Of a stretch of DNA of 64,000 nt, positions 1 through 64,000 are shown piece after piece. A program made the position numbers and the translations under genes. This stretch comes from Salinispira sp. GTDB lineage: Bacteria > Spirochaetota > Spirochaetia > DSM-27196 > Salinispiraceae. The stretch covers positions 96,001 through 160,000 of the forward strand of contig OZ271918.1 in the NCBI GenBank assembly GCA_965602015.1. Direction: 5' to 3'. The stretch's first letter is position 1; the number at the start of each line of letters is the position of its first letter. The notes under the pieces are model-generated. The model did not search any database. It was not told where the DNA came from and saw only the letters and a program-made list of their open reading frames with translations.

Positions 1-272
1 AAATCGATGGAGACAAAACCCCGCTGGAAATCGAGGATATAGGAATGTTCGGATTCCTTTCTTTCCTCGTCGCTGGGGAGGCTGTAGTAATACCCGTCTG
101 CCCCTTCGGAGATTTTTCCGACCTTGAGAAGCTTTAAATCCCGGGAAAGGGTGGCCTGGGTAACGTTGAACCCGTCGCGAACAAGGTGATTGAGCAGGGT
201 TTCCTGGCTGTTTATCCGATGGCCCCGGATTATCCGCTTGATGGCCTTTAGTCGCTGCGTCCGTTCTTTCAC
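1..272 (-). CDS. argR: Arginine repressor ArgR (runs off the window edge)
   Basis: Hand translation from GTG at 272 gives MKERTQRLKAIKRIIRGHRINSQETLLNHLVRDGFNVTQATLSRDLKLLKVGK, with the ArgR winged-helix SQE and TQATLSRD motifs; GAGGGG RBS upstream. Not in the ORF track because it is truncated. Confidence 0.93.
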   Translation of the reverse strand, partial: MKERTQRLKAIKRIIRGHRINSQETLLNHLVRDGFNVTQATLSRDLKLLKVGKISEGADGYYYSLPSDEERKESEHSYILDFQRGFVSID

Positions 273-304
273 GTCATCCCCTCGATAAATAAATATACCA
301 TACT

Positions 305-342
305 TATGCATAAACATAGGGCTTATACAGAAAATATGCAAT
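305..342. promoter_or_regulatory. Putative tandem ARG boxes (ArgR autoregulation)
   Basis: Two imperfect 18-mers, TATGCATAAACATAGGGC (305-322) and ATACAGAAAATATGCAAT (325-342), 2 bp apart, each with one good TGCATA half-site, directly upstream of argR. Confidence 0.5.
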
Positions 343-389
343 ACAATCGTTCAATAAAATGAACATAAAACAGAGAAATTGAAAAACCC

Positions 390-1844
390 GTGTCCGCTGC
401 CGATACTGATATTGACGGAGTAGACATGATTCGCGACGGTCAACTTTCCATTTTTCTCTCGGAAGATGCCATGCGGGCCTGGGCGACGTTTAAACCGCCG
501 GCCACCGGCGGGAGGCCCCTGGAATTAAGCGACATTGAATCGATAATCGACGCCGAGGGCATCACTCACGGCCTCGACTGGGAACGGATCCGTGAAAGCC
601 TCTACCTCTGCAACAATGAGCATAAGACCGTCAGCCAGGTGCTCATTGCCCGTGGCATTGAATCCCGCCCGGAGCTTCCCGAGACCCCGGTGTTTTCCCC
701 GGGCATTCAAAGCCAGAGCCGAATCTTCCGCCAGGTCGACAGCAGGGGCCGATATCACCCCCCGGGCGAGGAGCAATCAGAAGCTCTCCACGAAAAGGAT
801 CTCGAAGAGACCGGCGGCAGGGTAGATCACCGGGAGCGAAACAGCATACATGTAATACACGAAGGTCAGGTCCTCGCCAAGCTGCTGCCGCGCCGGCCGG
901 GAGAGTTCGGAACAAACGTCAAAGGCGAGCAAATCCCCTTCGCAACCATCGAAATAAAACAGCTCAAACCGGGACTCAACGTGGAAAAACGGGAAAACAG
1001 TTTTATCTCCATGGCCGCCGGGCGTCTTGTTTGGGACAAAGAGCAGTTCGGCGTTGATACGAATATAGAAATCAGCGGAGAAGTCGGCTATGCCACCGGA
1101 AATATACGCTTTCCCGGCAATGTTTTACTCAAGGGCGAGATACAGGACGGATTCCGCATCTGGTCAGGCGGCGACATCCGTTCAAAGGCGACAATCGACG
1201 CCTTTGAGATCTTTTGCAAGGGCGATCTCCTGTGCAGCGAGGGAATCCTGGGCCGAAATCACGGGGTAATTCGGGTAAAGGGCAACCTGGAAGCAAAATT
1301 TATCGAAAATTGCCGGGCCGACGTATTCGGCACCATCCGGATAAAAAACGCCATCCTCAATTCCCGGGTTAACAGCAACAGCGAAATACAGTGTACAAAG
1401 GGAAAAATTATCGGCGGGCAGATCCGTTTTGCCAGGGTGCTCAAGGCCGAAATCTTGGGTAACCGGGCGGGAGTCAGGACCGTGGTTATCGGCGGGGTCA
1501 ATTTCGTTGAAGTGCGCAAACTCGAACACTGTCAAAAACATCTTGCGGAGCTCAGCGGACGGCATCAGGAGATATCATCGCGATTCCAACGAGACCGGGA
1601 TTCCAAACATCAAAAAGCCCTGGCTGTCCTGGAAAAAGAAATAAGCAGGATGCAGGATGAAATCGGCGCGTTAATGGAGACTACCCAGCCGGATCCGGAG
1701 GCCGTCCTCGAAGTGCAGGGGACGGTGTTTGCCGGCTGCGTCATCCGCTTCGGAAGGCTGGAGCTGACCGTATCGGAGGATTTGACAAAAAAACGCTTCC
1801 GCCCCGATGCGGACAGCGGAAAAGTCCTGGTGGAAGACCTTTGA
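390..1844 (+). CDS. FapA / DUF342 family protein (flagellar assembly protein A-like)
   Basis: 484 aa with N-terminal Jag_N-like segment, GRVDHRE, GEVGYATGNIRFPGNV motif, beta-helix-like repeats and a C-terminal coiled coil typical of DUF342. Confidence 0.85.
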   Translation: MSAADTDIDGVDMIRDGQLSIFLSEDAMRAWATFKPPATGGRPLELSDIESIIDAEGITHGLDWERIRESLYLCNNEHKTVSQVLIARGIESRPELPETPVFSPGIQSQSRIFRQVDSRGRYHPPGEEQSEALHEKDLEETGGRVDHRERNSIHVIHEGQVLAKLLPRRPGEFGTNVKGEQIPFATIEIKQLKPGLNVEKRENSFISMAAGRLVWDKEQFGVDTNIEISGEVGYATGNIRFPGNVLLKGEIQDGFRIWSGGDIRSKATIDAFEIFCKGDLLCSEGILGRNHGVIRVKGNLEAKFIENCRADVFGTIRIKNAILNSRVNSNSEIQCTKGKIIGGQIRFARVLKAEILGNRAGVRTVVIGGVNFVEVRKLEHCQKHLAELSGRHQEISSRFQRDRDSKHQKALAVLEKEISRMQDEIGALMETTQPDPEAVLEVQGTVFAGCVIRFGRLELTVSEDLTKKRFRPDADSGKVLVEDL

Positions 1845-1927
1845 AGGCCGGAGTTCCTGTCCGCTGTCGCCCCGCCTGTTGATGTCCTGTCTGCTATTGT
1901 CCACAGAATCGCCGGCGTCCCCCGGGC

Positions 1928-2938
1928 TCAAATGGCAAATAAAAACACATTAGCCAGCACGTTGAGCACCACGTAGGAACAGAGAGCCGAACCAACGGGG
2001 GTCAGGAGCCAGCCCAGGGCGATGCTCCCGAGCCGCCGATAGCGGATCCCCCCAGCCCCCCTGGCTATGCCGATACCGATAACCGCGCCAACCGCGGCCT
2101 GGGAACTTGAAACCGGCACCTGGGGCATAAACCGGGAGCTGAACAGCAATAGTACCGTCGATACGGAAATCACCGTCACCAGTGCGTTTTCCGGGGACAG
2201 GTGGACGATGTCGCTGCCGATGGTTTCCATGACCCGCTGGGAATAGGTCAGAATGCCCACGGCGATCGATATACCCCCTATGATAAACAGCACTCTCGCC
2301 GGAGTGAGTAGGATTCCCATGAGCTCCACCTCGGGAAACGGCGCCACGGGGACAAAGACCCCCATGACATTGGCAATATTGTTCATTCCCAGGCTAAAGG
2401 CTCCGTAGGCTCCCGCCAAGGCGAGCAGGGTACGAAGTATCACATCCCAGTGAAACAGATGAATGGCGAGCCTCCGCATGACCGCCCGCATGAGATGGAA
2501 GAGCAGCCAGGAAAACACCGCTGCCAGCAACGGTGAGGACACCCAGCTCAGGGCGATGGAAGACAGCACCGACCAGTCTGTGGAAGCGTTGGAGAAAAAG
2601 TTCCATCCGATCAATGCCCCGACGATGGCCTGGCTGGTGCTCACCGGCAATCCGGCGCGGGTGAAAAGAAAGAGGGTTACCGCGGCGCTCAGGGCGACGG
2701 CGAAGGAGCCCCCGAGACTTCCCACGGTCCCCAGCCTTCCCAGGGTCTCGCTGCCGCCGAATCCGCCGGCCGCGGCACCGAGTACCACAAATACCGCCCC
2801 GATGACTGCCGCCCGCCTGAAGCTGAGCATCCGGCTGCCCACGGCGCTGCCCATAATATTCGCCGCGTCATTGGCCCCGAGATTCCACCCGAGAAAGAGT
2901 CCGGAACTGAGAAGCAGCAATCCGCTTAAGGGGTCCAC
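1928..2938 (-). CDS. Inorganic phosphate transporter, PiT family
   Basis: GANDAAN, PVSTSQAIVG, GMNNIAN and PVSSSQA signatures; multi-TM. Confidence 0.92.
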   Translation of the reverse strand: MDPLSGLLLLSSGLFLGWNLGANDAANIMGSAVGSRMLSFRRAAVIGAVFVVLGAAAGGFGGSETLGRLGTVGSLGGSFAVALSAAVTLFLFTRAGLPVSTSQAIVGALIGWNFFSNASTDWSVLSSIALSWVSSPLLAAVFSWLLFHLMRAVMRRLAIHLFHWDVILRTLLALAGAYGAFSLGMNNIANVMGVFVPVAPFPEVELMGILLTPARVLFIIGGISIAVGILTYSQRVMETIGSDIVHLSPENALVTVISVSTVLLLFSSRFMPQVPVSSSQAAVGAVIGIGIARGAGGIRYRRLGSIALGWLLTPVGSALCSYVVLNVLANVFLFAI

Positions 2939-2941
2939 GGA

Positions 2942-3595
2942 TTAAAACTCCCGCTTGATTGCCGCCACGGATATCCGGTCGGACACATCCTCGGCGGTAT
3001 CGGCAATGCTGGAGATTCCCTCAATCAGCAGGCTGAGCTGCATCTTTGCCGAGAGGCGTTTCTCCTCCTGGTCGGCAAAGACCGCCCTCTTCAAGCTGTC
3101 TTCCAGCTCGTCGGCTTCGTGCTCGTGGAAGTGCACCTTGCTTAATAGGTCCTGTACCGAGCCGGGGGTTTTTAGGTATGCCTTTGCAGCCTGAACGGTA
3201 AAATCGACGGCGCCGGACACCGAGTCGCTCAGGTCGCGCATGCCTTGTCGGAGGAACTCCGGAATTTGCGGTTCTTCGATTTCCAGTTTTACCGCCACCT
3301 TCTTTGTGGTATCGATAATCCGGTCGGCGTTTTCCAGGATGCTCAGCACATCTCCCCGGTTCTCCGGAATGAGCATCCGGGAATACAGACGGAAGCGGAT
3401 TTCCCGGCGCAGCTGGTCGCAGTCCGCTTCGAGGCTTCGAAGCTCCTGAATGTGGCGGCTCATTCCTGCGCTGTCACTTCTGAGGTAGTCAACCATGAGC
3501 GCTTTGAAAATAAGAGCAGAGCGCCCGATGGCGTCAAGGAAGCTGTCGAAATCAGAAATAAGTTTGTGGGTCTTGTTTAAAATTACCGGCATCAT
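2942..3595 (-). CDS. DUF47 / PhoU-like phosphate transport regulator (TIGR00153-like)
   Basis: Repeated helical-bundle motifs LEADCD and HEHEADE; directly upstream of the PiT gene; start moved to ATG 3595 after GAGG. Confidence 0.88.
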   Translation of the reverse strand: MMPVILNKTHKLISDFDSFLDAIGRSALIFKALMVDYLRSDSAGMSRHIQELRSLEADCDQLRREIRFRLYSRMLIPENRGDVLSILENADRIIDTTKKVAVKLEIEEPQIPEFLRQGMRDLSDSVSGAVDFTVQAAKAYLKTPGSVQDLLSKVHFHEHEADELEDSLKRAVFADQEEKRLSAKMQLSLLIEGISSIADTAEDVSDRISVAAIKREF

Positions 3596-3670
3596 TGACC
3601 TCGCTGCCAATAATTATACCCGGATTTTACCCATCTGTTGGGGTTTCTTTGGGGAGCGGGGATGGTCGGC

Positions 3671-4546
3671 TCAAAGGCGTTGTATTTCGCCGTCCTGAGC
3701 CATCGATTCAATGTACTGTGTAACATGCCCGTACTGGGTCTCGGGAAAGGGAAAGCCCAGGCGGGCGGCAAGCTCGACGAGCAGTTCCCGGCAGTACTTC
3801 ATGGTCGCGTCAAACCAACTCCAATACGAGTCAAAGCTCCGACCGTCTATCACCATTAGGAGCTCGCGGTACTCGTCGGAGGACAGGTGGGCTCTGAACC
3901 ATCTGCCCTGCTTGTTGGCGCCGACCTTCCAGTCAGATCGGGCTCCGATCTTCCATTCGGTAAAATTTCGGATGAAGCGCAGGTGCAGGTCCGCCATCAT
4001 GGAAAGTGCGTAAAACTCCTCCCCCCGCAGGAGGGCCTTCGGCACATACAGGCTGTCCCAAAGAAAGGCATTTACCCGGTCTGTGAAGAGCGCTTCGTTT
4101 GGTTTTGAGATGAGCAGGTTCTTTTCTTCCGGCGCCTTTATCTCGGCGGCAGCCCCGTCCTTGTCTATGAGTACAATATAGCCAGCATCGAAGGTCTCGT
4201 GGTATCTCGGCGGTCCCTGATAAATCTGGAAATCGATTCGCAGCCCGTCGGCAAACTGCACAAGGCGGGTAAGCCGGTTTCCATCGGCGGCGGCAATCAG
4301 GGGCCATTTTACCAGCACATCGCCGCGGTTTTCGAACCAGCTATCCGGGTCTTTTATGTCATCGGGCTTTGGGAGGAAATACTCGAGGCTTGTCACGTAC
4401 AGCTCAATATCGTAGTCCGATAGCCGGTCTACCGACGAGTCATTCCTGGCCCGGGAAGAGGTGAGAATGACGCTGCGGATATTGTCATCGCCACGGAAAT
4501 CATTCAAAAAATCCTCTACGGTTTTGTGCTGAATCGGGCCGGTCAC
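3671..4546 (-). CDS. Aminoglycoside 6-adenylyltransferase (AadK/ANT(6)) family nucleotidyltransferase
   Basis: IRSVILTSSRA...DRLSDYDIE N-terminal NTase motif, RLVQFADGLRIDF, LIDKDG, YVPKALLRGE; about 290 aa. Confidence 0.8.
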   Translation of the reverse strand: MTGPIQHKTVEDFLNDFRGDDNIRSVILTSSRARNDSSVDRLSDYDIELYVTSLEYFLPKPDDIKDPDSWFENRGDVLVKWPLIAAADGNRLTRLVQFADGLRIDFQIYQGPPRYHETFDAGYIVLIDKDGAAAEIKAPEEKNLLISKPNEALFTDRVNAFLWDSLYVPKALLRGEEFYALSMMADLHLRFIRNFTEWKIGARSDWKVGANKQGRWFRAHLSSDEYRELLMVIDGRSFDSYWSWFDATMKYCRELLVELAARLGFPFPETQYGHVTQYIESMAQDGEIQRL

Positions 4547-5355
4547 GTTTTACGTCCCAGAAACACGATGTGTTCCGAAGCGAAAATCCCCGCAGGGCCG
4601 GGGGCCAGGCTGATGGCCATATCAATCCAGTGACGACGGTCCTCCTCGTCCAAAGAGACCAGGCTCGGTTCGCTCTGCGCCAAGCCCCCCTCGGCGCCGA
4701 AAAGGGTGATCTTCTGCAAAGGGAGGTCGGAAAAACAGCCTTCTATTTCCGAAGGATCGGCAAACCAGGCGTCCACAAAACCGGGATTCCCTTCTTCCTG
4801 GATGTGGATGCCGCAATCCAAATATTCGCGCATCTTTTTTCCGGCTTTGGCAATGTTCTGAGGATAACGCTTGGCCAGGTCAAAAACCGGGGCATAGCGG
4901 GAGATAAACGCTGCTGCCAGCAGTCCTCCGGGTTTTAATACCCGGGTTGATTCCCTAAGGACACAGCGGCGGTCTGCTTCATCCAATATATGATAAAGGG
5001 GGCCAAGGCAAAGTACTGCGTCGAAGGCCTCGTCTTTCCAGGCCGAAAGATCCCGGGCATCACCGGCTCGTGCCGACTCAAAAGAAACATTGGCCGATCT
5101 CGCTTTCGCCTCGGCAAGCTCAATCTGTACAGGAGACAGGTCCAGCAGGTTAACCTTAAATCCCCGGGCAGACAGATCAAGGGAGTATCGGCCCGGTCCG
5201 GAGCCCGAGTCCAGAATTCGGACTGTTGACGGGTGCCGGACAGGTAATTCCCTCAAGATGAAGTGCATGGTGACGGGGAACTCCAGCATATGCCGATCGT
5301 GGCGGTCCCACTCGTGCAGGGCTCCCTCGTTATAATAGTTCCTGACTTTCTCCAT
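4543..5355 (-). CDS. Class I SAM-dependent methyltransferase
   Basis: ILDSGSGPGRYS motif I, GDARDL, FDAVLCLGPLYHI, VLKPGG. Real start is MEKVRNYY at 5355, sharing TAATG with the upstream stop. Confidence 0.88.
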   Translation of the reverse strand: MEKVRNYYNEGALHEWDRHDRHMLEFPVTMHFILRELPVRHPSTVRILDSGSGPGRYSLDLSARGFKVNLLDLSPVQIELAEAKARSANVSFESARAGDARDLSAWKDEAFDAVLCLGPLYHILDEADRRCVLRESTRVLKPGGLLAAAFISRYAPVFDLAKRYPQNIAKAGKKMREYLDCGIHIQEEGNPGFVDAWFADPSEIEGCFSDLPLQKITLFGAEGGLAQSEPSLVSLDEEDRRHWIDMAISLAPGPAGIFASEHIVFLGRKT

Positions 5356-6524
5356 TACTCTGTTCCATTCAGTTTTGGCTCTTTTGATTCCTCTATATCT
5401 TTTTTGCCTTCTTGTTCCGCCTCTTCCGCCTCTTCCACATCGTCGCTCTTGCGTATTGCCCCGGCGAGTACCACTTCCGGAAGGTATTCGGCGAAGGTCT
5501 TGCCGTAGAGGTCCCAGATGCTCACCAACAGCGCTGCGATAATCGGGCCGATAACCACTCCCCAAATCCCGAACAGTCCGATGCCCCCCAAGGTGCTCAG
5601 GAGAATTAACAGTTCGTGCATCTTGGTATCCTTGCCCACCAGGATTGGCCGGAGAATGTTGTCCACCGTTCCGACGATGAGTGCGCAGTATAAACCGAGG
5701 GCAATCGCCGCCCCCACATTCCCGGAGACCCCGAGGATAATCACCGCTGGAATCCACACCAGCGACGAACCGATCACCGGTATAATCGACAGAACGGTCA
5801 TTACCAGACCCCAAAACACCACGGCATTAATCCCCGCGACCCAGAACCCGATGGCCGCCAGGCTTCCCTGGATCAGTCCGATAAGCAATGTTCCCTTGAG
5901 AGTAGCACGGCTCACCGAAGTAAAATGATCCAGCAGCTTTCGCTCCGGTTCGTCTTCCAGGGGCAGGTAGTATAGAATCATGTTTATCAGTTTCTCGCCG
6001 TCCTTTATAAAGAAAAACACGGCGTACAGAAAAATAAACAGAAGGAAAACCGCCTGGACCGTAGACGAGGTGAGTTGGGATACGCTGTTGACCAGGAGCG
6101 AACTGAGGCTGCTCACCAGGTTGCCGATTCCCGTAATGATGTCATCCTGATACCCCGCGAGGTACTCGTAGAACGGAAGGGCCTCCAGACCTTCGAGCAA
6201 TGCCGCAGGTTGGGAGATGGTGCTCTGAATCCAGGGCCCAACGGCTTGACCCACCTGAACGGCCTGGGCGACCACAATGCTCAGGATTATTGCCAGGGGG
6301 ATAATGCCGATGAGCAGGATAATGACCAGGGTCAACGCGCTGGCCAGGGCTTTTCGCTCGCCGGTCCAGCCGAGAATCCGCCGGTACAGGGGCTGGCAGA
6401 GGGCGGAGAACACTCCGGCTAACAGGAGGGTCATCAGGTATCCCCGAACCATTACGGTGAAGACCGCTGATACCAGGAATACCAGGATGAGTACGGTAAA
6501 CTTATTTACGGTGTTTTGCTCCAT
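5355..6524 (-). CDS. AI-2E family (UPF0118/PerM) transporter
   Basis: Multi-TM; FFFIKDG, IPVIGS, DNILRPILVG and GVVIGP motifs. Confidence 0.9.
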   Translation of the reverse strand: MEQNTVNKFTVLILVFLVSAVFTVMVRGYLMTLLLAGVFSALCQPLYRRILGWTGERKALASALTLVIILLIGIIPLAIILSIVVAQAVQVGQAVGPWIQSTISQPAALLEGLEALPFYEYLAGYQDDIITGIGNLVSSLSSLLVNSVSQLTSSTVQAVFLLFIFLYAVFFFIKDGEKLINMILYYLPLEDEPERKLLDHFTSVSRATLKGTLLIGLIQGSLAAIGFWVAGINAVVFWGLVMTVLSIIPVIGSSLVWIPAVIILGVSGNVGAAIALGLYCALIVGTVDNILRPILVGKDTKMHELLILLSTLGGIGLFGIWGVVIGPIIAALLVSIWDLYGKTFAEYLPEVVLAGAIRKSDDVEEAEEAEQEGKKDIEESKEPKLNGTE

Positions 6525-6544
6525 GTATTAAATCCTCCCGGGTC

Positions 6545-6880
6545 TTAGGCTTCCGCCGCGGCGGCGCGAATTTTTGCGTCGATTGCGGAGACCCAGTTTT
6601 TGCGGCCGTGACGGTAGGTTATCGATGAGGCGAAAACCCCAAGCACCGGCGGCAAGCGATCGCCGAGTGCCGAGACCGATTCCGTAAAAGCCGGTGTCAC
6701 ATTCATGCCGTTAATTGGGGTGCCGAGAATAATCCCCCGGTACTCTTCCGGATTGGTCAAATCTCCCAGGTCTTTTATCTCGCATGCTACATTGTGCGTG
6801 CTAAGATATTCCGCGATATGCCCGGCGATGTCCTTGGTGGTTCCGGTCCGGGTATTGTAGGCTACACAGTAATCGGCCAT
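6545..6880 (-). CDS. Short flavodoxin-domain protein (HemG/Flavodoxin_5-like), possibly C-terminally truncated
   Basis: YNTRTGTTKDIA FMN phosphate loop, IILGTPING; ATG 6880 preceded by GAGGA; only 111 aa. Confidence 0.65.
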   Translation of the reverse strand: MADYCVAYNTRTGTTKDIAGHIAEYLSTHNVACEIKDLGDLTNPEEYRGIILGTPINGMNVTPAFTESVSALGDRLPPVLGVFASSITYRHGRKNWVSAIDAKIRAAAAEA

Positions 6881-6952
6881 GATTCCATCCTCTATTCTGG
6901 TATGCCCCAATAATCAGAAAAAAGCGGAAAAAACACAAGGCGGAGCAGCGGC

Positions 6953-8863
6953 GTGAGACACATCTACCTATCATCCATACATAAAAGCTTCGGCGGCGAG
7001 GCTGTAATCCGCGATGTCACGTTCGAGATAAATGATAACCGGCGATACGGGCTCATCGGAGCAAACGGCAGCGGCAAAACCACGATTTTGCGGATTCTGA
7101 CTGGGCACCTCCAAGCCGACAGGGGCAACGTATTTATTGAACCTGGTTTATCCATAGGTTTTGTGCCCCAGTTTCCCGAATTTGCCCTGGGCAGCAGCGT
7201 CAGACACGCGCTCACGGCCGTGGTTGAGCCCCTGGAATCGGCCCTCAGAAGGGCGGAAGAATTGCTGAGCGTGGCCGGTCCTGAATCCATAGATGGGGCG
7301 ATGAAGCGCTATCAACGAGCCAGGGACGCCTGGGATGAGGCCGACGGGGACAGCATAATGGAGCGTTCCGAGACCCTGCTGAGCCAATCCATCCTGGCTT
7401 CCCGGATGGACAGTCCGGTGGATGGGTTGAGCGGAGGGGAAAAAAATATTCTCGGGCTGCTTCGCGCCCTGTTGATCCGTCCCGATATGCTCATCCTCGA
7501 TGAACCGGGAAACCATCTGGACTATCGGGGGCTTGCCTGGCTGGAAGAACTGCTGACGGGCTTTCCCGGCGCGGTATTGGCCGTCAGTCATAACCGCTAC
7601 CTCCTCGATCGGGTCGCAACCGATATCCTTGAGCTTTCCCAGGGCACGGTGACTCATTACCGGGGGAACTATTCGGCCTATCGCATCGAACAGCTGAAGA
7701 GCGCTTCAGCCCGGCAAGCGGCCTACGCGGCCAACCAGCAGACTCTCCGGAGGATCGAAGAGATGGTGCGAAGGTTCGCGGTCATTGCCGCCTCCCGCCC
7801 CGACCCCGCCTGGGGCAAACGCCTCCGGGCCGCCAAATCTCGCCTTGCCCAGGAGGAGGACCGGGCGGTTGAACGGCCGGACATCAGCCGGTCGCAGATC
7901 CGTCCGGATTTCCGCATGGATTCGAGAAAGGGCGATGTGGCGGTGCGAATCTGCGGCTTTACTCTTGTCCGCGGAGAAAAAAAACTCCTCGAACATGCCG
8001 ACCTTGAGATCACCCGGGGCATGAGAACGGCTCTCATGGGTCCCAACGGCTCGGGAAAGACCAGTCTTCTGGAAGAACTGACCGCCAAAGCCAGTTGGGA
8101 CGACGATCAGCTAAAAATCGTGGACAGTCTGAAAGTGGGCTACATTATGCAGCACCCTGAAACCGCTGCAACCGAAGGGAGCCTGGAGGACGAAGTGCGC
8201 GGCTGGGGAGCGCTCAGCCGTGACCAGGCGTTCGCCCTCATCAAGCCAATGAATTTCGAACATCGGGATATGGAAAAATCTCTTGCCAATTTATCCGGCG
8301 GCGAGCTCAACCGTCTGCAGATCGCCAGAATTATGTATGAAAAACCCGATATCCTGATAATGGACGAGCCGACAAATCACCTGGATATCCCGTCGCGGGA
8401 GGCCCTTGAACAAGCCCTTGATGATTACCGGGGAACCCTGATAGTGGTCAGCCACGACCGCTACTTCCTCGATCGGGTGGCGGATCACATTGCGGAGATC
8501 CGCGACAAACAGCTCGTTTTATACAATGGAAGTTTCAGCGAGTACCATCATCACATTCTGCGGGGATCCGCCGCTTCACCAGGTTCTGGCGGGAAGGCCT
8601 TTCCCTCACCAGGCCGGGGGAGTTCCCCCGCAGCAGGAAAAGACAACGGGCAGCCGCATTCCACTGTTCCGGACGCCGCAGCGCTGGAGCGAAGAATCCA
8701 GTCTACTGAAAGCACTATGGTTAAACTAGAGTCTGACATTCGGAAAGCCCTGGAGAAGGGAGACCATCAGAGGGGCCGGCAGTTGTCGGCTAAGCTCGAA
8801 AAAGAAAAAAAACTTCTGGATGACCTCTATGTCCGTTGGGAGAAAAGCCTCTCGGACCGTTGA
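6953..8863 (+). CDS. ABC-F family ribosome-associated ATPase
   Basis: Two NBDs (GANGSGKT/LSGGE/LDEPGNHLD and GPNGSGKT/LSGGE/MDEPTNHLD), inter-domain linker, C-terminal coiled coil, no TM segments. Confidence 0.92.
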   Translation: MRHIYLSSIHKSFGGEAVIRDVTFEINDNRRYGLIGANGSGKTTILRILTGHLQADRGNVFIEPGLSIGFVPQFPEFALGSSVRHALTAVVEPLESALRRAEELLSVAGPESIDGAMKRYQRARDAWDEADGDSIMERSETLLSQSILASRMDSPVDGLSGGEKNILGLLRALLIRPDMLILDEPGNHLDYRGLAWLEELLTGFPGAVLAVSHNRYLLDRVATDILELSQGTVTHYRGNYSAYRIEQLKSASARQAAYAANQQTLRRIEEMVRRFAVIAASRPDPAWGKRLRAAKSRLAQEEDRAVERPDISRSQIRPDFRMDSRKGDVAVRICGFTLVRGEKKLLEHADLEITRGMRTALMGPNGSGKTSLLEELTAKASWDDDQLKIVDSLKVGYIMQHPETAATEGSLEDEVRGWGALSRDQAFALIKPMNFEHRDMEKSLANLSGGELNRLQIARIMYEKPDILIMDEPTNHLDIPSREALEQALDDYRGTLIVVSHDRYFLDRVADHIAEIRDKQLVLYNGSFSEYHHHILRGSAASPGSGGKAFPSPGRGSSPAAGKDNGQPHSTVPDAAALERRIQSTESTMVKLESDIRKALEKGDHQRGRQLSAKLEKEKKLLDDLYVRWEKSLSDR

Positions 8864-8886
8864 AGGAAATGCGGGGGGGCATTGTA

Positions 8887-10665
8887 TCAGTAAAATATAC
8901 AAAACGGCGGAGCAATGTGGTTTTGAACCTTCCGGCTTATCTCCGTCAAATCCTCGCTCCGTCGCAGATTCGGTTTGAAGCGCAGACTGTAGTGCTCGAG
9001 AATACCGTTAATCTCCTCCCTGGCGGGATGCACATACTCGGCAGTCGGAAGGAAGCTTAGGGAAAAGCGGTCGCGTTTGAGCTTTGAGATTTTAACCGCC
9101 GACGGAAGGTCAATTTTTTGCCTATTGCCGTGGATAAGCTCTATGCCCAGGCCCTGGGGACCCCGATTGAGTATCCAGTTACAGCCCGGCAACAGAAGCA
9201 GCACTTCGTCCCCATCCCCGATGATGTCCGCCGGCCGAAAGCGGAAATTTCGACCGCTGCCGTCGGAGTTGCGGCTTCGAAGATCCACCAGCTCCTGGGC
9301 GGGAAGATCGGCCCAGAGCTCGATCATCTGAGGAATATACGAATCGATTTCATATTCCTCCCGGATCCAGGGATGTTGAATGTAGCTGTCCAGGATGATC
9401 TCTGTCATATCTTCCAGCTGGAGGTAATCGTTTGTTATCCGCCCGGAAATTTGACTTTCAGGTACGGCGAGCTTCAGGGTCTGGCGCAATCCCCGGCCGA
9501 TGGCTGTTTCGAGGGCGAAGGCGCTCTCCACTTCATAACTGGTCTTCCTCGTTTTTCCGGCCCGGCTGAGTATGATACGAGAGGATAGCCCCCCGGAAAA
9601 ACTCAGGTCTCCGGCCCCGTCCTGCAATCGGGTAATGTTGCCTCCGGTAAACCAGACGTTGAGCTCGCCTTCCTTGAGATATGCCTGGCCGAGCATGCTG
9701 CTGGTTACCTCGCGCTGGGGCCGTTTCTCTTCGACTCGCTGGTCAGGGGAGGCGTGCTCGGAAAAAACGCTGGTGGAGATCTCTGCCTTGCGGAGTCTTT
9801 TTGAAAAACTCGCAGGCATGAGCTGGCCTATGAAGGATGGGGTCATTTTTGGTACATCAAAGCGGGGCAGGCCGAAGTGAGGAGCTGGCAGCGATACCAA
9901 TGATTCCTCATTTTGCCCGGTTTTTTCTCCGAATCGGAGGCCGGTAATCCCTCCTCCGGGGACTTCGAACTTCATTCCCCGAGCGGCGAGCATTCCGGGT
10001 ACTTGAAGCACCTGCTCAAAATACTCATCGGATCCCTCGTCGATCAGGATGAGCACCGGAAGCGATGGTGACGGTTTAAGCTGTCTCGCCTCAAGGGCTT
10101 CATTGTAGTGCTGGGTAATGCGGCGTATGGCCGCAAGGATTTTTGCTTCACTGCGCCGGACGTTTATTGTCGAAGGGTTTATATATAATGAGGGAATAAA
10201 CTGCTCTATCTCGGCATCCGCTATAAACATGCATGGGTTGAGGGGGGATGCCCCGGGTATTAGCACCGGTGAAGGACAGTTTGCATAAGCCCGGGCAGCT
10301 GAGGGCCGTTGGGCGTCGTGCCAATGGGGCATAAGCAGGGGTTCGAGGGTGGGGAACTGCCGCCGGGCCAGTTTTATGCTTTCACTGATATCCTTGGTCA
10401 GGTCCCGTTCGCTGAGAATGCCGTGGAATGAATAGTCCAGGCTGTCTATCACAATTCCCAGCCTTCGGGATTCGATAAACGCGGTCATTCGGTGCATCAG
10501 GTCCTGATCAAGGTCCTCAAGAAATGACGCGCTGGTCCGGATTGCGAATGAATGTCCAGAGCCTGCTTCATGATTTGCCAGAACGTCGAGCAAAGCGTTT
10601 ACCCGCGTTCGGGATTTTTTACCGGGATAGAGGGAGTATGCCAGCAGTAGGGTTGTTTCGGCCAT
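8887..10665 (-). CDS. Hypothetical protein, possibly a degenerate GH57-like fold
   Basis: 592-aa ORF with GAGG RBS; weak by-eye resemblance to the GH57 N-terminal barrel and a C-terminal beta-sandwich. Confidence 0.6.
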   Translation of the reverse strand: MAETTLLLAYSLYPGKKSRTRVNALLDVLANHEAGSGHSFAIRTSASFLEDLDQDLMHRMTAFIESRRLGIVIDSLDYSFHGILSERDLTKDISESIKLARRQFPTLEPLLMPHWHDAQRPSAARAYANCPSPVLIPGASPLNPCMFIADAEIEQFIPSLYINPSTINVRRSEAKILAAIRRITQHYNEALEARQLKPSPSLPVLILIDEGSDEYFEQVLQVPGMLAARGMKFEVPGGGITGLRFGEKTGQNEESLVSLPAPHFGLPRFDVPKMTPSFIGQLMPASFSKRLRKAEISTSVFSEHASPDQRVEEKRPQREVTSSMLGQAYLKEGELNVWFTGGNITRLQDGAGDLSFSGGLSSRIILSRAGKTRKTSYEVESAFALETAIGRGLRQTLKLAVPESQISGRITNDYLQLEDMTEIILDSYIQHPWIREEYEIDSYIPQMIELWADLPAQELVDLRSRNSDGSGRNFRFRPADIIGDGDEVLLLLPGCNWILNRGPQGLGIELIHGNRQKIDLPSAVKISKLKRDRFSLSFLPTAEYVHPAREEINGILEHYSLRFKPNLRRSEDLTEISRKVQNHIAPPFCIFY

Positions 10666-10838
10666 GGGTTCCTCAGCTACCGCAGGGTGATCTCTCTCTG
10701 ATTATTTGCGGTTTTACCTTTGTACCATAAAAAATATGAATGGTCAGGATAAATTTTTATTGATGTTTCAGCGAATCTTATGTAATTTATGGTCAATCTT
10801 TGACATTCACAAATCTGTCTCAAAAAAAACTAAGATGA

Positions 10839-12491
<1,653 letters not shown>

Positions 12492-12545
12492 GACCGTCAG
12501 GTACGGTTCACGGCTGCGTTTTCGCATCCGCAAGACAGAAAACCG

Positions 12546-12581
12546 ACCCCGTTCGCCGTTTTACGGCGACGGGGTTTTTTT
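12546..12581 (+). terminator. Intrinsic terminator after groEL
   Basis: ACCCCGT(T)CGCCGT-TTT-ACGGCGACGGGGT followed by a T run. Confidence 0.85.
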
Positions 12582-12636
12582 ATTCCCAATCGCTATAGAA
12601 AATGAGATAAAATGGAATCCGGCGATACTTTTTGAG

Positions 12637-13971
12637 TTGGCGAGCCGTGTTAGCGAAAGACGGGCCGCCTTTCGCTTGGAGCAGAGACTGGTACGATATA
12701 TGCGAACTAATAGCGATTCGACACATGGATTTATATTACCCCGCTACAGTCCCCAGCTGTTTCTGTTGATTCACGCTGTAATGCTGGTACTCTTTCTGGA
12801 GGACGCAGTCCGGGAGGCATTCCTGACCAGCAGTTTTTTCCAGAATCCGGAGAATATTATCGACAGCATCACCGTCGGAGCCCTGTTTGTCCTGCTTACC
12901 CTGGGAATTCGGGGGCGGGGACAGTTGCCGGTGCTCTACGGCTTTTCGTTTTCCATTGCGGGACTCAACGTCATTCTCACCATGGCGGGAGCCGTTGAGC
13001 CGATGCTGCTCCTGGATCTCATGGTCTTGATGGCTCTGAGCCTGGTCACGTCATTTATGGTGCTCCCCTCCATGGGTGTCGGACAGGGTCTTATGTACAG
13101 CATGGTGTTTGCCCTGCAAATTCTGGTGAATTCCGAGAGTCTGAGCTGGATACCCGAAAATATCGTTCAGATTTTAGGTGTGTACACCAGCCTGATCCTG
13201 ATACTCGGATATTTTGCTCACCGGATGAGATCGCTCGAGAGGCAGAACCTGATGGACCGCAACAGGCCTGCCGGAGCCGCCACCAGAATAGGGGGCTCAC
13301 CCCAAAGCACCCTCAGTCTGGTCAGGCCGCTGAGCACAAAAAGCGGCAACGCCGTTGCGGGCTCCCGCAATATCAGGCAAATTCTCGACGAGGCGGACAG
13401 GGGTCTGCGCTTCGGAAGCGACCTCACCGAACTTTTGGTCTCCCACTTTTCCGCCCTCGAGCAGGATATTGCCCAAATGAACCGGGGGATTCAGGTTTTG
13501 GCAAGCTGCGAAGCTCTTCGCGCAAAATCGGGCGATGTCCGGGCGTTTTATCTGGATCGCTTCGCGGCATGGATTCTCCGGGAATATAAAAGAGAGCATC
13601 CTTCTGAGGTTTCCGGCAGAGTACAACTGCGCTGCCCCTCCGATTTGGTCGTCGCGGTAAACCGGGATGTACTGTCCCAGCTGCTTCAGAGTATGTTCGA
13701 TTACCAGCGATTTTCTCCCTACCCCCTCTCGGACGCGGTAGCCGAACTCGAGTTTTTCACTGAAGGTAGCGAACTGGTAATCGCATACCGCCTAATCGGC
13801 GATGAGGCATCGTTTATAACAGCGGGTCCAAGCGGTGACCCCGCCCTTTCCCGGGGGCTCAACTCGGAGCTGATGCTTATCGACTTTATCGTCGAGAGCA
13901 TACTCGGGGGTTCCGTGGAGTACAGCCCCTCGGTAAATGCCCTGCTTCGGCTGCGTTTGCCTTTATATTGA
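12637..13971 (+). CDS. Membrane protein with a degenerate histidine-kinase-like (HATPase) C-terminus
   Basis: About 6 N-terminal TM helices; the C-terminal ...LSQLLQSMFDY...IVESILGGSVEY...LRLRLP matches the HATPase_c layout without the N/G boxes. Start uncertain. Confidence 0.6.
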   Translation: MASRVSERRAAFRLEQRLVRYMRTNSDSTHGFILPRYSPQLFLLIHAVMLVLFLEDAVREAFLTSSFFQNPENIIDSITVGALFVLLTLGIRGRGQLPVLYGFSFSIAGLNVILTMAGAVEPMLLLDLMVLMALSLVTSFMVLPSMGVGQGLMYSMVFALQILVNSESLSWIPENIVQILGVYTSLILILGYFAHRMRSLERQNLMDRNRPAGAATRIGGSPQSTLSLVRPLSTKSGNAVAGSRNIRQILDEADRGLRFGSDLTELLVSHFSALEQDIAQMNRGIQVLASCEALRAKSGDVRAFYLDRFAAWILREYKREHPSEVSGRVQLRCPSDLVVAVNRDVLSQLLQSMFDYQRFSPYPLSDAVAELEFFTEGSELVIAYRLIGDEASFITAGPSGDPALSRGLNSELMLIDFIVESILGGSVEYSPSVNALLRLRLPLY

Positions 13972-13990
13972 TTTGTGATACCTTGAGCTC

Positions 13991-14290
13991 ATGCAAAGAG
14001 AGAATTTCATTTTTACCATAGGTTATAAGGATGACCAGGCCATAGTCGACCGGAAAACCAAGGCGCGCTACCGTAATCTCGACACCATCGGGCTCTACGA
14101 AGCCGGTCTGCTCAAACCTGCGGTAGCGTCCGCAGTTTTCGCCAGCGAACAGGGCGATGCCGCCGAACTGACCCGGCTTATAGAGAGAATGAAGGGCGAC
14201 TTTTCCGAGGACTTCGACGAGCAGCGCCTTCGCCGCATATACGGAATCAGCCGGAATCCCGGGGACGTTTCCCGGGTTCTGCAGGTCTGA
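13991..14290 (+). CDS. Hypothetical protein
   Basis: 99-aa ATG ORF filling the gap between co-oriented genes. Confidence 0.65.
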   Translation: MQRENFIFTIGYKDDQAIVDRKTKARYRNLDTIGLYEAGLLKPAVASAVFASEQGDAAELTRLIERMKGDFSEDFDEQRLRRIYGISRNPGDVSRVLQV

Positions 14291-14390
14291 CTTCCCGGTT
14301 CTCCGGCTGTCCGGCCTAATCCTTGACTGCTGATCGACTACGTGGTATTTTTCCCCAAATCTCAATTCCACACATAAGGATGCAACTACC

Positions 14391-14768
14391 ATGAATTCCC
14401 TATTCCAGACCCTTAACCTGCTGCAAACCGGGGCTCCCGCGGGGGGCAGCGGCCAGCTGATATCTACCCTGGTCATGTTCGGTATGGTGTTCCTGATTTT
14501 CTACTTCCTGATAATCAGACCCCAGAACAAGCGCCAGAAAGAAACCAAGGCAATGCTAGAGCAGCTGAAGAAGGGCGATAAAGTCCAGAGCATCGGCGGC
14601 ATTCGCGGTACCATCAAAACCGTCAAAGAAGACAGCATTTTGGTAACCGTCGACGGCAACACCGACCTCGAATTCGTCCGCAGCGCCATCGCGAACGTCA
14701 TCAAGCCTGAAGAAAAAACCCAGGAAAAAGAAAAAAAAGAAACTAAAAAAGAAAGCGAAGAAAAGTAA
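14391..14768 (+). CDS. yajC: Preprotein translocase subunit YajC
   Basis: FYFLIIRPQNKRQK...LKKGDKV..IGGIRG; upstream of secDF. Confidence 0.96.
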   Translation: MNSLFQTLNLLQTGAPAGGSGQLISTLVMFGMVFLIFYFLIIRPQNKRQKETKAMLEQLKKGDKVQSIGGIRGTIKTVKEDSILVTVDGNTDLEFVRSAIANVIKPEEKTQEKEKKETKKESEEK

Positions 14769-14852
14769 CGCAGAAAACCCGATGACCGCTGTTTTTCCCA
14801 AGAGGATCGCCGTGGTCTTTCTGTGTTTAAATGACTTCGTTCGGAGAATGAA

Positions 14853-16601
14853 ATGATGAACAAACGACTTCGATTTGTCCTTCTTCTCCTGGTGGTCGTC
14901 GTAATGGGACTGCTTTTATATCCGACGGTGAACTGGTACTTCATGGTTCCCGAAGATATTCAGACCATTACCAGCGGCACCCGGGAAGAAATCAAACGAT
15001 ACGCCCAGGCGCAGGCAGCCGCCGATCTGGGTGAATTGACAGCCCTGGTACGCAGCGACAGCGGCACCGAGGTTCCCGAAAACCTCGGCTACACCGTAGA
15101 GCTTGCGCGGGCGAACTATCGCCTGCTCGACCGGGATATGCCTCAAACCTGGACCGTGTCCAATGTTCTCGCCGCTTTCGGAAGCGAGGATGAAGCGGTC
15201 CGGACCATGGAAGATTACTACCGGGAAAGTATCCTTGAGCTCAAGGACCAGAAAAACCGCATCATCAACCTGGGGCTGGACCTGAGCGGAGGCATCAATG
15301 TGGTGCTGGAAGCCGATCTCGACAGTCTGGTCGAGCGCCTCGGCCGACAGCCCAGCGACGCCGAGCTCAACGAAGCCATCGAACTGGCCCTTGAAATCCT
15401 GAACAACCGAATCGACAGCTTCGGGGTAACCGAGCCGGTCATCCGCCGTCAGGAAGGTTCGAACCGGATTGAAATCGAGATTCCCGGCGACAACGACCCC
15501 GAGCGGGTCAACGCCTTCCTCATGGGGGCCGGAAGCCTCAAGCTCCAAATCGTCGACGACGAAGCTACTGCCCAGCTTATTGAGTTTCAGAATAACTTCC
15601 GGGCTCAAAACAACATCGATTGGGACCCCGAGAGGGACGAGATACCTGAGTTCATCGCCGCCGGAACCGCAATTCGCCCCTTCGTGCAGAAGGACGAGTA
15701 CGACATCGACTTCGTCGTTCGCTACATCGTGACCCGGGAAGACAGCAGCAATGTGCTCGACGGAAACTTCATCGAAGAAGCGGCGACGGCTTCCGATCCC
15801 ATTACCGGTCGGCCGACAACCACATTCCGGCTTGACAACGAGGGCGCAGCGCTCTTTCAGCAGCTCTCCGGAGCCAACGTCAACTCCAGCCTTGCCATCG
15901 TCATGGACGGAAAGGTTAGGGCATCGGCTGTCATCAGCGAAGAAATTGCAGGCGGCTCAGTACGGATCACCGGCTTCACCGCCGAAGAATCCCAAAATAT
16001 CGCCAGGGTTCTTCAAACGGCAGCCCTCCCGGTAGATCTGGTCATCGTAAACCAGCAACGGGTCGGCGCAAGCCTCGGTCAGGACGCCGTCGAGGCGGGA
16101 GTCCAGGCCATACTGTTCGGCCTCTTGGCCGTCGCGGTGTTCATGATCGCCTACTACAAAGGCGCGGGAATCATTGCAAACATCGGCCTTGTGATAAACC
16201 TGTTTATCATCGTTTCCCTGCTTTCGGCGTTTAACCTCACCCTGACCCTCACCAGCATCGCCGGTCTTATTCTGACCGTCGGTATGGCCGTGGATGCCAA
16301 TGTGATCATTTTCGAGCGTATAAAAGAAGAATACCGTCTGGGCAAAAGCGCGGTTGCCTCGGTGGCCGCGGGCTACAAAAAAGCCTTCTGGACCATCATG
16401 GACGCCAACCTGACCACCGGTATCGCCGCCGTCCTGCTCTCCTTCCTGGGTACCGGTCCCGTACAGGGCTTTGCGGTAACCCTGAGCGTCGGCATCTTCA
16501 GTTCGGTATTCACCGCGCTCTGGATTACCCGGCTCTTTTTCGCCATCTCCACCGAGGGTCTCGGCCGTGAAAAGCTGAGCATCAGCTGGAGGACCAGATA
16601 A
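14853..16601 (+). CDS. secD: Protein translocase subunit SecD
   Basis: LGLDLSGG, NRIDSFGVTEP, GMAVDANVIIFERIKEE, IMDANLTT. Confidence 0.97.
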   Translation: MMNKRLRFVLLLLVVVVMGLLLYPTVNWYFMVPEDIQTITSGTREEIKRYAQAQAAADLGELTALVRSDSGTEVPENLGYTVELARANYRLLDRDMPQTWTVSNVLAAFGSEDEAVRTMEDYYRESILELKDQKNRIINLGLDLSGGINVVLEADLDSLVERLGRQPSDAELNEAIELALEILNNRIDSFGVTEPVIRRQEGSNRIEIEIPGDNDPERVNAFLMGAGSLKLQIVDDEATAQLIEFQNNFRAQNNIDWDPERDEIPEFIAAGTAIRPFVQKDEYDIDFVVRYIVTREDSSNVLDGNFIEEAATASDPITGRPTTTFRLDNEGAALFQQLSGANVNSSLAIVMDGKVRASAVISEEIAGGSVRITGFTAEESQNIARVLQTAALPVDLVIVNQQRVGASLGQDAVEAGVQAILFGLLAVAVFMIAYYKGAGIIANIGLVINLFIIVSLLSAFNLTLTLTSIAGLILTVGMAVDANVIIFERIKEEYRLGKSAVASVAAGYKKAFWTIMDANLTTGIAAVLLSFLGTGPVQGFAVTLSVGIFSSVFTALWITRLFFAISTEGLGREKLSISWRTR

Positions 16602-17626
16602 TGAAGAAAACCATACAGTTTACCAAACACCGCTTTGTCATGATCGCCCTTTCGCTGGTATTACTTGCCGGCGGTCTGGCGGGAACCCTCGTTCAGGGCG
16701 GATTTAATCTGGGTATCGACTTCCAGGCCGGTTTGAGCCTTCAGGTCGAGCTCGACGGCAGCGGCATCGAAACCGGCGAAGTCCGCGACGCCCTGTCCAC
16801 CTTCGACGGCGTGCAGGTCCAGGAGCTCGGCGACCCCGGTCTGAACCGTTTTTCCGTGCGGCTTCAGGACGACGGGACCGTCGATAACTTTTCCAACGTT
16901 AAACGGGCGGAAATCAGCGATGCCCTCGGCGCGGCCTTTACCGGAGTCGAAATTCTCGGGGAAGATTACGTCGAACCCCGCTTCGCCGCCGATCTGGCGT
17001 TGAACGCGATTCTTCTGGTTAGCGGCGCAATCGCCCTTATTCTGGTGTATCTCTGGATTCGCTTCCGCATTGCCTATGCGGTGAGTTCCATTGCCGCGCT
17101 GGTTCACGACATCGCGTTTATGATTCTGTTCATCGGAACATTCCAGATCGAAGTGAGCTCGGCGACCATCGCCGCGGTGCTGACGATTATGGGTTACTCG
17201 CTGAACGATACCATCGTTATTTTCGACCGTATCCGGGAGAACGAGAAGCTCCTGAGCGAATCATCGTTTATTCAGGTGATCAACGTCTCTATTACTCAGA
17301 GCCTCAGCCGGACCATCATTACATCGCTGACGACCCTTCTGGCGGTCACCGCCATATTCGTCTTCACCACCGGTCAGATTCAGGCCTTTGCCCTGAACAT
17401 GATAGTCGGTGTACTGGTAGGTACCTACTCTTCAATCTTTATCGCCAGCCCGACTCTCATCGCCCTCACCAAGGGCCGGAGGATCAAGGAAAAAGCGAAA
17501 CCGGAAAACGGCATCGCCGCCCCGACATTGGACGGCGGCAGCGCCGAGAGCGAAACCGTTGCCGTGGACAGTTCGGCCATCAGAGAGCAGATCCGTGCGC
17601 AGCGATCGCGGAAGAAGAAAAAGTAA
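16601..17626 (+). CDS. secF: Protein translocase subunit SecF
   Basis: GIDFQAG, ALVHD, GYSLNDTIVIFDRIRE, GTYSSIFIA; TAATG-coupled to secD. Confidence 0.97.
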   Translation: MKKTIQFTKHRFVMIALSLVLLAGGLAGTLVQGGFNLGIDFQAGLSLQVELDGSGIETGEVRDALSTFDGVQVQELGDPGLNRFSVRLQDDGTVDNFSNVKRAEISDALGAAFTGVEILGEDYVEPRFAADLALNAILLVSGAIALILVYLWIRFRIAYAVSSIAALVHDIAFMILFIGTFQIEVSSATIAAVLTIMGYSLNDTIVIFDRIRENEKLLSESSFIQVINVSITQSLSRTIITSLTTLLAVTAIFVFTTGQIQAFALNMIVGVLVGTYSSIFIASPTLIALTKGRRIKEKAKPENGIAAPTLDGGSAESETVAVDSSAIREQIRAQRSRKKKK

Positions 17627-17652
17627 ATGCCGAGCGCTGCATAGCGCCTAGC

Positions 17653-17683
17653 AAAAGGGCCGTCCATATGGGCGGCCTTTTTT
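17653..17683 (+). terminator. Intrinsic terminator after secF
   Basis: GGCCGTCCA-TA-TGGGCGGCC-type hairpin flanked by an A run and a T run. Confidence 0.75.
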
Positions 17684-17732
17684 ATTGCCCCCGCGGCCTC
17701 CCGAGCCTATTTTGTTCGAAAGGAGATATCCA

Positions 17733-18350
17733 ATGCATGAAACCAACCCACACGCCGACTATTACGAAGCCCGGGGCCGGGCACGTGAAAGCCTGGAGCT
17801 GATCACCACCCGGAGAGCCCTGAGGAGAATGCTTCCCGACGAAATCGACCCCATGGCCATCCGCAGAGTCCTGGAAGCCGCCCGATGGGCTCCCAGCTGC
17901 GGCAATAATCAGCCATGGAAATACTATCTCTGTATCGGCGACGATGCTGTTAAGATTCGCGAAGCCCTGGTCGGGGGGAATTACTGGGCCGACCAGGCGC
18001 CAGCCTATCTCGTCGCGGCGGCGGATCCTCAAGACAGCTGTCAGCTCAACGATCAGCGGGAATATGCCATGCTGGACCTGGGTTTCAGCATGCAGAGCCT
18101 TTTTCTCCAGGCACATGCCGAGGGCCTGGTGGCTCATCCCATGGCGGGCTTCAAACCCCAGACGGCCCGGGAAAAGCTCGGAATCGGGGAAAACTATCGA
18201 GTTATGGCAATTGTATCCCTGGCGAAGCCCGGCGGTGACCGGGAGCTTTCCTCGAAGCATGAAGAGCTCGAGGCGGGCATTCAGCCCCGAAAACCCCAGG
18301 AAGACATGCTGTTTAATCCCGAAGTGCTAAAGACCCTGGGCAGTAACTGA
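17733..18350 (+). CDS. Nitroreductase family protein
   Basis: RRALR, AARWAPSCGNNQPW, GLVAHPMAGF; ATG 17733 after AGGAG. Confidence 0.9.
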   Translation: MHETNPHADYYEARGRARESLELITTRRALRRMLPDEIDPMAIRRVLEAARWAPSCGNNQPWKYYLCIGDDAVKIREALVGGNYWADQAPAYLVAAADPQDSCQLNDQREYAMLDLGFSMQSLFLQAHAEGLVAHPMAGFKPQTAREKLGIGENYRVMAIVSLAKPGGDRELSSKHEELEAGIQPRKPQEDMLFNPEVLKTLGSN

Positions 18351-19180
18351 TGACTGAGTCAGCAGTTCTGAACTATCTCCACATCAGCTCACCAGGGGAA
18401 AACAGCCGTCCGGCATTGATTTTTGTTCACGGCCTTTTCGGTTCCGGGGATAACTGGATGACATTGGGCCGCAAGCTGGCTGACAAGCGTCAGGTGTTTC
18501 TCATCGATTTGCCGAATCACGGTGATTCCCCCTGGACTAACTCTGCGGATTACCACCGCGCGGCGCAGCTCCTCGACGCAACCCTGGCCCAGATTGCTTC
18601 TGCCCATCCGGAAATACCGGCGTTTTCCCTGCTGGGGCATTCCATGGGGGGCAAGCTCGTCATGACAACTGCGCTGATATCCGGCAGCCTGCCGGAATGC
18701 GCATCGGGAACCTACCGCATCGACAGGATTGTGGTTGCGGACATCGCGCCTCGGGAGTACAGCCCGGCGCACCATGAGATTTTTGCCGCCATGGCCGCCT
18801 TGCCCCTTGGTGAAATTGCAAGCCGCTCGGATGCCGACAGACATCTGGCACAACGCCTGCCCGACGCCTATCTCAGGGCCTTTCTGCTTAAAAACCTCAG
18901 AAGGGATGAGGCCGGGGACTTTCGTTGGAAACTCAATCTCGACGTGCTAATTTCCGACTATTCCCATATACTTGGGTGGGACGCCGACGGACAATGGACG
19001 AATCCCGTGCTGTTCCTCAAAGGGGAGAAATCGGACTACATCGACTCCGAACGGGACGGCGATGCGATTAACACCCTGTTTCCCGAATCGCGCATCGAAA
19101 CCATTTCCGGCGCGGGTCATTGGCTGCATGCCGAAAAACCCGCTGAGGTGTTGAGTGCGCTGCGCAGTTTTATCGACTAA
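18350..19180 (+). CDS. Alpha/beta hydrolase (YbfF-like esterase)
   Basis: HGLFGSGDNW, DLPNHGDS, GHSMGGK nucleophile elbow, AGHWLHAEKP. Confidence 0.9.
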   Translation: MTESAVLNYLHISSPGENSRPALIFVHGLFGSGDNWMTLGRKLADKRQVFLIDLPNHGDSPWTNSADYHRAAQLLDATLAQIASAHPEIPAFSLLGHSMGGKLVMTTALISGSLPECASGTYRIDRIVVADIAPREYSPAHHEIFAAMAALPLGEIASRSDADRHLAQRLPDAYLRAFLLKNLRRDEAGDFRWKLNLDVLISDYSHILGWDADGQWTNPVLFLKGEKSDYIDSERDGDAINTLFPESRIETISGAGHWLHAEKPAEVLSALRSFID

Positions 19181-19224
19181 ATGCGCCAGAGTTACTCTAT
19201 GGCGATAAATCTGGAGGGCCGGGG

Positions 19225-21423
19225 ATGAAGCGGCTTATTGAAATCGAAGACGGCTGTCTTTTTGCGGTGGACGATCTCCGCCTGCATCCGGGAAAAGCCA
19301 TGCCCTTTGGCGCAACGCCCACTCCTCACGGTGTGCAGTTTTCCATTTTCAGCCGCAACGCCACCGATGTTTGGCTTCTTCTCTACGACGAAGAAACCGA
19401 TGAATCTCCCCGCTATGAAATCAGGCTGCGGCCCGAGTGCAATAAAACCGGTGATTGCTGGCATGTAATGATAGAAGGGCTAAAACCCGGGCAACTCTAT
19501 CTGTACCGAATGGACGGACCCTTCGACCCCGACAGCGGGCACCGCTTCAACAAGCACAAGGTGCTGTTCGATCCCTATGCGAAGGCCCTGACCGGCGGCT
19601 TCCGATGGGATTTGAGGGAGGCCTTCGCCTACATTCCCGGGCACCCAGAAGCCGATTTATCGTTCTCGAGCATTCAGGATGACGGGGCAATGCCGAAGTG
19701 TGTGGTGTTGGACGACGATTTCGAATGGAAGGGCGACCGTCCTCTGAATTACCCTCTTCGCAACACGGTTATTTACGAGACCCACGTACGAGGGCTGACC
19801 CAGCACCCCAGCGCTGCTTCCCGTTTCGGTGTAAAACATCCGGGAACCTTTCGGGGCGTCATCGAAATGATTCCCTATTTGAAGGAACTTGGCGTTACCA
19901 GCCTCGAATTGCTCCCGGTACAGGAATTCGACGAGTTCGAGTATGAGGAGCGCAGCAATCCCTTTACCGGCGAAGCCCTGAAGAATTACTGGGGCTATTC
20001 CACCATCGCCTTTTTCGCGCCAAAGGCCAGCTACGCCCACAGTCACCATCTGGGGGGGCAGGTCCGGGAATTCAAGGAAATGGTGAGGGAGCTTCACTCC
20101 GCGGGAATAGAGATCATCCTGGACATCGTCTTCAATCACAGCGGCGAAGGCGATCAGATGGGCCATACCTTCAGCTTCAAGGGCATCGACAACCGAATTT
20201 ACTACATGCTCGCTCCCCAACCCCGTTATTACATGAACTATTCGGGTTGCGGCAACACCCTGAATTGCAATCACCCGGTTGTTCGGGGAATGATTATCGA
20301 AGCACTGCGATACTGGGTGCAGGAAATGCATGTCGACGGATTCCGCTTCGACCTTGGCTCAATTCTGGGTCGCGATGAAAGGGGGGAACTGATGGATAAT
20401 CCTCCGGTTCTCGAGCGGATTTCTCACGATCCGGTTCTCCGGGACACAAAAATCATCGCCGAGGCCTGGGACGCCGGCGGGGCATACCAGGTGGGCAATT
20501 TTCCCGGAGGACGATGGGCCGAATGGAACGACCGCTACCGGGACGACATCCGGTCCTTCTGGAAGGGAGACTGGCACAAGGTCAGCGACTTCGCCACCCG
20601 ATTCGGAGGAAGCTCGGACCTGTACCTTCAGACCGGACGCAAGCCCTTTCATTCCATCAATTACATAACCGCCCATGACGGATTCACCCTAAACGATCTT
20701 GTAAGCTACAACGACAAGCACAACGAAGCAAACGGCGAGGAAAACCGCGACGGTCATAACCATAACCTGAGCTACAACTACGGCGTCGAAGGTGAAAGCG
20801 ATGACCCGGGTATTCTTGAAATCCGAAACCGGATGGTGAAGAACATGCTGGCCACCCTTTTGCTCTCGAGCGGTACGCCCATGCTCCTGGGAGGGGACGA
20901 ACTGCGGAGGACCCAGAACGGGAACAACAATGCCTATTGTCAGGATAACGAGATTTCCTGGTACGACTACCGTCGGCTCGACGAGCATCCCGACGTGTAC
21001 CGCTTCGCCCGGATGCTTATCGCATTCCGAAAGAACCATCCCGCCCTTCAGCGCCAGGAATTCTACGCCGGAAGGGACCTGTCTCAGAACCAGGTGTTGG
21101 ATATCAGTTGGTTCAATGAATTCGGAGATGACATGGACTGGGGTCGGAATCTCAACATTCTGGCGGTGCGCATAGACGGAAGCCAAAAAGAAATCCATGC
21201 CGATCAGGATGACAACGACCTGCTTCTTTTGTTCAATGCCAGCGGAGACAATGTGGATTTCTTTATCATCCAGCCAAAACCGGGCCAGCGATGGTACCGG
21301 GTGGTCGATACGGGTCTCGAAAGTCCCCAGGACGCGGTGGAAGAAGAAGACGCCCCCCGGGTCGACGAGTTGAGCAACTATCTGGTTCGCAGCAGGTCCC
21401 TGGTTGTCCTCATTTCCCGCTAG
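19225..21423 (+). CDS. glgX: Glycogen debranching enzyme GlgX (isoamylase, GH13)
   Basis: NYWGYST, DIVFNHS, DGFRFDL, IAEAWD, TAHDGFTL, GNNNAYCQDNEISW. Confidence 0.96.
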   Translation: MKRLIEIEDGCLFAVDDLRLHPGKAMPFGATPTPHGVQFSIFSRNATDVWLLLYDEETDESPRYEIRLRPECNKTGDCWHVMIEGLKPGQLYLYRMDGPFDPDSGHRFNKHKVLFDPYAKALTGGFRWDLREAFAYIPGHPEADLSFSSIQDDGAMPKCVVLDDDFEWKGDRPLNYPLRNTVIYETHVRGLTQHPSAASRFGVKHPGTFRGVIEMIPYLKELGVTSLELLPVQEFDEFEYEERSNPFTGEALKNYWGYSTIAFFAPKASYAHSHHLGGQVREFKEMVRELHSAGIEIILDIVFNHSGEGDQMGHTFSFKGIDNRIYYMLAPQPRYYMNYSGCGNTLNCNHPVVRGMIIEALRYWVQEMHVDGFRFDLGSILGRDERGELMDNPPVLERISHDPVLRDTKIIAEAWDAGGAYQVGNFPGGRWAEWNDRYRDDIRSFWKGDWHKVSDFATRFGGSSDLYLQTGRKPFHSINYITAHDGFTLNDLVSYNDKHNEANGEENRDGHNHNLSYNYGVEGESDDPGILEIRNRMVKNMLATLLLSSGTPMLLGGDELRRTQNGNNNAYCQDNEISWYDYRRLDEHPDVYRFARMLIAFRKNHPALQRQEFYAGRDLSQNQVLDISWFNEFGDDMDWGRNLNILAVRIDGSQKEIHADQDDNDLLLLFNASGDNVDFFIIQPKPGQRWYRVVDTGLESPQDAVEEEDAPRVDELSNYLVRSRSLVVLISR

Positions 21424-22228
21424 CACCGGACCCGGAAATCAGGTCGCGGATGTGGTAGTACCCGCCGCTTTCCAGTTTTTCAAAGTCCAAGGAAAGAATA
21501 GCCTCGGCGACCTGCCTGGCGTCCCGCACCTGGCCGTCCCGGGACGCATTGCGGAAAAACTCAACCTCCGGAAAATCATCGGACTCCTTCGAACGAATTA
21601 TTTCCTGCATATTCGTCTCAACCATGCCCGGTGAAATCGCATAGGCCTTAACGGGCCAGATTGATTCTTTCTGTTCGGCGGCGATGCTGAGACTCGCCAT
21701 GTTTAACGCCGCCTTGCTCATGGAGTACAGGGCTGCGCCGGGCATTGGCCCCTTAGAAGCGCCGGAACTGATATTGATAATCCGCTTAGCCGGTGTTTCC
21801 AGCTGCTGAAATTGCCCTGCGAACCAGCCGCTGAGCAGCGCCGGGGCAAGGCTGTTCGCCTGGAGGGCGTGGGCGGCTTCGGTGATTCTGCCGTCGTCTC
21901 GCCACAGGGAGGAGAGAAGTTGGAGGGGGCCGAGAACCGCCGCGTTGTTTACCAGCTCAACGGATGAAGCTGTGCCGTGCTTTGCGAAGAACTGATCGCA
22001 CAACTTCGTTAGCTCGCCAGTCAATGCGCGATAAATGCTGTGATCCGCCAGGTCCCCCCGCACACTTCTATACCACAGGCAGGACGCATTGAGCTCCCGG
22101 TCCAGCTCGGCATTGGCCCGCCTGGATATGGCGATGAGTCCAAGGCGTTCGCCCTGTTTCTCGGCGCTGACTTCCGCAAGCTGCCTTCCGATTCCCCTGC
22201 TGTAGCCCGTAATGATCATGAATTTCAT
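21410..22228 (-). CDS. Short-chain dehydrogenase/reductase (YueD/benzil or sepiapterin reductase-like)
   Basis: ITGYSRGIG, NNAA, NISSGAS, YSMSK, PGMVETNMQ; ATG 22228 after GGAGG. Confidence 0.88.
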   Translation of the reverse strand: MKFMIITGYSRGIGRQLAEVSAEKQGERLGLIAISRRANAELDRELNASCLWYRSVRGDLADHSIYRALTGELTKLCDQFFAKHGTASSVELVNNAAVLGPLQLLSSLWRDDGRITEAAHALQANSLAPALLSGWFAGQFQQLETPAKRIINISSGASKGPMPGAALYSMSKAALNMASLSIAAEQKESIWPVKAYAISPGMVETNMQEIIRSKESDDFPEVEFFRNASRDGQVRDARQVAEAILSLDFEKLESGGYYHIRDLISGSGASGK

Positions 22229-22329
22229 ATCAGTTCCTCCCCGGGTATTGTGTGGTTGTGTACAGTATATTGAATTATCCGGGATTCCGGAACTTGACAA
22301 CAGGCAGACATGAGATCATATTTATCGGC

Positions 22330-22645
22330 AACGGCGCTAATGAAGACGAGTAATCGGTACGGGCTCCCACAGAGAGGAAATCCCCGGCTGGAAGATTTCC
22401 GGTGCCCGCCGACGAAAACCCCTTCACAGCTGCGGCCTGGAACGGAAGCGGAATGCTCCCCTGCTTAACGGCGTAATGAGCTTCACGTCCTCCAACTATA
22501 GGCCGCCGGTTTTCCCCGTCACGGAACGGACCCGGGATGCGACGCATCAGGAGCGCTGTCTCCAACGTCCGGGGACGAGTGCCCGGCCTCTACGCCGGGA
22601 AGTAAGGTGGTACCGCGGAAGGACGTTGCTCCTTTCGTCCTTATG
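22330..22645 (+). promoter_or_regulatory. T-box riboswitch with a Thr (ACC) specifier upstream of thrS
   Basis: Stem I motifs AGTA, AGAGA, GGCTG and GAA-A-ACC (ACC at 22418-22420); T-box AAGGTGGTACCGCG at 22604-22617 with a CGTCCTT partner strand; possible TTGACA-17-CATATT promoter at 22294-22322. Confidence 0.9.
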
Positions 22646-22752
22646 ACATACTGCAATAATGTCCGGCGGACAATTGCTGATGCGGTGCCTATACCACGAG
22701 TATTCCCCTGTCAGCACACGGTTCTCCGGCGGCACATCTCCAGGAGGTGCGT

Positions 22753-24534
22753 ATGTCTGAGGCAGTTGTCGCTCAAAAATCGAGCGAAGCCCAGAACAAT
22801 GAGGACCGGTTGTACCGGATCCGACACACTGTGGCCCATATCATGGCTGAAGCAGTGCTGAAGAAGTTTCCCGATGCGAAAATCGCCATCGGGCCGCCGA
22901 TCGATAATGGTTTCTATTACGATTTTGATCTCCCCCAGGCATTGAGGGAAGAGGATCTGGCGGAAATCGAAGCAGAGATGCAGGAGATCGTCAAAGGCAA
23001 GTACGATCTGGCGAAAAAGGTCATTACCCGGGACGAGGCCAAGAGCCTTTTTGCCGACCAGCCATACAAGCTGGAGCTGGTGGACGCGATTCCTGCGGAA
23101 GACGAGGTGAGCCTTTACACTGTCGACAAGTTCACCGATCTGTGCCGCGGTCCGCATGTGGAGAACACCCGCGACATCAACTGGAAGAGCTTCAAGCTGC
23201 TGCGGATAGCCGGGGCATACTGGCGCGGCGATTCCACCCGGCCCATGCTTACCCGAATCTACGGTACCGCCTGGGAGGATCCCAAACAGCTTCGTCTGTA
23301 TCTCGATCACCTCAAAGAGATTGAGAAACGGGACCACCGAAACCTCGGGCGCGACCTCGAGCTTTTCCACATCGAAGATGAGAACCCGGGTCAGATTTTC
23401 TGGCATCCCAAGGGCTGGAGCATTTATCTCGAAATCCAGAACTATGTCCGTCGAAAAATCAGCGCCCAGGGTTACCGCGAGGTAAACACTCCTTCGGTTA
23501 TGCCCAAGACCCTTTGGGACCGTTCAGGACACTGGGCAAAATATAAGGAAAACATGTTTGTCACCGAGAGTGAAAAGCGGGAATTCGCCCTAAAGCCGAT
23601 GAACTGTCCAGGTCATATCGAGATATTCAAGAAAGGACTAAAAAGCTATCGCGATCTTCCGCTGAGAATAGCTGAGTTCGGCAGCTGTACCCGCAATGAG
23701 CCAAGCGGAGCCCTTCACGGCATCATGCGGGTCAGGGGCTTTGTCCAGGACGACGCGCATATTTTTTGTACCGAGGAACAGATCGGCGATGAGGTAACCC
23801 TTTTCGTCGAACTGCTCAAGGACATGTATGCGGATTTCGGCTTCGGGGACGACAGCATCATCGTCAAGTTTTCCACCAGGCCGGAAAAACGGGTCGGAGA
23901 CGACGCAACCTGGGATCGGGCGGAGGCTGCCCTGGAAGCTGCCTGTCGTCAGGCTAAGCTGGATTACGAGGTCGCCGAAGGCGAAGGGGCGTTCTACGGC
24001 CCCAAGCTCGAGTTCACCCTGGTCGATGCCCTGGGCCGTCACTGGCAGTGCGGAACCATTCAGGTCGATTACCAGCTGCCGTCCGCCGAGCGGCTAAATG
24101 CGAGCTACGTGGGCGAGGACGGCGAAAAACATGCCCCGGTCCTGCTGCACCGGGCGGTTCTGGGCAGCCTTGAGCGCTTTATCGGCATCCTCATTGAACA
24201 GTATGCCGGGGCCTTCCCCGTCTGGCTGTCTCCCGATCAAGCGGTGGTTATTCCCGTCGGTCCAGCCTTCGAAGACGGCGCGGCAAAGCTCGCCCAAGCG
24301 CTTCGCGCCCGGGGCTTGAAGGTCAGAGCAGATAACAGCGACGCCCGGATGAACGCAAAAATCCGCAAGCATCAAAAGCAAAAGGTGCCGTACATGCTCA
24401 TTGTCGGCGAAAAAGAATTGGCCGAAGGGACGGTGTCAGTTCGCACCAGAACCAATGAGCAGATGAACGGCATGCCCCTCGAGGAGTTTATTTCTTTTAT
24501 CGAGGAGAAAATTGCGAGCAAGGCGGTTTTGTAG
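22753..24534 (+). CDS. thrS: Threonine--tRNA ligase (no N-terminal TGS domain)
   Basis: [52 protein letters not shown] 22753 after GGAGG. Confidence 0.98.
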
Positions 24535-24641
24535 AATTACCGATGATTGCAGGCCGCTGACAGCGTGGCGGCCTGCGTGTTATGCCCCGCAGAAATTCCC
24601 GGCTATTCCAGACCGGGCAACAGCGAGGAAAAGGAGAACAC

Positions 24642-26174
24642 ATGACAGCGAAACAGGCAGTCGGCAGACTGCAAGAGATCGGCGAGGAACTCAAGATTTG
24701 GAGCGGAATCGGTTCGCTTCTCGGCTGGGATCAGGAAACCTATATGCCCGAAAAGGCGGTTCTCGAGAGAAGCAAACAGCAGGCCGCACTGAGCAGTCTG
24801 CTTCACGAGAAAGGCACCAGCCCGGAAATCGGAAAACTCCTGGAAAATCTCGGGGCAGACGAAAACAATCTCATGGGCGACGATGCAGTCTGCGCCGACC
24901 TCACCGAAACGGAACGGGCTTTGATCAGGGTTTTCTACAGGGATTACACCAAGGAAACCAAGCTGCCTGCCGATCTCGTCAAGGAGCTGTCCGAAACCAG
25001 AAGCCAGGCACAGGCCGTTTGGGCAAAGGCTAAGCAGGACAACGATTTCCCCAGCTTCCAGCCCTGGCTGGAAAAACTCATAGACCTAAAACTCCGCACC
25101 GCCGACGCATACGGCTGGAGTGACAACCCCTACGACCCTCTGCTCGATGAGTACGAGCCCGGCATGAAGACCGCCGATGTGGACCGGGTGTTTACCGCCC
25201 TGAAAGCCGATCTGGTTCCCCTGGTTCAAAAAATCGCCGATGCGAAACAGGTGGACAACAGTTTTCTTACCAAGCACTATCCCGCAGATCTGCAGGAAAA
25301 ATTCGGCCTGTTTGTGCTTGAAAAACTGAATTACCCCATGGACCGGGGGCGCTTGGATGTCACCGCTCATCCCTTCACCACCGAACTCGGCTCCGACGAC
25401 ATCCGCATTACGACGCGCTACCTGGAGGACTTTTTTAACTCGTCGCTGTACAGCATCGTCCATGAGGCGGGGCACGGCCTGTACGAGTTGGGCATGGGAG
25501 AAGATATCCGAGGCAACGTCCTCGCCGGCGGGACCAGCCTGGGCATTCACGAATCCCAGTCGAGGACCTGGGAGAACCTGGTCGGACGAAGCCGGGAGTT
25601 CTGGCAGTATTTCCTGCCCCATCTCGTAAAGATCTTCCCTGAAAACCTCAAGGGGGTTGACGTCGAGGGTATGTGGAAGGCGGTCAACAAGGTCGAGCCC
25701 TCGTTCATCAGGGTCGAAGCCGACGAAGTCACCTACAGCCTTCACGTCATGCTTAGATTCGAGCTCGAGAAGAAGCTCATCAACCGTCAACTTGCGGTAA
25801 AAGACCTTCCCGAAGCCTGGAACGAGGGCATGCGGGAGATGCTTGGCATCGTGCCCGCAAATGATGCGGAAGGCTGTCTGCAGGATGTCCATTGGAGCTT
25901 TGGTCTTTTTGGCTATTTTCCCACCTACGCTCTGGGTAACCTCTACGGCTCCCAGTTTTGGAATAGCATGATGAAGGACCTGCCGAATACCTATGAGAAA
26001 ATGGCTGCAGGAGACTTTTCAGAGATTCTCGGTTGGCTGCGAAGCAAAATTCACCGGCATGGCTCCGCAAAAACTGCTGATGAACTCGCTCTCGAAGTCA
26101 CCGGAGAGGCTCTCAATGCCCAGTACTTCGTCGACTATCTCAATAAAAAATACGGCGAAGTGTACGGCCTCTGA
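24642..26174 (+). CDS. Carboxypeptidase M32 (Taq-like)
   Basis: HPF, DIRITTRY, HEAGH (HEXXH), HESQS, IRVEADE, GCLQDVHW; ATG 24642 after AGGAG. Confidence 0.95.
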   Translation: MTAKQAVGRLQEIGEELKIWSGIGSLLGWDQETYMPEKAVLERSKQQAALSSLLHEKGTSPEIGKLLENLGADENNLMGDDAVCADLTETERALIRVFYRDYTKETKLPADLVKELSETRSQAQAVWAKAKQDNDFPSFQPWLEKLIDLKLRTADAYGWSDNPYDPLLDEYEPGMKTADVDRVFTALKADLVPLVQKIADAKQVDNSFLTKHYPADLQEKFGLFVLEKLNYPMDRGRLDVTAHPFTTELGSDDIRITTRYLEDFFNSSLYSIVHEAGHGLYELGMGEDIRGNVLAGGTSLGIHESQSRTWENLVGRSREFWQYFLPHLVKIFPENLKGVDVEGMWKAVNKVEPSFIRVEADEVTYSLHVMLRFELEKKLINRQLAVKDLPEAWNEGMREMLGIVPANDAEGCLQDVHWSFGLFGYFPTYALGNLYGSQFWNSMMKDLPNTYEKMAAGDFSEILGWLRSKIHRHGSAKTADELALEVTGEALNAQYFVDYLNKKYGEVYGL

Positions 26175-26206
26175 TTGAATTCATCCTTCTGACCGTTATA
26201 GATTCT

Positions 26207-26242
26207 AGCCCCGGCATTGCACAACGCTGCCGGGGCTTTTTT
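26207..26242 (+). terminator. Intrinsic terminator after the M32 peptidase gene
   Basis: AGCCCCGGCA...TGCCGGGGCT followed by a T run. Confidence 0.85.
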
Positions 26243-26293
26243 ATTGGTATTTTTTCCCGCTGGGGGCAGATAGCTGCCGATAAGGATAGTGGA

Positions 26294-26593
26294 ATGCAGG
26301 TCGTACTCTATAAAAAAACAGTGAAAAACAATCTCTACTATTATTCGATAGACGACCGCCAGCAGTCGCTGTTTCATCCCCATGCCATTACTGTCCGCTG
26401 GGGCAGCAAGCCTGACGGAGGCAGGGAAAAACAGTATTATTTTATCTCCGAGACAGAAAAAAACCGGAAAATCCGCAGTCTTCTAAAGGTCAAGCTCAAG
26501 GAATATGAAGTGCTCTACAGCTACTTCAAGGATATGCAGCAAAAGGGCCGGGAGATCCTCAGCGCCGACCTGGCAGACCGCATTACTTCCTGA
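26294..26593 (+). CDS. Small hypothetical protein (WGR-domain-like)
   Basis: 99 aa; the YYYSIDDRQQSLF...VRWGS pattern resembles WGR domains. Confidence 0.55.
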   Translation: MQVVLYKKTVKNNLYYYSIDDRQQSLFHPHAITVRWGSKPDGGREKQYYFISETEKNRKIRSLLKVKLKEYEVLYSYFKDMQQKGREILSADLADRITS

Positions 26594-26629
26594 GAAATCG
26601 TCGCATGGTCGCCTCGTCTCCCCGGGAAA

Positions 26630-26650
26630 ATCAGCTGTTTTCGGGGCACT
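26630..26650. mobile_element. Solitary terminal inverted repeat of the IS at 57350-58602
   Basis: ATCAGCTGTTTTCGGGGCACT matches the IS right end ATCAGCTGTTTTGGGGGCACT at 20 of 21 positions. Confidence 0.8.
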
Positions 26651-26665
26651 CCACTGTGGCTAACT

Positions 26666-27526
26666 CTAACCGTCGTTTCGTAGGTCTGAAACAAACGCAA
26701 TAATTTTCTCAATGAGCGATATTACCAATACCGGTGCAGCTATCCATTCTGCTATTCCGCTGATCAGCGGATAAAAGTCCCGAAGCGGCGGGACGAACTG
26801 AAGCAGGGCGATGGCATACACAGTCATGGTCAGGAAGATGGATGCCTTGGCGAGAAGGCTGGAATGATGCGGGGTTATGCCTCCCCGGGTAATCATCAGA
26901 ATTCCCGCAGCCGCCCACTGGAAGAACAACCGCGCCATCACCACAATAAAAAACCAATCGGGCAGCAGGTCGAATATGATATATGCGATTGAAAGCGAAA
27001 TAAGAACTGCATAATCGCTCATGCTGTCCAGATATGCCCCGATTTGTGTCGTTTCATGAAGGCGGCGGCTGATATTTCCGTCCAGGAAATCGGTGATAAA
27101 CGCAAGGAACACGTAGCTGATCAGGGGAACGAGCACCCGATGGTTTGGAAGCAGGATTATCAGGAAAACGATGGACGGCAAGCTGCTTATTCTCAACAGG
27201 GTAATAAAAATCGGAATGTTGATTCGAGAGAGTGCTGAAGAGTCCCGGGTATGCACGAAGAAATCCAGCATATTCGATAGTATGAGCATGATGAGCAGGT
27301 GGTGAATAAACAGAATCGCCAAGAATGCCAATAAATCGCTGAATGACACTGAGATGAATATCCCGATGAGAATTATTGCCGTTCCGTGCAGCATAAAGAG
27401 GCCGGACAGGTTAAGGGTCAGATTCAGCAAGAGCCGGTGCCGCCGGGATCTCTGTTTCATGACATCAGCATAGGTAATGCCCTCTGAGCCGTCAAGAACT
27501 GCAATTGACCTGAGACTGCCCATCAC
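26666..27526 (-). CDS. CDP-alcohol phosphatidyltransferase family protein with an extra N-terminal TM region
   Basis: ITLLRI, TDFLDGNISRR..TTQIGAYLDSMSD signature; start may instead be at 27460. Confidence 0.85.
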   Translation of the reverse strand: MMGSLRSIAVLDGSEGITYADVMKQRSRRHRLLLNLTLNLSGLFMLHGTAIILIGIFISVSFSDLLAFLAILFIHHLLIMLILSNMLDFFVHTRDSSALSRINIPIFITLLRISSLPSIVFLIILLPNHRVLVPLISYVFLAFITDFLDGNISRRLHETTQIGAYLDSMSDYAVLISLSIAYIIFDLLPDWFFIVVMARLFFQWAAAGILMITRGGITPHHSSLLAKASIFLTMTVYAIALLQFVPPLRDFYPLISGIAEWIAAPVLVISLIEKIIAFVSDLRNDG

Positions 27527-27553
27527 CTAAGCTGTATTTGAACGGAGGTTTTC

Positions 27554-28093
27554 ATGATCAAGGCCTTGGGTAAACTGATAGCGGGGATCAATGGAAATCA
27601 GCGGCCCGGTGAAATTGCGGGGGGATTTGCATGCGGCGTCTTTCTCGGCCTGCTTCCCGGCGGTAATCTATTCTGGTGGCTATTTTTCCTGCTTTTTGCG
27701 CTGGTAAAAATACACAAAGGAGCGTTTTTACTCAGCCTCCTCCTTTCATCGCTGCTCCTCAGTTTTATCGATCCGCTGCTTCACCGCAGCGGTTATGCCC
27801 TGCTCACCGCCGAATCCCTCTACCCCTTGTGGTCGTGGTTCGCAGGGCAGCCTCTGGCAGGATTTACCCGGTTTAATAACAGCCTTGTAATGGGAGCCCT
27901 GGCTTTCGGTTTGCCTATCTGGTTGATTTCATATGTGCTGTCCCGTCTGTTTCTTCAGCTGTACCGCAGAGTCATCCGGGACAGATTTATCAGACCAAAG
28001 CTCATTCCATGGCTAAAAAAGATTCCCTTGGTTAAATATGTCGTAGTTTTTTTCGAAACCCTTGCGCGGGCGGCGGAGGCGGCATGGCACTGA
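27554..28093 (+). CDS. TIGR03546 family membrane protein
   Basis: PGEIAGGFACGVFLGLLP, DPLLHRSG, FTRFNNSLVMG; paired with the next gene. Confidence 0.8.
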   Translation: MIKALGKLIAGINGNQRPGEIAGGFACGVFLGLLPGGNLFWWLFFLLFALVKIHKGAFLLSLLLSSLLLSFIDPLLHRSGYALLTAESLYPLWSWFAGQPLAGFTRFNNSLVMGALAFGLPIWLISYVLSRLFLQLYRRVIRDRFIRPKLIPWLKKIPLVKYVVVFFETLARAAEAAWH

Positions 28094-42538: not shown

Positions 42539-44947
42539 ATGATGGCTTTACAAGCGCAGTTGAGTGACGATTTCGCAAAGAGCATAATGGAATTATGTTC
42601 CAGTTCACCGGAAGACCTCGATTCCGCCCTAAAACTCGGGCCGGAACTTGGCGCATTTCCTCACGATGAGGACGGCGGGCGATTCCTGTTTTGGATACCC
42701 GAATTGGAAGATGATCACAATCCTGCAACCCGTGTTCTTCTTCGAATCTATCGCTTCGCAGACAAGGCATTTGACGTCTCAAGCGAGAGTGCTTCATTTA
42801 GCTATACTGATTTTACGATGTCACATCGGGGACAGTTCGCCTTCGCTGTCATTTCCGGCCTGCAGTTCGGAAATCGGGAACAGTGGGGAGATTTGTACGA
42901 GTACAGGGTGATGTATTCCGACGGAAGTTCTAAAACCTTTCCGGACCCCCTCGCAGCATCAATGCCTTTTGGAGCCGGGGCGCCTTCGGAACTCTACGAC
43001 ACCGGTGCCGTTCTTGCCGCTCGAAAGGACTACGAGTATTTTCGCAGGTCTGTAAAAACCGAGGTCGAATCAGACGGTCTTCCGAGGGTGCAAAGTCCCG
43101 CCAGCATGCTGGAAATCCACAGCGGAACCGCTTCGGCGGACGGAACCTTTGCAGGCCTGAACGAAATTTATCGGGGAATAGCGAAAAAAACAGAGGCCCG
43201 ACAGGAGCTGGAAACCTGGGAGCAGGCATATATTGAGTACGATGCAGTGCAGCTTATGCCCATTGAGCCGACCATTCTCTATGAAGGCGGTCCACATTAT
43301 TGGGAGCCGGTTAATCTGGCGGAGTCAGGGGCAATTGAGGAAGCACGCGACAAGACCGGCAGCGTATCGGTCCGGCTTCGCCGGCCCGACGGCATAAACT
43401 GGGGTTATGACAGTATGATAGCCGGTTCGCCGGCGCCTCAGCCCAGCTACCTGCGAAGCGGCCGGCCGCATGAACTGCTTGATCTCATCGAGACCCTGCA
43501 TTCTTTTCCGGGCAAACCAATCATGGTGGTCCTGGATGTGGTGTATGGTCATCTGGATAATCAATCTATGGACCTGATGAACAGGAAATTTTTCGCCGGT
43601 CCGAATATGTACGGTCAGGATTTCCGCTATCAGGACCCCATGGTCAGGACCTTTATCATGGAAATGCTTCGCAGAAAGGCGCTCTACGGTGTTGACGGTA
43701 TACGTATCGACGGCGCCCAGGACTTCAAGGTCTACGACGAATCACAAGGTAAGTTATTGCATGATGATGATTTTCTCGCGCTGATAAACAGTCTTGAGCT
43801 CGAAGTTGGCGACCTGCGCTACCGGCCCTGGATGATTTTCGAGGACGGTAGACCCTGGCCGAGAGAGGATTGGGAACTTGCCTCATCCTATCGGGAGATA
43901 ACCCGCCGGCTGCCCAACGTGGTGCAGTGGGGCCCCCTCACCTTCGCCCACAACACACCGTTCCTGTTCACTTTTTGGGCGACTAAGTGGTGGAGGATCG
44001 AAGAAGTTGCCCGCTACGGTTCTCATTGGATCACCGGTACGGCAAATCACGACACCCTCAGAAGAGGCACTCAGGTCGACACCGGAGCGCGGATAAACAG
44101 CTACCTTGGAGCGGACCTGCCGGAGAGATTCGCCAACGGCTATGACAATTACGCCAATCGAATGTTCGACGTCATGATGCCGGGTATCCCCATGGATTTC
44201 CTTCAAGCGAACTTGCGGGTACCCTGGAGTTTTATTCGGAATACTGACTGGAAATGGGGGCCCAAGGTCATGTCGGAGGAGGCCAATTTCATTGATTGGT
44301 GTCTTCGTCCCGGAGATTGGAACAGGGATTGGGTATTCGCCGGCATGAAATCATCGGGATTTAGCTCATATGACGGATTGCGTCGATTCTTAAGAAGTCT
44401 GGGTTCATGCCTGTCAATTGCAGAGTTTGACACATCTGCCGCGGCGAAGCTGATGGAGAAGATCGAACCACCCCTGGAGGGACCGGACACGCTGGATATC
44501 GGGATTTTGGCCGGCCTTGCCAGAACATGGATGCAGGATGTTGCGGAGATTTGCCGCGTCACCAGATGGTACGATCAGGCTTCAGGAACAAGACAGGATT
44601 TTGCCATGAAGCTACGGCATTTCAGAAACCAGCGGCCCTGGCTAATAGACAATATTGATAAAGATGAAATGATAGTCCGTCATGCCGGAGCTGAGGGAGC
44701 TGTGGTGTTGTCTATCCTGAGAAAGAATACGAGCAAGGACGAACTGTACCTCATGTGCGCAAACATGGAAGGCGCGCCTCAAAAGCTCTCCGCCATGGAC
44801 AGCGGATTCTCTCCCGAACTCCGAGAAGAGCTCAAACGGCGAACCTGGAAGCTTATCATCAGCAGTCCGGACACCCAGGCCGATGACAGCCCGGAAGTAC
44901 CCGTCCTGCTTGAGAATTCCCGGGGTGTGATTTGGCGGGGAGTGTGA
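42539..44947 (+). CDS. Glucosylglycerol hydrolase-like GH13 enzyme (GghA/Slr1670-like)
   Basis: 802 aa; NWGYD, DVVYGH, DGIRIDGAQDF, FEDGRPWP, QWGPLTFAHNTP and ANHDT motifs, recalled as characteristic of this family. Confidence 0.78.
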   Translation: MMALQAQLSDDFAKSIMELCSSSPEDLDSALKLGPELGAFPHDEDGGRFLFWIPELEDDHNPATRVLLRIYRFADKAFDVSSESASFSYTDFTMSHRGQFAFAVISGLQFGNREQWGDLYEYRVMYSDGSSKTFPDPLAASMPFGAGAPSELYDTGAVLAARKDYEYFRRSVKTEVESDGLPRVQSPASMLEIHSGTASADGTFAGLNEIYRGIAKKTEARQELETWEQAYIEYDAVQLMPIEPTILYEGGPHYWEPVNLAESGAIEEARDKTGSVSVRLRRPDGINWGYDSMIAGSPAPQPSYLRSGRPHELLDLIETLHSFPGKPIMVVLDVVYGHLDNQSMDLMNRKFFAGPNMYGQDFRYQDPMVRTFIMEMLRRKALYGVDGIRIDGAQDFKVYDESQGKLLHDDDFLALINSLELEVGDLRYRPWMIFEDGRPWPREDWELASSYREITRRLPNVVQWGPLTFAHNTPFLFTFWATKWWRIEEVARYGSHWITGTANHDTLRRGTQVDTGARINSYLGADLPERFANGYDNYANRMFDVMMPGIPMDFLQANLRVPWSFIRNTDWKWGPKVMSEEANFIDWCLRPGDWNRDWVFAGMKSSGFSSYDGLRRFLRSLGSCLSIAEFDTSAAAKLMEKIEPPLEGPDTLDIGILAGLARTWMQDVAEICRVTRWYDQASGTRQDFAMKLRHFRNQRPWLIDNIDKDEMIVRHAGAEGAVVLSILRKNTSKDELYLMCANMEGAPQKLSAMDSGFSPELREELKRRTWKLIISSPDTQADDSPEVPVLLENSRGVIWRGV

Positions 44948-45003
44948 TCCGCAGGAGATAATCCGGTGCCGGCGAAAATCCGGCGCCGGGAGGGTGCGAA
45001 AGC

Positions 45004-45918
45004 TTAGAATATTCTAATGTCGCCGCTTCCGGTCACAATGGTGACAGGGATCGCTCCGCTGCCGGCTTCAAGTATTTCATTGCCGCTTTGGTTGAATATG
45101 CGGATATCTCCCGAATTTGTCCTGGTGAAAAAGGAAAAATCTTCGGGATCTCCGAGCACCTCGAGGCTGACATCGCCGGAATTGGTAGTGAAGCGGGCAA
45201 AATCAAAGACGCGGAAGTCGTATAGGCGAATATCGCCGCTGAGGTTTTTCGCTTCTATTGCCGCGACGCTGGACCGCAGTTCGATTGATCCCGAACTGCT
45301 TGCAAGGGACAGTAAACCTTCGCCGCCGTCAATGCGGATGTCTCCGGAGGATGTTTCGGCTTGAAGTTCACCGGAAAACCCATCCAGGCGGATATCACCG
45401 GAGGAGGTTTCGATGTTTATCCGGCCGGTAGGGTTTGCCGCCCGCACGCTTCCGGAGGCGGTGTTTAGTTGAATCAGGCCGGTCACCCTGGTCTCCAGAC
45501 GGATATCTCCTGAAGAGCTTGTGACATAGATATCCATGTTTTCCGGAAGTGAGACCATCATGCCGGGGTATCTGGAAGACAGAATTCCCAGCACCGGTTT
45601 TGCGTTGACTTCGATATATAGTCTGTCCGCCCGCTGACTGATGCTTACGTCATAGGTGTTCTCATCATAGGGCTTTATTTCAAGATCAACTGTAGAATCT
45701 TCGCTTCCCCTGGTTAGCTCAACGTCCCAGTCGGGCACGATGATTTCAATTGAGCTGATATTTACAAAGCTCTGACGATCCTGTATCTCAGTTCCACCGA
45801 GGGCTGACAATGTATTGCTCAGGAATAGTATAGAAATGATAAGCATTAAGGAGAATTTTCTATAACGCGCCTCTTCCAAGGGTTTTTTGGTTTTACTGGT
45901 ATTCATGTACTGCTCCAC
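45004..45918 (-). CDS. DUF4097 family beta-strand repeat (putative adhesin) protein
   Basis: Signal peptide plus about 9 repeats of T(S/N)SGDIR. Confidence 0.85.
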   Translation of the reverse strand: MEQYMNTSKTKKPLEEARYRKFSLMLIISILFLSNTLSALGGTEIQDRQSFVNISSIEIIVPDWDVELTRGSEDSTVDLEIKPYDENTYDVSISQRADRLYIEVNAKPVLGILSSRYPGMMVSLPENMDIYVTSSSGDIRLETRVTGLIQLNTASGSVRAANPTGRINIETSSGDIRLDGFSGELQAETSSGDIRIDGGEGLLSLASSSGSIELRSSVAAIEAKNLSGDIRLYDFRVFDFARFTTNSGDVSLEVLGDPEDFSFFTRTNSGDIRIFNQSGNEILEAGSGAIPVTIVTGSGDIRIF

Positions 45919-45973
45919 ACTTCAGATTTTGCTATGTCCTTTCAACACCGCAGAATGGAAAGAGTGTCACCTA

Positions 45974-47944
45974 TCAGGATCTGCTGATCCAAATCTGCTC
46001 AAGGGGGGCTATCCGGACGTTTCCTTCCTCTTCGATTTCCTCTCGCTTCCGCTTTCCGCAGTTCCCGTATAATATCTGCCACTCGGGCCAAAAACCGTGA
46101 ATTCTCAAGACATTACTGTCCAACACAGCGGGCTTCTCTGAAAAATTGCTGATTATGAGAAGTTTTTCCTGAGTATTTCCGACGGTATAGGCCAACAGGT
46201 TGGGATGCGGAGAATTAAGGAAATCGCTTCGTCCCCCGGAGAAACAGGGATGAGTAGCGCGCAAGCTAATCATTTTTCGGATTTCAGTGTATACACGGTG
46301 GGAAAGTGATCCTGTTTTGGTGGGAATCTGTTCCCAGTCAAACTGCGGGCGGTGTATCCATCGGCTGTCTTCATGTAATGCTTCCTCGTTCTGGTATTCG
46401 TACCAGTTGAGCTGGGCAAGCTCGTCTCCGATGTATAAAAGCGGAATGCCGCTGACGCTCATCAGGACCCCGTGCAGAAGCAGGTGACGGCGGATTCCAA
46501 ATTCCAAATCATCTTCCGCAGCGGTCACCCGTGCCGTCTCTATTGTATTGGCGCTGAGACCCTGTTCTATTCCGGCCAGACTGGCGCAGGTTCCGCTGAT
46601 TCTACAATCTCCCGTCGCAGGATTGAACTGAAACGGGACTCCCCGGGCGAAGGAGGCGGGAAATCGATTGGTGTAATACTGATTAAGGAAGTGGCGGTGG
46701 TCGTAACCATTGATGTTTAGCTCAGCGGCATCCTCGTCAGCAAAGGTCCAGCCGATATCATCGTGGGATCTCACGTAGTTTACCCAGCTGCAGTCTTCAT
46801 GTATCGCCATGCGCTTCTGCATTGAATGTTGAAGCAGCCGGGTTTCGCGGGTAGCCATAGCCTCCCATAATAGAGCCATAAGCAGCGGATTGTACGATAG
46901 TTCGCACTCATCTCTTGATATATAACGTTCAACCTCGTCCGGATGGACGATGGCCTCGGATTTAAAGGCCAAGGCCGGCGCGGCAATGGCGGCGGCAGCA
47001 CGAAAGCAGCGAATGAGGGTGTGAGCTTTGGGAAGATTCTCGCATCCCGTACCTTTCTCCTTCCATACAAAAGCCAGGGCATCCAACCGGAGAATTTCCG
47101 CTCCCCGGTTTGCCAAATACAGCATTTCACCGACCATCGAACGGAACACCGCGGGATTTGAGTAATTCAGGTCCCACTGGTAGGAGTTAAATGTGGTCCA
47201 AACCCAACCTCCGGCGTCGGAATCCCAGGTGAAACTGCCCTGACGAACATCCGGGAAAATATCTCTGAGATGCTTATTATAGGATTCCATTTCCTCTTTG
47301 TCGGCAAAGATGTAGTAATAATCTTTGAAGTCGTGATCACCTGAGCGGGCCGCCCTCGCCCAGGTATGCTCATTGCTCGTGTGATTGAACACAAAATCAA
47401 GAACAAGTGAAATTCCCCGGGCTCGTAAGGCAGAAGCAAGCTCTTCGAGCTCCTCCATAGTTCCCAGTTTTGGCGAGACGTTCCGGTAGCTTGAAATAGC
47501 ATAGCCGCCGTCATTTTTATGAGCTGGGGCTTCGAAAAGCGGCATCAAATGCAGGTAGCGGATGCCAAGAGAATCGAGATACTCAATTCGCTTTTCAACC
47601 CCTTTTATCGTCCCCGCAAATCGATCAACGTACAGCATGCCGCCTACCATGCGCTGATCCTGATACCATGAGGGATTCTCTACCCGTCTTTCATCCAAGC
47701 GCCTCAGTTCCTCGGATCTTTCGGCGAATGACTTGATGAGCTCCAAAAATATGTTCTCCAGCTGGAGGAAAAAATCCCAACGAGCACCGTAGAGTTCAAT
47801 GAGACCGTCAAAAAGTTTATGGAAGTTTTCCTCCAGACGATCAATGAAAAAACCTGCTCCGTCTTTCCCCAAGGTTTTTAAGGCGCGTTTATTTCGATCT
47901 TTCAGAAGCATCAGCGCTTTTGCGGATTCGCGTGTTTTTTCCAT
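45974..47944 (-). CDS. Amylosucrase / sucrose hydrolase (GH13_4)
   Basis: DGGYAIS, DFVFNHTS, QWDLNY, LRLDALAFVWK, FKSEAIVHP, VNYVRSHDDIGW, RISGTCASLAG; ATG 47944 TAATG-coupled to the LacI stop. Confidence 0.9.
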   Translation of the reverse strand: MEKTRESAKALMLLKDRNKRALKTLGKDGAGFFIDRLEENFHKLFDGLIELYGARWDFFLQLENIFLELIKSFAERSEELRRLDERRVENPSWYQDQRMVGGMLYVDRFAGTIKGVEKRIEYLDSLGIRYLHLMPLFEAPAHKNDGGYAISSYRNVSPKLGTMEELEELASALRARGISLVLDFVFNHTSNEHTWARAARSGDHDFKDYYYIFADKEEMESYNKHLRDIFPDVRQGSFTWDSDAGGWVWTTFNSYQWDLNYSNPAVFRSMVGEMLYLANRGAEILRLDALAFVWKEKGTGCENLPKAHTLIRCFRAAAAIAAPALAFKSEAIVHPDEVERYISRDECELSYNPLLMALLWEAMATRETRLLQHSMQKRMAIHEDCSWVNYVRSHDDIGWTFADEDAAELNINGYDHRHFLNQYYTNRFPASFARGVPFQFNPATGDCRISGTCASLAGIEQGLSANTIETARVTAAEDDLEFGIRRHLLLHGVLMSVSGIPLLYIGDELAQLNWYEYQNEEALHEDSRWIHRPQFDWEQIPTKTGSLSHRVYTEIRKMISLRATHPCFSGGRSDFLNSPHPNLLAYTVGNTQEKLLIISNFSEKPAVLDSNVLRIHGFWPEWQILYGNCGKRKREEIEEEGNVRIAPLEQIWISRS

Positions 47945-48945
47945 TAACAACTCCCCCGTTCAACAATGGATATGTTCACATAAATTTTTCGAATACTGTC
48001 TGAATCCTTTTTTATAACCAGGTCTTGTATGATCTCCGCTGCGAGCCTGCCGCTGTAATCAAGGTCCTGTCGTACCGTGCTGAGATCCAGATACTCCGCA
48101 AGATCGAGATCGTCGAAGCCCAGAACTGCAATTTCCCCGGGAACATCGATGCCATGTTTCCGTGCCTGCTGGATGACCTTCGCTGCCAGCAGGTCGGATG
48201 AACACATCATGGCTCTCGGATGGGTTCTTGTGTCGAACATGGAGTCCAACCACTCGATGAGCTGGGGATCTCCGAAGTGATAGAGGCGTATCCAGTCTTC
48301 AACTTCGCTTGTGCGGGTCGCGCTCAGGGCTTCCCGGAATCCCTGCAGTCGGTCCTCTGTTGAATCGACGGTATACGGCTGATCGGAAAATTCTCCGACG
48401 AATCCGATTGAATGAAATCCCCGATGTAGCAAATAGCTGGCTGCAAGGTACCCTGCCTGACGATTATCGACCAACACGGCATTAAAGCCATCCGGCGCAT
48501 GTTCCACGAACACAACGGGGATGCCTGAATTTCGAAGACGTCCCTGTTGATGTCCGGGAATTTTCAGGGAGAGAACTATCAGTCCGTCGATGCGTTCACT
48601 GACCGGCAGCATATCCAGATATTCCTCCAGCTGCTCCGCAGACTTGACCGTGTAGATAATGAGTTCAAAATTTCCCGGTGACAGGGTTGTGCTTATTCCC
48701 CGGATGCGCTGAATAAATGATGCCTCAGTCATAAACGGGGTGAGAACGCCAATGCGACGCAGATGTTTTTGTGCTCGGGCCTTTGCATCAGCCTTCGGAC
48801 GGAACTGCAACTCTTCGATTGCCAGGAGGACTGCCTTGCGGGTAGAAGGATTGACCAGAGACGGAGCATTGAGCACCCGGCTTACCGTACTTATGCTCAC
48901 AGACGCATGATGAGCAACATCATATATTGTCGCGTTTTTTTTCAT
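47944..48945 (-). CDS. LacI family transcriptional regulator
   Basis: ATIYDVAHHASVSISTVSRVLN HTH; VPGEIAVLGFDD; start set at ATG 48945. Confidence 0.93.
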   Translation of the reverse strand: MKKNATIYDVAHHASVSISTVSRVLNAPSLVNPSTRKAVLLAIEELQFRPKADAKARAQKHLRRIGVLTPFMTEASFIQRIRGISTTLSPGNFELIIYTVKSAEQLEEYLDMLPVSERIDGLIVLSLKIPGHQQGRLRNSGIPVVFVEHAPDGFNAVLVDNRQAGYLAASYLLHRGFHSIGFVGEFSDQPYTVDSTEDRLQGFREALSATRTSEVEDWIRLYHFGDPQLIEWLDSMFDTRTHPRAMMCSSDLLAAKVIQQARKHGIDVPGEIAVLGFDDLDLAEYLDLSTVRQDLDYSGRLAAEIIQDLVIKKDSDSIRKIYVNISIVERGSC

Positions 48946-48970
48946 AACACCGTCTTCAAAAATTAACCTG

Positions 48971-48988
48971 TATGAAAGTGCTTTCATA
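48971..48988. promoter_or_regulatory. LacI-type operator between the divergent lacI-amylosucrase and treS genes
   Basis: TATGAAAGTGCTTTCATA near-perfect 18-bp palindrome; minus-strand TTGACA-16-TATCAT (49028-49001) and plus-strand TATAAT (49010-49015) lie next to it. Confidence 0.78.
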
Positions 48989-49056
48989 AAAGCAGTTTAC
49001 ATGATACTCTATAATCCAAACTTGTCAATTGGAAATCTATTTCGAAGGCGGGAAGG

Positions 49057-50832
49057 GTGAATTACACGGAATATCGCGATCTTTGGATGAGGCTTTACGA
49101 CGGGGTGTCAGACGAAGAGATCTGGGAATCAAGCTGCAGGCTGACCTGGGAGGAAATAGAAAAAACCCGAGGCGCACTTGTCCCTGCACCGGAAAACTCG
49201 GGACGTAGCTGGTATGAAAATCTGGTCGTGTATGCCCTGTATCCCCAGCATTTCAACCGGAGCATTTCCGGCATTACCGAAAAGATCGATCATTTCGAGA
49301 AGCTAGGCGTAAATTGTCTCTGGCTGCTCCCGATTCTGGACTCGCCGATGCGTGACGAAGGGTTTGATATCTCGGATTATCGGAAAATACGGGGCAGCCT
49401 GTTCTCCGGCGACTTTAATGACGAAAAGCGCGATCAGGTGTTCTCCGAACTGGTGCACGAGGCTTCCAAGAGAAACATCTCCATCATCTTCGACATTGCC
49501 CTTAATCATGTGAGCAGCGACCACCACTGGTTTCAATCCGCGACCGAGGATAAAAAATCAAAGTACCGGGACTATTTTATTTGGTCAGACAGTCCTCAGA
49601 AATACTCGGAGGCCCGGATAATCTTTAAAGGCCTTTTGGATTCGAATTGGAGCTGGAATGACCGCAGTGCGGAGTACTACTTTCACCGATTCTATCCCCA
49701 TCAACCTGACCTGAATTACCGGAATCCCGAAGTGCTCGGCGAAATAATCGATACCCTGCTGTACTGGATACGCCGGGGAATACGGGGGTTTCGGGTCGAT
49801 GCAGCGCCGTATTTGTGGAAGGAAGAGGGGAGTACTTCGGAGAATCTCGCTCAGACTCATGAAATATTAAAGATAATTCGGGCATCGGTCGACCTGGTCG
49901 GAAAGGATATATTGCTGTTGGCTGAAGCCTGTCAGCCGCCCAAGGAAGTCGTGGCGTATTTTGGCGATAGCGATGAATGCCAGGGGGCATATCATTTCCC
50001 GCTGATGCCCAGAATGTACAAGGCGATCCTCGAGGAAAATCCAACGGCAATAAGCAGCGTGTTGAGCCCCGGCATCACCCCGGATATTCCTGTCGGCAGT
50101 CAGTGGTTCACATTTCTTCGCTGCCACGATGAGCTCACCCTCGAGATGGTGAGTCCCGAAGAACGGCGCTTTCTTCATTCCCGGCTTTGCCGCCGTCCCG
50201 AATGGGATTTCCGTCAAGGGGAGGGAATTTCTGCGCGGATTGCCGAATTATTCGAGGAGCCGAGGGACGTGCTGTTTGCCCATCTTCTGCTTCTCGGACT
50301 GCGGGGTAACCCGGTGCTTTATTACGGTGACGAGTTTCTTGTTGGGAACAATAAAGATTTCGCGCAGAAACAGCTGCAGTACACGGGGTACAGCGACAGC
50401 AGGAATCTCGTGCGCGGCCCCCTCGATTGGGATGCGCTGCCTTCCCTTGGGGAAAACTGCCACAGCGATCCGGCTCTGAAGGATGTCCCACGCTGGCATG
50501 CGTGTATGCTGGCCGAGGCAGTACGGCGGCGTCGAAATGCAGAAATCTTCGGTTTAAGCCACCGCGAAGAAATAATCGCGACAGAGGATTTATCATTGCT
50601 GGAGATCGTTAAAAAAGGCGACTCGGGAAGTCTTCCGGATTTCTCTCTTTTTTACAATTTTTCGGCGACCGAGCCGGCGAATGTCGACCTAAAGGAGCGC
50701 ACAGGAAAAATCTACCTTTATTGGTCGGGAGAAACCGGAAAGGGGTACGAGCGGATGGATGAAGCTCTGAGCAAAACCGATGGGCGAATCTCATTGCCGG
50801 CCAAAGCTGTGCTCTGGATCAAGAGGGCTTAG
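49057..50832 (+). CDS. treS: Trehalose synthase / maltose alpha-D-glucosyltransferase (TreS-like GH13)
   Basis: [42 protein letters not shown]-like [21 protein letters not shown]. Confidence 0.85.
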
Positions 50833-52514
50833 TCCCAGCGCGAGTCCTCGGTGTCCAGTTCCTCGGTGATGCTGCTGCCGGTTTGCTCTGAACGTATCTG
50901 GTCGATTTCCTTTTCCAGCTCTTTAAAGTTCCTGATGTTCTGTTGTCCCACTGCTGTAATTCTGTTGCTCTGATCGAGACTCTGTTCCACTAACGATGAT
51001 AATTCGGAAAGGGCAGATTCCACCTGTCCGGAAATCATCCGTATGCTGCCGGTATGCTCGATGCTTGCGAGGAGCTCCCTTTCCATGGTATTCATGCTTG
51101 CGTTTACGCTTGAGCTGCTTTCTTTCAGATGCGTGACGGATTCAGTGATGTCACCTGTGCCTGCATTTAATTCCTTCATCCCGGCGATAATCTCAAGAAT
51201 CGCCCTGTTGACTTCAGAAATGGAAGAAGAGATTTGGGTGAACACCTCCCTCAGCGTACTGCTGCTCTCTCCCGCTGCGGTGATGCGCTGATTGCTGGCT
51301 TCAAGGGTTTCCCGGATAACCTGTGAGTTATCGCGGCTTTCCTCGGCCAACTTCCGAACCTCGTCGGCAACCACGGCAAATCCTTTTCCCGCATCACCGG
51401 CATGGGCAGCCTCAATGGCGGCATTCATCGCCAACAGGTTGGTACGGCTTGCAATACCCTCGATAACCTCGATGACTTCCAGGATATTCTCCGAAGAACG
51501 GGTGATCTCCGTGAAATCCTGCATGGTAGTTTCAACGCTGTCCATACCGGACTGGCTGAGAGAAACCAGGTCCTCAATCATGGCCCTTTTGTCGTCGGCG
51601 TTTTGACTCATGCTCTGTATTTGAGCGCTTATTTCTTCCAATGCGCTTGAGCTTTGGTCGATGGCGCCCTGTTGTACGCCAATGCTTTTTTTCACTGTCT
51701 CACTGGCATCCTGCATCTGGCTGTTTCGCGACTCGCTGTCGGTAACTCCTGCGCTGAGGGAGGACATATTTTTTTTAACGGTGTCGAGATTTCGCGAAAT
51801 ATTTTCAGCGATTTGCAGACTTTCTTCGGCGGTTTCCCGTAAAGACTCACCCACATTAAACGCCTGGGCGGTGGAATTCAAAAGGGCGTTCATGTTCTCA
51901 AACCGCCGGTTTTCTTTCTCACTTTGAGTCTCGAGTAAAACAAAGGAGACTTTTTGGTTTCGAAAGACCTCGAAACTGAAAAATGCCGCTGCTCCCACAA
52001 GTACTACCGAAATAAAATATGACGCCAGGCCATCATCCATACCGAGTTGACGCAGGCTGGGATTAATCCACAGAAAGAAATAACCGAGGCTGACGGCTAT
52101 GGTCGAAATATTCAGCGTAACCAATTGTCGGTTTCTATATGCTAAAAGTGGAGCCGTTACCAGCACCGCAAGCTGATACGATGCCAACTGGAAAACCGAG
52201 TTTACATTGCGTGTGGCCACATCTCTAAAACCAAGGTAGAACAGGAGGGTGGCTGCAAGCCAAAAAACGATTAAAAGACCATGGCTCACCAGTTTGAATC
52301 TGCCTCGGAGGATGAGGATTATGCCCGATGCGAGCAGGACTGCAACAAGATACTCTCCCAATCCCATCAGAAGATTGGTTTGAATACGTATGGTTCCCAA
52401 AACCGCGAAGGTCACCGGAAGGATGAGACAGATGATAAATAAGGTAAAGGCTTTTTGCTGGACGGTAACCCGTTCATCCCTGTAGGTCTCGTAGATCTTC
52501 TGCTTGATGTTCAT
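50829..52514 (-). CDS. Methyl-accepting chemotaxis protein with a multi-TM N-terminus
   Basis: [38 protein letters not shown] hairpin tip; about 6 TM helices. Confidence 0.95.
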
Positions 52515-53839
52515 TGATTCTTCCTTCTTATACCGTAAATCCTAAAACGTTCAGCCTTGCCACGCATGGATGCGGGACCAAAATCCGTTATTTCGAGCTG
52601 GCGTAGAGTCTTTTTACTAAGCCTGTCATACACATTTTGGGAGAGGATTATATCGCTTTCCAGTTTCCTGGTAAGCCGCTCGAGGCGAGAGGCCGTATTC
52701 ACCGGATCTCCGATTGCGGTGAAATCCATGCGGCGCTGGCTTCCGATGCTTCCATACACCACTTCGCCTTCGTGAATTCCTATTCCAATTCGCACGGGCT
52801 CCCGGCCCTGAAGATTTCTGAGATCATTAAAGGCGTCGAGCTTGTCAACCATTTCAAGCGCCGTAAGGACCGCCTGATCGCAATAGTTATCTGAGAAAAC
52901 CGGGGTACCAAAAAGTACCATGATTTCATCACCAACTATTTTGTCCAACGTTCCATTGTGCTGATATACCACGTCGATCATCTCGTTGAAATACGCATTG
53001 AGAAAGTCGACCACTTCGGCAGGATTCATCGCTTCCGACAGCGTTGTGAACGAACGAATATCAGAAAAGAGAATCGCCGCAGGGCCGCGGTGCCCCTCGC
53101 TGGAATCAATTCTGATTGAGTTCTTGGCAATGCTCTCTCTTGTAAGGGCCGGGGGAAGATAGCGCTCAAGCTGCTGTTGAATTTTACTCTGGTGCACCAT
53201 ATCAGCCACTCTTCGGCTTACATAGGCTGACAGTGCTGTCATAACCAGGGAGGGAAAAAAGAATATCGATGCGGTGAATGCAACATTCACGGGATCCATT
53301 GGGCCCCGCAATGATTCAGGCAGAAAATAGTAGGTGACGCCAAACCCGATGGAAAACAGGAATAACGAGAAGTAACTGGAGCCGACGGAAAAACGCAGCA
53401 AATCTAAAATAATGTAAAGACCGAAGAGCGCAAGAAATCCTATTACCAGCAGGGTAGGCGCGGAAATTCCGAATCCCGGAAGCAGATTGCTGAGCTCCGC
53501 ATTGGAGAAGGCAAGGTGGAGCATGGCGGAGAAGCCGAAAACATCTAAGGTAATAATCAAGTATTTATGGCTTGGCCGGTAGAGGCGGGAAAAAAACCTG
53601 GAGCGACCGAGCCACCAGATATCAATAAGCATAAAAATAGATAAGAGGAGCAACACCGCCAGAGGGAGAACTTCAGCATAAAAACTTATGCCCATAATAA
53701 TAGCCTGTACGATATTGGAGAGGAGCAGGATCACGATAAAGGCGCAGCGGAATATTGAGATACGGAGTTCTGCCCGGTATTCTTCCCGGGCTACCAAAAA
53801 AGCGGTACTCTCACCTGAGTTGCGTAAACTTCCTTTCAT
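52511..53839 (-). CDS. Membrane-bound class III adenylate cyclase
   Basis: [35 protein letters not shown] (Lys/Asp ATP-specifying pair); about 6 TM helices. Confidence 0.92.
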
Positions 53840-53919
53840 AATGTAAAACCCCTGAAGTCCTCGTGGTTGCGTCGGATTGTAATAAACAAGTGTATCAGAT
53901 AATGATGGCAGCTTGGGCT

Positions 53920-55548
53920 CTAGCGCGAGGTTTTTTCCCTGATGAATGAGAGAACCTCGTCAATCCCCATAGGCTGACCCAGATAGAAGCCCTGAAAAAG
54001 ATCCGCGCCGCAGGTTTTAAGCGCTTCCCAATGAGAGCGGGTCTCGATGCCTTCCAAGACAACCTCCTTGTGCTTTACATGACCCATTTCTATGGTGAGT
54101 CGAAGAAATTCAACATTATCCGGATTGCCGAGCACGTTGTTGAGAAAACTGCGATCGATCTTTAAATATTTCACCGGAAGTTCATTGAGGTACGTCAGGG
54201 ATGAATGCCCGGTGCCAAAATCATCCACCATTACTTCGACCCCCGCAGCTTGTATTGCCCGGATGCGCCGCAGGTTTTCACGGAAATTCGACATTATCTC
54301 TGTCTCCGTTATTTCTACCCGCAATCGTCGGGGATCCACCGATTTGCCCATGGCTGATTTTAGGCTGTCGAGAAAAAAGCTGTCATTCAGATCGCTGCTG
54401 GAAATATTGATGGTGATATAGTGGGGAAATGACTGCAGTTCATTTTGCAGGTGTTCAATCACCCGATACACCACCCATCGGGTGATGGTCCCGATTATCC
54501 GGCTGTGAATAGCGATGGGGAGAAACTGTTCGGGCAATAGCAGGCCTCTGCTCGGGTGCTGCCACCGGACCAGGGCTTCCAGCCCGCGAATCGAACCGTT
54601 TGCATCGCAGATAGGCATGTACTGAAGACGAAGTTCCCGATCTTTGATAGCGCGGTTCAGATCTCCCCTGATGATCAGCCGGTCCATGGCCTCATTGTGA
54701 ATGCGTGTATTGTACATGAGATATGGAAGCTGATCGCTCACGGCCTTTACTAAAGCTGTTTCAGCATTGCGGACCAGGGTTTCCCGATCCGCACCGTCAT
54801 CGGGAAACATCGCGATTCCTATTGATGGCAACAGGTGGAGCACCGTGTCTTTTGTATGAAACGGCACTGCGATTTGGTCTTCAATTCGCTGAGCAATTAT
54901 TAACAGGTCGCTGCGCCAGGCATAGCGGGTTATCATCGTGAGGATACGGTCCTCGGAGAGCTGGAAAATCATATCATTTTCCCTGAGAGTGCTGCGTATC
55001 GTCATGGTGATGTGTTCCATGATCACTTCGATGATTTGAGAGCCGTACATCGCTTGAATTTCGCGGAGATTTCGAATCTGAATGATAAAAAGAGCAATCT
55101 TCCTGGCTTCCAAATCACGGCTTCCATGATCCAGGGCATTTTCAAGCATAATGTTAAGGGAATTTGTTTCGAGCAGCTTCGACTGCCCTTCATTTGCAAA
55201 CTCGTCGCTTCGAAGATAGAGGTAGACGCCGAGTATTTCCTGCTGATTTAGCACGGGAATAAAACGCCGTCGATACCGGCTCTTGCTGTTCAACGGCATT
55301 GCCTCAGTTACAAAAGCCCGACCCTTTTTTGCCGCTTTACTGAATTGCGAAATAAGTTGATCACCGGGTTTGAGGAGATCGGATAACTCCTGAACCGTGC
55401 TTGCCGCCTCTTCCAGTTCCGGAAAAAGCTGTTTGGCTGCGCTGTTTAGATATAAAACCACACCGTCTGCGGAAAAAGCTAACGTGGGGTCGGGACTGCC
55501 CTCCAATGCGTATTTGATAATTTGATGATTACTCAGATTCTCCGACAT
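53920..55548 (-). CDS. PAS-GGDEF(degenerate)-EAL c-di-GMP phosphodiesterase
   Basis: PAS-like N-terminus, GGDEF site reads SEDRI, intact EALVRW, EITE, DDFGTGHSS, KIDRSF, EGIET, QGFY; start set at ATG 55548. Confidence 0.9.
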   Translation of the reverse strand: MSENLSNHQIIKYALEGSPDPTLAFSADGVVLYLNSAAKQLFPELEEAASTVQELSDLLKPGDQLISQFSKAAKKGRAFVTEAMPLNSKSRYRRRFIPVLNQQEILGVYLYLRSDEFANEGQSKLLETNSLNIMLENALDHGSRDLEARKIALFIIQIRNLREIQAMYGSQIIEVIMEHITMTIRSTLRENDMIFQLSEDRILTMITRYAWRSDLLIIAQRIEDQIAVPFHTKDTVLHLLPSIGIAMFPDDGADRETLVRNAETALVKAVSDQLPYLMYNTRIHNEAMDRLIIRGDLNRAIKDRELRLQYMPICDANGSIRGLEALVRWQHPSRGLLLPEQFLPIAIHSRIIGTITRWVVYRVIEHLQNELQSFPHYITINISSSDLNDSFFLDSLKSAMGKSVDPRRLRVEITETEIMSNFRENLRRIRAIQAAGVEVMVDDFGTGHSSLTYLNELPVKYLKIDRSFLNNVLGNPDNVEFLRLTIEMGHVKHKEVVLEGIETRSHWEALKTCGADLFQGFYLGQPMGIDEVLSFIREKTSR

Positions 55549-55661
55549 CTTTGACCCTTCCCTAATCAGTATACGACCGCTTTCCTTTAGGTGCAAACCG
55601 CGGTTGTGAAGAGGGAAGACATTGCCTTGTTTTCCCTGACCATCCGTTGTACAACAGGACC

Positions 55662-56678
55662 ATGAAAGACAACATCCCAGGGGAAATCCTGGATTCAATA
55701 GATGCATCAACCCGACTCCCTTATGGCGTGAGTAGATATTACCGATCACTCGCAACCAGTGAAAATCCTGAGACAGATCCTATCGCCGCCCAGTATATGC
55801 CCCGTGAAGCCGAGAAGTATCTCGCTCCCGGCGAGAGCTCCGACCCCCTGTCCGACGACAGGTATTCAGTAGCGCCCAGGGTGATACACCATTACAAAGA
55901 TCGCATACTGGTTTTGGTAAACGATCGCTGCGCAACCTACTGCCGGCATTGTTTCAGAAGGCACTTCACCGGGAACTCCACCGGCAGAATAACACCGGCG
56001 GAACTGGCCGCCGCAGCTGAGTATATTAAGCAAACCCCGGAAGTTCAGGAGGTACTGCTTAGCGGCGGTGATCCTCTCATGCTGTCAGATGAAGAGCTTG
56101 CGGAGATAATCAAAACTCTCCGTGATGCCGCGGGCAAGAGAGCGATAATGTTCCGATTGGCGACGAGAATGCCTGTGGTTCTGCCATCCCGAATCACCCA
56201 TGGCCTGATAGACCGAATAAAAGAAGCCAGTAGGGGAATGCTCTGGGTTGTTACCCACGCCAATCATCCGCAGGAACTGACGGTGCAATTCGAACAGGCC
56301 ACTGCCCGATTCATTGACAACGGGATTCCGGTGCTTAATCAGGCTGTTCTATTAAAAGGAGTAAATGATTCCCCCGACACCCTCGAGACACTCTTTCGGA
56401 GGCTGATTCAGCTGCGGGTCAAACCCTACTACCTTTTTCAGGGAGATCTGGCCTCGGGAACCCGACACTTTCGGACCAGTATTGATCGGGGACTACAGAT
56501 AATGGATGAACTTCGAAAACGCCTATCGGGAATTGCAATGCCGAGTTATGCCCTCGATCTTCCCGACGGCGGCGGCAAAGTTATCCTTGAAGAACATCGT
56601 ATAGTGAAGCGCAGCCCGGAGGGTTACCATATAAGGGGGAATGACGGGCGAACATATTTCTATTCCCATACAGAGTAG
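55662..56678 (+). CDS. KamA family radical SAM protein (lysine 2,3-aminomutase/EpmB-like)
   Basis: CATYCRHCFRR, LLSGGDPL, NQAVLLKGVND, PYYLFQ, GGGKV PLP-lysine motif. Confidence 0.92.
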   Translation: MKDNIPGEILDSIDASTRLPYGVSRYYRSLATSENPETDPIAAQYMPREAEKYLAPGESSDPLSDDRYSVAPRVIHHYKDRILVLVNDRCATYCRHCFRRHFTGNSTGRITPAELAAAAEYIKQTPEVQEVLLSGGDPLMLSDEELAEIIKTLRDAAGKRAIMFRLATRMPVVLPSRITHGLIDRIKEASRGMLWVVTHANHPQELTVQFEQATARFIDNGIPVLNQAVLLKGVNDSPDTLETLFRRLIQLRVKPYYLFQGDLASGTRHFRTSIDRGLQIMDELRKRLSGIAMPSYALDLPDGGGKVILEEHRIVKRSPEGYHIRGNDGRTYFYSHTE

Positions 56679-56731
56679 TGAAGCGTGTTGCAAAACCCCC
56701 CGAATCCAGTAGACTACACAGGGGAGGGCCA

Positions 56732-57349
56732 ATGACATCAGACGATCGCAGCTCTGAGAAGAAGTACAAAAATCTGGGAGGATATTTTCTCATATCCGAA
56801 GCGGAGCTGCAGGACCCCAACTTCCAATTCACCGTCGTACTCATCGTTAATCATGACGATTCGGGAGCCCTCGGTCTGGTAATTAACAGGCCATCAAATA
56901 GCACTCTCGGAGATGTTTTTCCCGAGCAATTCTCAGAGCACAGCGCCTCGCATATACCGCTCTTCGTCGGAGGACCGGTACAGCAGGAGTACATATTCCT
57001 TGTCCAGCAAGGACTTCCGGAAAGCTACCGCAGTGACGGTGCAATCAGAATTAAGGACAACATATACTTCGAACCGGATGTCCGGCCCGTTCTAAACTTC
57101 ATAAGCGAACGGTGGGATGACCTCCCGTATCACCAACGACCGAGCTTGCGCTTTTTCGCAGGGTACTCCGGCTGGGCTCCGGAGCAGCTGGAGCAGGAGC
57201 TACATCTCAAAGCCTGGGTAACCCATCCATCAAGCGGAGATATTATCTTCAATGACAACCCGGAAGAGGGCTGGAGAAAAGCTCTCAAGAAAAAGGGCGG
57301 GATTTATTGGGTAATGGGTGAAACCGGCTCTAAACCGTCCTTGAATTGA
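56732..57349 (+). CDS. YqgE/AlgH (DUF179) family protein
   Basis: DPNF, GALGLVINRP, GGPV, GYSGW...QLEQE; ATG 56732 after GGAGG. Confidence 0.92.
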   Translation: MTSDDRSSEKKYKNLGGYFLISEAELQDPNFQFTVVLIVNHDDSGALGLVINRPSNSTLGDVFPEQFSEHSASHIPLFVGGPVQQEYIFLVQQGLPESYRSDGAIRIKDNIYFEPDVRPVLNFISERWDDLPYHQRPSLRFFAGYSGWAPEQLEQELHLKAWVTHPSSGDIIFNDNPEEGWRKALKKKGGIYWVMGETGSKPSLN

Positions 57350-58602
57350 AAGTGCCCCCAAAACAGCTGATCGAATCAACATAACTCTTTTGCCAGTAGT
57401 CTTCTATGACACGATTCCCGCTCATAGGAGATTACCATGGCATTTCACCCCCGTTTCTGTCCGTACTCGGACTGCTCTCAGCATCATCGCGACAAAGCAT
57501 CAAGCCGGTGCTGGTTTGTCCGAAACGGCCACTATCACTGCCGCCGCCTCGGTTCTTCCCAGCGCTATCGCTGTAAGCATTGCCGTCGCTACTTCTGCGA
57601 AAGCTCGTTTCACCTCGATTATCGCACACATCATCGCCTCGATTACCGGCGCATCTTTTCTTCGATCAATTCGGCCTCCGGTATCCGCGACATTGCCCGG
57701 GAGTTTTATGTCACCGACAAGGTCATTCTCAATCGGCTGAGCCGCCTGTCCCGTCAGGCGATCGCTGCCATGGCCGAGTTATTGAACGATCATACAATCG
57801 ATGAGGATAATGCCGTTGATGGGTTTGAAAGCTTTGTGTACAGCCAATACTGGCCGAACAACTTCACCCTCGCGGTGGGTTCCGACAGCCAGGTTGTCTA
57901 TGCGTGCGACTATGCGCAGATGCGGCGAAAAGGGCGGATGACTCCCGCACAAAAGCGCCGGCGCGATGAGCTCAATCGCCGGTATCCTATTGCAGGGGGA
58001 CAAATTGCGCGATCTTTCCGTGATGTGATAAACACCATTCTTCCCCGGTGGAAGGCCTATTCATCGAAGAAGCCATGCTATCTCTTGAGCGATGAAAAAC
58101 TCGAATACCGCCGTGAGCTGTTCGCTCATCGGGACTGGGCGGCGTTGGAAAATGCAGGGCGGGTGATCCATCACCGAACCTCATCGAGGGTGGTCAGGAC
58201 CACTGAAAACCCCCTGTTTCCGGTGAATTACCTGGACCGGGAGATACGAAAGGATCAATCCTGTCATGTCCGCCAGAGCGTGCAGTGGTCAAAATCGGTG
58301 AACAACAGCATGGAGCGGATGATGATTTACATCGCTTATCATAACCTGCTCAAGCCGTATCGGATAAACGGACGTAACGATATCAGCCATGGTGAGGTTG
58401 CGGGGTTTGACCGAAGGCGGGTACTCACGTTGGTAAAACGGATGTTTACACAGCGGGCCTTCGTTCATCATCTGGTGCTGGATATCAGTCAATGGAAGAC
58501 CTGGCATCGGATCTGGAAGACACCGGTGAGTGCGCTGAAGATCGATCTTCCAGATTATGCGGTGGCCTGAGGAGCGGGAAATCAGCTGTTTTGGGGGCAC
58601 TT
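57350..58602 (+). mobile_element. Insertion sequence (IS1/IS1595-related), about 1.25 kb
   Basis: Perfect 22-bp terminal inverted repeats AAGTGCCCCCAAAACAGCTGAT (57350-57371 and 58581-58602) enclosing one transposase ORF. Confidence 0.9.
57437..58570 (+). CDS. Transposase (zinc ribbon + HTH + DDE-like domain)
   Basis: CPYSDC...RNG...QRYRCKHC zinc ribbon, SGIRDIAREFYVT HTH, VDGFE / LSDEK / VNYLDREIR catalytic-like motifs; AGGAG RBS. Confidence 0.85.
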   Translation: MAFHPRFCPYSDCSQHHRDKASSRCWFVRNGHYHCRRLGSSQRYRCKHCRRYFCESSFHLDYRTHHRLDYRRIFSSINSASGIRDIAREFYVTDKVILNRLSRLSRQAIAAMAELLNDHTIDEDNAVDGFESFVYSQYWPNNFTLAVGSDSQVVYACDYAQMRRKGRMTPAQKRRRDELNRRYPIAGGQIARSFRDVINTILPRWKAYSSKKPCYLLSDEKLEYRRELFAHRDWAALENAGRVIHHRTSSRVVRTTENPLFPVNYLDREIRKDQSCHVRQSVQWSKSVNNSMERMMIYIAYHNLLKPYRINGRNDISHGEVAGFDRRRVLTLVKRMFTQRAFVHHLVLDISQWKTWHRIWKTPVSALKIDLPDYAVA

Positions 58603-58604
58603 CA

Positions 58605-58748
58605 TAAAAACCACCCTTGAAGAGGAGACTGCTTCAAGGGTGATTGGGGGAAGTCGCTGGAGGCTAGCGACATAACTTTTTTACACGCTATGGTTACCAT
58701 AGCGGCAGCTGGGCAAAAGGGGGATGCGGTGGAGGATGCCCATACTGC
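58605..58748 (-). ncRNA. Candidate sigma-54-dependent small RNA with anti-Shine-Dalgarno loops
   Basis: Four consecutive hairpins between a consensus -24/-12 promoter and a U-tailed terminator; no credible ORF. Confidence 0.7.
58606..58645 (-). terminator. Intrinsic terminator of the candidate sRNA
   Basis: 11-bp stem CACCCTTGAAG/CTTCAAGGGTG (58612-58642) followed by GTTTTT on the minus strand. Confidence 0.8.
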
Positions 58749-58758
58749 ACTTATATAA

Positions 58759-58774
58759 TGCAAAAGCCGTGCCA
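58759..58774 (-). promoter_or_regulatory. Sigma-54 (RpoN) -24/-12 promoter
   Basis: Minus strand reads TGGCACGGCTTTTGCA, a full match to TGGCAC-N5-TTGCW, in an AT-rich intergenic region. Confidence 0.82.
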
Positions 58775-58943
58775 TCTACAAATTTTAAGAATTTACATGA
58801 ATTAGGGTGTGTATGACGAGCTGAGCATGCTTCCGGATAGATAACGCTATGCAATTTGGATAACTGTATGCTAAAAACATTATATTTTGCATACCCGATG
58901 CTTCTTGTCTTTACGGTGCACAACTGCTACATTCTTCACCCCG

Positions 58944-59951
58944 ATGAGTAACCGACGTATTCTTCAATCAATAATCAACAGGCAGGACGCTGGTCGTACT
59001 CTTCTTGATTGGCTTGTTTCTCGTTTTCGGTATCTCGACGTAGAGCAATGGACTGCTGAGATTCGCGAGGGTCGTGTAAGGGTAAATGGTCGCCGGAGCG
59101 ATGGAGGTCATGAGCTTCAGTCTGGTGACTGTGTTATTTTCGAGCCTGAAGACCTTCATGAACCGGAAGTGAACAAGGATTACTCTTTTGTTTACCGAGA
59201 CGATGATTTTGCATTGATAAACAAGCCGGCTAATCTTCCCAGTCACCCCGGCGGTATTTATCGGGAGAACAGTCTCTGGTCGCTGCTTGTCGGGAAATAC
59301 CCCACTGCTACTTTGGTTAATCGTCTGGACCGGGAGACCAGCGGCATTATTCTCGTCGCCCTGAGCGATAAGGGACGTAAAGCTCTGGATATTCAGCTTG
59401 GCAATAGTGCGCTGGAGAAGGAGTACCTTGTGCTTGTTCACGGCGATACTCCTGGTCAGTTCCGGGCTGACGGCTGGATCAGCCACGATAATAAAAGCGA
59501 GATCCGGAAGAAGCGAAAGTTTTACCTGAGTTTTCCCGACGGCGCCAAGGCTCAATCCTGCAGCACCGGATTTTTCAAGGTGGCGGGTAACCGCGATCTT
59601 TCTCTTTTACGGGCAACCCTGGGCAGCGGCCGCACTCATCAAATTCGAGCGAGCTTGTTCTCCCTCGGATTTCCCGTGCTGGGTGATAAAATTTACGGGC
59701 TTGATGAATTGCTTTTTATTCGGCTTTCTGAGGGCAGGCTCGATGAGGATGATCTACGCACCTTGGTGTTGAGCCACCAGGCGCTGCATAGTGTGAAACT
59801 GACTATTTCTTTCAAATCACATTCCCCTATTAGGCCAGGGGAAAGTCTGGAGTTTTTTGCCCCCCTTCCTGCAGATTTCGCCGCTGTAGTTAATGAGCGT
59901 CTATCGACTGATTTGCATTCTCTCGACGGAGTTAAAGCGCTTTGGCAGTAA
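58944..59951 (+). CDS. RluA family pseudouridine synthase with S4 domain
   Basis: S4-like N-terminus, NKPANLPSHP, NRLDRETSG (catalytic Asp), GRTHQIR, GDKIYG; start set at ATG 58944. Confidence 0.93.
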   Translation: MSNRRILQSIINRQDAGRTLLDWLVSRFRYLDVEQWTAEIREGRVRVNGRRSDGGHELQSGDCVIFEPEDLHEPEVNKDYSFVYRDDDFALINKPANLPSHPGGIYRENSLWSLLVGKYPTATLVNRLDRETSGIILVALSDKGRKALDIQLGNSALEKEYLVLVHGDTPGQFRADGWISHDNKSEIRKKRKFYLSFPDGAKAQSCSTGFFKVAGNRDLSLLRATLGSGRTHQIRASLFSLGFPVLGDKIYGLDELLFIRLSEGRLDEDDLRTLVLSHQALHSVKLTISFKSHSPIRPGESLEFFAPLPADFAAVVNERLSTDLHSLDGVKALWQ

Positions 59952-62719
59952 GCAGTTATTTTCCCTGGCAAGCTGAACAGTTTGTCGATCAGGCCGGACG
60001 ACGAGAAACCCTTCGATTACTGAGAAACAATCGGGTTTTATCAGTAGTAGCAGGATCAGATCTTGAAGCAAGGGTATTCGATAGCGATGGACTGGCCTTC
60101 ACGCCGCATTTTTCCTTTGTTGGCGGAGAGTTTTTACCTGCTTGTAGCTGCAAGTCCGGGCCGCCCTGCGTTCACTCGGCAGCCCTTTTGGTTTATGGAT
60201 TCCATCATGGTCTTTTACCGGGTTTTCATGAGTATGAGCTCGATGATCTGGTAAACGAGCTTATCGGGTTAGCATCGGGAAGCGATCTGCGGGCCGGCAA
60301 TGATGCACAGGATCTTTTTTTCACCGGAAGTCCGACGAAGGAGCAGAAGCACGATAGGCCCTATCCCCTACATCCTTCATCGGAGAATGATGCGCCATCC
60401 GGCATCGCTGCTCGGCATACTGGCCGTACGAAACCCTCCCGCCGTGGTGATTCGAATTTCGCGGTACAATCCCCAGCAGTTGTCGTTTCCACCGACGATT
60501 CAGACGGGGATCAGGTAAGCAAGGATATGTCCTCCGATCCGTTTTCCGAGGCTTTCGGGGAACGTGATGAACCGCAACAGAGTTTTATCGGACGGGTCGA
60601 GCCGTTTCTGAAAATTCAGGCCACTGGTCAGGGTACGGGGATAGAGTTCTGGTTCAGGTATCCCCACGGCGAAGTGGGTTGGCGGGAACCGGAGAACCCA
60701 TCGATAGATCACACAGCTGCCGATGAGATTCCCCTGAAACGTCAGCATGAGGCAGAGAATGCGTTTGTCAGTCGCGTGCGCTCACTCATCGGCGCTGATC
60801 TTGTTTTCGAACGGGGTTTGTATGCCGATCTCTTCAAAGATGGTCCCCTCCAGGATCTCCAGATACGAAACTCTCCCGAGGAATTTTTGATGGACAAGGG
60901 GGCTCGACTGCTCGCAGAGGGTATCGAGGTGCGCATAGAAAACCGGCCGGTGCGTATCGACAAGGAGCTCGTTTTTACCGTTGAAAGCGATCTTGATCTG
61001 TTGGGCATCCGGGCGTCGGTAAAAAGCGTTGACGGGAGTACGGTGCTGCCGATTACCAGGATGGATAGCGGCGCTCTTTCGCGGGGTATGGTTGAGGCGG
61101 ATGGCCAGTTTGTCCTGTTGCGCTCTGAGGATTTGAAGCGCCTCGAGTATCTCAGCCGTCGCGGAATGAGCGGGGACGGACTTCTCACGGCTTCCTCAAT
61201 AAATATGGTGCTTCTCGAGAAGATATATCAGCAGACCTCCGCTGAGGACCGGGCCGCGGTGAATCAGATACTCGAGAGAAAGGCCTGTCTCGATGATATT
61301 CGCTCGATCCCGGTATACGATCCTCCCGTGGGTCTGGCAACCCGGTTGCGCAACTATCAGCACTACGGATATAACTGGTTGAATTATATGCTGGATAATT
61401 CCCTCAATCCCTGTTTGGCCGATGATATGGGACTGGGCAAGACTATCCAAACCCTGAGTCTCCTGCTTAATCGAAGGGAAAAAAGCCCCGGCGGCACTTC
61501 TTTGGTTGTCTGCCCTGTGGTGACCATGGCTAATTGGGAGGCGGAAGCCCGCCGATTTACTCCCGATCTTGAGGTGGTACTTCACAAGGGTGACAACCGG
61601 GCGCAATCAGTAGATGAACTCGTGTCGGCTGATGTGGTGCTCGTATCATATCAAACGTTACGCATGGATCTGGCCATATTTGTCGAACGCCGCTGGGATC
61701 TTCTGATTCTGGATGAGGCTCATTATATTAAGAATATTCAGTCCCAGATTTTTAAGACCGTCAGAAGTATCTCAGCGAATCACCGGGTGAGCCTAACTGG
61801 CACTCCTATTGAAAACTCGGTAATGGAACTGTTTGCCCAGATGGATTTTCTGAATCCGGGGCTGCTGGGGACCCCTCGTCAGTTCTATGCCGACTTTTTT
61901 AAGGGCATTCAGCGCGAGGGTGATGAAAACCTTCTCGATGAGCTCAAGGAGTTGGTGCGTCCCTTTATTCTTCGAAGGACTAAGGATGAGGTACTCGAGG
62001 AGCTGCCGGGAAAGGAAGTGATGGTTCGTTATGTTGATATGGAGGCCGATCAACGCGAGCTATACGAGTTTCAGCGAAACCAAATTCTCGAAGAGTTGGA
62101 AATTACCAGCGAAGCTTCGTTAAAGGGCACTTTGGTATTTAAATCCTTGCTACAATTGCGTCAGTTGGCCATTCATCCGCCGCTGGCCGACCGGGCTCAC
62201 CACGGCGTGAGTTCGGCGAAAATTGATTCCCTCGAGCTTCTGATGTCTGATATTCTTCAGGAGGATCACAAGGTCCTTATTTTCAGTCAGTTCATCGGGA
62301 GCCTTGAGGCTATCTCCGGCATGTGTGAAAAACGGGGCTGGGACAGGGTGCTGCTCACCGGGAAAACCCAGGATCGCAGCAGGGAAGTAGAGCGGTTTCA
62401 GAAGGATCCGGATGTAAAGGTTTTTCTTCTGAGTCTGAAGGCCGGCGGAGTCGGTATTAATTTGACCGCTGCGGATTATGTGATCATTTTCGACCCATGG
62501 TGGAACCCCGCTGCGGAGCAGCAGGCGATCGACAGGGCCCACCGCATGGGACAGACCAAGCGGGTCATGGCATATAAGCTCATTGTTCGGGATAGCATAG
62601 AAGAAAAAATTCTCGAACTGCAAAACCAAAAGAGCATGTTGGCCGATGAAATCATAAATGCCGGAGGCAGTCTGCTCAGCCATCTTTCCCGGGAGCAGAT
62701 GCTTTCCTTATTTAGTTAA
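59942..62719 (+). CDS. SNF2-family helicase with an N-terminal SWIM zinc finger
   Basis: CSC...PCVH SWIM; LADDMGLGKT, LDEAH, LTGTPIEN, AGGVGINL, WWNPAAEQQAIDRAHRMGQ. Start uncertain. Confidence 0.93.
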   Translation: MAVSSYFPWQAEQFVDQAGRRETLRLLRNNRVLSVVAGSDLEARVFDSDGLAFTPHFSFVGGEFLPACSCKSGPPCVHSAALLVYGFHHGLLPGFHEYELDDLVNELIGLASGSDLRAGNDAQDLFFTGSPTKEQKHDRPYPLHPSSENDAPSGIAARHTGRTKPSRRGDSNFAVQSPAVVVSTDDSDGDQVSKDMSSDPFSEAFGERDEPQQSFIGRVEPFLKIQATGQGTGIEFWFRYPHGEVGWREPENPSIDHTAADEIPLKRQHEAENAFVSRVRSLIGADLVFERGLYADLFKDGPLQDLQIRNSPEEFLMDKGARLLAEGIEVRIENRPVRIDKELVFTVESDLDLLGIRASVKSVDGSTVLPITRMDSGALSRGMVEADGQFVLLRSEDLKRLEYLSRRGMSGDGLLTASSINMVLLEKIYQQTSAEDRAAVNQILERKACLDDIRSIPVYDPPVGLATRLRNYQHYGYNWLNYMLDNSLNPCLADDMGLGKTIQTLSLLLNRREKSPGGTSLVVCPVVTMANWEAEARRFTPDLEVVLHKGDNRAQSVDELVSADVVLVSYQTLRMDLAIFVERRWDLLILDEAHYIKNIQSQIFKTVRSISANHRVSLTGTPIENSVMELFAQMDFLNPGLLGTPRQFYADFFKGIQREGDENLLDELKELVRPFILRRTKDEVLEELPGKEVMVRYVDMEADQRELYEFQRNQILEELEITSEASLKGTLVFKSLLQLRQLAIHPPLADRAHHGVSSAKIDSLELLMSDILQEDHKVLIFSQFIGSLEAISGMCEKRGWDRVLLTGKTQDRSREVERFQKDPDVKVFLLSLKAGGVGINLTAADYVIIFDPWWNPAAEQQAIDRAHRMGQTKRVMAYKLIVRDSIEEKILELQNQKSMLADEIINAGGSLLSHLSREQMLSLFS

Positions 62720-62777
62720 AAGCCGGCTATTTTGAAGATTTGATATCGGCTTATGTATATGAAAAAAGAGGATAATT

Positions 62778-63395
62778 ATGGCAGAAAAGGATTACGGGAT
62801 AACAAAAGACAATCTGGAGCGTTTGAGCAAACAGCTTTCAGTGTACCATCAGGAAGCCATCCCGGCGGAATACTGGCACGGATATTTGTGCGCCATCGCC
62901 CTCAGCCCCATCGCCGTGCCTGAGCGGGAGTGGATTGCCCCGGTGATGAATCGAAGTTCACATGAGGGGAGTGTTGAAACAGAGGAAGAACTCCGCGAGG
63001 CATTAAAGGCGATTATCGATTCCCTGCATCAGAAGCGATTTAAACCCTACTTTCCCGGGGATGATGCCGATTGGCGGAGCTGCAGCACTGAACAGTGGTG
63101 CGAGGGGTTTCTTACCGCCACCCATCACTGGCCTGGAGACCTGCAACAGAGCGCAAGCGGGGAACTGGTAGCTCTGACCCTCCCGGTAATTCTGTTTCAC
63201 AATCCCGCGGAATACTTTGAAAGTCAAGCTCCCTCGACCAGCGAATCTGAAAGGGAGGAGTTGATGGATCAGAGCTTTACCTTTCTTCCCGAGGGCCTCT
63301 ATGAACTGCCGGATTTGTGGCAGGAGGTCTTACAGGAACAGAGCCCTGATGATGAGGATCCCGACAGCCCGGACCCCTCGCAGCTCATGGAGTAA
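62778..63395 (+). CDS. UPF0149 / YecA family protein
   Basis: HGYLCAIALSP...EWI, WCEGF motifs; acidic; GAGG RBS. Confidence 0.8.
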   Translation: MAEKDYGITKDNLERLSKQLSVYHQEAIPAEYWHGYLCAIALSPIAVPEREWIAPVMNRSSHEGSVETEEELREALKAIIDSLHQKRFKPYFPGDDADWRSCSTEQWCEGFLTATHHWPGDLQQSASGELVALTLPVILFHNPAEYFESQAPSTSESEREELMDQSFTFLPEGLYELPDLWQEVLQEQSPDDEDPDSPDPSQLME

Positions 63396-63447
63396 GCACC
63401 ATTCGGCCCATTTGCGGTTGAGTTGAGTTCCTTGTACACTGATATGT

Positions 63448-64000
63448 ATGGAACTCAGCGGTTTTGAAAATCCCGTCGGTCTCATTATTCCCGGCTATTC
63501 CTTTTATGTCACCATGGAACTGTCAGCCGGCATTGATGAGGTTTTTTCACCGCTCGGCATATCCTGGATAAGTATTTCCGGGGGATATATCGCCGCAAAG
63601 CCCGAGGATGCTGCCAAGTCTTCGGATCATCGCACTCATGACGCTCAAGGCAACTGGATTTATGACCTCATCCCCCGCATCGATCTTTCGGGTGCAATTG
63701 TCTACGGCGGCGGATTAATCTACGACGTCAGCGATCTCTATCTGCGGAATATCATTGATTCGCTCCCGGGAATTCCTGTGGTGAATGTGGGAACCGCCAA
63801 TGCGCCGGTGCCCTGCGTTAATGCCGATAACTATAACGGTATGTTTCAGCTGGTCGATGAGGTCCTCCAGTCCCTTCAAGACCGGACGGAGGCACAGCGG
63901 ACCACAGTTTCCGACGGCCTTGTGTTCATTGCAGGCCCCAAAGGCAATTTTGAAGCTGACGAACGATTGCGGGCTTTTGGCGATGCCTGTGCCGCCCGGG
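63448..64000 (+). CDS. Protein with an N-terminal LacI-type ligand-binding domain and no HTH (partial; probable sensor fused to an output domain)
   Basis: Hand translation is open to the window end: NWIYDLI, IPVVNVG, VNADNYNGMFQLV, FIAGPKGNFEADERLRAF. Confidence 0.8.
   Translation, partial: MELSGFENPVGLIIPGYSFYVTMELSAGIDEVFSPLGISWISISGGYIAAKPEDAAKSSDHRTHDAQGNWIYDLIPRIDLSGAIVYGGGLIYDVSDLYLRNIIDSLPGIPVVNVGTANAPVPCVNADNYNGMFQLVDEVLQSLQDRTEAQRTTVSDGLVFIAGPKGNFEADERLRAFGDACAAR

Follow-up and report, generated by a model that had tools for sequence, protein, structure and literature searches.

A candidate sigma-54-dependent small RNA with anti-Shine-Dalgarno loops in Salinispira

Does the interval between a yqgE-like and an rluA-like gene in the genome of a Salinispira sp. 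encode a regulatory RNA, and if so, what would switch it on and what would it act upon? An initial annotation of a 64,000-nt window (the whole stretch of DNA analysed here) had proposed that this interval carries a small RNA (sRNA) gene on the minus strand, driven by RpoN (sigma-54), an alternative sigma factor, and displaying loops complementary to ribosome-binding sites. We followed up this proposal in the complete 3.87-Mb genome that carries the window (G000) and in two congeneric genomes, G001 (83% complete) and G002 (complete). Coordinates without a genome prefix are positions in the window, and those preceded by G000:C1 are contig positions. The features of the locus are as follows:

56732-57349, plus strand: YqgE/AlgH-family gene (start inferred), the convergent neighbour past the insertion sequence
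57351-58601, plus strand: IS1-like DDE transposase insertion sequence, flanking the sRNA gene and not part of it
58605-58748, minus strand: candidate sRNA gene, predicted length 144 nt
58606-58644, minus strand: intrinsic terminator, a hairpin with a CUCCU loop followed by a U tail
58653-58671, minus strand: hairpin 3 with CCUCC loop, conserved
58672-58685, minus strand: A-rich linker, single-stranded and holding one GUAAAAA motif (58684-58678), kept in G001
58686-58704, minus strand: hairpin 2, structure kept and sequence replaced in G001
58705-58748, minus strand: hairpin 1, with a 21-nt C-rich loop containing CCUCC and CAUCCCCC motifs
58759-58774, minus strand: sigma-54 -24/-12 promoter sequence with the top matrix score, kept in G001
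58847-58895, minus strand: upstream activating region, best site of the TATGCA-N3-TGCATA type at 58862-58848 with weaker partial sites further upstream
58944-59951, plus strand: RluA-family pseudouridine synthase gene (start inferred), the divergent neighbour

Architecture, promoter and conservation of the candidate RNA

The four hairpins, their loops and the U5 tail (58610-58606) are present where the initial annotation had placed them, and RNAfold returns the four-hairpin structure as both the minimum free energy and the centroid solution (-56.5 kcal/mol), with a fold z-score of -6.99 and 0 of 200 shuffles equally stable. The linker is unpaired with a probability of 0.94, and the terminator was not called by a simple scanner because its 9-nt loop exceeds the scanner's loop limit of 8. 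The conserved unpaired parts of the sRNA are C-rich and complementary to the Shine-Dalgarno sequence of G000, and the 16S rRNA 3' end of this genome bears a canonical anti-Shine-Dalgarno. A search of Rfam gave no match over the sRNA at E-values up to 5, and a covariance model found it to be single-copy in G000 with no paralogue.

The proposed RpoN promoter is likewise borne out on the minus strand at 58774-58759, with the -12 C at 58760 and a predicted +1 at 58748. The strict sigma-54 pattern has 11 matches in G000; five lie within a repeated palindromic element, five directly before open reading frames, and the sRNA promoter is the sole match that precedes neither. It also tops all intergenic sites of this genome (26.1 bits) when scored with a matrix trained on the promoters of relatives. 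G000 has one rpoN gene, and of the 12 matches listed for enhancer-binding proteins 8 are strong, which together with the promoter and an upstream enhancer that are both conserved in G001 supports the prediction of an RpoN- and enhancer-controlled sRNA gene. Four other sigma-54 promoters of G000 (G000:C1 2370323 (-), 1855752 (-), 577876 (+) and 3653923 (-)) precede genes that we take from their sequence to encode two sigma-factor-like and two small heat-shock-like proteins, an arrangement that resembles an RpoN-to-RpoS cascade; one sigma gene of genome G003 carries the enhancer as well (locus L406). The repeated intergenic palindrome (near G000:C1 3440700, 3445300, 3452100, 3456000 and 1738050) mimics a sigma-54 promoter on both strands, flanks unrelated small genes and looks like a cassette-type repeat.

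BLAST searches in 61 genomes returned G001 as the one real match. Its homologue lies in the same yqgE-rluA gap, is about 160 nt long, folds with a z-score of -5.03 and retains promoter, loop 1 (22 nt invariant), A-rich linker, CCUCC loop and terminator, whereas the stems of hairpins 1 and 2 have diverged. The stem of hairpin 1 shows three two-sided changes among 8 pairs and that of hairpin 3 one among 6, while the terminator stem is identical at 11 of 11 pairs and followed by a U9 tail in G001. In the alignment of both RNAs, 58 of 58 cells are paired and 7 of 29 pairs are changed on both sides, compared to 36-50% paired in slid controls, though this covariation rests on two sequences from which the structure was itself derived, with an arbitrary alignment of hairpin 2. 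The upstream windows of ortholog pairs share on average 43% identity and just 14 of 423 have a common 22-mer, so conservation at the sRNA locus is above what is usual between these genomes. The expectation that promoter and loops are conserved in relatives thus held for G001 but across a narrow range, since a covariance model built from both sequences matches 2 of 99 genomes of the order, both of them its own inputs. A 17-mer of the loop, searched in 301 genomes with one mismatch allowed, matched only out of context at the 29 loci of other genomes that were viewed, and an all-species scan with a loose pattern gave no homologue among the matches listed (at least 120 stretches), which leaves room for one in distant genomes. 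A metagenome search with a 20-mer gave six matches, all unrelated, and a scan of viral sequences gave none.

As annotated, the RNA lies between yqgE and rluA, but the real gene order in G000 is yqgE, insertion sequence, RNA and rluA, and the insertion sequence had been missed. This 1.25-kb element abuts the U tail of the sRNA, is absent from the yqgE-rluA interval of G001 and occurs in G000 as 12 full-length copies of 95-100% identity. Its transposase has weak IS1/ISL3 profile scores below the cut-off and falls in atlas clusters of Spirochaetota proteins that appear spirochaete-specific and have no Pfam family. Furthermore, its 21-bp terminal repeat matches 81 places in G000, and 15 inward-facing pairs of these repeats, 140-150 bp apart, look like MITEs.

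The enhancer, a candidate activator and an order-wide repeat RNA

The enhancer, which the initial annotation had likewise missed, lies about 88-107 bp upstream within a 49-bp ungapped block at offset -121 in both G000 and G001 that is identical at 31 of 49 positions, compared to 26 of 72 and 25 of 79 in the stretches on either side. A consensus from 68 loci reads TATGCA-N3-TGCATA, and the sRNA locus scores 15.6 in G000 and 17.6 in G001 with the corresponding matrix (family median 19.6 bits). The ten other sigma-54 promoters of G000 score between -2.1 and -11.0, and scores of at least 12 are reached by 0.07% of 3000 intergenic background windows. Sixteen sites in G000 score at least 13, six of them intergenic, and among these six the sRNA locus is the only one with a sigma-54 promoter. 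Combinations of the palindromic enhancer with a sigma-54 promoter were found in 25 of 99 genomes versus none with a reversed control, and those of the 3' half-site with such a promoter in 15 of 99 versus one. In a search of 4.8 Mb with a profile of the family's upstream region, the G001 locus came first (E 0.048), and that of G000 took seventh place (E 3). In G002, a genome without the sRNA, rluA is preceded by a weaker enhancer-like site (9.7), and because the site persists there the enhancer may serve rluA, too. Strong palindromes of the enhancer type also precede lipoprotein-like genes at G000:C1 724901, 2320910 and 2936973 without a sigma-54 promoter, and these could be repression sites or decayed promoters.

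Most matches of enhancer plus promoter lie directly after orthologues of one REC-AAA-Fis protein, encoded in G000 at G000:C1:582586-584031, 430 kb from the sRNA, and further ones are found in front of large genes of surface-lipoprotein type or, in the case of G003, of a sigma factor gene. We infer that this protein is the activator of the sRNA because its orthologues, which turned up in 87 of 99 genomes surveyed from the order, precede the same enhancer and promoter order-wide. The recognition helix QSTLSR is common to the G000 protein and 16 of 20 orthologues, the remaining four differing by one residue. Counting against this activator, the assignment is by association, and the G000 protein has GSFTGA in place of GAFTGA, as seen in 3 of 29 loci examined.

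The order-wide unit consists of enhancer and sigma-54 promoter after the activator gene, followed by a short RNA of tandem GUAAAAA repeats, and this circuit was seen in about 70 related genomes. Among 60 loci behind the activator chosen by the gene alone, regardless of any RNA, 50 have a sigma-54 promoter (47 strict promoters less one mis-call, plus three CGGCAC variants and one TGGTAT variant). In three loci the unit lies about 3.7 kb downstream of the activator, two have the enhancer with a variant promoter that was not counted, four have neither, and one is cut by a contig end. Repeat RNAs end in a terminator-like structure at 55 of 68 loci, with lengths of 73-234 nt and 1-5 repeats counted; the motif is unpaired at 0.73 versus 0.42 for the rest of the RNA, and the repeats are spaced by 12 nt in 73 of 121 intervals. 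No Rfam match above the gathering score was obtained in 30 loci, and a double-repeat pattern occurs in 16 of 44 genomes of the order versus 2 of 357 outside it, one of the two being a true member. A role of the repeats in DNA bending is unlikely given that their period is mostly 12, that they are strand-specific and located between +1 and terminator, and that they persist when the next gene is convergent. Two further features of these loci are of note. Enhancer and sigma-54 promoter of the same type also control large surface-lipoprotein-like genes (L046, L056, L308 and L309); in the two from genome G005 (L046 and L056), the A-rich repeats recur at the start of long leaders, which suggests feed-forward control. 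In family f5 (L539, L540, L301 and L302), the terminator of the repeat RNA is immediately preceded by a stretch that matches the anti-Shine-Dalgarno exactly or nearly so and is conserved in four genomes.

The sRNA shares the enhancer and promoter of this family and is located elsewhere than directly after the activator gene. Indeed, the G000 activator has no promoter behind it, and in family f1 the RNA was found behind the activator in none of the five genomes having one. We consider it likely that the sRNA and the repeat RNAs belong to the same regulon because their control region is common, although beyond one weak repeat no likeness between the RNA sequences themselves was detected.

Function of the RNA and alternative readings

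That the sRNA gene is real, uncatalogued and transcribed seems to us highly probable from its sequence and conservation. With considerably more reserve, we favour a role as Hfq-independent, multi-target anti-Shine-Dalgarno repressor under control of the REC-AAA-Fis activator. Once switched on, the activator would make the sigma-54 promoter fire, and the exposed C-rich loops of the resulting sRNA would pair with the G-rich ribosome-binding sites of several mRNAs and block their translation without Hfq. Multi-target repression is favoured because C-rich unpaired parts in a genome in which no Hfq was found (G000) match the design of the cuckoo/alpha-r14 RNAs described below.

Our target searches, which covered 916 kb of the roughly 3.4 Mb of G001 with home-made gene starts and regardless of accessibility, fell short of showing the proposed multi-target repression. 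Loops 3 and 4 beat most shuffles against ribosome-binding regions (2 and 1 of 40 shuffles, respectively, came up to their median), as any anti-Shine-Dalgarno sequence would pair with such regions better than shuffles do, but for loop 1 against conserved ribosome-binding regions 29 of 40 shuffles were as good. Plain anti-Shine-Dalgarno pairing therefore fails to explain the 22-nt invariance of loop 1, which needs a specific RNA or protein partner. No standout conserved target emerged in G000 or among the 423 ortholog pairs from those 916 kb of G001. Loop 1 has its longest perfect complements, of 16 and 14 nt, inside coding regions, presumably of a dihydrolipoamide succinyltransferase-like and an HPr-like protein as judged from their sequence; of the G001 sites within one mismatch, none fell in these two genes, and both complements are probably due to chance, the same 14 bases encoding the common peptide DAVE. 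In G000 and G001, though not in G002, GGAGGAUG is present at the ribosome-binding site of flagellin, yet as a target flagellin ranks 107th of 3217 and 25 genes share that 8-mer. Pairing with the spoVG leader is poor, and a role in nitrogen control was dropped given that the amtB-like and gltB-like promoters have no enhancer. The flagellin leaders of G000, G001 and G002 (L260-L266) form hairpins with GGA(U) loops, a motif typical of CsrA sites.

It is possible, though clearly less probable than base-pairing repression, that the sRNA is real and controlled in the same way but mainly binds protein, as a relocated and remodelled member of the repeat family that has kept one A-rich site and offers the invariant C-rich loop as ligand. 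This would fit the equal type of enhancer and promoter, the one GUAAAAA-like motif that is single-stranded in both genomes, the absence of RNA beside the activator in all five f1 genomes examined, the invariance of loop 1 despite no standout target, and the presence of CsrA and SpoVG in G000. However, an RNA-only profile of 49 family members has no match to the sRNA among 36 at E 50 or less, and the linker motif scores low (11.4 in G000 and 7.4 in G001, the family's 5th percentile being 9.5). A single such motif can be seen in 6.6% of 144-nt windows taken at random from intergenic DNA; 9 of 55 family members likewise have one. Sponges normally have many sites. The family shows no enrichment of C-rich anti-Shine-Dalgarno words (10 of 55 versus 7.8 in shuffles), the words that it has in common with loop 1 are not significant, and GUAAAAA before G000 ribosome-binding sites is not enriched either (15 versus 11.8 expected). 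RRM proteins were considered as the partner; 88 of 99 genomes surveyed from the order have them, none were found in G000, G001, G002 and G006, and an RRM protein binds an sRNA family in Bacteroides (PMC11697453). Their distribution reflects one loss event, and G003 and G005 have RRM proteins yet no adjacent RNA, leaving them as a lead only. A tentative evolutionary reading, which we hold to be rather unlikely as a whole, would have the order run an undescribed LuxO/Qrr- or CbrB/CrcZ-like circuit in which one activator drives a decoy RNA of 12-nt-period GUAAAAA repeats to sequester an RNA-binding protein that is neither Hfq nor CsrA, with this genus having swapped or evolved the GUAAAAA protein sponge into an anti-Shine-Dalgarno base-pairing repressor at a new locus under the same enhancer; as part of it, the genus would be one without the RRM proteins common in the order.

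The remaining explanations are less probable still. The locus could be an antisense or insulator element splitting a yqgE-rluA operon, with hairpins that stop or destabilise plus-strand read-through and an enhancer mainly for rluA, given that the two genes are 116 nt apart in G002 and directly adjacent in G006 (neither with the RNA), that the enhancer-like site persists before rluA in G002, that hairpin 3 and linker read on the plus strand score as a weak terminator, and that plus-strand loops would display GGA motifs to CsrA. We regard this as improbable, however, since it is the minus strand that keeps the promoter with its distance to hairpin 1 as well as the U tail, the plus-strand U run begins 5 nt past the stem, the insertion sequence already splits yqgE from the sRNA in G000, and a local role has no need of an invariant 22-nt loop. 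A chance or decayed, untranscribed arrangement, as the presence in 2 of 99 genomes and the insertion sequence against the U tail might suggest, is very improbable given that enhancer, promoter, loops and terminator have been selectively retained while the stems and flanks diverged. Hardly credible at all is a gene for a short peptide: a start codon lies 5-7 nt from the predicted 5' end in the same frame of both copies (AUG in G000, GUG in G001), and the frames it opens, 20 and 40 codons long, have 7 residues in common, but this codon is buried in a stem with no room for a ribosome-binding site, the shared residues stem from invariant DNA without any synonymous change, and lengths and C-termini are unrelated.

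The predicted activator, enhancer, 5' end and seed loops make this sRNA gene directly testable, and the repeat RNA motif of the related circuit points to an RNA-binding partner. If true, it would show how a signalling activator is coupled to post-transcriptional control in bacteria without Hfq and possibly also how the RNA output of a circuit can change. Its importance is lessened by its having two known members, mechanism classes that are already known and a function that is predicted only.

Relation to known regulatory RNAs

In literature on free-living spirochaetes, we found no report of an sRNA driven by sigma-54 and an enhancer, though supplementary motif tables could hold one. CsrB/RsmZ sponges present multiple GGA motifs in loops on the transcribed strand, whereas the GGA-rich loops of this locus would lie opposite the promoter strand. 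The staphylococcal C-rich-loop RNAs RsaE and RNAIII act independently of Hfq and, like the sRNA, expose unpaired C-rich motifs. The sRNA has no sequence match to these staphylococcal RNAs (for the group see PMC2790875), another type of promoter and a host from another phylum. An RpoN-dependent anti-Shine-Dalgarno RNA has a precedent in Campylobacter CJnc230/FlmE, but that RNA is processed from the flgE mRNA, consists of two stem-loops with a single-stranded seed and is not a stand-alone enhancer-driven gene (PMC11187230).

The closest likeness in form is to the cuckoo/alpha-r14 RNAs of Alphaproteobacteria (CcsR, NfeR1), which have several adjacent hairpins with variable stems and conserved anti-Shine-Dalgarno loops through which NfeR1 represses translation (PMC4615179, PMC10746234). 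In the sRNA, this pattern of variable stems and conserved C-rich loops was found on two sequences. The defining feature of the group is CCUCCUCCC in each of 2-4 adjacent hairpin loops (PMC4615179), while the loops of the sRNA differ from each other, contain CCUCC or CUCCU only and none has the CCUCCUCCC 9-mer. The sRNA further differs by its A-rich linker, sigma-54 promoter, lack of an Rfam match and phylum; the NfeR1 promoter is stated to lack the signature of sigma-54 (PMC10746234).

As to control, crcZ is positioned beside cbrB. The CbrB- and sigma-54-dependent RNAs CrcZ and CrcY, with several single-stranded A-rich motifs that bind Hfq, are the closest analogue of the order-wide repeat RNA (PMC6296734, PMC6292655). 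Unlike them, the repeat RNA has a GUAAAAA motif of mostly 12-nt period, another enhancer and no Rfam match, and the sRNA has one A-rich motif, no Rfam match and a genome in which no Hfq was found. Vibrio Qrr are likewise sigma-54-dependent sRNAs with a palindromic enhancer and a REC-AAA-HTH activator, and the LuxO box TTGCA-W3-TGCAA (PMC11443567) has a core nearly identical to that of the TATGCA-N3-TGCATA enhancer with different flanking bases. However, the sRNA differs from Qrr in sequence and structure with no Qrr Rfam match, its candidate activator scores 294 bits against the LuxO model's cut-off of 800, short of a LuxO orthologue, and Qrr need the Hfq that G000 appears to lack. Most likely, then, the sRNA works like a cuckoo- or RsaE-type RNA and is controlled like Qrr or CrcZ, yet is a member of none of these families.
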